Source of the DNA: Candidatus Zixiibacteriota bacterium | GTDB taxonomy: Bacteria; Zixibacteria; MSB-5A5; UBA10806; 4484-95 | DNA length: 39,939 nucleotides | NCBI GenBank assembly: GCA_029932605.1 | Contig: JAOZPT010000018.1 | Coordinates: forward strand, 1,790-41,728 | Direction of reading: 5' to 3' | Shown here: positions 1 to 39,939 of the stretch, in pieces | Numbering within the stretch: position 1 is the stretch's first letter | Layout: each line of letters opens with the position of its first letter | Notes under the pieces: model-generated | Seen by the model: only the letters and a program-made list of their open reading frames with translations | Databases searched by the model: none | What the model was told of the DNA's origin: nothing | Program-made: the position numbers and the translations under genes

Positions 1-272
1 TCCGTAACATTGGCATAAAAACATTCAAAATCATATAAATCCACACCTCTCTCAACGGAGATAAATGATACCTGAGTAGAATCACTTAATTTCAAATAAA
101 TGGTGATACCGCCAACCTCAAATGTATTATTGCTTAACATTAAAGAAAATGATGTTGAATCACCAGGCAGATTATAAACATAAGGTAAATATAATGTATC
201 GATATCTTGACAAAAAGTAAGGTTAAAAAAAGGAAGGATACTAATCATTAATACTACAACAAAAATTTTCAT
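1..272 (-). CDS. Secreted cohesin-like domain protein, 5' part only (runs off the left edge)
   Basis: Not in the ORF track. ATG at 272 follows GGAGAATAAGGGG. The frame is open to the window edge: MKIFVVVLMISILPFFNLTFC-QDIDTLYLPYVYNLPGDSTSFSLMLSNNTFEVGGITIYLKLSD...VERG..LYDFECF. It has a signal peptide and the same PG....(P/S)..L.N....GG pattern as the cohesin-like modules of the neighbouring proteins. Confidence 0.8.
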   Translation of the reverse strand, partial: MKIFVVVLMISILPFFNLTFCQDIDTLYLPYVYNLPGDSTSFSLMLSNNTFEVGGITIYLKLSDSTQVSFISVERGVDLYDFECFYANVT

Positions 273-313
273 TTTTCCCCTTATTCTCCACTATAATAAT
301 CCGTTATATATAA

Positions 314-329
314 AGCAAATACCATGCCT
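314..329 (-). promoter_or_regulatory. Candidate sigma-54 (-24/-12) promoter
   Basis: The minus strand reads AGGCATGGTATTTGCT, with exact GG-N10-GC spacing and a close match to TGGCACG-N4-TTGCW, about 40 nt upstream of the ATG at 272. Confidence 0.5.
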
Positions 330-535
330 CCTTTCTTTTAACCTCAATAATTTCAGCATGTTGAATTACTATTATATATTTCCTATAATTCCGATTCAAC
401 TCCAATCAAATAATCACCCTTATTATTAATCAAAAATACAAGTTTTTTATTTACGCCACTACAATCATTATCACCTGATCTTTGTTTCCCGCATTCGTTT
501 TCACAAAATCTGCAAAATCAGTGAATTTTTTTTAT

Positions 536-567
536 AAGGCAAGAGAGGCGAAAGCCTCTCTCACCTT
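536..567 (-). terminator. GC-rich hairpin downstream of the 762-aa gene (terminator or 3' stabiliser)
   Basis: Perfect 8-bp stem AGAGAGGC-GAAA-GCCTCTCT (542..561), extended by AAGG/CCTT. The U-tract on the minus strand is poor. Confidence 0.5.
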
Positions 568-600
568 AATTTCACGATGAAAATCGCCGCCAATATTCTC

Positions 601-2889
601 TTATTTCAGCAGTGTCATCTTCATCGTTTCAGAGAAGTTACCAGCTGTAACTTTGTAGAAGTATACACCACTGGCTACATTGTTGGCATCCCAGACAATT
701 GAATGATACCCGGCAGACATGTTACCAGCATCAATGGCCTTGACCAGCTGTCCAGCCACGTTGTAAATGGCGATGGACACCTTCGCCTCATCAGGCAAAC
801 CAAAGCTGATAGTTGTCTTTGCGTTGAACGGGTTCGGGAAGTTCTGAGAAACAACGAACTCCTCTGGAATCGGAGCGACCAGCTCGGAACGGGCATCCAA
901 CAGATGACCAATATTATCCGATGCCGACACATCACCAAAGCTCAAAGCACCCTCGGAAAGCACTGGAACAGTGAACAGGGTGTTATTGCCAGGAGCAAAT
1001 GCCTTGGCATCCATGCTGTAAACCAACACGGTCATAACATCACCGTTATCACTGTATTTCAGATCCATGCCCTCAGCAACGGGCACACCAAGCTCAACAC
1101 CAGTATGGTTGATGGATACTAATGCGCCACCAACTGAAGTCTCCGAAGCTATCTTGACTTCCAGATTGTCGCTAACCTCAAGCGGCATAGAAATAGTAGC
1201 AATCACATCAAGCGGCATCATCTTACCGCCAGGAGGATTCTCGTTGAGAACATTAAGCATGAAGATAAGGTCAGCGATTGAAGCCTGGATACCATCACCA
1301 TTCACGTCAGAAGCAACCATCTGACGAAGAGTGAACGGATTAGCATCGGGGTCAATCAGGTGATTGGCAAGCACCACTACGTCACCAACCTCAAACGTAT
1401 AACCATTGAGGTTAAGGTCTCCAATAATAGCGTTGCAATCAATTATCTTGATATTGCCGCATTCGAGATCCAACAACATGGTGCCATACTCGGAGCTATC
1501 CGGAGGATCTGAACAGCCAAGAGAGAACCAAGTGAAATAACCTTCAGCATCTGAAACAACGTTCAGATCGATGGCTTCATACGGATCGTCGCTGTCCATG
1601 AAGCAAATCGGTATGCAGAAGTCAATAGGATACTGTGGCTCTGGATTCAACAAGAATTTAACCCAGAATATTGGTTCTTGGAAGAAACCACAAATATCCG
1701 GAGGATCCTGCTGGTTATTGAGGTCTCTGATGACCACAACGTTAACCCAGCCTTGACCCATGTTAACGGAAGTGTACTCGACTCCGTCCAGAGCATCGCT
1801 GAACATATAGTCGGTAGCTGTCAAGACTGAAGGATCATACTCAATGGTGAACTCGAAACCGCCAAGGCAGAAGCAGTCACCACAAACATCAAGATAAACA
1901 GGCATCCAGTCTTCAAGTCCAGGTAAGAGATACAAATCGGTCATAGATGCAGTCATCTTGCCGATAACAGCAAGCGGGCCATAAGTACCCTCAACCGGGT
2001 CATTCACACCGTCGTTAACGGTTAATACAAGGTCACCGCTGAAGCACTCACCGCAGAAGTCTTCCATTTCGAAGCACCACTCATAGTAGTAAGTAGAAGG
2101 CTCGCCAGTATCACCCTCTCTCTCAACTAATGTTATGGTGCCTGCATTTGCAGAAACATCAAGATCATCACCATCAGCATCGGTAATAACTACATCACCA
2201 CAGAATTCGTTGTAAGTGCATGCAGGAATACCACTAACGGATTCAATTACCGGAGGCTGGTTGGGTGAAAAGTAGGCACACGGGTATTCTATAACCATAC
2301 TGTGAGCATATTGACCCATGGTATCTCCAGCAGCAGGGCCACCCAAAGTTGAACTAACACCATCCTGGAAAACATCACAGATGGTCTGGTCCAGATAAAG
2401 TGTATCATCCAGAGGTGCATTGACACCGAAAATCAAGCACAGGGTTGGTGTGTCAAAATACAACCATGGGTTTGGAGCCCCACCTAGGTCAGCCCAACCG
2501 GCAAATGAACGGCTGTGCCAGCCCGCGGGGTTCGGCGGAGAACCTTCAAGTGAATCCAGGAACGAGGCATCATCCCAATTCACATCAGGATTATATGGGT
2601 CATCGGGATCATGAAATGGGAAAAAGTCCAGCGAACAATCAGAAATAGGAATATCATCAAAGTAAGTATCATTTATACCCAGGGGAAGATGAAGGTCTGC
2701 CGTATAGGCATGTTCAGAACACTGGATATAGACAGGAAGCTGGAAGACCTTTCCGGGACTCACCATAGCAGGTCCAGGGACAGCCGGGTCAAAGAACCAC
2801 ACATAGACGGTGTCATTCTCATTAGCTAAAGCAGCACCGGCTATGAATAAAACTGCCAGCAATGATACCATCAACAATTTTTTGGTCAT
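601..2889 (-). CDS. Secreted scaffold-like protein: cohesin-like, Ig/cadherin-like, cohesin-like, dockerin, Ig-like and C-terminal FlgD/T9SS-type-A-like tail
   Basis: Signal peptide (..AGAALA-N) and AAGGAG RBS. Ig motif NQPP..DADGDDL..VNDG. Cohesin pattern PGLEDWMPVYL..GGFEFTIEYDPSVL. Duplicated Ca-loop dockerin GDLNLNG..VGDVV / SDVNGDG..IADL. Tail QNFPNPFN...SGVYFYK...KMTLLK. Confidence 0.85.
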   Translation of the reverse strand: MTKKLLMVSLLAVLFIAGAALANENDTVYVWFFDPAVPGPAMVSPGKVFQLPVYIQCSEHAYTADLHLPLGINDTYFDDIPISDCSLDFFPFHDPDDPYNPDVNWDDASFLDSLEGSPPNPAGWHSRSFAGWADLGGAPNPWLYFDTPTLCLIFGVNAPLDDTLYLDQTICDVFQDGVSSTLGGPAAGDTMGQYAHSMVIEYPCAYFSPNQPPVIESVSGIPACTYNEFCGDVVITDADGDDLDVSANAGTITLVEREGDTGEPSTYYYEWCFEMEDFCGECFSGDLVLTVNDGVNDPVEGTYGPLAVIGKMTASMTDLYLLPGLEDWMPVYLDVCGDCFCLGGFEFTIEYDPSVLTATDYMFSDALDGVEYTSVNMGQGWVNVVVIRDLNNQQDPPDICGFFQEPIFWVKFLLNPEPQYPIDFCIPICFMDSDDPYEAIDLNVVSDAEGYFTWFSLGCSDPPDSSEYGTMLLDLECGNIKIIDCNAIIGDLNLNGYTFEVGDVVVLANHLIDPDANPFTLRQMVASDVNGDGIQASIADLIFMLNVLNENPPGGKMMPLDVIATISMPLEVSDNLEVKIASETSVGGALVSINHTGVELGVPVAEGMDLKYSDNGDVMTVLVYSMDAKAFAPGNNTLFTVPVLSEGALSFGDVSASDNIGHLLDARSELVAPIPEEFVVSQNFPNPFNAKTTISFGLPDEAKVSIAIYNVAGQLVKAIDAGNMSAGYHSIVWDANNVASGVYFYKVTAGNFSETMKMTLLK

Positions 2890-2918
2890 ACTTTACTCCT
2901 TACAAATATTTTAGTTAG

Positions 2919-2934
2919 GTGTTAAGTTTAACAC
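2919..2934. promoter_or_regulatory. Operator-like inverted repeat upstream of the 762-aa gene
   Basis: GTGTTAA-GT-TTAACAC, perfect 7-bp arms with a 2-nt spacer, about 30 nt upstream of the ATG at 2889. Confidence 0.3.
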
Positions 2935-3064
2935 TCTTACAACGTTTCGAGGAACTCCATTTCCTCTTTTCCCCTCAAATTAATCACACCTTGGTTTTTT
3001 CTTCTCTCTTCATCACCTCCTTCAAGGAAATCAGGTTTTATATAAGAATCATAACTTTCACCAA

Positions 3065-3790
3065 TTACGGTGGCGGCGGGGGGCCCAAACCCTTAAAATA
3101 CCTTACCAGATAAGTTACATCATTACCCGCAACATTGCCATCAGCGTTTGAATCACCCGCTCTTAAACTGCATGGACAACCAACCGAACCTTTAAAATAA
3201 CTTACAAGATAGGTAACGTCCGAACCTGTCCTAGAACGATTGCAGTTAGCGTCACCTCTAATGGCAGTATCCTCACCAATGTAAACAAAGGTATTGTAAA
3301 CCACCACGCTATCAATATTGCCATCGGGGTCCGAGATAAAAACTTCGTCAATAATGATCTCAACGGTTGTATCAGTAGAATAATCACAACCAAGAGCAAA
3401 TATTGCATTAAATAACAGACCTTCACCTTCTTCAAGGGGAGGCGTATCAGGACCTCCTGGCATATTAGCTACCCCGGAAACAAATAAGCTTCCCGGATGT
3501 TCCACGCCTGGATTTCCATCAAAATATTCCCATGTTGAAATACGCGAACCGATAGTGTCAGCTCCATAGGGTTCAAGAATATCCGAAACACTGCTTCTCA
3601 TAATAAGATTAAATCCACCGACAGGACAAAGATTTAGAAGATAAACAGGAATAGATATTACAGCTGTATCGCGATTAGTTTCACGGTATTCCATATAAAT
3701 GAAATTGGTACAGTTTTGAGAATAAGACCATCCCGTCAAGAACATCACCGCTATTAAAATTTCAAAGAGCCAAAAAATGCGCTTTGCCAT
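3065..3790 (-). CDS. Secreted cohesin-like plus dockerin protein (adaptor-like)
   Basis: Signal peptide and GGGGAG RBS. Cohesin pattern ISIPVYLLN..VGGFNL..SRISTWEYF..GEGLLF. C-terminal dockerin GDANCN..GSDVTYLVSYFKG / GDSNADG..GNDVTYLVRYFKG. Confidence 0.85.
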   Translation of the reverse strand: MAKRIFWLFEILIAVMFLTGWSYSQNCTNFIYMEYRETNRDTAVISIPVYLLNLCPVGGFNLIMRSSVSDILEPYGADTIGSRISTWEYFDGNPGVEHPGSLFVSGVANMPGGPDTPPLEEGEGLLFNAIFALGCDYSTDTTVEIIIDEVFISDPDGNIDSVVVYNTFVYIGEDTAIRGDANCNRSRTGSDVTYLVSYFKGSVGCPCSLRAGDSNADGNVAGNDVTYLVRYFKGLGPPPPP

Positions 3791-4135
3791 AAATTAATCT
3801 CCCCACTTTGATTAATTTTTTACTAAAACCTCCAACCTTTTTCATCCCATTAGCAATCTATTTCATACATCTCCAGCAAAACGCACATTAATAAACTCCA
3901 AAACCTGTTTCCAAATCATCAGTCTCCACTTCTCTCCCTGATGTGCATTTGTAAATTTCCCTTAACCTTCTCTTACCGCGGAACAAACCCCAATCAAATA
4001 TTAAATCAAGATACAAATTGTTTTGAAAATCTCCTTAATGACCCTTAATATTTGATTCTACTTCATTTTTTGTTATCCCACTTACACGAAGCATGACGTC
4101 CAGAAGTTATTGTAGTATTACTACGTCTGTATTCT

Positions 4136-4163
4136 AATATACACTCTTTATATTACCTGTCAA
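4136..4163 (-). promoter_or_regulatory. Sigma-70-type promoter for the leftward cohesin/dockerin genes
   Basis: TTGACA-N16-TATATT on the minus strand with an A-rich upstream element. Confidence 0.5.
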
Positions 4164-4284
4164 GAAAAAAATTAAATTTTTTTAAACAAAATAAAAATAT
4201 CTATAAAAATGAGAACTACAAATAAAACATAAAAATCTCTATGAAACGATTTTCATAAAAGTTGTAAAAAATTGCATTTTTCTC

Positions 4285-4313
4285 TTGACAACAAAATCCT
4301 CAAAAATTATCTT
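4285..4313 (+). promoter_or_regulatory. Sigma-70-type promoter for the small peptide gene
   Basis: TTGACA (4285..4290), 17-nt spacer, TATCTT (4308..4313). The upstream region is AT-rich. Confidence 0.65.
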
Positions 4314-4402
4314 GGAGTTAAAAGGGGTATGAGGGTGAGCTGGTGTTTTGGCAGCCCACTCTGTTAGGTTCAAAAAACCTCTAATTGAAGGGAGGTGATG
4401 TA

Positions 4403-4480
4403 ATGGAAGAAATCATCCTGGAAATTGAGGAACTGGAAGAAAGGGTCGCCCCTGCTGGTTATGCTGGTGGAGGTTTATAA
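4403..4480 (+). CDS. 25-aa small peptide MEEIILEIEELEERVAPAGYAGGGL (precursor-peptide-like)
   Basis: Below the ORF-track size cutoff. Near-perfect SD AAGGGAGGTGAT, with GGAGG 7 nt before the ATG. It has its own upstream promoter and downstream terminator. An acidic leader-like segment ending ELEERVAP is followed by a Gly/Ala-rich 8-mer. Confidence 0.8.
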   Translation: MEEIILEIEELEERVAPAGYAGGGL

Positions 4481-4507
4481 TCTAGAATTGAAACTAGTGT
4501 GTTCTAT

Positions 4508-4541
4508 GAAAACCGCCATGACCCGGCGGTTTTCTTCTTTT
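4508..4541 (+). terminator. Rho-independent terminator between the peptide gene and the convergent kinase gene
   Basis: GAAAACCGCC-ATGACCC-GGCGGTTTTC, a 10-bp stem followed by TTCTTTT. It may also act on the minus strand. Confidence 0.75.
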
Positions 4542-4555
4542 AGGAGGGACGCCCC

Positions 4556-7500
4556 TTATTGATTTATATCAACCGTAGCTTTCATCTTATCAACTAAAAA
4601 ATTAAACCTCTTGACAAAAGGTAACGCTTCTAACCCCTCGATATTACGTTCATCGGGAAACGCATCTACTAATATATTAAAAATGTTTTGCGCTTGCTTC
4701 ATTCTTTTCATAAAAACAGAATATTTACCACAATGAAATAGAATATCACTCTCAAGAACAATAGCTTTAAATATAAAATACATGCAACCAGAATTTTCAG
4801 CGGTTTCTTTAATTGTCTTTATCAATTCAAGAGCTGGATCATATCTTTTCCTTCTGTAATGAAATGCAGCAAGTATCATGTTATGATCAAGTTTTATTAT
4901 TACGTTCTGAATCTTCAAAGCCTTAAACCGTCGGAAAGACCTTTCAACATCATCATAATTGTTTTCCTTCAAATATATTTCAGCTAACGACACCAACGCC
5001 GAGCCAGCGATTTCACCAAAATCATACTTTATTGCCTCATCAACCAATTCCTCATACATTTTACCTGCTTCCGTCCTTAAAGTCAATCCAGCCAGCCTTG
5101 CCTCTAAAAGCTTCCCCTTAAAAATTTGCATCCTGGTTAAATTTTGCTTTTCCCCAAGTTGTCTTTGCAACTCTTGACATCGCCCGATATCTCCCATCAA
5201 TAGCTCAAGTTCGATTCCAGTCAGAAGAATATCCACTGCTAACTCCTGGTTTGACAAGCCGGCGCACATCACATCTGCCTGAGTGAGCATTCGCAAGGCA
5301 AGTTTGAAGTTGCCCATAGCCATACAATCTACTGCCAGAAGTTGACTTGCCTGCGCCTGATACATCCTGTGCTTCAGAGCCTTCGCAATATCCAGGGCTT
5401 TATGATTAGATTCGGCAGACTTAATAAAATTTCCGGTTTTATGATAAGCCTGGGCAATATTGGATATTATATTTAACTGTTGCTCTGCATAACCTATATC
5501 CACAGCTATCTCGTAACCCTTTTTAAAATACTCAAGCGCTTCCAGCGGCTTACCAGAATTCAAATTAAAAAAGCCGATATTGTTTAACACCAGTGTTTCC
5601 GACTGACGGTCCTTTGCCACCTGTGCACACTCCAAGGCCTTGTTAAATCTTCCCATAACCTCGGTGGTCCTACCAGTAAGGTCATAAATGATACCGATGT
5701 TGCTATTTATTTTTGCCTGTGCTGTCAGATCGTTTATCCTCTCGTTTATTTTAAGGGCTTTTTCATAATTCTCTAAAGCTTCATCGTATTTACCAATAGT
5801 CCACATTGCCAGACCAAGGTTGTTAAGGCAAGCTGCCTGGTGGGGAAGGTCATTATCCTTTCGATACAGGTTAAGGGCTTTATCAGTAAACTCTATTGAC
5901 TTAGTAAATTCCTGTCCTAATCGATACAAATCGCCAAGATTTTTATAGGTTATGGCCAAGGCTTTCCGATCATTTATCTTTTCTGCTACTTCGACTGCTG
6001 CTTTATACTTTTGTTCAGCGCGGACATTATCCGCTAAGGCCTTGGCAATATCTCCTGAAAGCAAAAGAGTATCAAATACAAGCAGGCTTTCTTCCTCATT
6101 ATCTTTAAGAAATGGAAAGACATTCTCAGCCATGCAAATGAACCTGTTGGCTTTATCATAATCAAAATCGTTAAACCACTTTAGTGCAGCATCGTAATTA
6201 TACCTTAATGCCTGGGAATGATTTTTCGCTAAGTAATAATGAAAAGCTAGCCCATCTATGTCCTGGGGATTTTTTAGCTTAATGTAATCTGCCACCTTTC
6301 TATGCATCGATAATCTACGCTCGGGTGAGAGATAACCATAAACAGCTTTAGCCATACTTTGACTTGAGAAAAAATAAGACCCTTGATCGTATTTCAACCA
6401 ACCATCTTTTCTTAACCGGCACAATTCCTTCTCTGTCTGAGATAAATCCAGATCCACAAGTTCAGAAAGAGTTTCACTATTTTGAGCAACATTCAAAATT
6501 GCCAACCATTGCAGTATTGCTAAAGACCTTTTGGTTAAAACATCGATTCTATCGTTGTAAATCCTACGGATATTTTCCGGCAATACTGAGTCATCAAACC
6601 GCTTGATGATTTCCCAGCCCTTCCTGCCAAATCGAAGGATGTTTTCATCGAGAAGATAATAAAGGTATTCACTAATTACTTCAGGATCACCACCGGATAG
6701 ATCCTCCATCTTATCAATGAATTCTTTATCTATCCGGTACCTCTTCATTAATTTTTCTAAATAAGAAACGGTGCGGTTGGGAAAACTGGTTAAATCATAC
6801 AATCGTATTTTATCCTTGAAATCGATTACATTTTTCGAGCAAGTAAACAGGATAATTTCCCGGGAAGTCTGCGAATCCGTATCGTATGGGCAGGCGACAT
6901 TTATAATTTCCTCGCATATATCATCCTGGCAGTTGATAAGATATACCGGTTCGTCTTGATCCGGCAATTTCCCTTCTTGGAAAATCTTTAACAACCGTTT
7001 CTGTAAGGGATTATAAGGGTTTTCCACTTTATTTATATCATAGCCTGATTCCCCATCTTTCCCGTTGGCCTTGTTCCTTTTCTCAAGCATATTTTGAATG
7101 TCATTTTTCTCATTATTCCAATCATCCTCAGATATCGGTACGACTCTCTCATTTCCAAGTTCAATTCCTGCAAGACAAACTACATCCTCGTAAAAACCGT
7201 TATTTTCATGTTTATTAGTTGAGACCACTACCAACGGCTTATTTACAGCCCTTTTCTTACAGAGTGTCTTGACAAATTCACTGGCAAATGGCCAGCATCC
7301 AGAATTAAAATAAAATCTCGAGTTTCCCTTGATTAGTTTATTTATCTCATTTTCAATTCCTAAAAGCTGGCATACTTCATACGGGTCAGCCGGTCTATCA
7401 AGTGGTTTTACCGACAGCATTTTGACTATTGTTTCGTTCAATGATTTATCCAAACTACCAGGAGGGGTTGGAGCTGATTCAGTAACCAGTTTAATTAATT

Positions 7501-8131
7501 CATCCTCATTTGAGGCGGAAAATGGCATCCTACCCTCGACAAGTTCGTATAATGTCACACCGATAGAATAAATGTCTGAAAAAGACGAGGCTTTATCACC
7601 GGTAAGTATCTCCGGAGCGATATATCCCAAAGTTCCGCTTTTTCCGGTGGGAGGTTTATTCAGGGGCTGGATAAGATTGAAATCTATCAGTTTTAATTCA
7701 CCTCTAAAATTGTAAACAAAATTCTGAGGTTTGTAATCGTTATAAACATAGCCTGAATTATATACAAAAAGAGCTATCTCAAGAATATTAAGGATGACTT
7801 TCCGTAGAGCTTTTTCCTCGAGTTTACCGCAGCTTGTCTGAAGGGTTGGACCATTTAGAAATTCCATGCAAAACCCGGTCAAATCAGTACTATCAATGAA
7901 ATCAAATGCTTCCACTACGCCCGGGTGTTTATGAAACTTCAAGAACCGGTACTCAGATTTAATAGCTTCCAAGTTATCAGAAGTTTTTTCTTTAAGCTGT
8001 TTGAAGGCCAAGAAATCATCTAACTTATTCCCCTTGGGAGTTTTTTTAGGACGAATCTTCCAGATTACGCATAATCCACCCTCACCAATTCTTTCTAATA
8101 ACTCGTAATCGTTGCTAAAATACTTATTCAT
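4556..8131 (-). CDS. Hanks-type Ser/Thr protein kinase with a degenerate STAND/AAA_16-like middle region and C-terminal TPR array
   Basis: Kinase motifs IGEGG, AFK, YNDYKPQN, DFN, GTLGYIAPE and SDIYSIG. STAND-like helical motifs LSGGDP and LPENIRRIYNDRIDVL. Multiple TPRs (NLGDLY, NNLGLAMW, SNIGIIY, NNIGFF, SNIAQAY). Confidence 0.85.
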   Translation of the reverse strand: MNKYFSNDYELLERIGEGGLCVIWKIRPKKTPKGNKLDDFLAFKQLKEKTSDNLEAIKSEYRFLKFHKHPGVVEAFDFIDSTDLTGFCMEFLNGPTLQTSCGKLEEKALRKVILNILEIALFVYNSGYVYNDYKPQNFVYNFRGELKLIDFNLIQPLNKPPTGKSGTLGYIAPEILTGDKASSFSDIYSIGVTLYELVEGRMPFSASNEDELIKLVTESAPTPPGSLDKSLNETIVKMLSVKPLDRPADPYEVCQLLGIENEINKLIKGNSRFYFNSGCWPFASEFVKTLCKKRAVNKPLVVVSTNKHENNGFYEDVVCLAGIELGNERVVPISEDDWNNEKNDIQNMLEKRNKANGKDGESGYDINKVENPYNPLQKRLLKIFQEGKLPDQDEPVYLINCQDDICEEIINVACPYDTDSQTSREIILFTCSKNVIDFKDKIRLYDLTSFPNRTVSYLEKLMKRYRIDKEFIDKMEDLSGGDPEVISEYLYYLLDENILRFGRKGWEIIKRFDDSVLPENIRRIYNDRIDVLTKRSLAILQWLAILNVAQNSETLSELVDLDLSQTEKELCRLRKDGWLKYDQGSYFFSSQSMAKAVYGYLSPERRLSMHRKVADYIKLKNPQDIDGLAFHYYLAKNHSQALRYNYDAALKWFNDFDYDKANRFICMAENVFPFLKDNEEESLLVFDTLLLSGDIAKALADNVRAEQKYKAAVEVAEKINDRKALAITYKNLGDLYRLGQEFTKSIEFTDKALNLYRKDNDLPHQAACLNNLGLAMWTIGKYDEALENYEKALKINERINDLTAQAKINSNIGIIYDLTGRTTEVMGRFNKALECAQVAKDRQSETLVLNNIGFFNLNSGKPLEALEYFKKGYEIAVDIGYAEQQLNIISNIAQAYHKTGNFIKSAESNHKALDIAKALKHRMYQAQASQLLAVDCMAMGNFKLALRMLTQADVMCAGLSNQELAVDILLTGIELELLMGDIGRCQELQRQLGEKQNLTRMQIFKGKLLEARLAGLTLRTEAGKMYEELVDEAIKYDFGEIAGSALVSLAEIYLKENNYDDVERSFRRFKALKIQNVIIKLDHNMILAAFHYRRKRYDPALELIKTIKETAENSGCMYFIFKAIVLESDILFHCGKYSVFMKRMKQAQNIFNILVDAFPDERNIEGLEALPFVKRFNFLVDKMKATVDINQ

Positions 8132-9855
8132 CGGAGGCCTGTGGCCATGGGAATCTCAATTGTAAAAGCAGCCCCACCCTCGTCAAGGTTTTCGGCAATT
8201 ATTTTACCGTTGTGGTTATTTATTATTTTCAAGCAGGTTGATAAACCCAGTCCATGACCGGCTCTCTTTGAAGTGATATGAGGTTCGAATATTTTCGGTA
8301 ATATATCCTCAGGTATGCCCGGCCCATTATCTGTGATAACAATCTTAACGTATGCTTTCTCGGGTAAAGCTTCAGCCTTAACTGTTATCTCACCCTCGCC
8401 CGCTCTATATTCAGCAAATATATCAACCGAATTTATAAACAGGTTTAAAAACACTTGGTGAAGTTGCCCCACATCAATATAGACCTTGGGTAGGTCAGCT
8501 GGAATATCGACATTGAATTTCACTCGTTTAAACTTGTTCTGTGGTCGAATGAATAAAATTAAATCTTCTATTAAGAGTTTTAAATCATAAGGAACCGGTT
8601 TGGAATCCAGAGTCGAGAAATCCATCAAACCATCGGAAAAACGCTTAATGCGGTCGACATTTTTAACGATGATATCGATCTTATTTTGGATTTTATTATG
8701 ATTCCCCTGGGACAAGTTTAAAGCCAGAAGTTGAGCATTGGTGGAAATAACGGTTAAATAGTTATTAAGCTCATGGCCAATGGCAGCCGCCATCTCCCCT
8801 TTAGCTATGAGTTTTTCAGACAATATAAGATATTGTTCTAAAACCACCTGTTCTGTAATATCCTCGATTAAAATTATATTTCCGATCGATTCTCCCTTGT
8901 AATCCTCAAAAGGGCAAAATCGAAGTTTCAAAATTATCTCCTCACCCTGGTAATCCACATGAAAACGGGATATCTGCAGTGGCTCATTTCTAATTGGAAA
9001 AATCGAATCAACAAAGGTAATGCGATACTTATCAGGTATAACATCGTTTATACTCAATCCTATCATCCCACCCTCTTCCGGGGGATAGTATGTCCAACCA
9101 ATTTTATTAAATATCTTCTCTGCCACCTCGTTGAATGATCTAATTATGCCTTTAGCATCTACTACCAGCAAGCCGATAGGCGTATTGGCGATGATATTCT
9201 GCTGGTATTTTTGGAGTTCCAACACCTTGGTATACAATCTCGCGTTATGGATTGCTAATGCCGCCTGAGCAGCAAACATCTCGAAAAGAGCTAAGTCTTG
9301 TTTTATAAAAACATTAGCCTGAGATGAGTTATCAAGATAGAGCACTCCTATGATTCTCTTTTTTATCATCAATGGCACGCACATCGCCGAACGGATGTTT
9401 AAATCGATAATAGAAGCTTTGCGAGAAAACCGGTCATCGGTTTGAGCATCAGAGGTGTATATCGATTTCCCGGTTTTGACCACCATATCAGCGATGGTGG
9501 TGGATATCCTCATATCTTCAGAATCCATCTGCTCTTTTTTGATATTATGCGCTGTCTTAAATTTCAGCTTACCATTATCATCTAAGAGCATCAAAAAACC
9601 GCGTTCCGCTTTTAACAGTTTAATGGACTTTTTCATCACGATATCAAGCATATCATCGAGGATAAGAGTAGAATTTACCACACAGCTAACCTCATACAAA
9701 GCTGCCAGGTCCTCGTAACCGACACGCTCGCCAAAGTCCACCACCTTATCAACCTCTTTCTCTTTGGCGCCGAGGTTAAATTTCATAAGCTCGGTGGCAA
9801 TATTTAAACCTTCGGTTTTATCAAAATTAACAGAATTGTCCATATTAGCCGACAT
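8128..9855 (-). CDS. Cytoplasmic GAF-PAS sensor histidine kinase
   Basis: GAF (IRSAMCVPL..IGVLYLD..AALAIHNARLY), PAS (IIANTPIGLLVVD..FN..AEKIF), H-box GHELNNYL, N-box QVFLNL..NS, DNGPGI and GHGLGLS. The stop overlaps the kinase start (ATGA). Confidence 0.9.
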   Translation of the reverse strand: MSANMDNSVNFDKTEGLNIATELMKFNLGAKEKEVDKVVDFGERVGYEDLAALYEVSCVVNSTLILDDMLDIVMKKSIKLLKAERGFLMLLDDNGKLKFKTAHNIKKEQMDSEDMRISTTIADMVVKTGKSIYTSDAQTDDRFSRKASIIDLNIRSAMCVPLMIKKRIIGVLYLDNSSQANVFIKQDLALFEMFAAQAALAIHNARLYTKVLELQKYQQNIIANTPIGLLVVDAKGIIRSFNEVAEKIFNKIGWTYYPPEEGGMIGLSINDVIPDKYRITFVDSIFPIRNEPLQISRFHVDYQGEEIILKLRFCPFEDYKGESIGNIILIEDITEQVVLEQYLILSEKLIAKGEMAAAIGHELNNYLTVISTNAQLLALNLSQGNHNKIQNKIDIIVKNVDRIKRFSDGLMDFSTLDSKPVPYDLKLLIEDLILFIRPQNKFKRVKFNVDIPADLPKVYIDVGQLHQVFLNLFINSVDIFAEYRAGEGEITVKAEALPEKAYVKIVITDNGPGIPEDILPKIFEPHITSKRAGHGLGLSTCLKIINNHNGKIIAENLDEGGAAFTIEIPMATGLR

Positions 9856-9896
9856 AGTTTTTCAACCATTTAACACGCAATCCGCTACCATTATCT

Positions 9897-9923
9897 ATAT
9901 CGGCGTAATAAATACACAAATGA
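9897..9923 (-). promoter_or_regulatory. Possible sigma-28 (FliA/SigD)-type promoter for the HK-kinase operon
   Basis: The minus strand reads TCAT-N15-GCCGATAT. The -10 element is a perfect match and the -35 element is weak. Confidence 0.3.
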
Positions 9924-10098
9924 GTTCAAGGATTTATTGAGTGACTATTTTTTAAAAATATTATGAATGTATTACAGATTGTTACAATCTTTTCAGTTTA
10001 CAAGGAAAATTAAAATTTGCAATTTTTAAGCGCTGGAAACGACGCTTATACTACAGGTTGCCATATCAGGTTATCTTAAGATAATAAGACTGTATAAG

Positions 10099-10620
10099 TT
10101 AAAGCCGTACAGCTGATTTTTTAGCTAAAACACGGGGGTTGTAAACCGGACAAACATCCTTTTGGTGACAAATTGGACAACTAACTATCCTGCAATATAA
10201 CCTGTGCAATATTAAAACAGCCAGGTAAATTCCAAATAGGCCATCGGGGTTAAAAGTTATGCCTGTTCTAAGATATAAAATGCCAAGACCGATAGGTAAT
10301 ATTCTTAACGGCCACAGAAAAATAGTCAAACCGTAACCAGCCTGAAAATAAATCGGATCGCTTTTTGGAAAAGCAAATCCTGCGATAAGACCCCAGCCGG
10401 TATTGCATCTTTTACCATAATAATAACATCTTGAGCACCTGATAAATGGTAACATAACAAATAGAGAAAAGGCCCAGAAGGCACCGAAGATAAGGCCAAG
10501 GTTTGCATTAAATAATAAAACCAGGTATATAGATAAACCTATTTCAGCAATACCGAAAAGCCAGCGGGGAACGATCCTGAGCCAGGGGTAGCTATCGCAT
10601 TTTGCACTTTTTTTATCCAT
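10099..10620 (-). CDS. Uncharacterised multi-pass membrane protein with two Cys clusters
   Basis: About four hydrophobic segments, plus the motifs CSRCYYYGKRC and CRIVSCPICHQKDVCP. Confidence 0.7.
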   Translation of the reverse strand: MDKKSAKCDSYPWLRIVPRWLFGIAEIGLSIYLVLLFNANLGLIFGAFWAFSLFVMLPFIRCSRCYYYGKRCNTGWGLIAGFAFPKSDPIYFQAGYGLTIFLWPLRILPIGLGILYLRTGITFNPDGLFGIYLAVLILHRLYCRIVSCPICHQKDVCPVYNPRVLAKKSAVRL

Positions 10621-10626
10621 AAAACT

Positions 10627-10655
10627 AATATATTGCTAATATATGAAAGTTGCAA
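10627..10655 (-). promoter_or_regulatory. Sigma-70 promoter positioned for a leaderless transcript
   Basis: TTGCAA-N17-TATATT followed by only 6 nt before the ATG at 10620. No SD is present. Confidence 0.5.
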
Positions 10656-10728
10656 GTTTTCTCTTTACAATCAACCTTTTTTCTGTAACAATATATTACT
10701 ATGAACGTAATCTTTAGGAGAGAATAAA

Positions 10729-11988
10729 ATGAGAAATATCATTAAACAATTTTTTATGGCCTTGTTTTTAGCTAGTCTTGTTATAAATACATCTTATGCT
10801 TCAATTACCCTTTTCCATTCCTATGCTGCTGATAATATAACTTTCAGTCCCGATTCCGTTTACGATGATGATATATATATTGCCGGCGGTGCCATTCGTT
10901 TCCAATCAAAGGTCACAGGTGACCTTATAGGCGCCAGTCGGGTACTCGTTTTTTCTGGGGAAACAAATAGTAGCCTTAATTGGACCGCACAACATATCAC
11001 AATCATCGGACCCGTTGACGCTTCTCTCAGGGTTTTCGCTCAGACCATCGATATCAACGCACCTGTTGGACGTAATGTTTTGGCATTTGGTCAATCCATT
11101 AAAATCGGCCCCTCAACCGAAATCTCCAACAATGCATGCATTTGCGCGGCTGAGGTGACATTCGAAGGAGATGTCAATAACCTTATAATAAGAGCTGAAC
11201 GTGTCACTATTGCCGGAAATGTTAACGGTAACCTCGATATCGAAGCAAATAAGCTTGAAATACAACCAAATACGGTTGTCGAAGGTGATTTCTATTATAA
11301 AACTCCCGAAGAGATAAAGCTTAAATCCGGTGCTGTCATTAAGGGTGAAACACACTGGACCGAAATGGAAAAGAAAGTGGAGGGGAAAAAATACAAGGCT
11401 TTTTCTGCCATTACATTCATATTGAAAATGTTCCTTGTATTGAACTTAATATTTAGCCTCCTGGTTCTTATAATCACCCTTATCCCCGGCAACACAGTTA
11501 TGATCCTTCTGGTGTTTTTAGCCCTGTTGGTCAGCGGATTAGTGGTCATAAAACTGAACAAACCAAGGGCTCTTAAGACCATGATTATAATGGAAAATCG
11601 CTTTTTCGTCGCTTTGGGACTGGGGCTTGTTTTGTTGTTACTGTTTCCATTTGTCGCTTGTATAGCAATACTCACCATCATAGGAATACCGTTGGGCTTG
11701 ATCATAGTTTTCGCTTTCGGTATCTTCTGTTTCGCGGGATCAATATATACGGCTCAGTTTGTCGGTACCAAATTAGCCAGATTCTTAAATATTCAAAGAG
11801 AACCACCCAGTTTTATATGTCTGGTTTTAGGAATAGTAGCGCTTTGTGGAATAAGCCTTATACCGTATATTGGCTGGATTGTGGCCCTGTTTGTTTTGAT
11901 ACTTGGATTGGGAGCAATTGTTTTGTCATTTGAACGATTCAACAAGAAAACAGTTAGCGAAATAATCCCCGGTCAGGAAGCCAAGTAA
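10729..11988 (+). CDS. Polymer-forming cytoskeletal (bactofilin-like beta-helix) domain membrane protein
   Basis: AGGAG RBS and signal peptide. Repeated V.GDL/I.G.V.G.L beta-helix pattern. Several C-terminal TM helices with motifs TIIGIPLG and IPYIGW. Confidence 0.75.
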   Translation: MRNIIKQFFMALFLASLVINTSYASITLFHSYAADNITFSPDSVYDDDIYIAGGAIRFQSKVTGDLIGASRVLVFSGETNSSLNWTAQHITIIGPVDASLRVFAQTIDINAPVGRNVLAFGQSIKIGPSTEISNNACICAAEVTFEGDVNNLIIRAERVTIAGNVNGNLDIEANKLEIQPNTVVEGDFYYKTPEEIKLKSGAVIKGETHWTEMEKKVEGKKYKAFSAITFILKMFLVLNLIFSLLVLIITLIPGNTVMILLVFLALLVSGLVVIKLNKPRALKTMIIMENRFFVALGLGLVLLLLFPFVACIAILTIIGIPLGLIIVFAFGIFCFAGSIYTAQFVGTKLARFLNIQREPPSFICLVLGIVALCGISLIPYIGWIVALFVLILGLGAIVLSFERFNKKTVSEIIPGQEAK

Positions 11989-12072
11989 TATGTACAGCAA
12001 ATAATTAAAGTGCTCCCATACATTCAAACTTTCCAACGTAAAAATTTTAATTTATCAGGCTGGAATTTATTT

Positions 12073-13221
12073 CTATTCTATAATCTTTGTAGATGTAACA
12101 TTATTCAGGATATTTGATTGTCGCTTGGCTTCTGCGGAATCTATTCTTCCATACGGGCACTTTTTACAGGCTCCCTGGGGGTCCAAACCCAGAAGAAACC
12201 GCACCACCCGTGGTAGAAGGTAACCGGAATTCAAACTGTCGATACGGTCGTAAGAATACTCCAACGGTTGACCGGTCATCACCACCCAGCCAACTCCATA
12301 ACCGTAAGTCACCAGAGTGGGAAGGTCACGGCTGTCAACAGTATAAACAACAGCACCTGCCGGAAGATTAGTAAAACCCTCATGCGAGGCATATCTCCCA
12401 TCAAGAACGCTATCCAAACCGGCAATGAGTTGTAATTGGGATGAGGTTATATAATTAGTTAAATCATAATCAGGGCTTATATCTACTTCTCCGGGAAGAG
12501 TGATTCCTGCCTCTTCAATAGAACCTTCGGCCCAACCGAGGTCACAAACCTCCCAGAAAATTGTGCCACCACAATAAATAAATTCATTTATATGAGCCTG
12601 AGCAATTCGATAGTTATCATAAAATGTTTGAACCTGGTCATTCGAGATTATAACTAAATCCACGCCCGGAACAAGGGTTACAGTATCCATCACATAAGAA
12701 GAAAGTATCTGGTACTGTTTAGTCCCCGAACCAAGTGTAAAACCGTTTTCGGCAAGCATATTGTCCATGGCGTATGAGTCCCAGGGCAGGTTATCGCGGA
12801 AAAGCTTTATCCTCGAGGCCGACCCGTAACCAGCCTGGGTTACGGTAACCGAAAACTCAAGAGTGTCCTCTTCAGAGACATCATCGGTGTGCCTGGCCCA
12901 AAAAAGCGCAACATCCTGGTCGTCGTGAAGTTTTATTGTAAATATCCTGTTGTTCCCCACTGGTACATTGGCGGATATTACAAAAGAGCCACCGGGCACA
13001 GGAACGATTTCAACACTATATACAAAAGGTGTAACTAAATCCACACCGGTCACCACTAAGGAAATGGAAGTTACGTTTAACAGAAGAGAGTCGTTGGGGA
13101 AGTTTACGGTTACGAAAGTGTTATTCTCCCCTACGGGTTCCACAACTACATCATCAGAGCACCCACCCGCAAATATTACCAACAATATCATAAATAATAA
13201 AAAAAACCTCATCACATTCAC
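12073..13221 (-). CDS. Putative lipoprotein with an N-terminal beta-sandwich and C-terminal class-I glutamine-amidotransferase-like fold (start may be the ATG at 13212)
   Basis: Lipobox-like LLVIFAGG-C. The C-terminal pattern DLVIIS..DQ..FY....I.EFI..GG....G.G.VV.TGQPLE is typical of GATase-like envelope domains. Confidence 0.65.
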   Translation of the reverse strand: MNVMRFFLLFMILLVIFAGGCSDDVVVEPVGENNTFVTVNFPNDSLLLNVTSISLVVTGVDLVTPFVYSVEIVPVPGGSFVISANVPVGNNRIFTIKLHDDQDVALFWARHTDDVSEEDTLEFSVTVTQAGYGSASRIKLFRDNLPWDSYAMDNMLAENGFTLGSGTKQYQILSSYVMDTVTLVPGVDLVIISNDQVQTFYDNYRIAQAHINEFIYCGGTIFWEVCDLGWAEGSIEEAGITLPGEVDISPDYDLTNYITSSQLQLIAGLDSVLDGRYASHEGFTNLPAGAVVYTVDSRDLPTLVTYGYGVGWVVMTGQPLEYSYDRIDSLNSGYLLPRVVRFLLGLDPQGACKKCPYGRIDSAEAKRQSNILNNVTSTKIIE

Positions 13222-13520
13222 CGCCCTGTTTGATATTTTCTCTAATTATGGTATCGTCTTGAGCAACAAGGTGTTTTAAGGAAGTTCTGTAAATCTGTTT
13301 TTTAGGTTGCATGGTCGTTTCAAGTCGAAAAAACCTTAATATTTTTAAATATAAGAAATACCATTACAAAGGCATATCTTGCAAACACAAAAAACCACAA
13401 TGGCTTACGATAATAATGATATATTAAAATTAACACTTCATCAATATGAAGCTACAGGGCAAACATAAAAGCTATAAATTTGAAGAAACCAAGGTTCGGT
13501 TTTATATTCTACTTAACTTC

Positions 13521-15389
13521 CTACCTGGAAAATAACCTGCCGTATGTATCTGAAACCTCAAAGGTTTCGATAGTAATATTCCGACCATTACCGCTGATAA
13601 TATCAAAACTTAAAACCTTCGTACCAATCGCCTGTCTCGAATCAGCACTATATACAATCACAGAAAGAAGATCATCTCTATCATTATATTTCAATTGTAA
13701 CCCCGGGGATGTCCGTATATTATCGATTTCGATATTGGGATGATTTATTCTGGCCAGCAACCCGCCTGCCGGAGCCGACGCTAATAGATTCAATGCCGCT
13801 GTATTTTCCTGTATGTCCAATACGATATTAGCAAGCCCCGGAGCAGAACCTTCCGGCGGAGGACTTGCATTTTCGCCAATCATACCCAGAAGGTAAATCA
13901 GGTCGGCTATCGTTTCAGGTGTACCATCTTGGTTGCAATCTGAGGCTATTCTCTGCCTGGCATTAAAGGGATTTGTTATAGGATCGATCAGGTGATCTGC
14001 AAAAACTACGGCATCACCAACCTCCCAGGCGAAACCATTGAGGTTGATATCGCCGATAATAAAATCCCCAGAGGACAGAAATGTTATACTGCCCTCATTA
14101 ATCCTTGGGTGAAACACCAGATAACCTGTTGAATCAGCAAGTATATTATCGGAAAGACCCTGAACCGGCATTATAAGAGGAACTGTCAACCCCGCCAGAC
14201 TGGAATCCATAGGAGCCATAAAATCAAGTCTGGCTAAGGAGTAAGTTCCATAAGTAAAAGGAGGAACATCACCACTGCTCAAGTTGGCCAAGCCCACTAG
14301 GCGCACCGAACCAGGACCCACCGGATCATATGTTACATTTGTATATTCCCAATCATTAAGACTCTCAAGAAATTCAACGTTTTCCAGCGATAAGACACTA
14401 TCACACCAGGTAATAAGAAAAGTAAAGCCTCCGATATTTGAGTTGTAACCACTCAATTCCAGGCTCAACTCCACACTGGCTGAATACCCAATATAAGTCG
14501 TATCATGGGTCACTGATACTACCACAGGTTTTATATCAAAGGAAACGTTGTTAACATCAGTTGCCGAATTAATATCAGTGGCGATAAAGTCTGCTTCAAA
14601 ACCAACATCCAACGACTCCGAGGGTGTCCATTCAAACCGGTAATCCACATAACCAGGCGCATTAATAACCTCGATTAAATCATAATCATCGTAAGGAAAA
14701 TCAACCTCTAACGTAATCGCTTCCTGGTCTTCATCAGTAGCGATGAAGGGAACAGAAAACGGAAAGGGGCCGTTTATGGCAAACAGAGTATCATCGGGTG
14801 GTGTTATTATCTCCGGAGGATAAGTCTCTAAAAATTGGAGCTGGCAAAACAGTATTGCTGGTGTAATAGGTGTCCAAAACTCATCGAACAATACCGTCAA
14901 ACCCTGAATCGGGTCCTCTCCCGGGAACAAAGGGCTCTGCTGGCCCATAACCTCCGGGTTATCGGTTGTATGTATTGTAAAAGTACCGACCATGACCCAT
15001 TCGCCATTTGTATTTATATAATTGGGTTCAGGTAACGAGAAATCAGCTATGCCCAGAAGCGATTGTGAGGTCAATCCCTCCTCAGGCCAGCCATCGGCAG
15101 GTTCACTGAAATACACATCCCAATCAAACAAGGGGCCAACGGGCAGGCCACCCAGACGAGCAACTACATATTCATTCTGGGTTGCCAGACAAAAATGAAC
15201 AAAAGCGATATTTTCATCGCATTTCATCCATATCGGAACAGAAATATCAGAATCAATACTCACAACAATTGGTGAACCGTCAGTATTACCAAATGATAAT
15301 GAGTCGATTCCCCCGGGGTCCTGGCCGATCGCCCCCTCAGCCATCACCAGAGCCACTACCAAGATTAAAAACAGCAGTAGCCCTTTCAT
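13521..15389 (-). CDS. Secreted cohesin-Ig-cohesin-dockerin protein (paralog of 601..2889) lacking the C-terminal sorting tail
   Basis: GAGGAG RBS and signal peptide. Cohesin patterns ISVPIW and IGGFTFLITW. Ig motif YPPEI..ATDED. Dockerin GDINLNG..VGDAV / SDCNQDG..IADL. It ends at VSDTYGRLFSR with no NPFN tail. Confidence 0.85.
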   Translation of the reverse strand: MKGLLLFLILVVALVMAEGAIGQDPGGIDSLSFGNTDGSPIVVSIDSDISVPIWMKCDENIAFVHFCLATQNEYVVARLGGLPVGPLFDWDVYFSEPADGWPEEGLTSQSLLGIADFSLPEPNYINTNGEWVMVGTFTIHTTDNPEVMGQQSPLFPGEDPIQGLTVLFDEFWTPITPAILFCQLQFLETYPPEIITPPDDTLFAINGPFPFSVPFIATDEDQEAITLEVDFPYDDYDLIEVINAPGYVDYRFEWTPSESLDVGFEADFIATDINSATDVNNVSFDIKPVVVSVTHDTTYIGYSASVELSLELSGYNSNIGGFTFLITWCDSVLSLENVEFLESLNDWEYTNVTYDPVGPGSVRLVGLANLSSGDVPPFTYGTYSLARLDFMAPMDSSLAGLTVPLIMPVQGLSDNILADSTGYLVFHPRINEGSITFLSSGDFIIGDINLNGFAWEVGDAVVFADHLIDPITNPFNARQRIASDCNQDGTPETIADLIYLLGMIGENASPPPEGSAPGLANIVLDIQENTAALNLLASAPAGGLLARINHPNIEIDNIRTSPGLQLKYNDRDDLLSVIVYSADSRQAIGTKVLSFDIISGNGRNITIETFEVSDTYGRLFSR

Positions 15390-15400
15390 GTTTACTCCTC

Positions 15401-17587
15401 TTATTTAATTAACGTAGCTTTTTTTACCTCTTTGAAGTCACTTGTTTTCATCCTGTAAAAATACACACCAGATGAAACGCTGTTGCCATGATTATCCTCA
15501 CCGTTCCAGATTAGGTAATGGTAACCAGCTGGATATTCAGATGAGGTCAGGTTACGGACAATCCTGCCTGCCATATCAAAAATATCGATACATACAAATG
15601 TTTTATCGGTTATATAAAAGCCGATCTTTGAACTAGTGTTAAAGGGATTTGGATAATTATCATATAAAACGTATGCCTCTGGAATCTCGGAATCGAATTT
15701 GCCACGGCAGGTTAGCATACGGCCATATCTATCAGAAGCCTGTAATTCAGTAAAACTTATACGGCCATCGCCACCAGCAACAACAGAGGTCCTGAAAACT
15801 TGTTGTTGCCCTGGAGATAACCCCTCACCGGAAAGGTCATACATAAGCACGCTAAGTATTTCGCCGTTATCATAAAAAGCCATTTCGAAATGGCTAAGGT
15901 TCTCCGGCGGAGAAAGTTCTAAGCCCTGGTGGTTTAACCTCACAAGCAGACCAGCCACCGATACGCTACTATGCACTGATATGTTAATAACATCTTTATA
16001 ATCTTCGGGTATGGTCACGTCAACGATCTCACCAGATATATCCAGGCCAAGAGGTGGATCGATGTTGCCGTTGATTATATTTAACAGATAGACAAGGTCT
16101 GCCACTGTCCCCGGTATACCATCCATGTTGATATCAGAAGCTTGAACCTGAATTGGATCGAATGGATACTCCTCGGGATTAACCAGATGGTTCACAAAAA
16201 GCACCATGTCAGCGATTTCAAATGGTATACCGTTAAGGTTTATATCACCCACCATAACATCCTCAGGGCCAATCACATCAATATTACCATCAACCAATTC
16301 AGGATGAATGAGGTTATGACCCGACGAATCCGAAAGCGCATTATCAGTAAGATCCTGGGTTAAAAAAATCACAGGCAGCTCTACACCAATTAAATTCTCG
16401 TCTGAGGAAACGGCAAAATTCAGGTTAAATACGGTACCTGTGCCAGGTGCCAAGGGCGGTGAAACAGGTTCGCCTATTAAATCCGCCAAGCCAACGATTC
16501 GGGCTGTCCCTAAACCTGCATCGTCAAAATTGATATTGAAATACTCCCAACTTCCAAGCCTGCCAGTTCGGGTAACACTTGAAAGAGTTAAAGACTCATA
16601 GTCCCAGAAAATAAGAATCTCGAAACCACCCACAATCGATGTTAGTCCATTATTGTTTAACGATACCGGCAACTCTACGCTTGAGCCCGGCAAGGCATTT
16701 ACCGAACCTATAATCAATTCAGTCGGAGTGACATTTAATTCAATATCAAGATTGACAACCCCTCCCTGGCTATCATCCACCGTAAACTGCAGGTCATAAG
16801 TACCAGAACTTCCCTCCGAAGGGACCCATCGAAAATAGTAACGGATATGACCAGGTTCGTTAACAATCTCCTCGAAAGTATAATTCGGGTCAGAAAAATC
16901 TACCGTGAGCGTCATCAGGTCGTTATCTTCATCAGTGCAATCCACATAATATGCAACCTCAAATTGCTCGTTAATATCAAAACTTCCTTCCGACGGCTCA
17001 TTAAACTCAGGTGGATTGTTAGGCGGGAAATACAACTTGCAGTAGATAGCCTCGGGAACCCAGCTGAGCATACCTGACTGGTCACCAAATACCAGAGTCC
17101 CATTCATGGGATTGGCACCCGGGAAGAGATCCATTGTATCACCTAGAACCTCAAAATTATCAGTTGTATGCATAGCAAACTCAGCCACCATTATCCAGGT
17201 ATAATTTGTGTGCAAATACGGGTTAGGCAAACCAAAAAGATCTGCCCAGCCAACTATCGACTGGTTGGAAACACCCTCAATCGGATAGTCAATATCGGGG
17301 TTGAGAAATGAGCAATCATCCCAGTCTGTTAACGGATAATAAAGATTGCCACCATCTCTGGAGGTTATATAATCGTTTTCGGTGCCAAGGGGAATATGTA
17401 CAAAAGCAACACTGTCATCAGTCTTGACCCAGACCGGTATCAAGATATCGCTATCTAAAGCGGCAAGTATAATACTTCCATCAAGGTTGCCAAAAATAAT
17501 CGAATCTGGCTCATCGGGGTCTTGAGCATAAACCATGCTTCCCAAAAAACACAAAAGCAAAACCCCATAAGCAATTTTTCTAGCCAT
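15401..17587 (-). CDS. Secreted cohesin-Ig-cohesin-dockerin protein with C-terminal FlgD/T9SS-type-A-like tail
   Basis: Start revised to the ATG at 17587 (GGGAG RBS, signal peptide MARKIAYG..VYA-Q). Ig motif NNPPEF..DEDND. Cohesin PGSSVELPVSL..VGGFEILI. Dockerin GDINLNG / SDINMDG. Tail NYPNPFN...KKATLIK. Confidence 0.85.
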   Translation of the reverse strand: MARKIAYGVLLLCFLGSMVYAQDPDEPDSIIFGNLDGSIILAALDSDILIPVWVKTDDSVAFVHIPLGTENDYITSRDGGNLYYPLTDWDDCSFLNPDIDYPIEGVSNQSIVGWADLFGLPNPYLHTNYTWIMVAEFAMHTTDNFEVLGDTMDLFPGANPMNGTLVFGDQSGMLSWVPEAIYCKLYFPPNNPPEFNEPSEGSFDINEQFEVAYYVDCTDEDNDLMTLTVDFSDPNYTFEEIVNEPGHIRYYFRWVPSEGSSGTYDLQFTVDDSQGGVVNLDIELNVTPTELIIGSVNALPGSSVELPVSLNNNGLTSIVGGFEILIFWDYESLTLSSVTRTGRLGSWEYFNINFDDAGLGTARIVGLADLIGEPVSPPLAPGTGTVFNLNFAVSSDENLIGVELPVIFLTQDLTDNALSDSSGHNLIHPELVDGNIDVIGPEDVMVGDINLNGIPFEIADMVLFVNHLVNPEEYPFDPIQVQASDINMDGIPGTVADLVYLLNIINGNIDPPLGLDISGEIVDVTIPEDYKDVINISVHSSVSVAGLLVRLNHQGLELSPPENLSHFEMAFYDNGEILSVLMYDLSGEGLSPGQQQVFRTSVVAGGDGRISFTELQASDRYGRMLTCRGKFDSEIPEAYVLYDNYPNPFNTSSKIGFYITDKTFVCIDIFDMAGRIVRNLTSSEYPAGYHYLIWNGEDNHGNSVSSGVYFYRMKTSDFKEVKKATLIK

Positions 17588-17717
17588 AAACAGCTCTCCC
17601 AATTTAAATATTTTCTCTACAAAGCAAAACTGCAAATCCTTCCGCGAAGCGCTACTAAGGACAATCCATGCAGATTGCCATTTATTAATTTAACCATTAT
17701 ATAAAAAAAATCAAGAA

Positions 17718-18263
17718 CTAAGTTTCCTCCGGGTGAATTTTTTTGATCTTCTGGTCAAGCTCGTTTATGGCTTTTTCAAAACGTTTTTGTGTAATACCTC
17801 TACCCTTTAACACTTCCCTGGAATCTTCAGGAACAATTCTCTCAAGAGAAGCTCCGGGGTTGTTTCTGTTATCTGCATCAGGTCTACGTCTAAGTTCCGT
17901 TTTAGACGAGGATTCTTCCTTAAATAAAGATTTTAACTGAAAAGCCTCAAGCGGACAGTCAGGCCAGTCATGATGCCAGCAGATAAGCAAATCACCCTCA
18001 ATATCATCGTTATCTTTTAATTCAGAACTTCTATAAACAAGCAAGATCTTGATCTTCTCCCAGTGCACAACACCCTGCCTGCCAGAATCAACACGCCGCC
18101 TGGCAATAAGATAACTGCAATCATCAGCAGTTTCCTCCACCAGCATTTCAAACTCATCAAGCAATCGGGAAAAAATCAAAAGCACCCCTGACTGATTGAC
18201 AGGTGCGTAGACTATACCACGCTTGCCTATGAGTTCACCAACTATCGATTTTTCCATTAGCAC
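17718..18263 (-). CDS. Hypothetical protein resembling a restriction-endonuclease-like (PD-(D/E)XK) family, with catalytic residues apparently lost
   Basis: GIVYAPVNQSGV.L.F, ARRR...W..I.I...Y.SS and DLLICWHHDWPDCP resemble a family I recall as P.NEQGVV.LF..FPDC..IEFEY.S..D.IVCW.H.W..CP. This is recall-based and was not searched. Confidence 0.55.
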   Translation of the reverse strand: MLMEKSIVGELIGKRGIVYAPVNQSGVLLIFSRLLDEFEMLVEETADDCSYLIARRRVDSGRQGVVHWEKIKILLVYRSSELKDNDDIEGDLLICWHHDWPDCPLEAFQLKSLFKEESSSKTELRRRPDADNRNNPGASLERIVPEDSREVLKGRGITQKRFEKAINELDQKIKKIHPEET

Positions 18264-18417
18264 CCTAAAGAAGGTTACTTGCTAACTCATCCAAGAGAAT
18301 TATATAATTTCAAAAACCAAAGCGCAAGTATTATTTTTACACGGTTATATTTCAGATGTGAAATATTGCATTTCCTGTATAATTTTATATTTAAACAACC
18401 TGTCAGATAAGTTTTAT

Positions 18418-18467
18418 GTAGCTTGGGCATCCTGCCCAAGAACCACTGGCAAAGATGCCAGTGCTAC
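18418..18467. repeat. REP doublet (REPIN-like) of the same family as the RAYT-flanking REPs
   Basis: GTAG-CTTGGGCA-TCC-TGCCCAAG, then AAC, then CACTGGC-AAAGAT-GCCAGTG-CTAC. These are two inverted GTAG-footed hairpins. The second shares CACTGGC/GCCAGTG arms with 37667..37689. Confidence 0.75.
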
Positions 18468-18511
18468 ATAAAGGCATATAAGGTATCCTACCTATCTGAG
18501 GGTTACTTTTT

Positions 18512-18584
18512 TCATTGCGACACAAAAGGGAAACAATACCAACTCTTTGTATATAAGGAGATTACTTCGTTACTCATAATGACA
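18512..18584. repeat. Degenerate palindromic element of the TCATTGCGA...GAGATTGCTTCG...GCAATGACA type
   Basis: TCATTGCGA...GAAACAAT...GAGATTACTTCGTTACTCATAATGACA. The ends are partly complementary. The family resemblance is from recall. Confidence 0.35.
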
Positions 18585-18661
18585 CATAAATTTATCGTCG
18601 TACATCTTAAAAGACACCGGTACACCATCCAAAGATTTATGAATAACAAGGATTAAAAAAA

Positions 18662-21247
18662 TTACTTAATACAGGTTATTTTCTTTGAGGCCTTGAAATC
18701 CCCTGCTTTCATAGACACAAAATATGTTCCCGAAGCTAAGTTTGTTGCATTCAAAGAAACGGAGTGTTTTCCAGGACTTACGTTGCCATCAACAAGCGTA
18801 GTAACCAGCCGTCCGCTCACATCATATACATTAAGGGTGACATGGGCAGATTTGCTTACTTCATAAGAAATCATGGTGTTCTGATTAAATGGATTCGGGT
18901 AGTTCCGAATCAGACAATAGGATGATGGTTTATTACTTGTCGTTGGGATATCAACCTGGGTGAGGTCGAATATATACATCGACCGCCCATGCGTGCCCGA
19001 TACAAGTATCCTGCTGTTGTTGTGAAGTTCAATATCTAAAACCGGACAAATTGGATGATCCTCGCCCATCACCTGCCATACAGAACCACCATCCTCGGTG
19101 TAAAACATGCCGAAGTCAGTGCCGATGAATAACCTCTGCGGATTTTGTGGATCTGGAAGAATATCGTTTACAGGGATATCCACAAGGTTACCACTGATGT
19201 CTTGCCAGTTAGTGCCATAATCGGTTGTTTTAAAGATATGGGGTAATAACTCATCCACCTTGTAACCCGAGAAGGTTACATAAGCAGTAGCCACATCAAA
19301 GACATCGGCTGTTACCCTGGTGCACCAGCGGTTGGGAAGGCTATCTGATACCATTGTCCAGGTTGAACCCCCATCTGTGGTTACCCATACACGGCTATCA
19401 TCGGTTCCAGCCCAAATAACATCCTCGGATAATGGTGATTGGCTGATGGTGGTGATAGTCCCGTAAACAAGGTTACCATGCCCGCCACCACCGGTCAAAT
19501 CCGGACTTATGGGATACCAATATTGGCCGCCATTGGTTGTTTTGTATAACCTCTCAGCGCCATAAAATAATACCCGGCTATCAAGGGGACTCATTACCAC
19601 AGGTGTGCACCAGTTGCATCGCTCATTACCATCGATGCCATTGAGAATCTGTTCCCAGTCTTGACCAAGGTTTGTTGATTTACCTAACCAACCATACTGA
19701 GCCTCAGCGTAGATAATGTTGGAATTATTAAAATCGATATTAGTATAAAATCCATCTCCATAAAAGATGACATCCCAGTCATCCATTCCGCCATAAAGTG
19801 TCCGGGGAGTGCTATTATCCTGGGTGCCACCATAAAGCCGATAAGGAAGCTGGTTGTCAATGGTTATGGCATAGAACTGGGTAATAGGCAGATCGTAACA
19901 TTTCGTCCAGTAACCGCCGCCATTTTGTGAAATGAATACACCACCATCGTTGCCAACAACCATATATTCAGGAAGGTTCGGGTCTTGATACATTGCATGC
20001 ATGTCCACATGCATCGAGCCCATGATGGAATACCAGTGAGCCCCGCCATCCGTGCTTCTCCACATATCCACATCACCAAAATAGACTATATCAGGATTGG
20101 TAGGGTGAACCCAGATCTTGCCAAAATACCAGCCAAAACCGGAAAACGTTGAGGGGCTTGGTGAAACAAGCCGCGACTCCCAGTTATCACCACCATCGGT
20201 TGTGCGCCAGAAACCCATTAAGTTACCGGGATGGTCAACATAACTGGCATATAGGATATCAGGGTCGGTATCAGAAACAGCCAAGCCGATGCGACCGACA
20301 TTGGGTGATGGTGCCGGTAAACCTCTTGTTAGTTGAAACCAATTATCTCCTCCGTCCGTAGATTTCCATATACCGCTAGTCATACCACCAACCCGTCGAT
20401 ACTGGGGATTACGAATCCGTTCCCACATGGCCGCATACACGATTTGGGGATCAGATGAGTTGATTACAACATCAACAGCACCGGTTGAATCGGTTAAAAA
20501 AAGCACTTGTTCCCAGGAATTACCACCATCAGTGCTTCTATAAACACCGCGCTGTGAATTGGTGCCAAACAACTTCCCCATAACAGCTACGAATATCCTG
20601 TCAGTATCAATTGGATCGATAGCGATACGCCCGATATGATAGGACTCTGGAAGGCCAATAAACTCCCAGGAATCACCGGCGTTGGTAGTGCGATAGAGCC
20701 CGGTGCCAGCATAGGAATCGCCGCTTGAGTTAGCCTCGCCAGTGCCAAGATACAAACAGTCAGGATTGATAGGGTCAATAACAAGGTCACCTACCGAAAG
20801 GCTGGGAACATCATCGGATACCGGTTGCCAGTTCTCACCGCCATTGGTAGATTTGAAAACACCGCCAAGAGCGGCTCCAGCATATATAGTATAAGGTTCA
20901 TCAGGATGAACCGCCATGGCTGTAATACGTCCTCCGACATTAGAGGGACCGGCCAACGTACAGTTGAGTTCAGTCATATTCAATGTAGCATTCCTCACCG
21001 CAATGGCTCGCTCTAAAGCCCGACGATATGCTTTAAGAGGAACACTGTCGTATGGGTAAGCCCGTTGTAAAGTAAACCATTCGGATGGCTTCCGGCTGGT
21101 ATCGCTTCCTCGTTTCTTTAGCTTATACGCCTTAAACGAATCCGGTGTGATAACTTGGTCGTTTTTATCAACTAAGACAATTATTATCAACGATATTGCA
21201 ATTAACACCAGTAATTGCATACATACAATAAGTATTTTGCGATTCAT
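18662..21247 (-). CDS. Secreted BNR/Asp-box (VPS10/sortilin/GH74-like) beta-propeller protein with C-terminal FlgD/T9SS-like tail
   Basis: Start revised to the ATG at 21247 (GGAGGA RBS). GPSNVGGRI motif, many (S/T)TDGG.(N/S/T)W Asp-boxes, HVDMH, GGTQDN and THGRS. Tail NYPNPFN...KKITCIK. Confidence 0.85.
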   Translation of the reverse strand: MNRKILIVCMQLLVLIAISLIIIVLVDKNDQVITPDSFKAYKLKKRGSDTSRKPSEWFTLQRAYPYDSVPLKAYRRALERAIAVRNATLNMTELNCTLAGPSNVGGRITAMAVHPDEPYTIYAGAALGGVFKSTNGGENWQPVSDDVPSLSVGDLVIDPINPDCLYLGTGEANSSGDSYAGTGLYRTTNAGDSWEFIGLPESYHIGRIAIDPIDTDRIFVAVMGKLFGTNSQRGVYRSTDGGNSWEQVLFLTDSTGAVDVVINSSDPQIVYAAMWERIRNPQYRRVGGMTSGIWKSTDGGDNWFQLTRGLPAPSPNVGRIGLAVSDTDPDILYASYVDHPGNLMGFWRTTDGGDNWESRLVSPSPSTFSGFGWYFGKIWVHPTNPDIVYFGDVDMWRSTDGGAHWYSIMGSMHVDMHAMYQDPNLPEYMVVGNDGGVFISQNGGGYWTKCYDLPITQFYAITIDNQLPYRLYGGTQDNSTPRTLYGGMDDWDVIFYGDGFYTNIDFNNSNIIYAEAQYGWLGKSTNLGQDWEQILNGIDGNERCNWCTPVVMSPLDSRVLFYGAERLYKTTNGGQYWYPISPDLTGGGGHGNLVYGTITTISQSPLSEDVIWAGTDDSRVWVTTDGGSTWTMVSDSLPNRWCTRVTADVFDVATAYVTFSGYKVDELLPHIFKTTDYGTNWQDISGNLVDIPVNDILPDPQNPQRLFIGTDFGMFYTEDGGSVWQVMGEDHPICPVLDIELHNNSRILVSGTHGRSMYIFDLTQVDIPTTSNKPSSYCLIRNYPNPFNQNTMISYEVSKSAHVTLNVYDVSGRLVTTLVDGNVSPGKHSVSLNATNLASGTYFVSMKAGDFKASKKITCIK

Positions 21248-21534
21248 TATCAAATCCTCCAAATTCAATTTTAAAGTTATATTTCACTTTTTAACAATAT
21301 ATATAACAACCTCGAAATCTCCAAGAATTTTAAGTTTAATCAGAAATGTTTCCTGCTGTTACACACCCGATTATAAAAGAACTCACAATTTAAAATAACC
21401 ATCGCTTAACAATGTAACATGTTGATTTTTGTAACGAGGATTTCAATTCCATTGCACAAGGAAATTCAACATTGTTTGCTACTCTCAACATAAATCCGAT
21501 AAAGACTAAGCAAACGATTAATGAGAGGATCATT

Positions 21535-23709
21535 ATGTCAAGACATAATAGATTACAGTTCATATTATTAGCATTAATTTTGATCTTTATTCCCGGACTT
21601 ACTCGAGGACAAGGAGTTGAGTATGTAAATTCTACACTATGGACAACAGTGTCAGATATACAGATCGTTGGGAACTACGCCTATTGTGTTTTTCGCGATG
21701 GCCTGGTGATTCTCGATATCTCTAATCCTACTAATCCAACTCTTTTAAGTCAATTCTATTTACAGGGAAATGGAGAGGGGATTTTCGTCCAGGATAATTT
21801 TACATTTTTGGTAAATGGATATTCTGGCCTTCAAATAATCGATATCTCGGACCCTGAAGCACCCGAACTTATTGGGACTTACGACACACCGGGTTTTGCC
21901 AAGGATATCTTTGTTAAAGATAATTACGCTTATGTTGCCGATGGGAACGCTGGTTTAACTATAATCAATATAACAGACCCCACAAAACCTAACTTTTTTG
22001 GGAATCATCCCACACGCTATGCTAAGGGTTTGCATATTGAAGACCATATTTTATATTTGGTTGACCATAATCACGGCCTCAAGATTTTCGATATTAACGA
22101 TCCAGCTTCTCCAAGATTAATCGGAAGCTGCGACACTCCCGGCTACGCCGAGGACATTTATATACATGATGGCTTAGCGTATATAGCTGATGGAGCGTTA
22201 GGCCTTCAAATAATCACGATTGAACAACCACGGGAACCTCTTATTATTGGAAGTTATAATACTCCGGGATATTCAAGAGACATCGCTATCTCGGGAGACT
22301 ATGCTTTTTTAGCCTCCGATATCTGCGGCCTTGAAATCATCGATATTTCCTCTCCCTCAAGCCCTGTGTATATAACACAATACAATACACCAAACCAGGC
22401 AATCGGTGTTGTTATCAAAGATAGTATCGCTTACGTTACTGGTAAACACTTCGGCCTTGAGATCGTCAATATCACAGAACCTGGAAATCCTGAGCACACT
22501 GGAAGCTATGAAACCCCACATTCTTCACGAGGCGTCTTTATTCAGGGACATTTCACTTACGTAGCAAATTACGGAAACGGACTTAAAATCTTAGACATAA
22601 CAAATCCTGAAAATCCCATGGTTGTGGGATGCTATGATACCCCTGGCTATTCTCACGACGTTTTCGTTTTGGGTGATTTTGCATATATAGCGGATTATGA
22701 ACATGGTCTCCAGATAATCGATATCTCCAACCCCACTAATCCTATCTTCAAGGGATGTTACAACACTCCGGGTTATGCTATCGATGTTGTAGTCAGAAGT
22801 GGTTATGCATATGTGGCTGACTATGACCATAACGTTCAAATTATCGATATATCCAACCCTGAAAGCCCCTATTATGTCACAACATTTGTAATACCCAACT
22901 ATACAGCCGGAATTTACATTCGAGATAATCTGCTATATGTAGCTTACAGCGCCTTCAATACCGGCATTCAATGGGCAGGTATTAGTATAGCCGATATTAC
23001 CGACCCGACAAATCCCGTCTGTATCGGTGATTTCAACACCGTAGGTTACTTTTATGACCTGTTTATCTCAGAAGATAATATTGTATACTGCAGTTTCACC
23101 TATAAAGAAAATTTAGGACCGTTACATTATGGACTTAAGATTATCGATGTAAACAATCCTGAATCACCATCCGAACTGGGAACTTATTATATAACCGGAG
23201 AACAATATCCCAAAGGGATATTCGTTTCAGGTGAACATGCATTTTTAGCCTCCGGTTTTAATAGACTTGAGGTGATAGATATCTCCTCTCCATCAAACCC
23301 AGAGCTTGAGGCATACTATAATACCCCGGGTTATGCTTATGATGTTTTCGTAGATGATGGCTATATCTATGTTGCCGATGAAAGCTCAGTGCTTATCCTT
23401 CGTTTGGCACAAACAAAAATTAACAGCGAAATAACATTAACGCCAAAGGCGTTTAAGCTATTACAAAACTATCCGAATCCATTCAATAACGCAACAACTC
23501 TGAATTTTTCCCTACCTAAACCCGGTCAGATAAAGCTCTCTGTCTATAATCTTTTGGGTCAACAGGTAGCTACATTATTTGAGGGTACTATGGATACAGG
23601 CGAACATAATATCACCTGGAATACTAATGACCTCCCGTCGGGTGTCTATCTTGCAAGGTTACAGAGCAATAGCATCAATCAGAATATAAAGATGTTGATG
23701 TTAAAGTAA
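21535..23709 (+). CDS. Secreted LVIVD-repeat beta-propeller protein with C-terminal FlgD/T9SS-like tail
   Basis: Start revised to the ATG at 21535 (GAGAGG RBS, signal peptide). More than ten ~42-aa repeats of YAYVAD...GLQIIDISNP..P...G.YDTPG. Tail QNYPNPFN...KMLMLK. Confidence 0.9.
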   Translation: MSRHNRLQFILLALILIFIPGLTRGQGVEYVNSTLWTTVSDIQIVGNYAYCVFRDGLVILDISNPTNPTLLSQFYLQGNGEGIFVQDNFTFLVNGYSGLQIIDISDPEAPELIGTYDTPGFAKDIFVKDNYAYVADGNAGLTIINITDPTKPNFFGNHPTRYAKGLHIEDHILYLVDHNHGLKIFDINDPASPRLIGSCDTPGYAEDIYIHDGLAYIADGALGLQIITIEQPREPLIIGSYNTPGYSRDIAISGDYAFLASDICGLEIIDISSPSSPVYITQYNTPNQAIGVVIKDSIAYVTGKHFGLEIVNITEPGNPEHTGSYETPHSSRGVFIQGHFTYVANYGNGLKILDITNPENPMVVGCYDTPGYSHDVFVLGDFAYIADYEHGLQIIDISNPTNPIFKGCYNTPGYAIDVVVRSGYAYVADYDHNVQIIDISNPESPYYVTTFVIPNYTAGIYIRDNLLYVAYSAFNTGIQWAGISIADITDPTNPVCIGDFNTVGYFYDLFISEDNIVYCSFTYKENLGPLHYGLKIIDVNNPESPSELGTYYITGEQYPKGIFVSGEHAFLASGFNRLEVIDISSPSNPELEAYYNTPGYAYDVFVDDGYIYVADESSVLILRLAQTKINSEITLTPKAFKLLQNYPNPFNNATTLNFSLPKPGQIKLSVYNLLGQQVATLFEGTMDTGEHNITWNTNDLPSGVYLARLQSNSINQNIKMLMLK

Positions 23710-23885
23710 AAGCGTAGCATAACACCAAAACCATCATTTGCTTTAAAATACAAGTTTAACCACTTTTACTACAACCTTATTTATATTTTCCTTGACTGTT
23801 TAAGCAATAAGCCCATATTAGCAAATGTCCTTGAACAGAAAGAGGCGTGACTTTTGATTTTGGGTTTCTTTGGGGAGGATAATCA

Positions 23886-25871
23886 ATGAACAATGGTCTT
23901 ATTGCAGCCCTATTTGGGATTATCGGTATCATTTTTGCCCTCATCCTTTTTTACACCATAAAAAGGCAACCACCTGGATCAAAGCAAATGATCGAACTTG
24001 CCGAAACTATTCACCGCGGGGCAATGGTCTTCTTAAAAAGAGAATACTCGGTCTTAGTCCCCTTTGTAATTGTAGTATTTTTACTGTTATACTGGAAAAT
24101 AGGCATCAATACCGGAATAGCTTTCTTAACTGGTGCATGTTGTTCAATGCTGGCTGGTTTTTTAGGTATGAACGCTGCTACCCGCGCCAACGTTCGCACC
24201 TGCGAGGCCGCTCGCTCTTACGGTCAATCAAAAGCATTGCAGATCGCCTTCTCCGGCGGCTCGGTAATGGGCATGTCCGTTGCCTCACTTGGATTGCTGG
24301 GGTTAGGAATATTTTACTTCATATTCTTTGACCCTAAGAACCTGGCTAACCTTCAGGTCTTAACCGGTTTCTCAATGGGGGCTTCATCGATCGCTCTATT
24401 TGCACGTTTAGGCGGTGGGATTTACACCAAATCTGCCGATGTCGGTGCCGATCTGGTAGGCAAAATCGAGGCGGGTATCCCCGAGGATGATCCCCGCAAT
24501 CCAGCCGTCATCGCCGATAACGTGGGTGACAATGTTGGCGATGTTGCCGGTATGGGTGCAGATCTTTTCGAGTCATATGTCGGCTCAATTGTTGCCTCCA
24601 TCGTGCTGGGCACAGCCATGGTTATAAGACAAGATGCTTCCCTCGGCTATGTAGTGATGCCGTTAATGATTGTCACAGTTGGTCTTGTAGCCTCAATGCT
24701 TGGTATTATTTCTGTCAAGGTGTTCTCCTCATTAAACCCGGCTGCAACTTTAAGAATTGTCACCTATGTTGGTGCGGTTATCATGTTGGTAGCTACATTT
24801 ATATTGGTCAAACAACTCGACATCAGCACTGGCGTTTTCTGGGCTGTATTCTCCGGTTCGTTGGCGGGGATTGCCTTAGGTCTACTAACGGAGTATTATA
24901 CTTCCTCCAAACCTATCAGGGCTATTGCCAAGGCCTCGGAGACCGGACCGGCAACCAATATCATCACCGGTTTGGCAGTGGGCATGGAATCGGTTGCATT
25001 ACCGGTGTTGGTAATCTGTATCGCCATCTTTGTTGGCTACCAGGCGGCTAAATTATATGGTATCGGTATCGCCGCGGTCGGCATGCTTGCCACAATTGGC
25101 GTCACCATGTCTGTTGATGCTTATGGACCTGTTGCCGACAATGCCGGTGGTATTTCAGAGATGTCAGGGCTGGGTCCTGATGTTCGCAAAATCACCGACA
25201 GGCTCGATGCTCTCGGCAACACTACCGCGGCCATAGGTAAAGGCTTTGCCATAGGTTCAGCCGCCTTAACGGCCTTAGCCTTGTTTTCTGCCTATACGAC
25301 CGCTGTCAATCTCGACAGCATTAACTTAGTCAGTTCCAGGGTTGTGATAGGTATTTTCATTGGTGGTATGTTACCGTTTTTAATCGCCTCATTAACCATG
25401 ACTGCCGTTGGCAAAGCCGCTTTCTCGATGGTCAAAGAGGTAAGACGTCAGTTTAAGGAGATAAAAGGCCTCATGGAGGGTACAGCCAAACCCGACTCAA
25501 ACAGATGTATATCAATCGCTGCCAATTCCGCTATCAAGCAGATGATAGCGCCGGGACTTATAGCAATCATCGCTCCAATCCTCGTTGGCACGATTTTAGG
25601 CAAAGAGGCTCTGGGAGGGCTTTTAGCTGGAGCTACATTATCCGGTGTTATGCTGGCTTTGATGATGGCCAATGCCGGTGGCGCCTGGGATAACGGCAAA
25701 AAATATATAGAAGCAGGCGCTCACGGTGGCAAAGGTTCCGATGCCCATAAGGCGGCTATAGTCGGCGATACTGTCGGTGACCCCTTCAAAGACACCTCCG
25801 GACCGTCGATGAATATTCTCATTAAACTGATGGCTATTGTCTCGCTTGTCTTAGCGCCATTGTTTGTATAA
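23886..25871 (+). CDS. hppA: Membrane-integral pyrophosphatase, K+-dependent, probably Na+-translocating
   Basis: [46 protein letters not shown] (Ala marks the K+-dependent class) and [18 protein letters not shown]. Confidence 0.95.
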
Positions 25872-26061
25872 ATATAAATTATAAGCACAATAACTCAAAT
25901 CTCATCATTAAAAAATGAAATTCGCTAATTTAAAAAGACAAAAATAAAAAATCCAGGATAGGCTATGTTATTCTATTTGCAATATCTAACAGGTCTTTTT
26001 AGGATTCCCACAATATTCTATAACACAAGATCATTAAATTTTAAGCACTTACCTTAATCCC

Positions 26062-27216
26062 TTATTTCCCCTTCAAATCACCCAGCACCACATTTGCGAT
26101 CTCCTTGGCGGCGTTATGATTAGCTATGGCTTTAGCAGCCCTTACCATTGCCTGATATCTTTCTTTGTCTGTAGCCAGCATATCAATCTTATTCGGCAGG
26201 CTTTCAAGTTGAAAAATGCGCAACCCCGCTCCTCTCTCCAGAAATAAAGCGGAGTTTCGTTCCTCCTGCCCAGGATAAGGTAAATAGACCAAAAGAGGTA
26301 AACCTGATGCCAAACATTCGGTACTGGCCAGACCTCCGGTTTTGGTGATTGCTACATCGGCCATCGCCATCAAGTCCTCTATAAAATCTATCTTGCCGAA
26401 AGTCTTATACACAAAACCCCTGTCTGCCAGATTTTTTTTCAACCTGTCGTTTATCGAAAAATTCTTTCTGGCAACCAGAAAAAGTTGTAATTGCGACCGA
26501 CATTTTAAAAGTACTTCAACAATAGCCTCTATATGATCGATACCATATACTCCGGCTAACACCAGTACCGTAAATAACCGGCTGTCGAAACCGTATTTTT
26601 CTCTGAGTGCCTTTTTATCCTTAGCCACGATAAATCTCTTCTCTATGGGAATACCCACAGATTTAATCTTAGCCTTACAAACTCCTGTATACCATTCGAA
26701 CTCTGCCAGCTCGGTTACGTTATCTTCAACAGCGACAAAATACCTCCCCTGACCGGGCACTAACCACACGGGGTGCAAACCATAATCAGTAACAACAGTA
26801 GCAACCTCACATCGGGGATTATGAACTTTCTTATATCGACCAGCCGCCCAGCTCGAAGTAAAATACGTTGAGATTATGTAATTCGGTCTTTCTTTTATCA
26901 AATATCGGTTAAACCTCCTCAGCACGATTTTCCAGAAAACATTCTGAAGCGATGAGGGAGGTTTAAAACGATACAGATTGCTTTTCCGCTCGTATAATGC
27001 ATACCATAACCAGGGAACTTTCGAGGCAACGAATAAATAACCCTTGGAGAATATATCGGCTATAATCGAGGGCATATACTTTAATACATCGACTACATGA
27101 ATTTCGCCTTCAAATCCCAAGCTACGTATCTCTCCCTCTATAGCCCGACATGCGGTTTCATGACCTGCACCGGCAGAGCCATAAAGAAGAAGTATTTTCC
27201 TTTTGTCAGACTCCAT
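26062..27216 (-). CDS. MGDG synthase / UgtP(YpfP)-like diacylglycerol glycosyltransferase (GT28-like)
   Basis: Motifs GAGHETA, TVVTDYGLHPVW, GIPI, ITKTGGLASTE and PYPGQEERN. Confidence 0.85.
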   Translation of the reverse strand: MESDKRKILLLYGSAGAGHETACRAIEGEIRSLGFEGEIHVVDVLKYMPSIIADIFSKGYLFVASKVPWLWYALYERKSNLYRFKPPSSLQNVFWKIVLRRFNRYLIKERPNYIISTYFTSSWAAGRYKKVHNPRCEVATVVTDYGLHPVWLVPGQGRYFVAVEDNVTELAEFEWYTGVCKAKIKSVGIPIEKRFIVAKDKKALREKYGFDSRLFTVLVLAGVYGIDHIEAIVEVLLKCRSQLQLFLVARKNFSINDRLKKNLADRGFVYKTFGKIDFIEDLMAMADVAITKTGGLASTECLASGLPLLVYLPYPGQEERNSALFLERGAGLRIFQLESLPNKIDMLATDKERYQAMVRAAKAIANHNAAKEIANVVLGDLKGK

Positions 27217-27413
27217 ATAACCTCTCTAACAAATTCGATTGCACCAGGAGCACATGATGTTGCTGAATAACTTTTTCCATCAAGCGACCGATCTCTTGAG
27301 ATTAACTCTTCTCATTGGCGCAGAATATAATAAAATAAAGGTTATTCACAAAGCTGATTTTAGCTTTTATGGGAAATTGATAGATTTATGTCTATCTTCT
27401 CAAATTCAAAAAA

Positions 27414-27459
27414 GTAGGGGCGTATAGCAATCCCTAAAGATATCTACTTAGGACGCCCC
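27414..27459. repeat. GTAG-type REP interrupted by a 21-bp palindromic insert
   Basis: GTAGGGGCGTATAGCAAT [CCCTAAAGATATCTACTTAGG] ACGCCCC. The outer arms are GGGGCGT/ACGCCCC and the inner arms are CCTAA/TTAGG. Confidence 0.5.
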
Positions 27460-27493
27460 CAAACATGGTTCTATGAACGAAAATTTACCTTCT

Positions 27494-28942
27494 CTACCGA
27501 GTCAGCGGTGGATTGTCCGGCGGTATATCCGGACACCAGAAGATTTCCGGGGTGTAGCCTTTGAAGAAACCAACAAGAAAAGTAACGTCTGAACCTGTAA
27601 ATGAACAACTACCATTAGCATCACCAGCGACATATAACCAGCTTTCATCGGGCAGTTGACAACTGTCTGGTGGAGGATCACCCAATCCCTTGAAATAGCG
27701 GACGCCGTAAGTAACATCGTTGCCCATTACACTGCTATCGCCATTGATATCACCAGGGACATAAACACAACCACCACAACCTACGCCAAAAGCTCCAATA
27801 TCTACCCCTTCTTCGCCGGCACCCACGCAACAAGAGTTTTGATGCAAATAATAATTACCGGTATCAGGATAACAAAATTGGGGGTTGCAATTGATGTTGC
27901 CTTCGCCTTCCCATCCACCTTGAACGTCACAATAGGTAATTACCGGTGATGATCCACCACCGGAATGAATTTCGCTACTTGTCGGTGCGGTATCAGCCCA
28001 AAATATAGTGTTAGTAATCGTAGGGTTGGAGCCGCTACCACAAAGAATACCGCCCCCCGTGGAGCTAGCCGAATTTCCAGTTATAGTGTTGTTGATTATC
28101 GTGGGATGGGCGTTTTGGCAAAGAATCCCGCCGCCTAATTTGGCTGAATTTCCGCTGATGAGGTTGTAGCTTATCGTGAGATTGGGAGATGTGTTATTAT
28201 AGCAATCAATTCCACCACCATAGCCCGTTCCTCCAACTCCATTGGCTGTATTTCCACTGATGATATTGTAGCTGATGATTGCACTTATATCACCATCGCA
28301 ATCAATCCCACCGCCATCCCATTCGTTAGCTGAATTTTCGGTTATGATATTGTTGATAATGATGGGACTACCATCATTGATAGAAATCCCGCCGCCCAGG
28401 TAGCGGGCTTGATTTCCGGTTATGATGTTGTTGCTGATCGTAGGGCTGGAATCAGAGCAACGAATCCCGCCGCCGTGGTTAGTGTGGGCAATATTTCCGG
28501 TTATAATGTTATTGCTTATGATGGGATTGGATCCACTACCACAATAAATCCCGGCACCAGTGTATGGTGTAGAACCATTTGTTATCGTGAAGCCAATAAT
28601 TTTTGCATCGCTAGTCTCTCCACTTACAAACTTGACCACCCTGTCCGCTGCATTGCCATCAATAATGGTTGACGAGATATACGAGGTATCGCTGGTGGTC
28701 AGAAATAGTGAGCCGAGAACGATATTATGCCCATTGAAATCTATGTTCTCAACATAGGTATTGGGCTGTACCAGCACCGTGTCTCCATCATAGCTGGCGT
28801 TTATACCCCCTTGAATAGTAGAATAATCATCAGGAACGTTGATAATCGTTGCCGACACCGACGTACAAGCAACCAGAAAAAATACCAAAGCAAGGAGGGT
28901 AGTTATCCTAATCCGGCCTTTTTTAAATAACTTACGTTTCAT
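27494..28942 (-). CDS. Secreted right-handed beta-helix (pectin-lyase-like fold, GGGI repeats) protein with C-terminal dockerin
   Basis: GGAGG RBS and signal peptide. Motif NVPDDYSTIQ..DGDTVLV.P.TY.ENI. Repeated GGGI.C....P.I.NN.I.GN. Dockerin GDINGD..GNDVTYGVRYFKG / GDANG..GSDVTFLVGFFKG. Confidence 0.85.
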   Translation of the reverse strand: MKRKLFKKGRIRITTLLALVFFLVACTSVSATIINVPDDYSTIQGGINASYDGDTVLVQPNTYVENIDFNGHNIVLGSLFLTTSDTSYISSTIIDGNAADRVVKFVSGETSDAKIIGFTITNGSTPYTGAGIYCGSGSNPIISNNIITGNIAHTNHGGGIRCSDSSPTISNNIITGNQARYLGGGISINDGSPIIINNIITENSANEWDGGGIDCDGDISAIISYNIISGNTANGVGGTGYGGGIDCYNNTSPNLTISYNLISGNSAKLGGGILCQNAHPTIINNTITGNSASSTGGGILCGSGSNPTITNTIFWADTAPTSSEIHSGGGSSPVITYCDVQGGWEGEGNINCNPQFCYPDTGNYYLHQNSCCVGAGEEGVDIGAFGVGCGGCVYVPGDINGDSSVMGNDVTYGVRYFKGLGDPPPDSCQLPDESWLYVAGDANGSCSFTGSDVTFLVGFFKGYTPEIFWCPDIPPDNPPLTR

Positions 28943-29272
28943 GTCTTAAGTCCTCCAATTTAAATTTGATATAAAATTACTTTACCTGATTTCCGGTTTA
29001 AAATTTAAAACCCTATCTGGGTAGACTTTTTATGGATATCCTAATTGACTTATCTCACTTGGCTGTTTAATATTTTGTTGGTTAACCTCTAACCCAGTAA
29101 AAGAATGTATTTATTCGTATAGCCTTAATAATAGGCAGTATTTCTATATAGTTAAATATATTTTTTTATATATCAATGTCAACAAAAAAAGCACACCACA
29201 AGCTATTTTTTTTTGTTTTCAAAAAATCCCTTGTCAAAGATGGTCATAATTATTAAATTCGTCAGGTCAGCG

Positions 29273-29620
29273 ATGCTTATTACTGTGATGAAATCAAAAA
29301 TCCACCGAGCGGTGGTGACCGGCACCGAGCTTCACTACGAAGGTTCTATCACCATCGATAAAACCCTTATGAAAGCCGCTAAAATCTATTCCAATGAGAT
29401 GGTGCAGGTATTAAATTTAAACAATGGTAACCGCTTCGAAACATATGTTATTGAGGCAAAGAAAGGTTCCGGCGAGATAAGCCTTCAGGGACCGGCTGCC
29501 CGCCTCGGCCATAAAGGTGACACCATAATCATCATATCATATTGCCAGTTGCAACCCGAGGAGATAGCCAACCATCAACCCGCAATAATTATGGTAGATA
29601 GCAAAAACAGGCTAAAATAA
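29273..29620 (+). CDS. panD: Aspartate 1-decarboxylase (pyruvoyl-dependent)
   Basis: KSKIHRAVVT..L.YEG-SITID (Gly-Ser autocleavage site), NGNRFETY and G.AARL. Start revised to the ATG at 29273. TTGTCA-N17-TAAATT promoter at 29231..29259. Confidence 0.95.
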   Translation: MLITVMKSKIHRAVVTGTELHYEGSITIDKTLMKAAKIYSNEMVQVLNLNNGNRFETYVIEAKKGSGEISLQGPAARLGHKGDTIIIISYCQLQPEEIANHQPAIIMVDSKNRLK

Positions 29621-29758
29621 AATACACTAACTCTGATAATCAGAAATAATATTATGACCGATTATAAGATACATGGGGGACTAAAAATCAATAACTTATC
29701 GTTAAAGGTTATGGTCGATGTAACCGACAAACCTTGTTCTTGAAAAGGTAATTTGAAG

Positions 29759-30502
29759 ATGTCAAGAGATACTGCGGCCATAATTTTATCCGCTGGATTG
29801 GGCAAACGGATGAAGTCGGATTTGCCGAAGGTCCTTCACAAACTTAATGGTAAATACATAGTCGATTATGTAATCGACAACGTAAAAAAGGCAGGTATCA
29901 GCAACATTGTGCTTGTGATTGGCCACAAATACGAGCTTATGCAAAAGGCATTAGCCGACAGAGGAGTGAAATTTGCCATCCAGCGGCCACAGCTTGGCAC
30001 CGGTCATGCGGTTCAGGTTGCCCTTCCAGTTCTGGGCGATTTCAATGGCGATTTGCTTGTGCTTTGCGGGGATATGCCGCTTGTTTCAACCAAGACAATT
30101 ACTGAATTATTGAAGATGCACCGGAAACTTAAGGCGGAGGCAGTGGTGTTAACAGTCAGGCTTAACGAACCGAAAAATTATGGACGAATAGTGCGAGACG
30201 AAGATGGTTTTTTGAAAGCGATAGTTGAATACCGTGACGCTGACAGAAAAACTCGCCTCATAAACGAGGTAAATACAGGGGCTTATTGTTTTTCATCAAG
30301 GGGGTTAAGATCTGTCCTAAAAGAGTTGAAGACAGATAATGCTCAGGCAGAATACTACCTTACCGATACAATAGCCCTTTTCAAAAAGAGGGGTCTAAAG
30401 GTGGCAGCGCTGGTTTCCGATGACCCGAATGAGGGATTGGGAATAAATTCAAAAGAGGAGTTAACCCGGATAGAATCAATAATTAAGGAACTTAAAGGAT
30501 AA
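29759..30502 (+). CDS. glmU: GlcNAc-1-phosphate uridyltransferase (GlmU N-terminal domain only)
   Basis: LSAGLGKRMKSDLPKVLH, QLGTGHAV, GDMPL, YGRIVR, EVNTGAY, NAQAEYYLTD and G.N. No hexapeptide acetyltransferase domain follows. Confidence 0.8.
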   Translation: MSRDTAAIILSAGLGKRMKSDLPKVLHKLNGKYIVDYVIDNVKKAGISNIVLVIGHKYELMQKALADRGVKFAIQRPQLGTGHAVQVALPVLGDFNGDLLVLCGDMPLVSTKTITELLKMHRKLKAEAVVLTVRLNEPKNYGRIVRDEDGFLKAIVEYRDADRKTRLINEVNTGAYCFSSRGLRSVLKELKTDNAQAEYYLTDTIALFKKRGLKVAALVSDDPNEGLGINSKEELTRIESIIKELKG

Positions 30503-30527
30503 ATTTATCGTAAAACAATAAAAATGA

Positions 30528-30556
30528 TTGACAGGATAAAAGAGGGGTGCTAATAT
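30528..30556 (+). promoter_or_regulatory. Sigma-70 promoter for the hypothetical-LytR_C-rsfS(-rho) cluster
   Basis: TTGACA-N17-TAATAT with a TGn extended -10. Confidence 0.55.
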
Positions 30557-30594
30557 TTATAAGCCTCTCGGTTTAAAAGAGAGGGGGAAGTTTA

Positions 30595-31059
30595 ATGAAA
30601 AAAAAGTACATTGTCTTAATTGCTGTTTTTTTAATTCTGGCAGGACATATATATGCCCAGCGTTTAAATGAGCCTGCTAAAAACTACACTACATCTGAAT
30701 CATCTTTTTCGCTTCTAAACCCCAATCGATTCCATATGTCTCAAAGTTATTCGTTATGGTTTACTTCATCGAAATCAGGTTCACATAGTTTAGCTATGTA
30801 TTTAAACTCAATCGAGTATCAGGTTTCTGATCCATTAAAAATAAGGGTCAATTTAGGATATTTTCACCACCCGGGAATGTTTTTGAACGGTAACAGTGAT
30901 TTCCTTCGGGAGGGAAAGATTTTTCCATCACTTTCCATAAACTGGCGGCCATCGAAAAATTTCCATTTCCGTTTCGACTACAGCCAGACACCTTATTTTT
31001 ACAGCGACGATATAACAGGATATTACAATCCATACAAAACGTGGGAGGGTTTCCGATAG
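30595..31059 (+). CDS. Secreted hypothetical protein (beta-strand-rich)
   Basis: GAGGGG RBS and signal peptide MKKKYIVL..IYA-Q. It is co-oriented within the cluster. Confidence 0.75.
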   Translation: MKKKYIVLIAVFLILAGHIYAQRLNEPAKNYTTSESSFSLLNPNRFHMSQSYSLWFTSSKSGSHSLAMYLNSIEYQVSDPLKIRVNLGYFHHPGMFLNGNSDFLREGKIFPSLSINWRPSKNFHFRFDYSQTPYFYSDDITGYYNPYKTWEGFR

Positions 31060-31092
31060 AAATAAAATCTTTACCGACCCCTTCTAAGGAAC

Positions 31093-31605
31093 ATGCCAGC
31101 TAAAAAATCATCGAAGAGTAAGAAAAGAATAAAGCGATCTAAAAGCCCGGGATTCACCGGCTGGGCGATTATATTTTTGTCGGTTTTCATCGTGGTTTTC
31201 GTTTTGTCGATGGCTTTAACGACATCCGAGGTAAGTGTATCCAAAACCTCACCCGGTATTATCCGACTCCAACTTCTCAATGGTTGCGGTGTAAATGGTG
31301 CTGCTGAACAAATAGCAAAAGCTCTTATGGAATCACAATCGACAATGCTTTTTGATATAATTGACAAATCCAACGCCAAAGTATACAATTTTAACAAAAC
31401 TTTGGTAATTGACCGAAAAGGCAGCGACACTGAATCCGGTGGTTTTTCAGGAGCAGCCTCTTATGTAGCCCGATTATTAAATATCGGATCTGACCAGTTG
31501 TTAATCCAGAAACTATCAGACAACCTCCTCGACATCGATGTTTCAATTATCATTGGTTCTGATTACAAGTTAATTTTAAAGACATTAACAGATGAGGTTG
31601 AATAG
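31093..31605 (+). CDS. Membrane-anchored LytR C-terminal domain protein
   Basis: Basic N-terminus and one TM helix. Motifs LQLLNGCGVNGAA and DVSIIIGSDY. It lies directly upstream of rsfS. Confidence 0.8.
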   Translation: MPAKKSSKSKKRIKRSKSPGFTGWAIIFLSVFIVVFVLSMALTTSEVSVSKTSPGIIRLQLLNGCGVNGAAEQIAKALMESQSTMLFDIIDKSNAKVYNFNKTLVIDRKGSDTESGGFSGAASYVARLLNIGSDQLLIQKLSDNLLDIDVSIIIGSDYKLILKTLTDEVE

Positions 31606-31608
31606 CGG

Positions 31609-31950
31609 TTGACACCTAAAAAATTAGCCCGTACCGCCGGAAATCTTGCCCTTGAGAAAAACGGGTTTGACGTTTTCCTGCTAGACATTCGCAAGTTATC
31701 CGACATGGCAAACTATTTCGTTATCTGTTCCGGCTCTGTAGATATACATATAAAAGCAATAGCCGATAATATAATAGAGGGGTTAAAGAAAAAAGATGTA
31801 AGGGCATGGCATATCGAGGGATATAAGAATTTACAATGGGTTTTACTGGATTATGTAAGTGTGGTCGTTCACATATTCCAACCACAGATAAGAAGTTATT
31901 ATTCACTTGAAAAATTATGGGGAGACGCACCCTTGGAAAAACTGGGATAA
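31609..31950 (+). CDS. rsfS: Ribosome silencing factor RsfS (iojap)
   Basis: Motifs YFVICSG, WVLLDY..VVVHIF....R.YY.LEKLWGDA. TTG start. Confidence 0.93.
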   Translation: MTPKKLARTAGNLALEKNGFDVFLLDIRKLSDMANYFVICSGSVDIHIKAIADNIIEGLKKKDVRAWHIEGYKNLQWVLLDYVSVVVHIFQPQIRSYYSLEKLWGDAPLEKLG

Positions 31951-32061
31951 CACATTGCTATCTTCGACAAAATAGCAGTCGTTGATTGTGGACGCAGGGG
32001 TTATAGCTTACCATCCCTTGCCTGCCATTTTAAGAAATCACAATAAAAGGAGTGTCATTTT

Positions 32062-33309
32062 ATGGATATTGTAGAGTTGAAATCCAAAACGATTAATGAG
32101 CTCACCGACTTAGCCGACGGGCTTCAGATTCCGGGTGTTTCAGGGCTAAGGAAATCGGAGCTCATATTTAAAATCCTTGAGGCTAAAACCGAACAGGACG
32201 GTTTAATATTCGCCGAGGGAGTTCTTGAGGTGCTCTCCGAGGGATACGGCTTTTTGCGAAGTCCGGATTACAATTACCTTCCCGGACCCGACGACATCTA
32301 CGTCAGTCCATCGCAAATAAAAAGGTTTGACCTTCGTTCGGGGGATACGATAAGCGGTCAGGTTCGTCCACCCAAAGAGACCGAGAAATATTTCGCCCTG
32401 TTGAAAATCGAAGCGGTAAATTATGAGAACCCTGAAATAGCCAAGCACAAGATACTTTTCGATAATTTAACACCCCTTTATCCTCATGAAAAAATAAAAC
32501 TTGAGGTTGACCCCAAAGATCCCACCACCCGCATCATGGATATACTTACACCCACCGGTAAAGGTCAGCGAGGTCTGATAACCTCCCCACCCAAGGCAGG
32601 TAAAACCATAATCCTTCAAAAAATTGCCAATTCAATCACCACCAATCATCCCGATATGAAACTTATCGTGCTCTTAATCGATGAGCGTCCTGAGGAAGTT
32701 ACCGATATGGAACGCACAGTTAAAGCCGAGGTCATATCCTCAACTTTTGATGAACCGGCAGATAGGCATGTTACAGTGGCTGAAATGGTAATTGAGAAAG
32801 CAAAGAGGCTGGTGGAACATAAAAAAGATGTGGTTATACTTTTGGATTCTATCACCCGTCTGGCCCGTGCTTATAATGCGGTAGTGCCTCATTCTGGTAA
32901 AATACTTTCTGGCGGGGTTGATTCAAACGCCCTCCAGAAACCGAAACGCTTTTTTGGAGCTGCCCGTAACATCGAGGAGGGTGGCTCGTTGACCATTATC
33001 GCCACCGCCTTAATTGAGACCGGATCACGTATGGATGATGTCATCTTCGAGGAGTTCAAGGGCACAGGTAATATGGAAATAGTCTTGGACCGGCGGCTTT
33101 CAGACAGGCGAATATTCCCGGCAATTGACATAAATCGCTCGGGAACACGTAAGGAAGAACTGCTTCTAACACCCGACGAATTGAACCGCATATGGATTCT
33201 GCGTAAGTTCCTAAACGAAATGAGTCCGGTTGATGCTATGGAGTTTTTACTTGAACGGATACTCAAGACGAAAACCAACACAAAATTTTTAGAATCGATG
33301 AGCGGATAA
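32062..33309 (+). CDS. rho: Transcription termination factor Rho
   Basis: Motifs [55 protein letters not shown] and [19 protein letters not shown]. Confidence 0.98.
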
Positions 33310-33452
33310 CAAGGTCTTATTCTGTTTAACTTTCGACAAGTCCGCTACTTCCACTGGCATAATCCGAGCATTCTAAATTTTATAATCGCATAAATTAGAA
33401 CAAAAGACCAATTGCAATGGCAATTGTCAACCATATATAGTATATTACAAAT

Positions 33453-34355
33453 ATGAACGTAGCCATTGCCGGTGGCACCGGTTTTATAGGTAAAGTAATT
33501 ATAAAGATGTTAACCGAACGCAACCACCACGTGGTTGTATTAACGCGGCCTGGCTCCGCTATCAAAATCGCTAGATTCTCAGGCACTGAAACACGTTATA
33601 CTTACTACGATACTCCTTCGCAGGTCGAAAAAAGCCTTGCAGATTGTCAGGCAATAATCAACCTTGTCGGTATTATCAGGGAAACAAAAGACACTCCGTT
33701 TGAATATGTTCACAATTTAATTCCTTCAAGGCTTGCTACAGCCGCTTTAGAGGTTGGCATAAAAAGGTTTCTCCAGATGTCAGCTCTAGGTGTGGATAGC
33801 GCCCTGGATGTCGATTACATGTTGACCAAAAAACAGGGTGAAAACGCAATCAAAAAAACCTCAGGTCTGGAGTGGACCATCTTCCGTCCTTCGATAGTTT
33901 TCGGTCCTGATGATATGTTCGTGAACATGCTTGCCCGAATGATAAAACTATTACCTGTCATTCCGGTTATCGGTGATGGCACTTACCGACTTCAACCGGT
34001 CAGCGTGTTCAATGTCGCCGAGGGGTTCGTCAAAAGCCTGGTTATGCCAAAAACGATTGGCAAAACCTACGACGTAGCCGGGCCGGATAAATATTCCTTC
34101 AATAAGCTTCTTGATATCATCGCCATAGCTCTGGGTAAAAAAAGGGTGAGAAAATTTCACCAACCACTGCCCCTGGTCAAGCCGGTGGTTAAATTCTTCG
34201 GTCGTTTCCAATCTTTTCCGATAACGACCGACCAGATAAAGATGCTATGTGCTGAAAATGTTACCGATAATGATTCTTTCTTTAAAGAACTTGATATCGT
34301 TCCTATAGATTTTGCAAGCGGTATAAAAGAATATATTGAAAAATCTTCCCGTTGA
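33453..34355 (+). CDS. Atypical SDR / complex I NDUFA9-family NAD-dependent epimerase-like protein
   Basis: Motifs GGTGFIG, INLVGII.E, MSALG, Y..TK..GE, FRPSIVFGP.D and QPVSV..VA. Confidence 0.85.
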   Translation: MNVAIAGGTGFIGKVIIKMLTERNHHVVVLTRPGSAIKIARFSGTETRYTYYDTPSQVEKSLADCQAIINLVGIIRETKDTPFEYVHNLIPSRLATAALEVGIKRFLQMSALGVDSALDVDYMLTKKQGENAIKKTSGLEWTIFRPSIVFGPDDMFVNMLARMIKLLPVIPVIGDGTYRLQPVSVFNVAEGFVKSLVMPKTIGKTYDVAGPDKYSFNKLLDIIAIALGKKRVRKFHQPLPLVKPVVKFFGRFQSFPITTDQIKMLCAENVTDNDSFFKELDIVPIDFASGIKEYIEKSSR

Positions 34356-34382
34356 AATCATCTTTTGCCGTTAGTTCTGTTT

Positions 34383-37300
34383 TCAATCGACTTTATCAGG
34401 GCAGATGTTTTTATATGAACACCTACCGCACTCAAAGCTACTTGGTGTGGAGGTGAAATTCTCCTTTGCAATTTTATCAACAACGCCCGAAATTTTTTCT
34501 AAAACCCTCTGTAAATCTTTTTCCGAAACGATAAAACTTACCAACCTGTCATCGCTAAGGTAGTAATAGGCTACTTCAGCGGGAATCTTATCATACAGGT
34601 TGGGGCTTGCAAGAGCATAGATAAACAGCTGGTCATCAGCTTTAGTATTAGCTTTCTCAGAAGTTCCAATACGTCCAGTTTTATAATCAACAATATATAT
34701 CTCGCCATTCTCATCTTTATCGATACGGTCGATTTTACCGGTAAGGATAAAATTATCGTATTCAAGGTTAAATTTTTTTTCAAGGTCAACGATTCTTAAC
34801 CGGTTTTTCATTTCTCTCTTGGCAAAGTTTTCTAACATCCTCAAGCCGGCATTCTTAAGGCTTTCTGCCCAGGCTTTGTCCCCAATGCGATAACCGCCCC
34901 ACTTTTCAAGAAAGGTTTTCTTGAGTTCATAAACAGAAAATTTCTTGCCCTTAGAAACAGTTGACATCACTTCATAGAGCGTTCTGTGTATGGCACTACC
35001 AAGATATACATGGGGGCCAACCTCCTCTGGGATTTTGAGAATATATTTGAACTTATATTTCAAGGGACAGCTGTTGTAGGTTTCGATATCCGTATATGAT
35101 AACTTTAGTTTTTCCTCTTTCTCGATAACAACGGGTTCAACTTCTTTTAACTTACATCTATCAATCAGATCGATAAACATCTTTTTGAAATCATCCGGGC
35201 TCTGGCCGTAACCCGAGGAGGAAATAACCGACCAGAGCTTTTCAGTAAGAAGAATTAAACTGTCTTCCAATACTGTTTTTTTGTGATAAGTGTCTTTTCC
35301 GGTCGAAAAAGCGCTGTATAAAACATCCGATAGCTTCAAACTGAAATCCTTATCTGTTTTCTGCGAAATCGCCTTCTCAGGCTCAGTATATAAGTTCCCG
35401 AACTTCATTACCTCACCATACTCATCGAAATTTTCATTGCTGATAACCTCAGAGAAAAACCTTGAAACACGCACTCTGGTCCTTTGAATCCCTGATAGAT
35501 ACAATCGATCGGCAGCCCTGGTCATCGCTACATACATCAGCCGGCGCTCCTCCTGGGTATGAGCATCCGGTGGTGGTTGTATCTCTCTTGATAATTCCTG
35601 AGGCAAGGAAAAACGTTTATCCCTATCATTCTGGGGAAATTTTCTCTCGGACAGGCTCACAATTATCACAACTGGAAACTGTAATCCCTTTGCAGAGTGT
35701 GCGGTTAAAAGGTTAACACCATTTGCTCTGGATTGTTCGAGAGTTATAGTCCCTGTTTTTTCAGCCCACTTAAGGTAATTTAAAAAGTCGTGGATATCGC
35801 CCTGTTCATTTTCCTCAAAATCGTTGGCGGCCTGCCATAGTTGAGACAACGCCTTCGCCACTCTGTTCGAGTTTTCATCAATGGCAACAACCTTGCTTAA
35901 AAGACCACTCAACTCAAAAGCTTTCTCTACCAACTTTGAGGCTGAACCATCAGGTATAAGCTCCTTGATACTATTAATAATATCCATAGCTGATTTTAAG
36001 CCACTTTGACTTAATGATGATATCTCGGTTATGCCTTCCAGTTCGGTCAATAGCTCATAGGGCGATAACTTATCTAAGTTTTCTCTTATCTGGCTATATT
36101 GGCCCGGGTTAAAATCACTGCAATATCTAAACAGAATCGGGAAAATCCAGCCAGCTTCCTCATCTAAAAATGCTCCTCTAATCAGAGAAAATACAATCTG
36201 AACATCATGTATAGAAAAAATTGAAAAAGGCTTCTGCTCAACAACCGGAATATCAGCTTTGGTCAAAGCTTCATACACCTGTTTTCGATGGTCATGAACC
36301 CTTGAAATGACCGCTATGTCCCGAGGTTTTACATTCTTATCAAAAAGTGACTTTATCAAACTGACAACACTCTGAGCCTCGGAATTGACATCAGTTGAAA
36401 TAAATGCACCGATTTTAGGGCCACTTTTTCTTCCGGATTTAAGCTCTTTATTAGGATCAAAACGGTCCTGCGTCTTATGCGATATCAAAACCTGCGAGGC
36501 GGCTACAATCTGGGGTGTGCCACGGTAGTTGACCGTAAGGGTATGGGTAACAGCATTCGGAAAAACCCTTTTGAAATTGACAAAAGAGCCATAACTCGCC
36601 CCCCGGAAACGGTAAATCGACTGGTCGTCATCGCCAACCACACATATTTTTTCGGTTTTTTCACCAAGCAGGGCCAGGATTGCCACCTGCCCGGAATTGG
36701 CATCCTGGAATTCATCCACAAGTATATATTTCAATCTATGCCTCTCGGCTTTCAAGACATCAGGATTCTCATTGAAAACCCTGTATAGTCCAAACAACAT
36801 ATCCTCGAAATCTATGAAATTATCCCCTAATTTTTTCTGGTTGTAGATTTCATAAAAACGGGTGGCGAATTTGAGGTCATCCAATTGCTCTCTTTCATCC
36901 GCCAACTGGTCTCCGTTGGTGATACTGGCAAGATATAATTCCTTTTTTTCAATAAATCCCCGCAGTTTCTCAGGGCCAATCAGCTCATCACAGGATCGAC
37001 TAACGAAATCTTTTAAAAGATATATAATGCTATCCGGATTGGATAATCCTATCGGAACCTCAGCAGTTTCGAAATAAGCTTGTCTTAAGAGCATGTATTT
37101 ACGATAATCTGATAGAACACGAGGTGACTCTTTGTAGCCTAAACAATCAAATCTTTTTTCAATAATCTTTTGACCGAATGAATGAAATGTGTGCGCTTGG
37201 GGCAGAGGTTTATCTCTCTCTCGCTTTTGTAGGCGCGTGTTTAGCTCATCAGCGGTATTGTTGGAATAGGTCAAAACAAGAATATGTCCGGGGTCAAGGC

Positions 37301-37430
37301 CGACTTTTTCAACCAGATAGGCAGCTTTTTCCACAATGACTAATGTCTTGCCCGACCCGGGGCCGGCTAAAATTATTTGCGGCCCATCGATGTATTCGAT
37401 TGCTAATCTTTGTTCGGCTGAAAGTTGCAT
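34383..37430 (-). CDS. UvrD/PcrA-like SF1 helicase fused to a C-terminal PD-(D/E)XK nuclease with an Fe-S staple (AdnB/AddA-like)
   Basis: Helicase motifs AGPGSGKT, DEFQD, VGDDDQSIYRFRGA, TAHSAKGLQF and EERRLMYVAMTRA. Nuclease motifs CPLKY, GKIDRID, VDYKTG, QL.IY and CGRCSYKNIC. Confidence 0.9.
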   Translation of the reverse strand: MQLSAEQRLAIEYIDGPQIILAGPGSGKTLVIVEKAAYLVEKVGLDPGHILVLTYSNNTADELNTRLQKRERDKPLPQAHTFHSFGQKIIEKRFDCLGYKESPRVLSDYRKYMLLRQAYFETAEVPIGLSNPDSIIYLLKDFVSRSCDELIGPEKLRGFIEKKELYLASITNGDQLADEREQLDDLKFATRFYEIYNQKKLGDNFIDFEDMLFGLYRVFNENPDVLKAERHRLKYILVDEFQDANSGQVAILALLGEKTEKICVVGDDDQSIYRFRGASYGSFVNFKRVFPNAVTHTLTVNYRGTPQIVAASQVLISHKTQDRFDPNKELKSGRKSGPKIGAFISTDVNSEAQSVVSLIKSLFDKNVKPRDIAVISRVHDHRKQVYEALTKADIPVVEQKPFSIFSIHDVQIVFSLIRGAFLDEEAGWIFPILFRYCSDFNPGQYSQIRENLDKLSPYELLTELEGITEISSLSQSGLKSAMDIINSIKELIPDGSASKLVEKAFELSGLLSKVVAIDENSNRVAKALSQLWQAANDFEENEQGDIHDFLNYLKWAEKTGTITLEQSRANGVNLLTAHSAKGLQFPVVIIVSLSERKFPQNDRDKRFSLPQELSREIQPPPDAHTQEERRLMYVAMTRAADRLYLSGIQRTRVRVSRFFSEVISNENFDEYGEVMKFGNLYTEPEKAISQKTDKDFSLKLSDVLYSAFSTGKDTYHKKTVLEDSLILLTEKLWSVISSSGYGQSPDDFKKMFIDLIDRCKLKEVEPVVIEKEEKLKLSYTDIETYNSCPLKYKFKYILKIPEEVGPHVYLGSAIHRTLYEVMSTVSKGKKFSVYELKKTFLEKWGGYRIGDKAWAESLKNAGLRMLENFAKREMKNRLRIVDLEKKFNLEYDNFILTGKIDRIDKDENGEIYIVDYKTGRIGTSEKANTKADDQLFIYALASPNLYDKIPAEVAYYYLSDDRLVSFIVSEKDLQRVLEKISGVVDKIAKENFTSTPSSFECGRCSYKNICPDKVD

Positions 37431-37447
37431 GGTTGTATTTAATTATA

Positions 37448-37515
37448 CCCACCTGTTAGGTGGGGTACTAAGTTATACTTAATTACTCCCCCCTCCCACT
37501 TGTTAGACGGGGTAC
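37448..37515. repeat. Two tandem 21-bp imperfect palindromes upstream of the helicase-nuclease gene
   Basis: CCCACCTGTTAGGTGGGGTAC (37448..37468) and CCCACTTGTTAGACGGGGTAC (37495..37515), 18/21 identical. Confidence 0.6.
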
Positions 37516-37530
37516 AATTTTGAATCAAAA

Positions 37531-37593
37531 TTATTTTATAATATTTAAAAAACTTCCCTTCTCCGGCAACAACTTCCCCGGATTCAAGATATT
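37531..37593 (-). pseudogene. Orphan second copy of the 3' end of the GlcD-like oxidase gene
   Basis: Translates as NILNPGKLLPEKGSFLNIIK*. 37562..37592 is 29/31 identical to 38428..38458 (ILNPGKLLPE). Confidence 0.75.
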
Positions 37594-37601
37594 ACACTTT
37601 C

Positions 37602-37689
37602 GTAGAACGGCCATCCTGGCCATTATCATCCTATATTTATGTGACACCATTATAGCCATTATCCTCCACTGGCGAGACGCCAGTGTTAC
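37602..37689. repeat. Inverted REP pair downstream of the RAYT
   Basis: GTAG-AACGGCCA-TCC-TGGCCATT (37602..37624) and CACTGGCG-AGA-CGCCAGTG-TTAC (37667..37689). The spacer region carries a direct repeat GCCATTATC(A/C)TCC. Confidence 0.75.
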
Positions 37690-37690
37690 A

Positions 37691-38380
37691 TTAACCCAAA
37701 CCATTATTTATATTACTAATACATCCACACCACCGCCATTTATCCATCCCCGCCTTCTCCGGATTATAGTAAGTATATTCAATGCATCGTTTCAAGTCTT
37801 TCTCATCCCGAATAAGGTGGTCATAGTATTCAGGCTGCCAGAAACGTCCCCCCCGTTTGAGAATTTTATTGGCTCTTTTTGCCGTAAATGACTTCCATGA
37901 ATGCAGAATGTCAGAAAGGTTATACCCAGATTCTGGCCGCACGACAACATGAACATGGTTGGGCATCACAGACCAGGCAAAAAGGAAATAACGATTACCA
38001 TCAAAGTGACATAGAGCATTAGCAACCATTTCAGCGATTTCAGGATTTTTCAAATGACATGCACCCCTTCCTGAGTCCAGATAACGATCGAACTTTCTGG
38101 AGAATAATTTGTTTATGCTTTTATTTTCAACCGAAGTAGGGGTTTTGTCTGATTTTTTAATGGTTTTTATGATATCTTTCCTCTGGGCCTTAAGTGATCT
38201 GACAACGTATCGGGGAAGTGAATCTGCAAGGCGGAAAGTAACGAAATAAACGCCTCCTTCTATTTCCCAATGTGGAAGATAGGCGCCGCGACGAAAACAA
38301 GCTTTTAAACCATGGTTCACCGGCGAGACGCCAGTGCCACGAGTTCCTGAGTTACTTTTATTATCGGAGATTAAGTTCAT
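37691..38380 (-). CDS. REP-associated tyrosine transposase (RAYT, Y1 HUH family)
   Basis: LPHW...G..YFVTFRLADSLP, VMPNHVH (HUH), WKSFTA, FWQPEYYDHLIRDE and Y..YNP (catalytic Tyr). It is flanked by REPs. Confidence 0.9.
   Translation of the reverse strand: MNLISDNKSNSGTRGTGVSPVNHGLKACFRRGAYLPHWEIEGGVYFVTFRLADSLPRYVVRSLKAQRKDIIKTIKKSDKTPTSVENKSINKLFSRKFDRYLDSGRGACHLKNPEIAEMVANALCHFDGNRYFLFAWSVMPNHVHVVVRPESGYNLSDILHSWKSFTAKRANKILKRGGRFWQPEYYDHLIRDEKDLKRCIEYTYYNPEKAGMDKWRWCGCISNINNGLG
38318..38340 (-). repeat. REP at the 5' end of the RAYT
   Basis: The minus strand reads GTGG-CACTGGCG-TCT-CGCCGGTG, nearly identical to the 37667..37689 copy. Confidence 0.75.
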
Positions 38381-38417
38381 TTTGTTTTCTTTATGATATC
38401 CTTACTTATTATCAATC

Positions 38418-39827
38418 TCAGTTTACTTCCGGCAACAGCTTCCCCGGATTTAAGATATCATTCGGGTCAAACACTTGCTTTATCTTTCGCATCAGCTCAA
38501 GTTCGGTCTTTGATAATGCCAGTGGTAAATAGCGTTTCTGAACCCAGCCGATACCATGTTCTCCTGATATTGTGCCTCCAAGTTTGACCACCTCGGTGAA
38601 AAGCTCGGTGATTACTCTGGGAAGCTCATTCTGCCAGCGTTCTTCGCTGATATCCTTCTTGATGATATTGCAGTGGATATTGCCATCACCGGCATGGCCA
38701 TAGCTTATGGTGGTGATATTATATTTATGGCTTATCTCTTTGATTTTTTCAACTAAAGCGGGCAGATTACTTCTTGGAACCACCGTATCTTCCTCTTTGT
38801 ATGGAGCGATATCTTTTACCGCCTCGCCGATTATTTTACGCATCTCCCACAAGAATGCCTGTTTTTCGGGGTTATCAGCGATAAAGACATCGACTGCACC
38901 ACCCCTAAGGCATATCTCGCCTATTTTCTCGGCTTGTTTTTCAAGTACATCAGAATAGCTACCATCGATCTCTATTAAAAGCAAAGCCTCAGAATCAGAA
39001 TAGGGGAACTTTTTCTGGTGTTTATCCTCAGCCGTTTTAATAGCGGATTTTTCTATAAACTCCGTCGCCGAGGGGATGATCCGCGCAGTGAAAATCTTCG
39101 TCAGGGTTTTAACCGCATCGCCAAGGGAATCAAACGGCACAAGCATCGTCTGTCGATATTCAGGTTGTGGCAGTATCTTAACAATAATTTCGGTGACAAC
39201 GGCTAACGTCCCCTCCGAGCCAACCAATAGCTGGGTCAAATTATAGCCAGAGACGTTCTTAAGAAGCTTCCCGCCACTTGAAAATATCCTGCCATCGGGA
39301 AGTACAGCCGTTAAGCCATAGACATAATCCTTGGTAACACCGTATTTAACCGCCCGTGGTCCGCCGGAGTTTTCTGCAATGTTACCACCCATAAGACAGG
39401 AATCCCGGGAGGCTGGATCGACAGGGTAAAACAACCCCACCTTCTCAAGCTCCTCCTGGAAAACACAGGTGATAACACCCGCCTCAATAGTGGCCATCAT
39501 GTTATCGACATCGATTTCAATAATGCGGTTCATGCGCTCCAGCGACAAAACTACACCACCATAAACGGCAAGTGCTCCACCGGAGAGCCCCGTGCCTCCA
39601 CCACGAGGTGTCACCGGTATGAGATTATCATTGCAAAGCTTTAATACCTCTGATACTTGTTTAGTGGTCTGGGGTTTGACCACCACCTCAGGGTAAAATG
39701 ATAAATCCTCCGTCTCGTCGTGGGAATATGGCTCAAGGTCGAATTTATCAGTAAGGACAAATCCCTGGCCAATTATCTTTTTAAGCTCACTGATTATTTT
39801 TCCGTTTATTTGATTGTATCTTCCCAT
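38418..39827 (-). CDS. FAD-linked oxidase, GlcD / D-2-hydroxyacid dehydrogenase family
   Basis: Motifs PRGGGTGLSGG, GGNIAENSGG...KYGVT.DYV, GYNLTQL.VGSEGTL, GHAGDGNIH, GEHGIG and DP..ILNPGK. Confidence 0.9.
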   Translation of the reverse strand: MGRYNQINGKIISELKKIIGQGFVLTDKFDLEPYSHDETEDLSFYPEVVVKPQTTKQVSEVLKLCNDNLIPVTPRGGGTGLSGGALAVYGGVVLSLERMNRIIEIDVDNMMATIEAGVITCVFQEELEKVGLFYPVDPASRDSCLMGGNIAENSGGPRAVKYGVTKDYVYGLTAVLPDGRIFSSGGKLLKNVSGYNLTQLLVGSEGTLAVVTEIIVKILPQPEYRQTMLVPFDSLGDAVKTLTKIFTARIIPSATEFIEKSAIKTAEDKHQKKFPYSDSEALLLIEIDGSYSDVLEKQAEKIGEICLRGGAVDVFIADNPEKQAFLWEMRKIIGEAVKDIAPYKEEDTVVPRSNLPALVEKIKEISHKYNITTISYGHAGDGNIHCNIIKKDISEERWQNELPRVITELFTEVVKLGGTISGEHGIGWVQKRYLPLALSKTELELMRKIKQVFDPNDILNPGKLLPEVN

Positions 39828-39939
39828 ACCAAAAACCTTAGATTACTGCCTTATTGAATTAACATCGCCCCGGCAATCCGGTCAAATAAAATCTTGATTA
39901 GAAGTGGTAATTCTTATAAACTTATCTTCAAACAAGGAG

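Follow-up and report, generated by a model that had tools for sequence, protein, structure and literature searches.

In the accessible text of two preprints on daptides, the leader motif ELExMEAP stands directly before the core and is cut after P(−1), and the clusters named are from Actinomycetota and Bacillota (bioRxiv 10.1101/2023.03.08.531785 and 10.1101/2025.07.11.664356). As far as that text describes them, daptides have an invariant, modified C-terminal Thr, a core that forms an aliphatic helix of about 20 residues, and separate ABC transporters. The daptide peptidase (MpaP/DapP) carries an RRE fused N-terminally to an M50 intramembrane (site-2) protease. The epipeptide system YydF/YydG/YydH/YydIJ of Bacillus subtilis also brings together a small peptide, a membrane protease of the M50 type (HExxH) and export. 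In export assemblies, the MacA/EmrA-type adaptor ordinarily works with an inner-membrane pump. In Firmicutes, the RRNPP group (Rap, NprR, PlcR and PrgX) provides peptide signalling with TPR receptors.

The locus studied here shares elements with each of these systems. Its tiny gene lies in the window (the whole stretch of DNA analysed, 39,939 nucleotides), convergent with a kinase operon, and its candidate partner is encoded elsewhere in the genome. The features are as follows:

4285–4313, plus strand: predicted sigma-70-like promoter, TTGACA (4285–4290), 17-nt spacer, TATCTT (4308–4313); 10 of 12 consensus matches
4321–4402, plus strand: putative 5′ untranslated leader, about 82 nt long, its transcription start inferred from the −10 box
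4390–4395, plus strand: predicted Shine–Dalgarno (SD) site, read from the sequence as GGGAGG and separated from the ATG by 7 nt
4403–4480, plus strand: peptide gene, ATG at 4403 to TAA at 4478–4480, 25 codons, product MEEIILEIEELEERVAPAGYAGGGL
4403–4453, plus strand: leader part, codons 1–17, MEEIILEIEELEERVAP, with five positions invariant across 62 peptides
4454–4480, plus strand: core or tail part, codons 18–25, AGYAGGGL, plus the TAA stop, compared with the tails of 62 peptides
4508–4544, plus strand: predicted intrinsic terminator between the two convergent stop codons, its hairpin arms GAAAACCGCC and GGCGGTTTTC enclosing a 7-nt loop and leading into a T run
4556–8131, minus strand: 1191-aa Ser/Thr protein kinase (c0), carrying a TPR array at its C-terminus and lacking any membrane segment (Pfam Pkinase 1.8e-34, TPR_12 3e-32)
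8128–9855, minus strand: GAF-PAS histidine kinase (c1, by Pfam), overlapping the c0 start
G000:C1:26806-29163, unlinked to the peptide gene: single-copy RRE–M50 protease–adaptor fusion, 785 aa (Pfam PqqD, Peptidase_M50 and HlyD domains)

A preliminary description had proposed a complete transcription unit at 4403–4480, and its promoter, SD, ORF and intrinsic terminator were all found in the window where it had placed them. Its reading of the peptide as free of Ser, Thr and Cys held on translation; the product has a net charge of −6 and no Sec signal. The promoter comes with an extended upstream box, TTTTTCTC; TTTTTCTCTTGACA was counted four times genome-wide, where 0.05 occurrences are expected, and a TTGACA box lies at the same distance in the upstream regions of orthologues. 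Within the putative untranslated leader, CCTCT (4378–4382) could pair with the SD of the gene, and a CUCC/CCUC motif was seen 2–9 nt 5′ of the SD in all 15 aligned orthologues. The ORF list also held a TTG-initiated form of 31 aa from 4385, but the SD lies inside this extension, so that ATG 4403 is the likely start. The terminator hairpin (10 bp, 4508–4534; −20.1 kcal/mol, z −2.29, with 1 of 200 shuffles folding equally well) was identical in sequence in 7 of 8 orthologous loci. Taken on the window alone, the promoter and terminator signals are weak evidence, as the region 3800–4900 held five promoter-like sites against 4.3 expected from shuffles and two terminator-like sites against 0.6. At orthologous loci in other genera the same promoter box, SD, frame and terminator are found again, and the peptide is conserved with them, so the arrangement is more than chance; the gene appears to be monocistronic, with its own promoter, SD and terminator kept in orthologues. 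A reading as an attenuator or leader peptide was rejected, given the gene's own terminator and the convergent orientation of the next gene.

The gene at 4403–4480 is real and under purifying selection. Six-frame genome searches with a profile of the peptide matched the tiny frame in 232 of the 285 genomes of the phylum, which the record names give as Zixibacteria (E ≤ 0.01), bearing out the expectation that homologues would keep the reading frame; this genome holds a single copy, the next best six-frame match having E = 1. Among 17 distinct orthologue sequences (136 pairs), pS was 0.64 and pN 0.094 (pN/pS 0.15), and third positions varied in 17 of 17 codons, compared with 6 for first and 8 for second positions. 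An SD of the GGAGG type stood at the proper distance in 40 of the 40 distinct peptide genes examined. A chance ORF, lying in a small RNA or in the 3′ region of the kinase operon, might be argued for from a length of just 25 codons, from the chance-level count of promoter-like sites and from the lack of a family for the peptide in Pfam and NCBIfam at E ≤ 10. We consider this very improbable, given a frame kept in 232 genomes, variation concentrated at third positions, an SD before every gene examined and no Rfam family match anywhere in the window.

Across 62 peptides the leader followed the motif [I/V]ExLEx[K/R][I/V]AP, which reads IEELEERVAP in this peptide. E(−9), L(−7), E(−6), A(−2) and P(−1) were invariant (62 of 62), and K/R at −4 and I/V at −3 were likewise found in all 62. 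The tails were variable, Gly/Ser-rich and 7–17 residues long (eight residues in 35 of 62), with a consensus x-G-hydrophobic-S-[L/Q]-G-G-Q in which G2, S4, G6 and G7 are strongly conserved phylum-wide; within the order the pattern was AGY/F-x-G-x-G-S. No tail contained Cys or Thr (0 of 62), and Ser at tail position 4 is missing from this peptide and variable within its order. A conserved leader with a variable tail had been set beforehand as the test of a precursor, and this is the pattern that the homologues showed, with five positions invariant; judged by these alignments, the peptide is of the precursor type. A proposed kinship with LEPR-XLL export signals did not hold, as NF012209 (LEPR-8K, 24 positions) gave no match at E ≤ 1 with 15 candidates scored in the genome. 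The LanB/PEARL-type N-domain (Lant_dehydr_N, PF04738) had no match in this genome, with its control silent in all 14 reference genomes. Literature searches with LEERIAP, LEEKIAP, LEERVAP and LEEKVAP returned only papers on fungal taxonomy and pollen, unrelated by title.

The likeness to daptide leaders that had been pointed out in the preliminary description stands in part. Compared with the daptide precursor MpaA/DapA, as given in the accessible text, this family has the same short precursor with an acidic leader motif ending in Ala-Pro before the core, and its register agrees with ELExMEAP at L(−7), E(−6), A(−2) and P(−1), while −8, −4 and −3 differ. It is not a daptide proper. None of the 62 tails ends in the Thr described for daptides (this one ends in Leu), and the tails are 7–17 residues long and Gly/Ser-rich, in contrast to a helical core of about 20 residues. 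There is one precursor per genome, and a MacA/EmrA-type periplasmic adaptor sits on the protease itself in place of separate ABC transporters. The family belongs to a diderm, uncultured phylum, unlike the Actinomycetota and Bacillota of the described clusters.

Maturation in trans by a non-adjacent partner had been envisaged, together with a genome check for an RRE protein, and this genome does encode such a candidate, the single RRE–M50–adaptor fusion on contig C1. Its homologues are named ‘putative peptide zinc metalloprotease protein’ by JGI. The best NCBIfam match was NF041824, the daptide intramembrane metalloprotease, with the same N-terminal fusion of RRE and M50 (site-2) protease as in MpaP/DapP. 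The upstream neighbour of the peptide gene in other families matched it at E 2.6e-63 (214 bits) over profile positions 7–377 of 379, and also has the HlyD adaptor; the fusion of this genome matched that neighbour at 1.3e-138 and NF041824 at 1.5e-58. All NF041824 scores stayed below the curated cut-off of 300 bits (exceeded in 0 of 285 genomes), and the fusion protein is therefore a homologue of MpaP, not its equivalent. The catalytic motifs of M50 proteases are present (HEMSH ... NPLLKLDG), and HExxH and N306/P309/L313/D314 were invariant in 73 fusion-protein homologues. Similarity to the YydH/LiaK family (NF058609) was also seen, at 1e-12 to 1e-15, far below its 225-bit cut-off. The epipeptide system differs further in its radical SAM epimerase, of which no counterpart is conserved nearby here, and in a protease without the RRE and adaptor domains of the fusion; as in that system the peptide would be matured by the protease and then exported.

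A structural model of fusion residues 27–115 (pLDDT 93.9) gave ten best PDB matches that were all RiPP recognition elements, among them TbiB1 with leader (TM 0.70), lasso B1, TruD, LynD and PqqD (TM 0.64). The predicted domain has the three-strand, three-helix fold of the TbiB1, TruD/LynD and PqqD RREs (TM 0.64–0.70 to 5v1v, 6jx3 and 5sxy). Sequence similarity to these is marginal: the RRE profile found only PqqD 3g2b (E 0.31) in the PDB by sequence alone, so that fold comparison was needed. The modelled fold thus points to a RiPP recognition element on a cognate protein in this genome, and this element would serve a protease-exporter where the known ones serve modifying enzymes. In its C-terminal half the fusion matched MacA/EmrA in Foldseek (3fpp, 1.2e-17; 4tko, 9.1e-17) and is predicted to have the adaptor fold of the MacAB-TolC and EmrAB-TolC systems, with a long alpha-hairpin. 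Unlike in MacA and EmrA, the membrane anchor is replaced by the whole RRE–M50 protease, and no inner-membrane pump of the MacB/EmrB type is linked to the fusion gene here. Four TolC-family proteins are encoded in the genome. Our literature search, with subscription journals and bioRxiv supplements outside its scope, returned nothing on a RiPP site-2/intramembrane protease combined with an HlyD or membrane fusion protein, and nothing on the peptide–fusion system among the titles and abstract openings listed for Zixibacteria and RiPPs.

Peptide and fusion were found together in 225 of the 285 genomes, neither was found in 40, the peptide only in 7 and the protease only in 13, in a cross-tabulation made by hand from two profile searches and covering related, not independent, genomes. 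Both were jointly absent from genera g5 and g7, families f3 and f4, 21 genomes of f9 and 5 of f16. Completeness is 80–93% for six of the seven peptide-only genomes and 98% for the remaining one, G083. Gene neighbourhoods, whose examination had been recommended, showed the protease gene immediately upstream and in the same orientation at 32 of the 62 peptide genes sampled. Because peptide and protease are unlinked in this genome, their pairing here rests on co-occurrence among related genomes. The same leader was also found beside fusion homologues in 10 of 17 loci examined from records not titled as Zixibacteria, among them records titled as Acidobacteria, Verrucomicrobia, Gemmatimonadota, Deltaproteobacteria and Burkholderiales. 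A UbiA prenyltransferase upstream in the f19 loci was lineage-specific.

The most conserved local neighbour of the peptide gene is the kinase-TPR gene, which the preliminary description did not mention. It was the next downstream gene, convergent, for 50 of 62 peptide genes (stop-to-stop gaps of 22–521 nt) and was convergent with the peptide gene in 17 of the 18 peptide-bearing genomes of the order; it adjoined the peptide gene even where the protease gene had moved away. The histidine-kinase gene overlaps its start, which places the two in the same operon, and followed it in 51 of 61 loci. Genus g7 has kept this operon but lacks both peptide and protease, which shows that the kinase can do without the peptide. 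The adjacency may also be partly neutral, since such tight convergent spacing leaves little room for rearrangement breakpoints. A tiny encoded peptide beside a cytoplasmic, TPR-containing regulator recalls RRNPP signalling; this is a functional analogy only, with no homology, and it differs in that the peptide here lacks a Sec signal and would leave the cell by another route, with a Ser/Thr kinase as the candidate receptor.

We favour an explanation that we regard as probable, with reservations. The monocistronic gene would be translated into a 25-residue acidic precursor in which a 17-residue leader precedes a tail of 8 residues, and IEELEERVAP would act as a docking tag for the PqqD-like N-terminal RRE of the C1 fusion. 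The M50 intramembrane zinc protease domain would then cut after Ala-Pro, by analogy with the daptide pair MpaA/MpaP, freeing AGYAGGGL (about 664 Da, calculated), which the fused MacA/EmrA-type periplasmic adaptor would pass on for release through a TolC-family channel. Since this scheme involves no tailoring enzyme, the mini-peptide produced is probably unmodified or carries minimal modification. The stop-to-stop arrangement with the Ser/Thr-kinase-TPR/histidine-kinase operon across the phylum makes a signal or regulatory role the most likely, either as a self-produced signal or as a regulatory input or output of the adjoining sensor operon. We infer binding, cleavage site, export and signalling role alike from comparison. 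Some observations sit less easily with this explanation: specific ligands are not usually as small and as rich in Gly as this tail, an adaptor of this type would ordinarily call for an inner-membrane pump and none is linked, and some genomes have the peptide without the protease (7) or the reverse (13).

Modification of the product has to be weighed in two forms. That this is a genuine daptide precursor, its C-terminus turned into an amine, would suit the in-register leader and a partner protease whose closest NCBIfam relative is the daptide peptidase. The daptide tailoring families, though, are absent from this genome or below cut-off: DapB/MpaB (daptide_RRE, NF041823) had no match in it (with a control silent everywhere), and daptide_DH (DapC, NF041822), daptide_amino (DapD, NF041821) and daptide_MTase (DapM, NF041820) reached 62.8, 191.9 and 69.9 bits against cut-offs of 300, 450 and 175. 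These last three matches are generic, the control genomes matching too. With no C-terminal Thr, no tailoring enzymes in the genome and no NCBIfam match for the peptide at E ≤ 10, it is not a daptide, and we find the contrary hardly credible. Tailoring of another kind, in which enzymes encoded elsewhere (a GNAT, an unlinked radical SAM) modify the tail and the protease-adaptor carries out the last step, would be in keeping with the strong phylum-wide conservation of tail positions G2, S4, G6 and G7. In all 4 f1 genomes sampled, the gene immediately after the protease gene encodes a GNAT acetyltransferase (Pfam 7.6e-16), which makes some tailoring possible even under our favoured explanation, but no such GNAT was seen in four sampled genomes of other families; a TldD/PmbA pair precedes the protease gene in 3 of 4 sampled f1 genomes. 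In one f8 genome (L060), an AlbA-like radical SAM gene lies directly after the peptide gene. It is missing from the other four of the five f8 loci sampled, and we rejected the link as incidental; no sampled locus outside f8 has a radical SAM gene beside the peptide gene, so the YydG epimerase of epipeptides has no regular counterpart there. No tailoring gene was conserved beside peptide or protease over 61 sampled loci, and with tails free of Cys and Thr, and of Ser 4 in this peptide, we think such tailoring unlikely.

The other alternative concerns where the peptide acts. The whole peptide, or its freed leader, might bind the TPR array of the kinase inside the cell, the protease-adaptor setting its level by removal or export, which would make the system an export-coupled switch and not an external signal. 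The kinase-TPR has no membrane segment (maximum 19-residue hydropathy 1.51) and is the most constant neighbour of the peptide gene; the leader is highly acidic, and many TPR ligands are highly acidic. In a partial Mantel test over 43 loci, TPR distance followed tail distance slightly better (partial r 0.147) than did the kinase-domain control (partial r 0.015). With 103 of 2000 permutations as high, this covariation was borderline and is not counted as support, and genus g7 has the kinase without the peptide. We judge intracellular action improbable, and retain the explanation by docking, cleavage and release.

A bolder proposal, which we put forward tentatively, is that the peptide, the RRE–M50–adaptor fusion and the kinase-TPR/histidine-kinase operon may form an undescribed diderm signalling circuit, with an intramembrane cut, a pump-free conduit from protease through adaptor to TolC, and a kinase operon that senses how much of the peptide is present, either within the cell or outside it. 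A much larger, cross-phylum family of secreted Gly/Asn/Pro-rich peptides might then share the ELEERIAP tag and the conduit.

The peptide gene is under the reporting size of gene callers, yet it is among the most conserved small genes of the phylum. If our explanation is true, it would belong to a minimal two-part system, in which a leader-tagged peptide is recognized, cut and exported by one protein akin to the daptide leader peptidase, but without tailoring chemistry. RRE-guided leader recognition would then extend beyond natural-product biosynthesis and also serve to process and release tiny peptides, without further chemistry, in two-membrane bacteria, along an export route with an intramembrane protease in the pump's place, and a large class of orphan kinase-TPR sensors would gain a candidate ligand. 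The leader tag itself makes it simple to search metagenomes for short ORFs that lack annotation.

The promoter, Shine–Dalgarno (SD) site, open reading frame (ORF) and terminator that the preliminary description had read around the peptide gene were all found, between window positions 4285 and 4534, and are listed here with the neighbouring genes.

The peptide gene, its signals and its neighbours in the window
3065-3790, minus strand: 241-aa protein with a weak dockerin-like end, divergent neighbour of the peptide gene
4285-4313, plus strand: promoter-like site TTGACA-17-TATCTT (promoter scan)
4390-4395, plus strand: SD site GGGAGG, 7 nt 5' of the ATG
4403 (ATG) to 4478-4480 (TAA), plus strand: peptide ORF, encoding MEEIILEIEELEERVAPAGYAGGGL
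4508-4534, plus strand: terminator hairpin, then a T run (terminator scan; fold -20.1 kcal/mol, z -2.29)
4556-8131, minus strand: 1191-aa Ser/Thr kinase with a TPR array (kinase-TPR), convergent neighbour
8128-9855, minus strand: GAF-PAS histidine kinase, overlapping the kinase-TPR start

On window evidence alone the promoter and terminator signals were not special; scan counts around the peptide gene were 5 promoter-like sites (4.3 expected) and 2 terminator-like sites (0.6 expected). No Rfam family matched anywhere in the window, the peptide had no Pfam or NCBIfam match at E ≤ 10, and a search of the window's genome (G000) found only one copy. An extended -35 box, TTTTTCTCTTGACA (window 4272-4290; contig C67:4570-4590 of G000), occurs four times in the genome against 0.05 expected, and sister genera retain it 5' of the peptide gene; its role may be that of a shared promoter or regulator element.

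Judged by its conservation, the peptide ORF is a real, translated gene. DNA searching recovered the region in 8 of 40 related genomes, and all eight matches translated in the same frame to a 22–25-residue peptide. An 8-peptide profile matched in 118 of 285 genomes of the class, and a broader 39-peptide profile matched in 232 of them at E ≤ 0.01, each time in an open frame a few dozen codons long (class and phylum searches having covered one set of 285 genomes); the homology search that had been proposed as a check thus returned homologues with a conserved reading frame. Across the last 17 codons, in 17 distinct nucleotide versions from the order of the window genome, pS was 0.64 and pN 0.094 (pN/pS 0.15; 136 pairs), and variable sites numbered 17/17 at third codon positions, 6 at first positions and 8 at second positions. 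A GGAGG-type SD stood at the right distance in all 40 distinct peptide genes examined, and the -35 box, SD and terminator hairpin recurred across orthologous loci. A pyrimidine motif (CCTCT within window 4378-4395; CUCC or CCUC in relatives) was found 2–9 nt upstream of the SD in 15/15 aligned orthologous 5' regions, and in the sister family motif and SD together read CTCC-GGAA-GGAG, possibly a small SD-sequestering hairpin; because of this conservation near the SD and the possible hairpin, translational control of the peptide is suggested.

Alignment of 62 peptides from 61 loci revealed the conserved leader and variable core that would be expected of a precursor. Counting back from the Pro of Ala-Pro at -1, E(-9), L(-7), E(-6), A(-2) and P(-1) were invariant, position -4 was always K or R, and -3 always I or V. 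The tails after Ala-Pro vary in sequence and in length (7–17 residues, with 8 in 35/62) around the consensus x-G-hydrophobic-S-[L/Q]-G-G-Q, and none contains Cys or Thr; the window tail, AGYAGGGL, is the sole Ser-free one. Within the window genome's order the tail pattern is AG[Y/F]-x-G-x-G-S, the fourth residue being S, I, T or A. At one locus (L064:7735-8311, genome G039) two tandem peptide genes have tails extended beyond the usual GGQ terminus by NLWGG(G/F)G(W)G, and similar Trp/Gly-rich extensions were seen in several members of families f9, f13, f15 and f16 (families and genera being numbered within the 285-genome set, with f1 that of the window genome).

In 20 contexts of 11–16 kb fetched from other families, the gene immediately upstream, in the orientation of the peptide gene, often encoded a protein of ~770 aa. 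This product carries Peptidase_M50 and HlyD (Pfam) and matched NF041824 (daptide_HExxH, the intramembrane metalloprotease of daptides) from profile position 7 to 377 of 379 (E 2.6e-63), at 214 bits and so below the 300-bit cut-off; it also matched YydH/LiaK at 1e-12 and several adaptor families (NCBIfam). G000 has one homologue, unlinked, at C1:26806-29163 (785 aa; 1.3e-138 and 34% identity against that upstream neighbour), with these Pfam domains.

Domains of the C1 protease-adaptor
Residues 50-100: PqqD (weak match)
Residues 203-278: M50
Residues 576-753: HlyD

The HExxH motif (HEMSH) and N306, P309, L313 and D314 were invariant in 73 homologues. In an AlphaFold2 model of the whole protein (pLDDT 81.4), the N-domain is built of three strands and three helices and is followed by a helical membrane domain and an adaptor. 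The adaptor half matches the TolC-pump proteins MacA and EmrA at 1e-17; G000 has four TolC-family genes. When the N-domain was folded alone (residues 27-115, 31-sequence alignment, pLDDT 93.9), its ten best PDB matches were all RiPP recognition elements (RREs), among them leader-bound TbiB1 (TM 0.70, E 1.5e-3), lasso B1, TruD, LynD and PqqD (TM 0.64); by sequence alone, the PDB yielded only PqqD (E 0.31). Around the unlinked gene (L066, G000:C1:23846-30186), a ~300-aa GNAT acetyltransferase follows 3' on the same strand in 4/4 sampled f1 genomes, and a divergent TldD/PmbA peptidase pair lies 5' in 3/4; neither was seen beside the protease-adaptor in four sampled genomes of other families, and both are possible lineage-specific helpers. 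In a single f8 genome, an AlbA-like radical SAM gene (343 aa, L060:6123-7151) directly follows the peptide gene; it was not found at the four other sampled f8 loci.

NF041824 matches, mostly a single ORF of ~770–800 aa and none over the cut-off, occurred in 238/285 genomes. Cross-tabulated by hand from the two profile searches, with family subtotals that agree with the search tallies, peptide and protease were both present in 225 and both absent from 40 of the 285 genomes, which are related and hence non-independent. The protease alone was found in 13 genomes and the peptide alone in seven (G019, G046, G083, G107, G110, G204 and G236), six of them 80–93% complete and G083 98% complete with a weak peptide match (E 0.0016). 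Joint absence covered genus g5 (f1), genus g7 (sister family), families f3 and f4, 21 f9 genomes and 5 f16 genomes. Linkage was scored at 61 loci from 59 genomes (the window plus sets of 20 and 40), chosen from the match lists to span families. In 32/62 cases the peptide gene was immediately preceded, in the same orientation, by the protease gene; these cases include all sampled f9, f13, f15 and f17 loci and most f5 loci; f14 genomes had it at one of two peptide loci each, and it was unlinked in f1, f2, f7, f8, f10, f12, f16 and f19. The main reading of the preliminary description, a leader-core precursor served by a partner in trans, is supported by this unlinked, co-occurring homologue of the daptide peptidase.

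Daptide precursors are described as having an ELExMEAP leader motif, with Pro numbered -1, and a C-terminal Thr that does not vary, the leader being removed by MpaP, an intramembrane site-2 protease with an RRE fused to its N-terminus (bioRxiv 10.1101/2023.03.08.531785); that Thr is given as the only conserved core residue, and DapB, DapC, DapD and DapM as tailoring enzymes beside the leader peptidase DapP (bioRxiv 10.1101/2025.07.11.664356). The proposed likeness held for the leader, in which L(-7), E(-6), A(-2) and P(-1) fall in the register of the motif as described, but not for daptide chemistry: 0/62 tails end in Thr, and in G000 daptide_DH (62.8 bits, cut-off 300), daptide_amino (191.9, cut-off 450) and daptide_MTase (69.9, cut-off 175) all fell short, with matches of a kind also found in control genomes. 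The daptide_RRE profile had no match in G000, its control being silent in reference genomes too. With no terminal Thr and with tailoring enzymes absent or below cut-off, daptide identity was ruled out; since the leader register agrees and the defining chemistry is absent, the system acts, by analogy, as the daptide leader/peptidase half does. A suggested resemblance to LEPR-XLL was not borne out (no match to the model at E ≤ 1 in G000), and a search with a silent control found no LanB/PEARL-type domain in G000.

A leader-pattern scan of species-representative genomes gave 33 confirmed loci, of which we analysed the 17 not titled Zixibacteria, leaving out the other 16. By title these were Limnocylindrales, Eisenbacteria, Acidobacteria, Bryobacterales, Verrucomicrobia (four), Gemmatimonadota (four), Cyclobacteriaceae, Deltaproteobacteria, Burkholderiales, Methylocella and 'bacterium' (L145), the last of which looks like a Zixibacteria-type locus. 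Small genes with an EELEERIAP leader, one to nine per locus, were present in 16/17, and tails in the non-Zixibacteria-type loci were usually 25–45 residues long, with a high content of Gly, Asn and Pro. A protease-adaptor homologue was adjacent in 10/17 (identity 30–33% across most of the protein, rising to 46% in shorter stretches; E 1e-20 to 1e-145), and several other loci end at contig edges. In the Methylocella-titled record (L130:3998-5005) an EELEERVAP tag begins a 335-residue protein rather than a mini-peptide. Six loci (L127, L131, L132, L134, L136 and L144), titled Eisenbacteria, Acidobacteria, Verrucomicrobia, Gemmatimonadales and Burkholderiales, contain precursor genes in tandem that share the leader and have nearly identical long Gly/Asn/Pro-rich tails; this likeness between records of different phyla suggests that tail types are drawn from a common set or that entire cassettes have spread horizontally.

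The kinase-TPR gene, whose product has no membrane-like segment by hydropathy, was the next downstream, convergent gene for 50/62 peptide genes, with stop-to-stop gaps of 22–521 nt, mostly <115 nt (75 nt in the window, with the terminator in between). It adjoins the peptide gene in 17/18 peptide-bearing genomes of the window genome's order, the 18th having both genes at contig ends. The genes are usually arranged protease > peptide > < kinase-TPR < GAF-PAS histidine kinase < (DUF4390) < Omp85-like, and where the protease gene has moved away, as in G000, the peptide gene stayed with kinase-TPR. Genus g7 (L069-L071; G013, G021 and G011) keeps the histidine-kinase/kinase-TPR operon (45% and 22–32% identity to the window genes), but the operon is not followed by a peptide gene and these genomes lack a protease-adaptor; genus g5 lacks the operon, peptide and protease alike. 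Covariation between tail and TPR distances, given kinase-domain distance, was borderline at best (partial Mantel, 43 loci: r 0.147, 103/2000 permutations as high; reverse control: r 0.015, 871/2000). Elsewhere the window is rich in type IX secretion cargo with Por_Secre_tail/FlgD_ig ends (601-2889, 15401-17635, 18662-21268 and 21472-23709), including a cohesin-domain protein, a sortilin-like protein and an LVIVD-repeat protein.

A literature search found no description of a peptide plus RRE-M50-adaptor system. Binding, cleavage site, export and function of the peptide are what we infer from these comparisons. Together, these results identify the peptide gene as an orphaned member of an undescribed, phylum-wide leader-peptide/RRE-M50-adaptor module, related to the daptide leader peptidase, which has no tailoring chemistry and keeps a persistent, unexplained tie to a kinase-TPR sensor operon.
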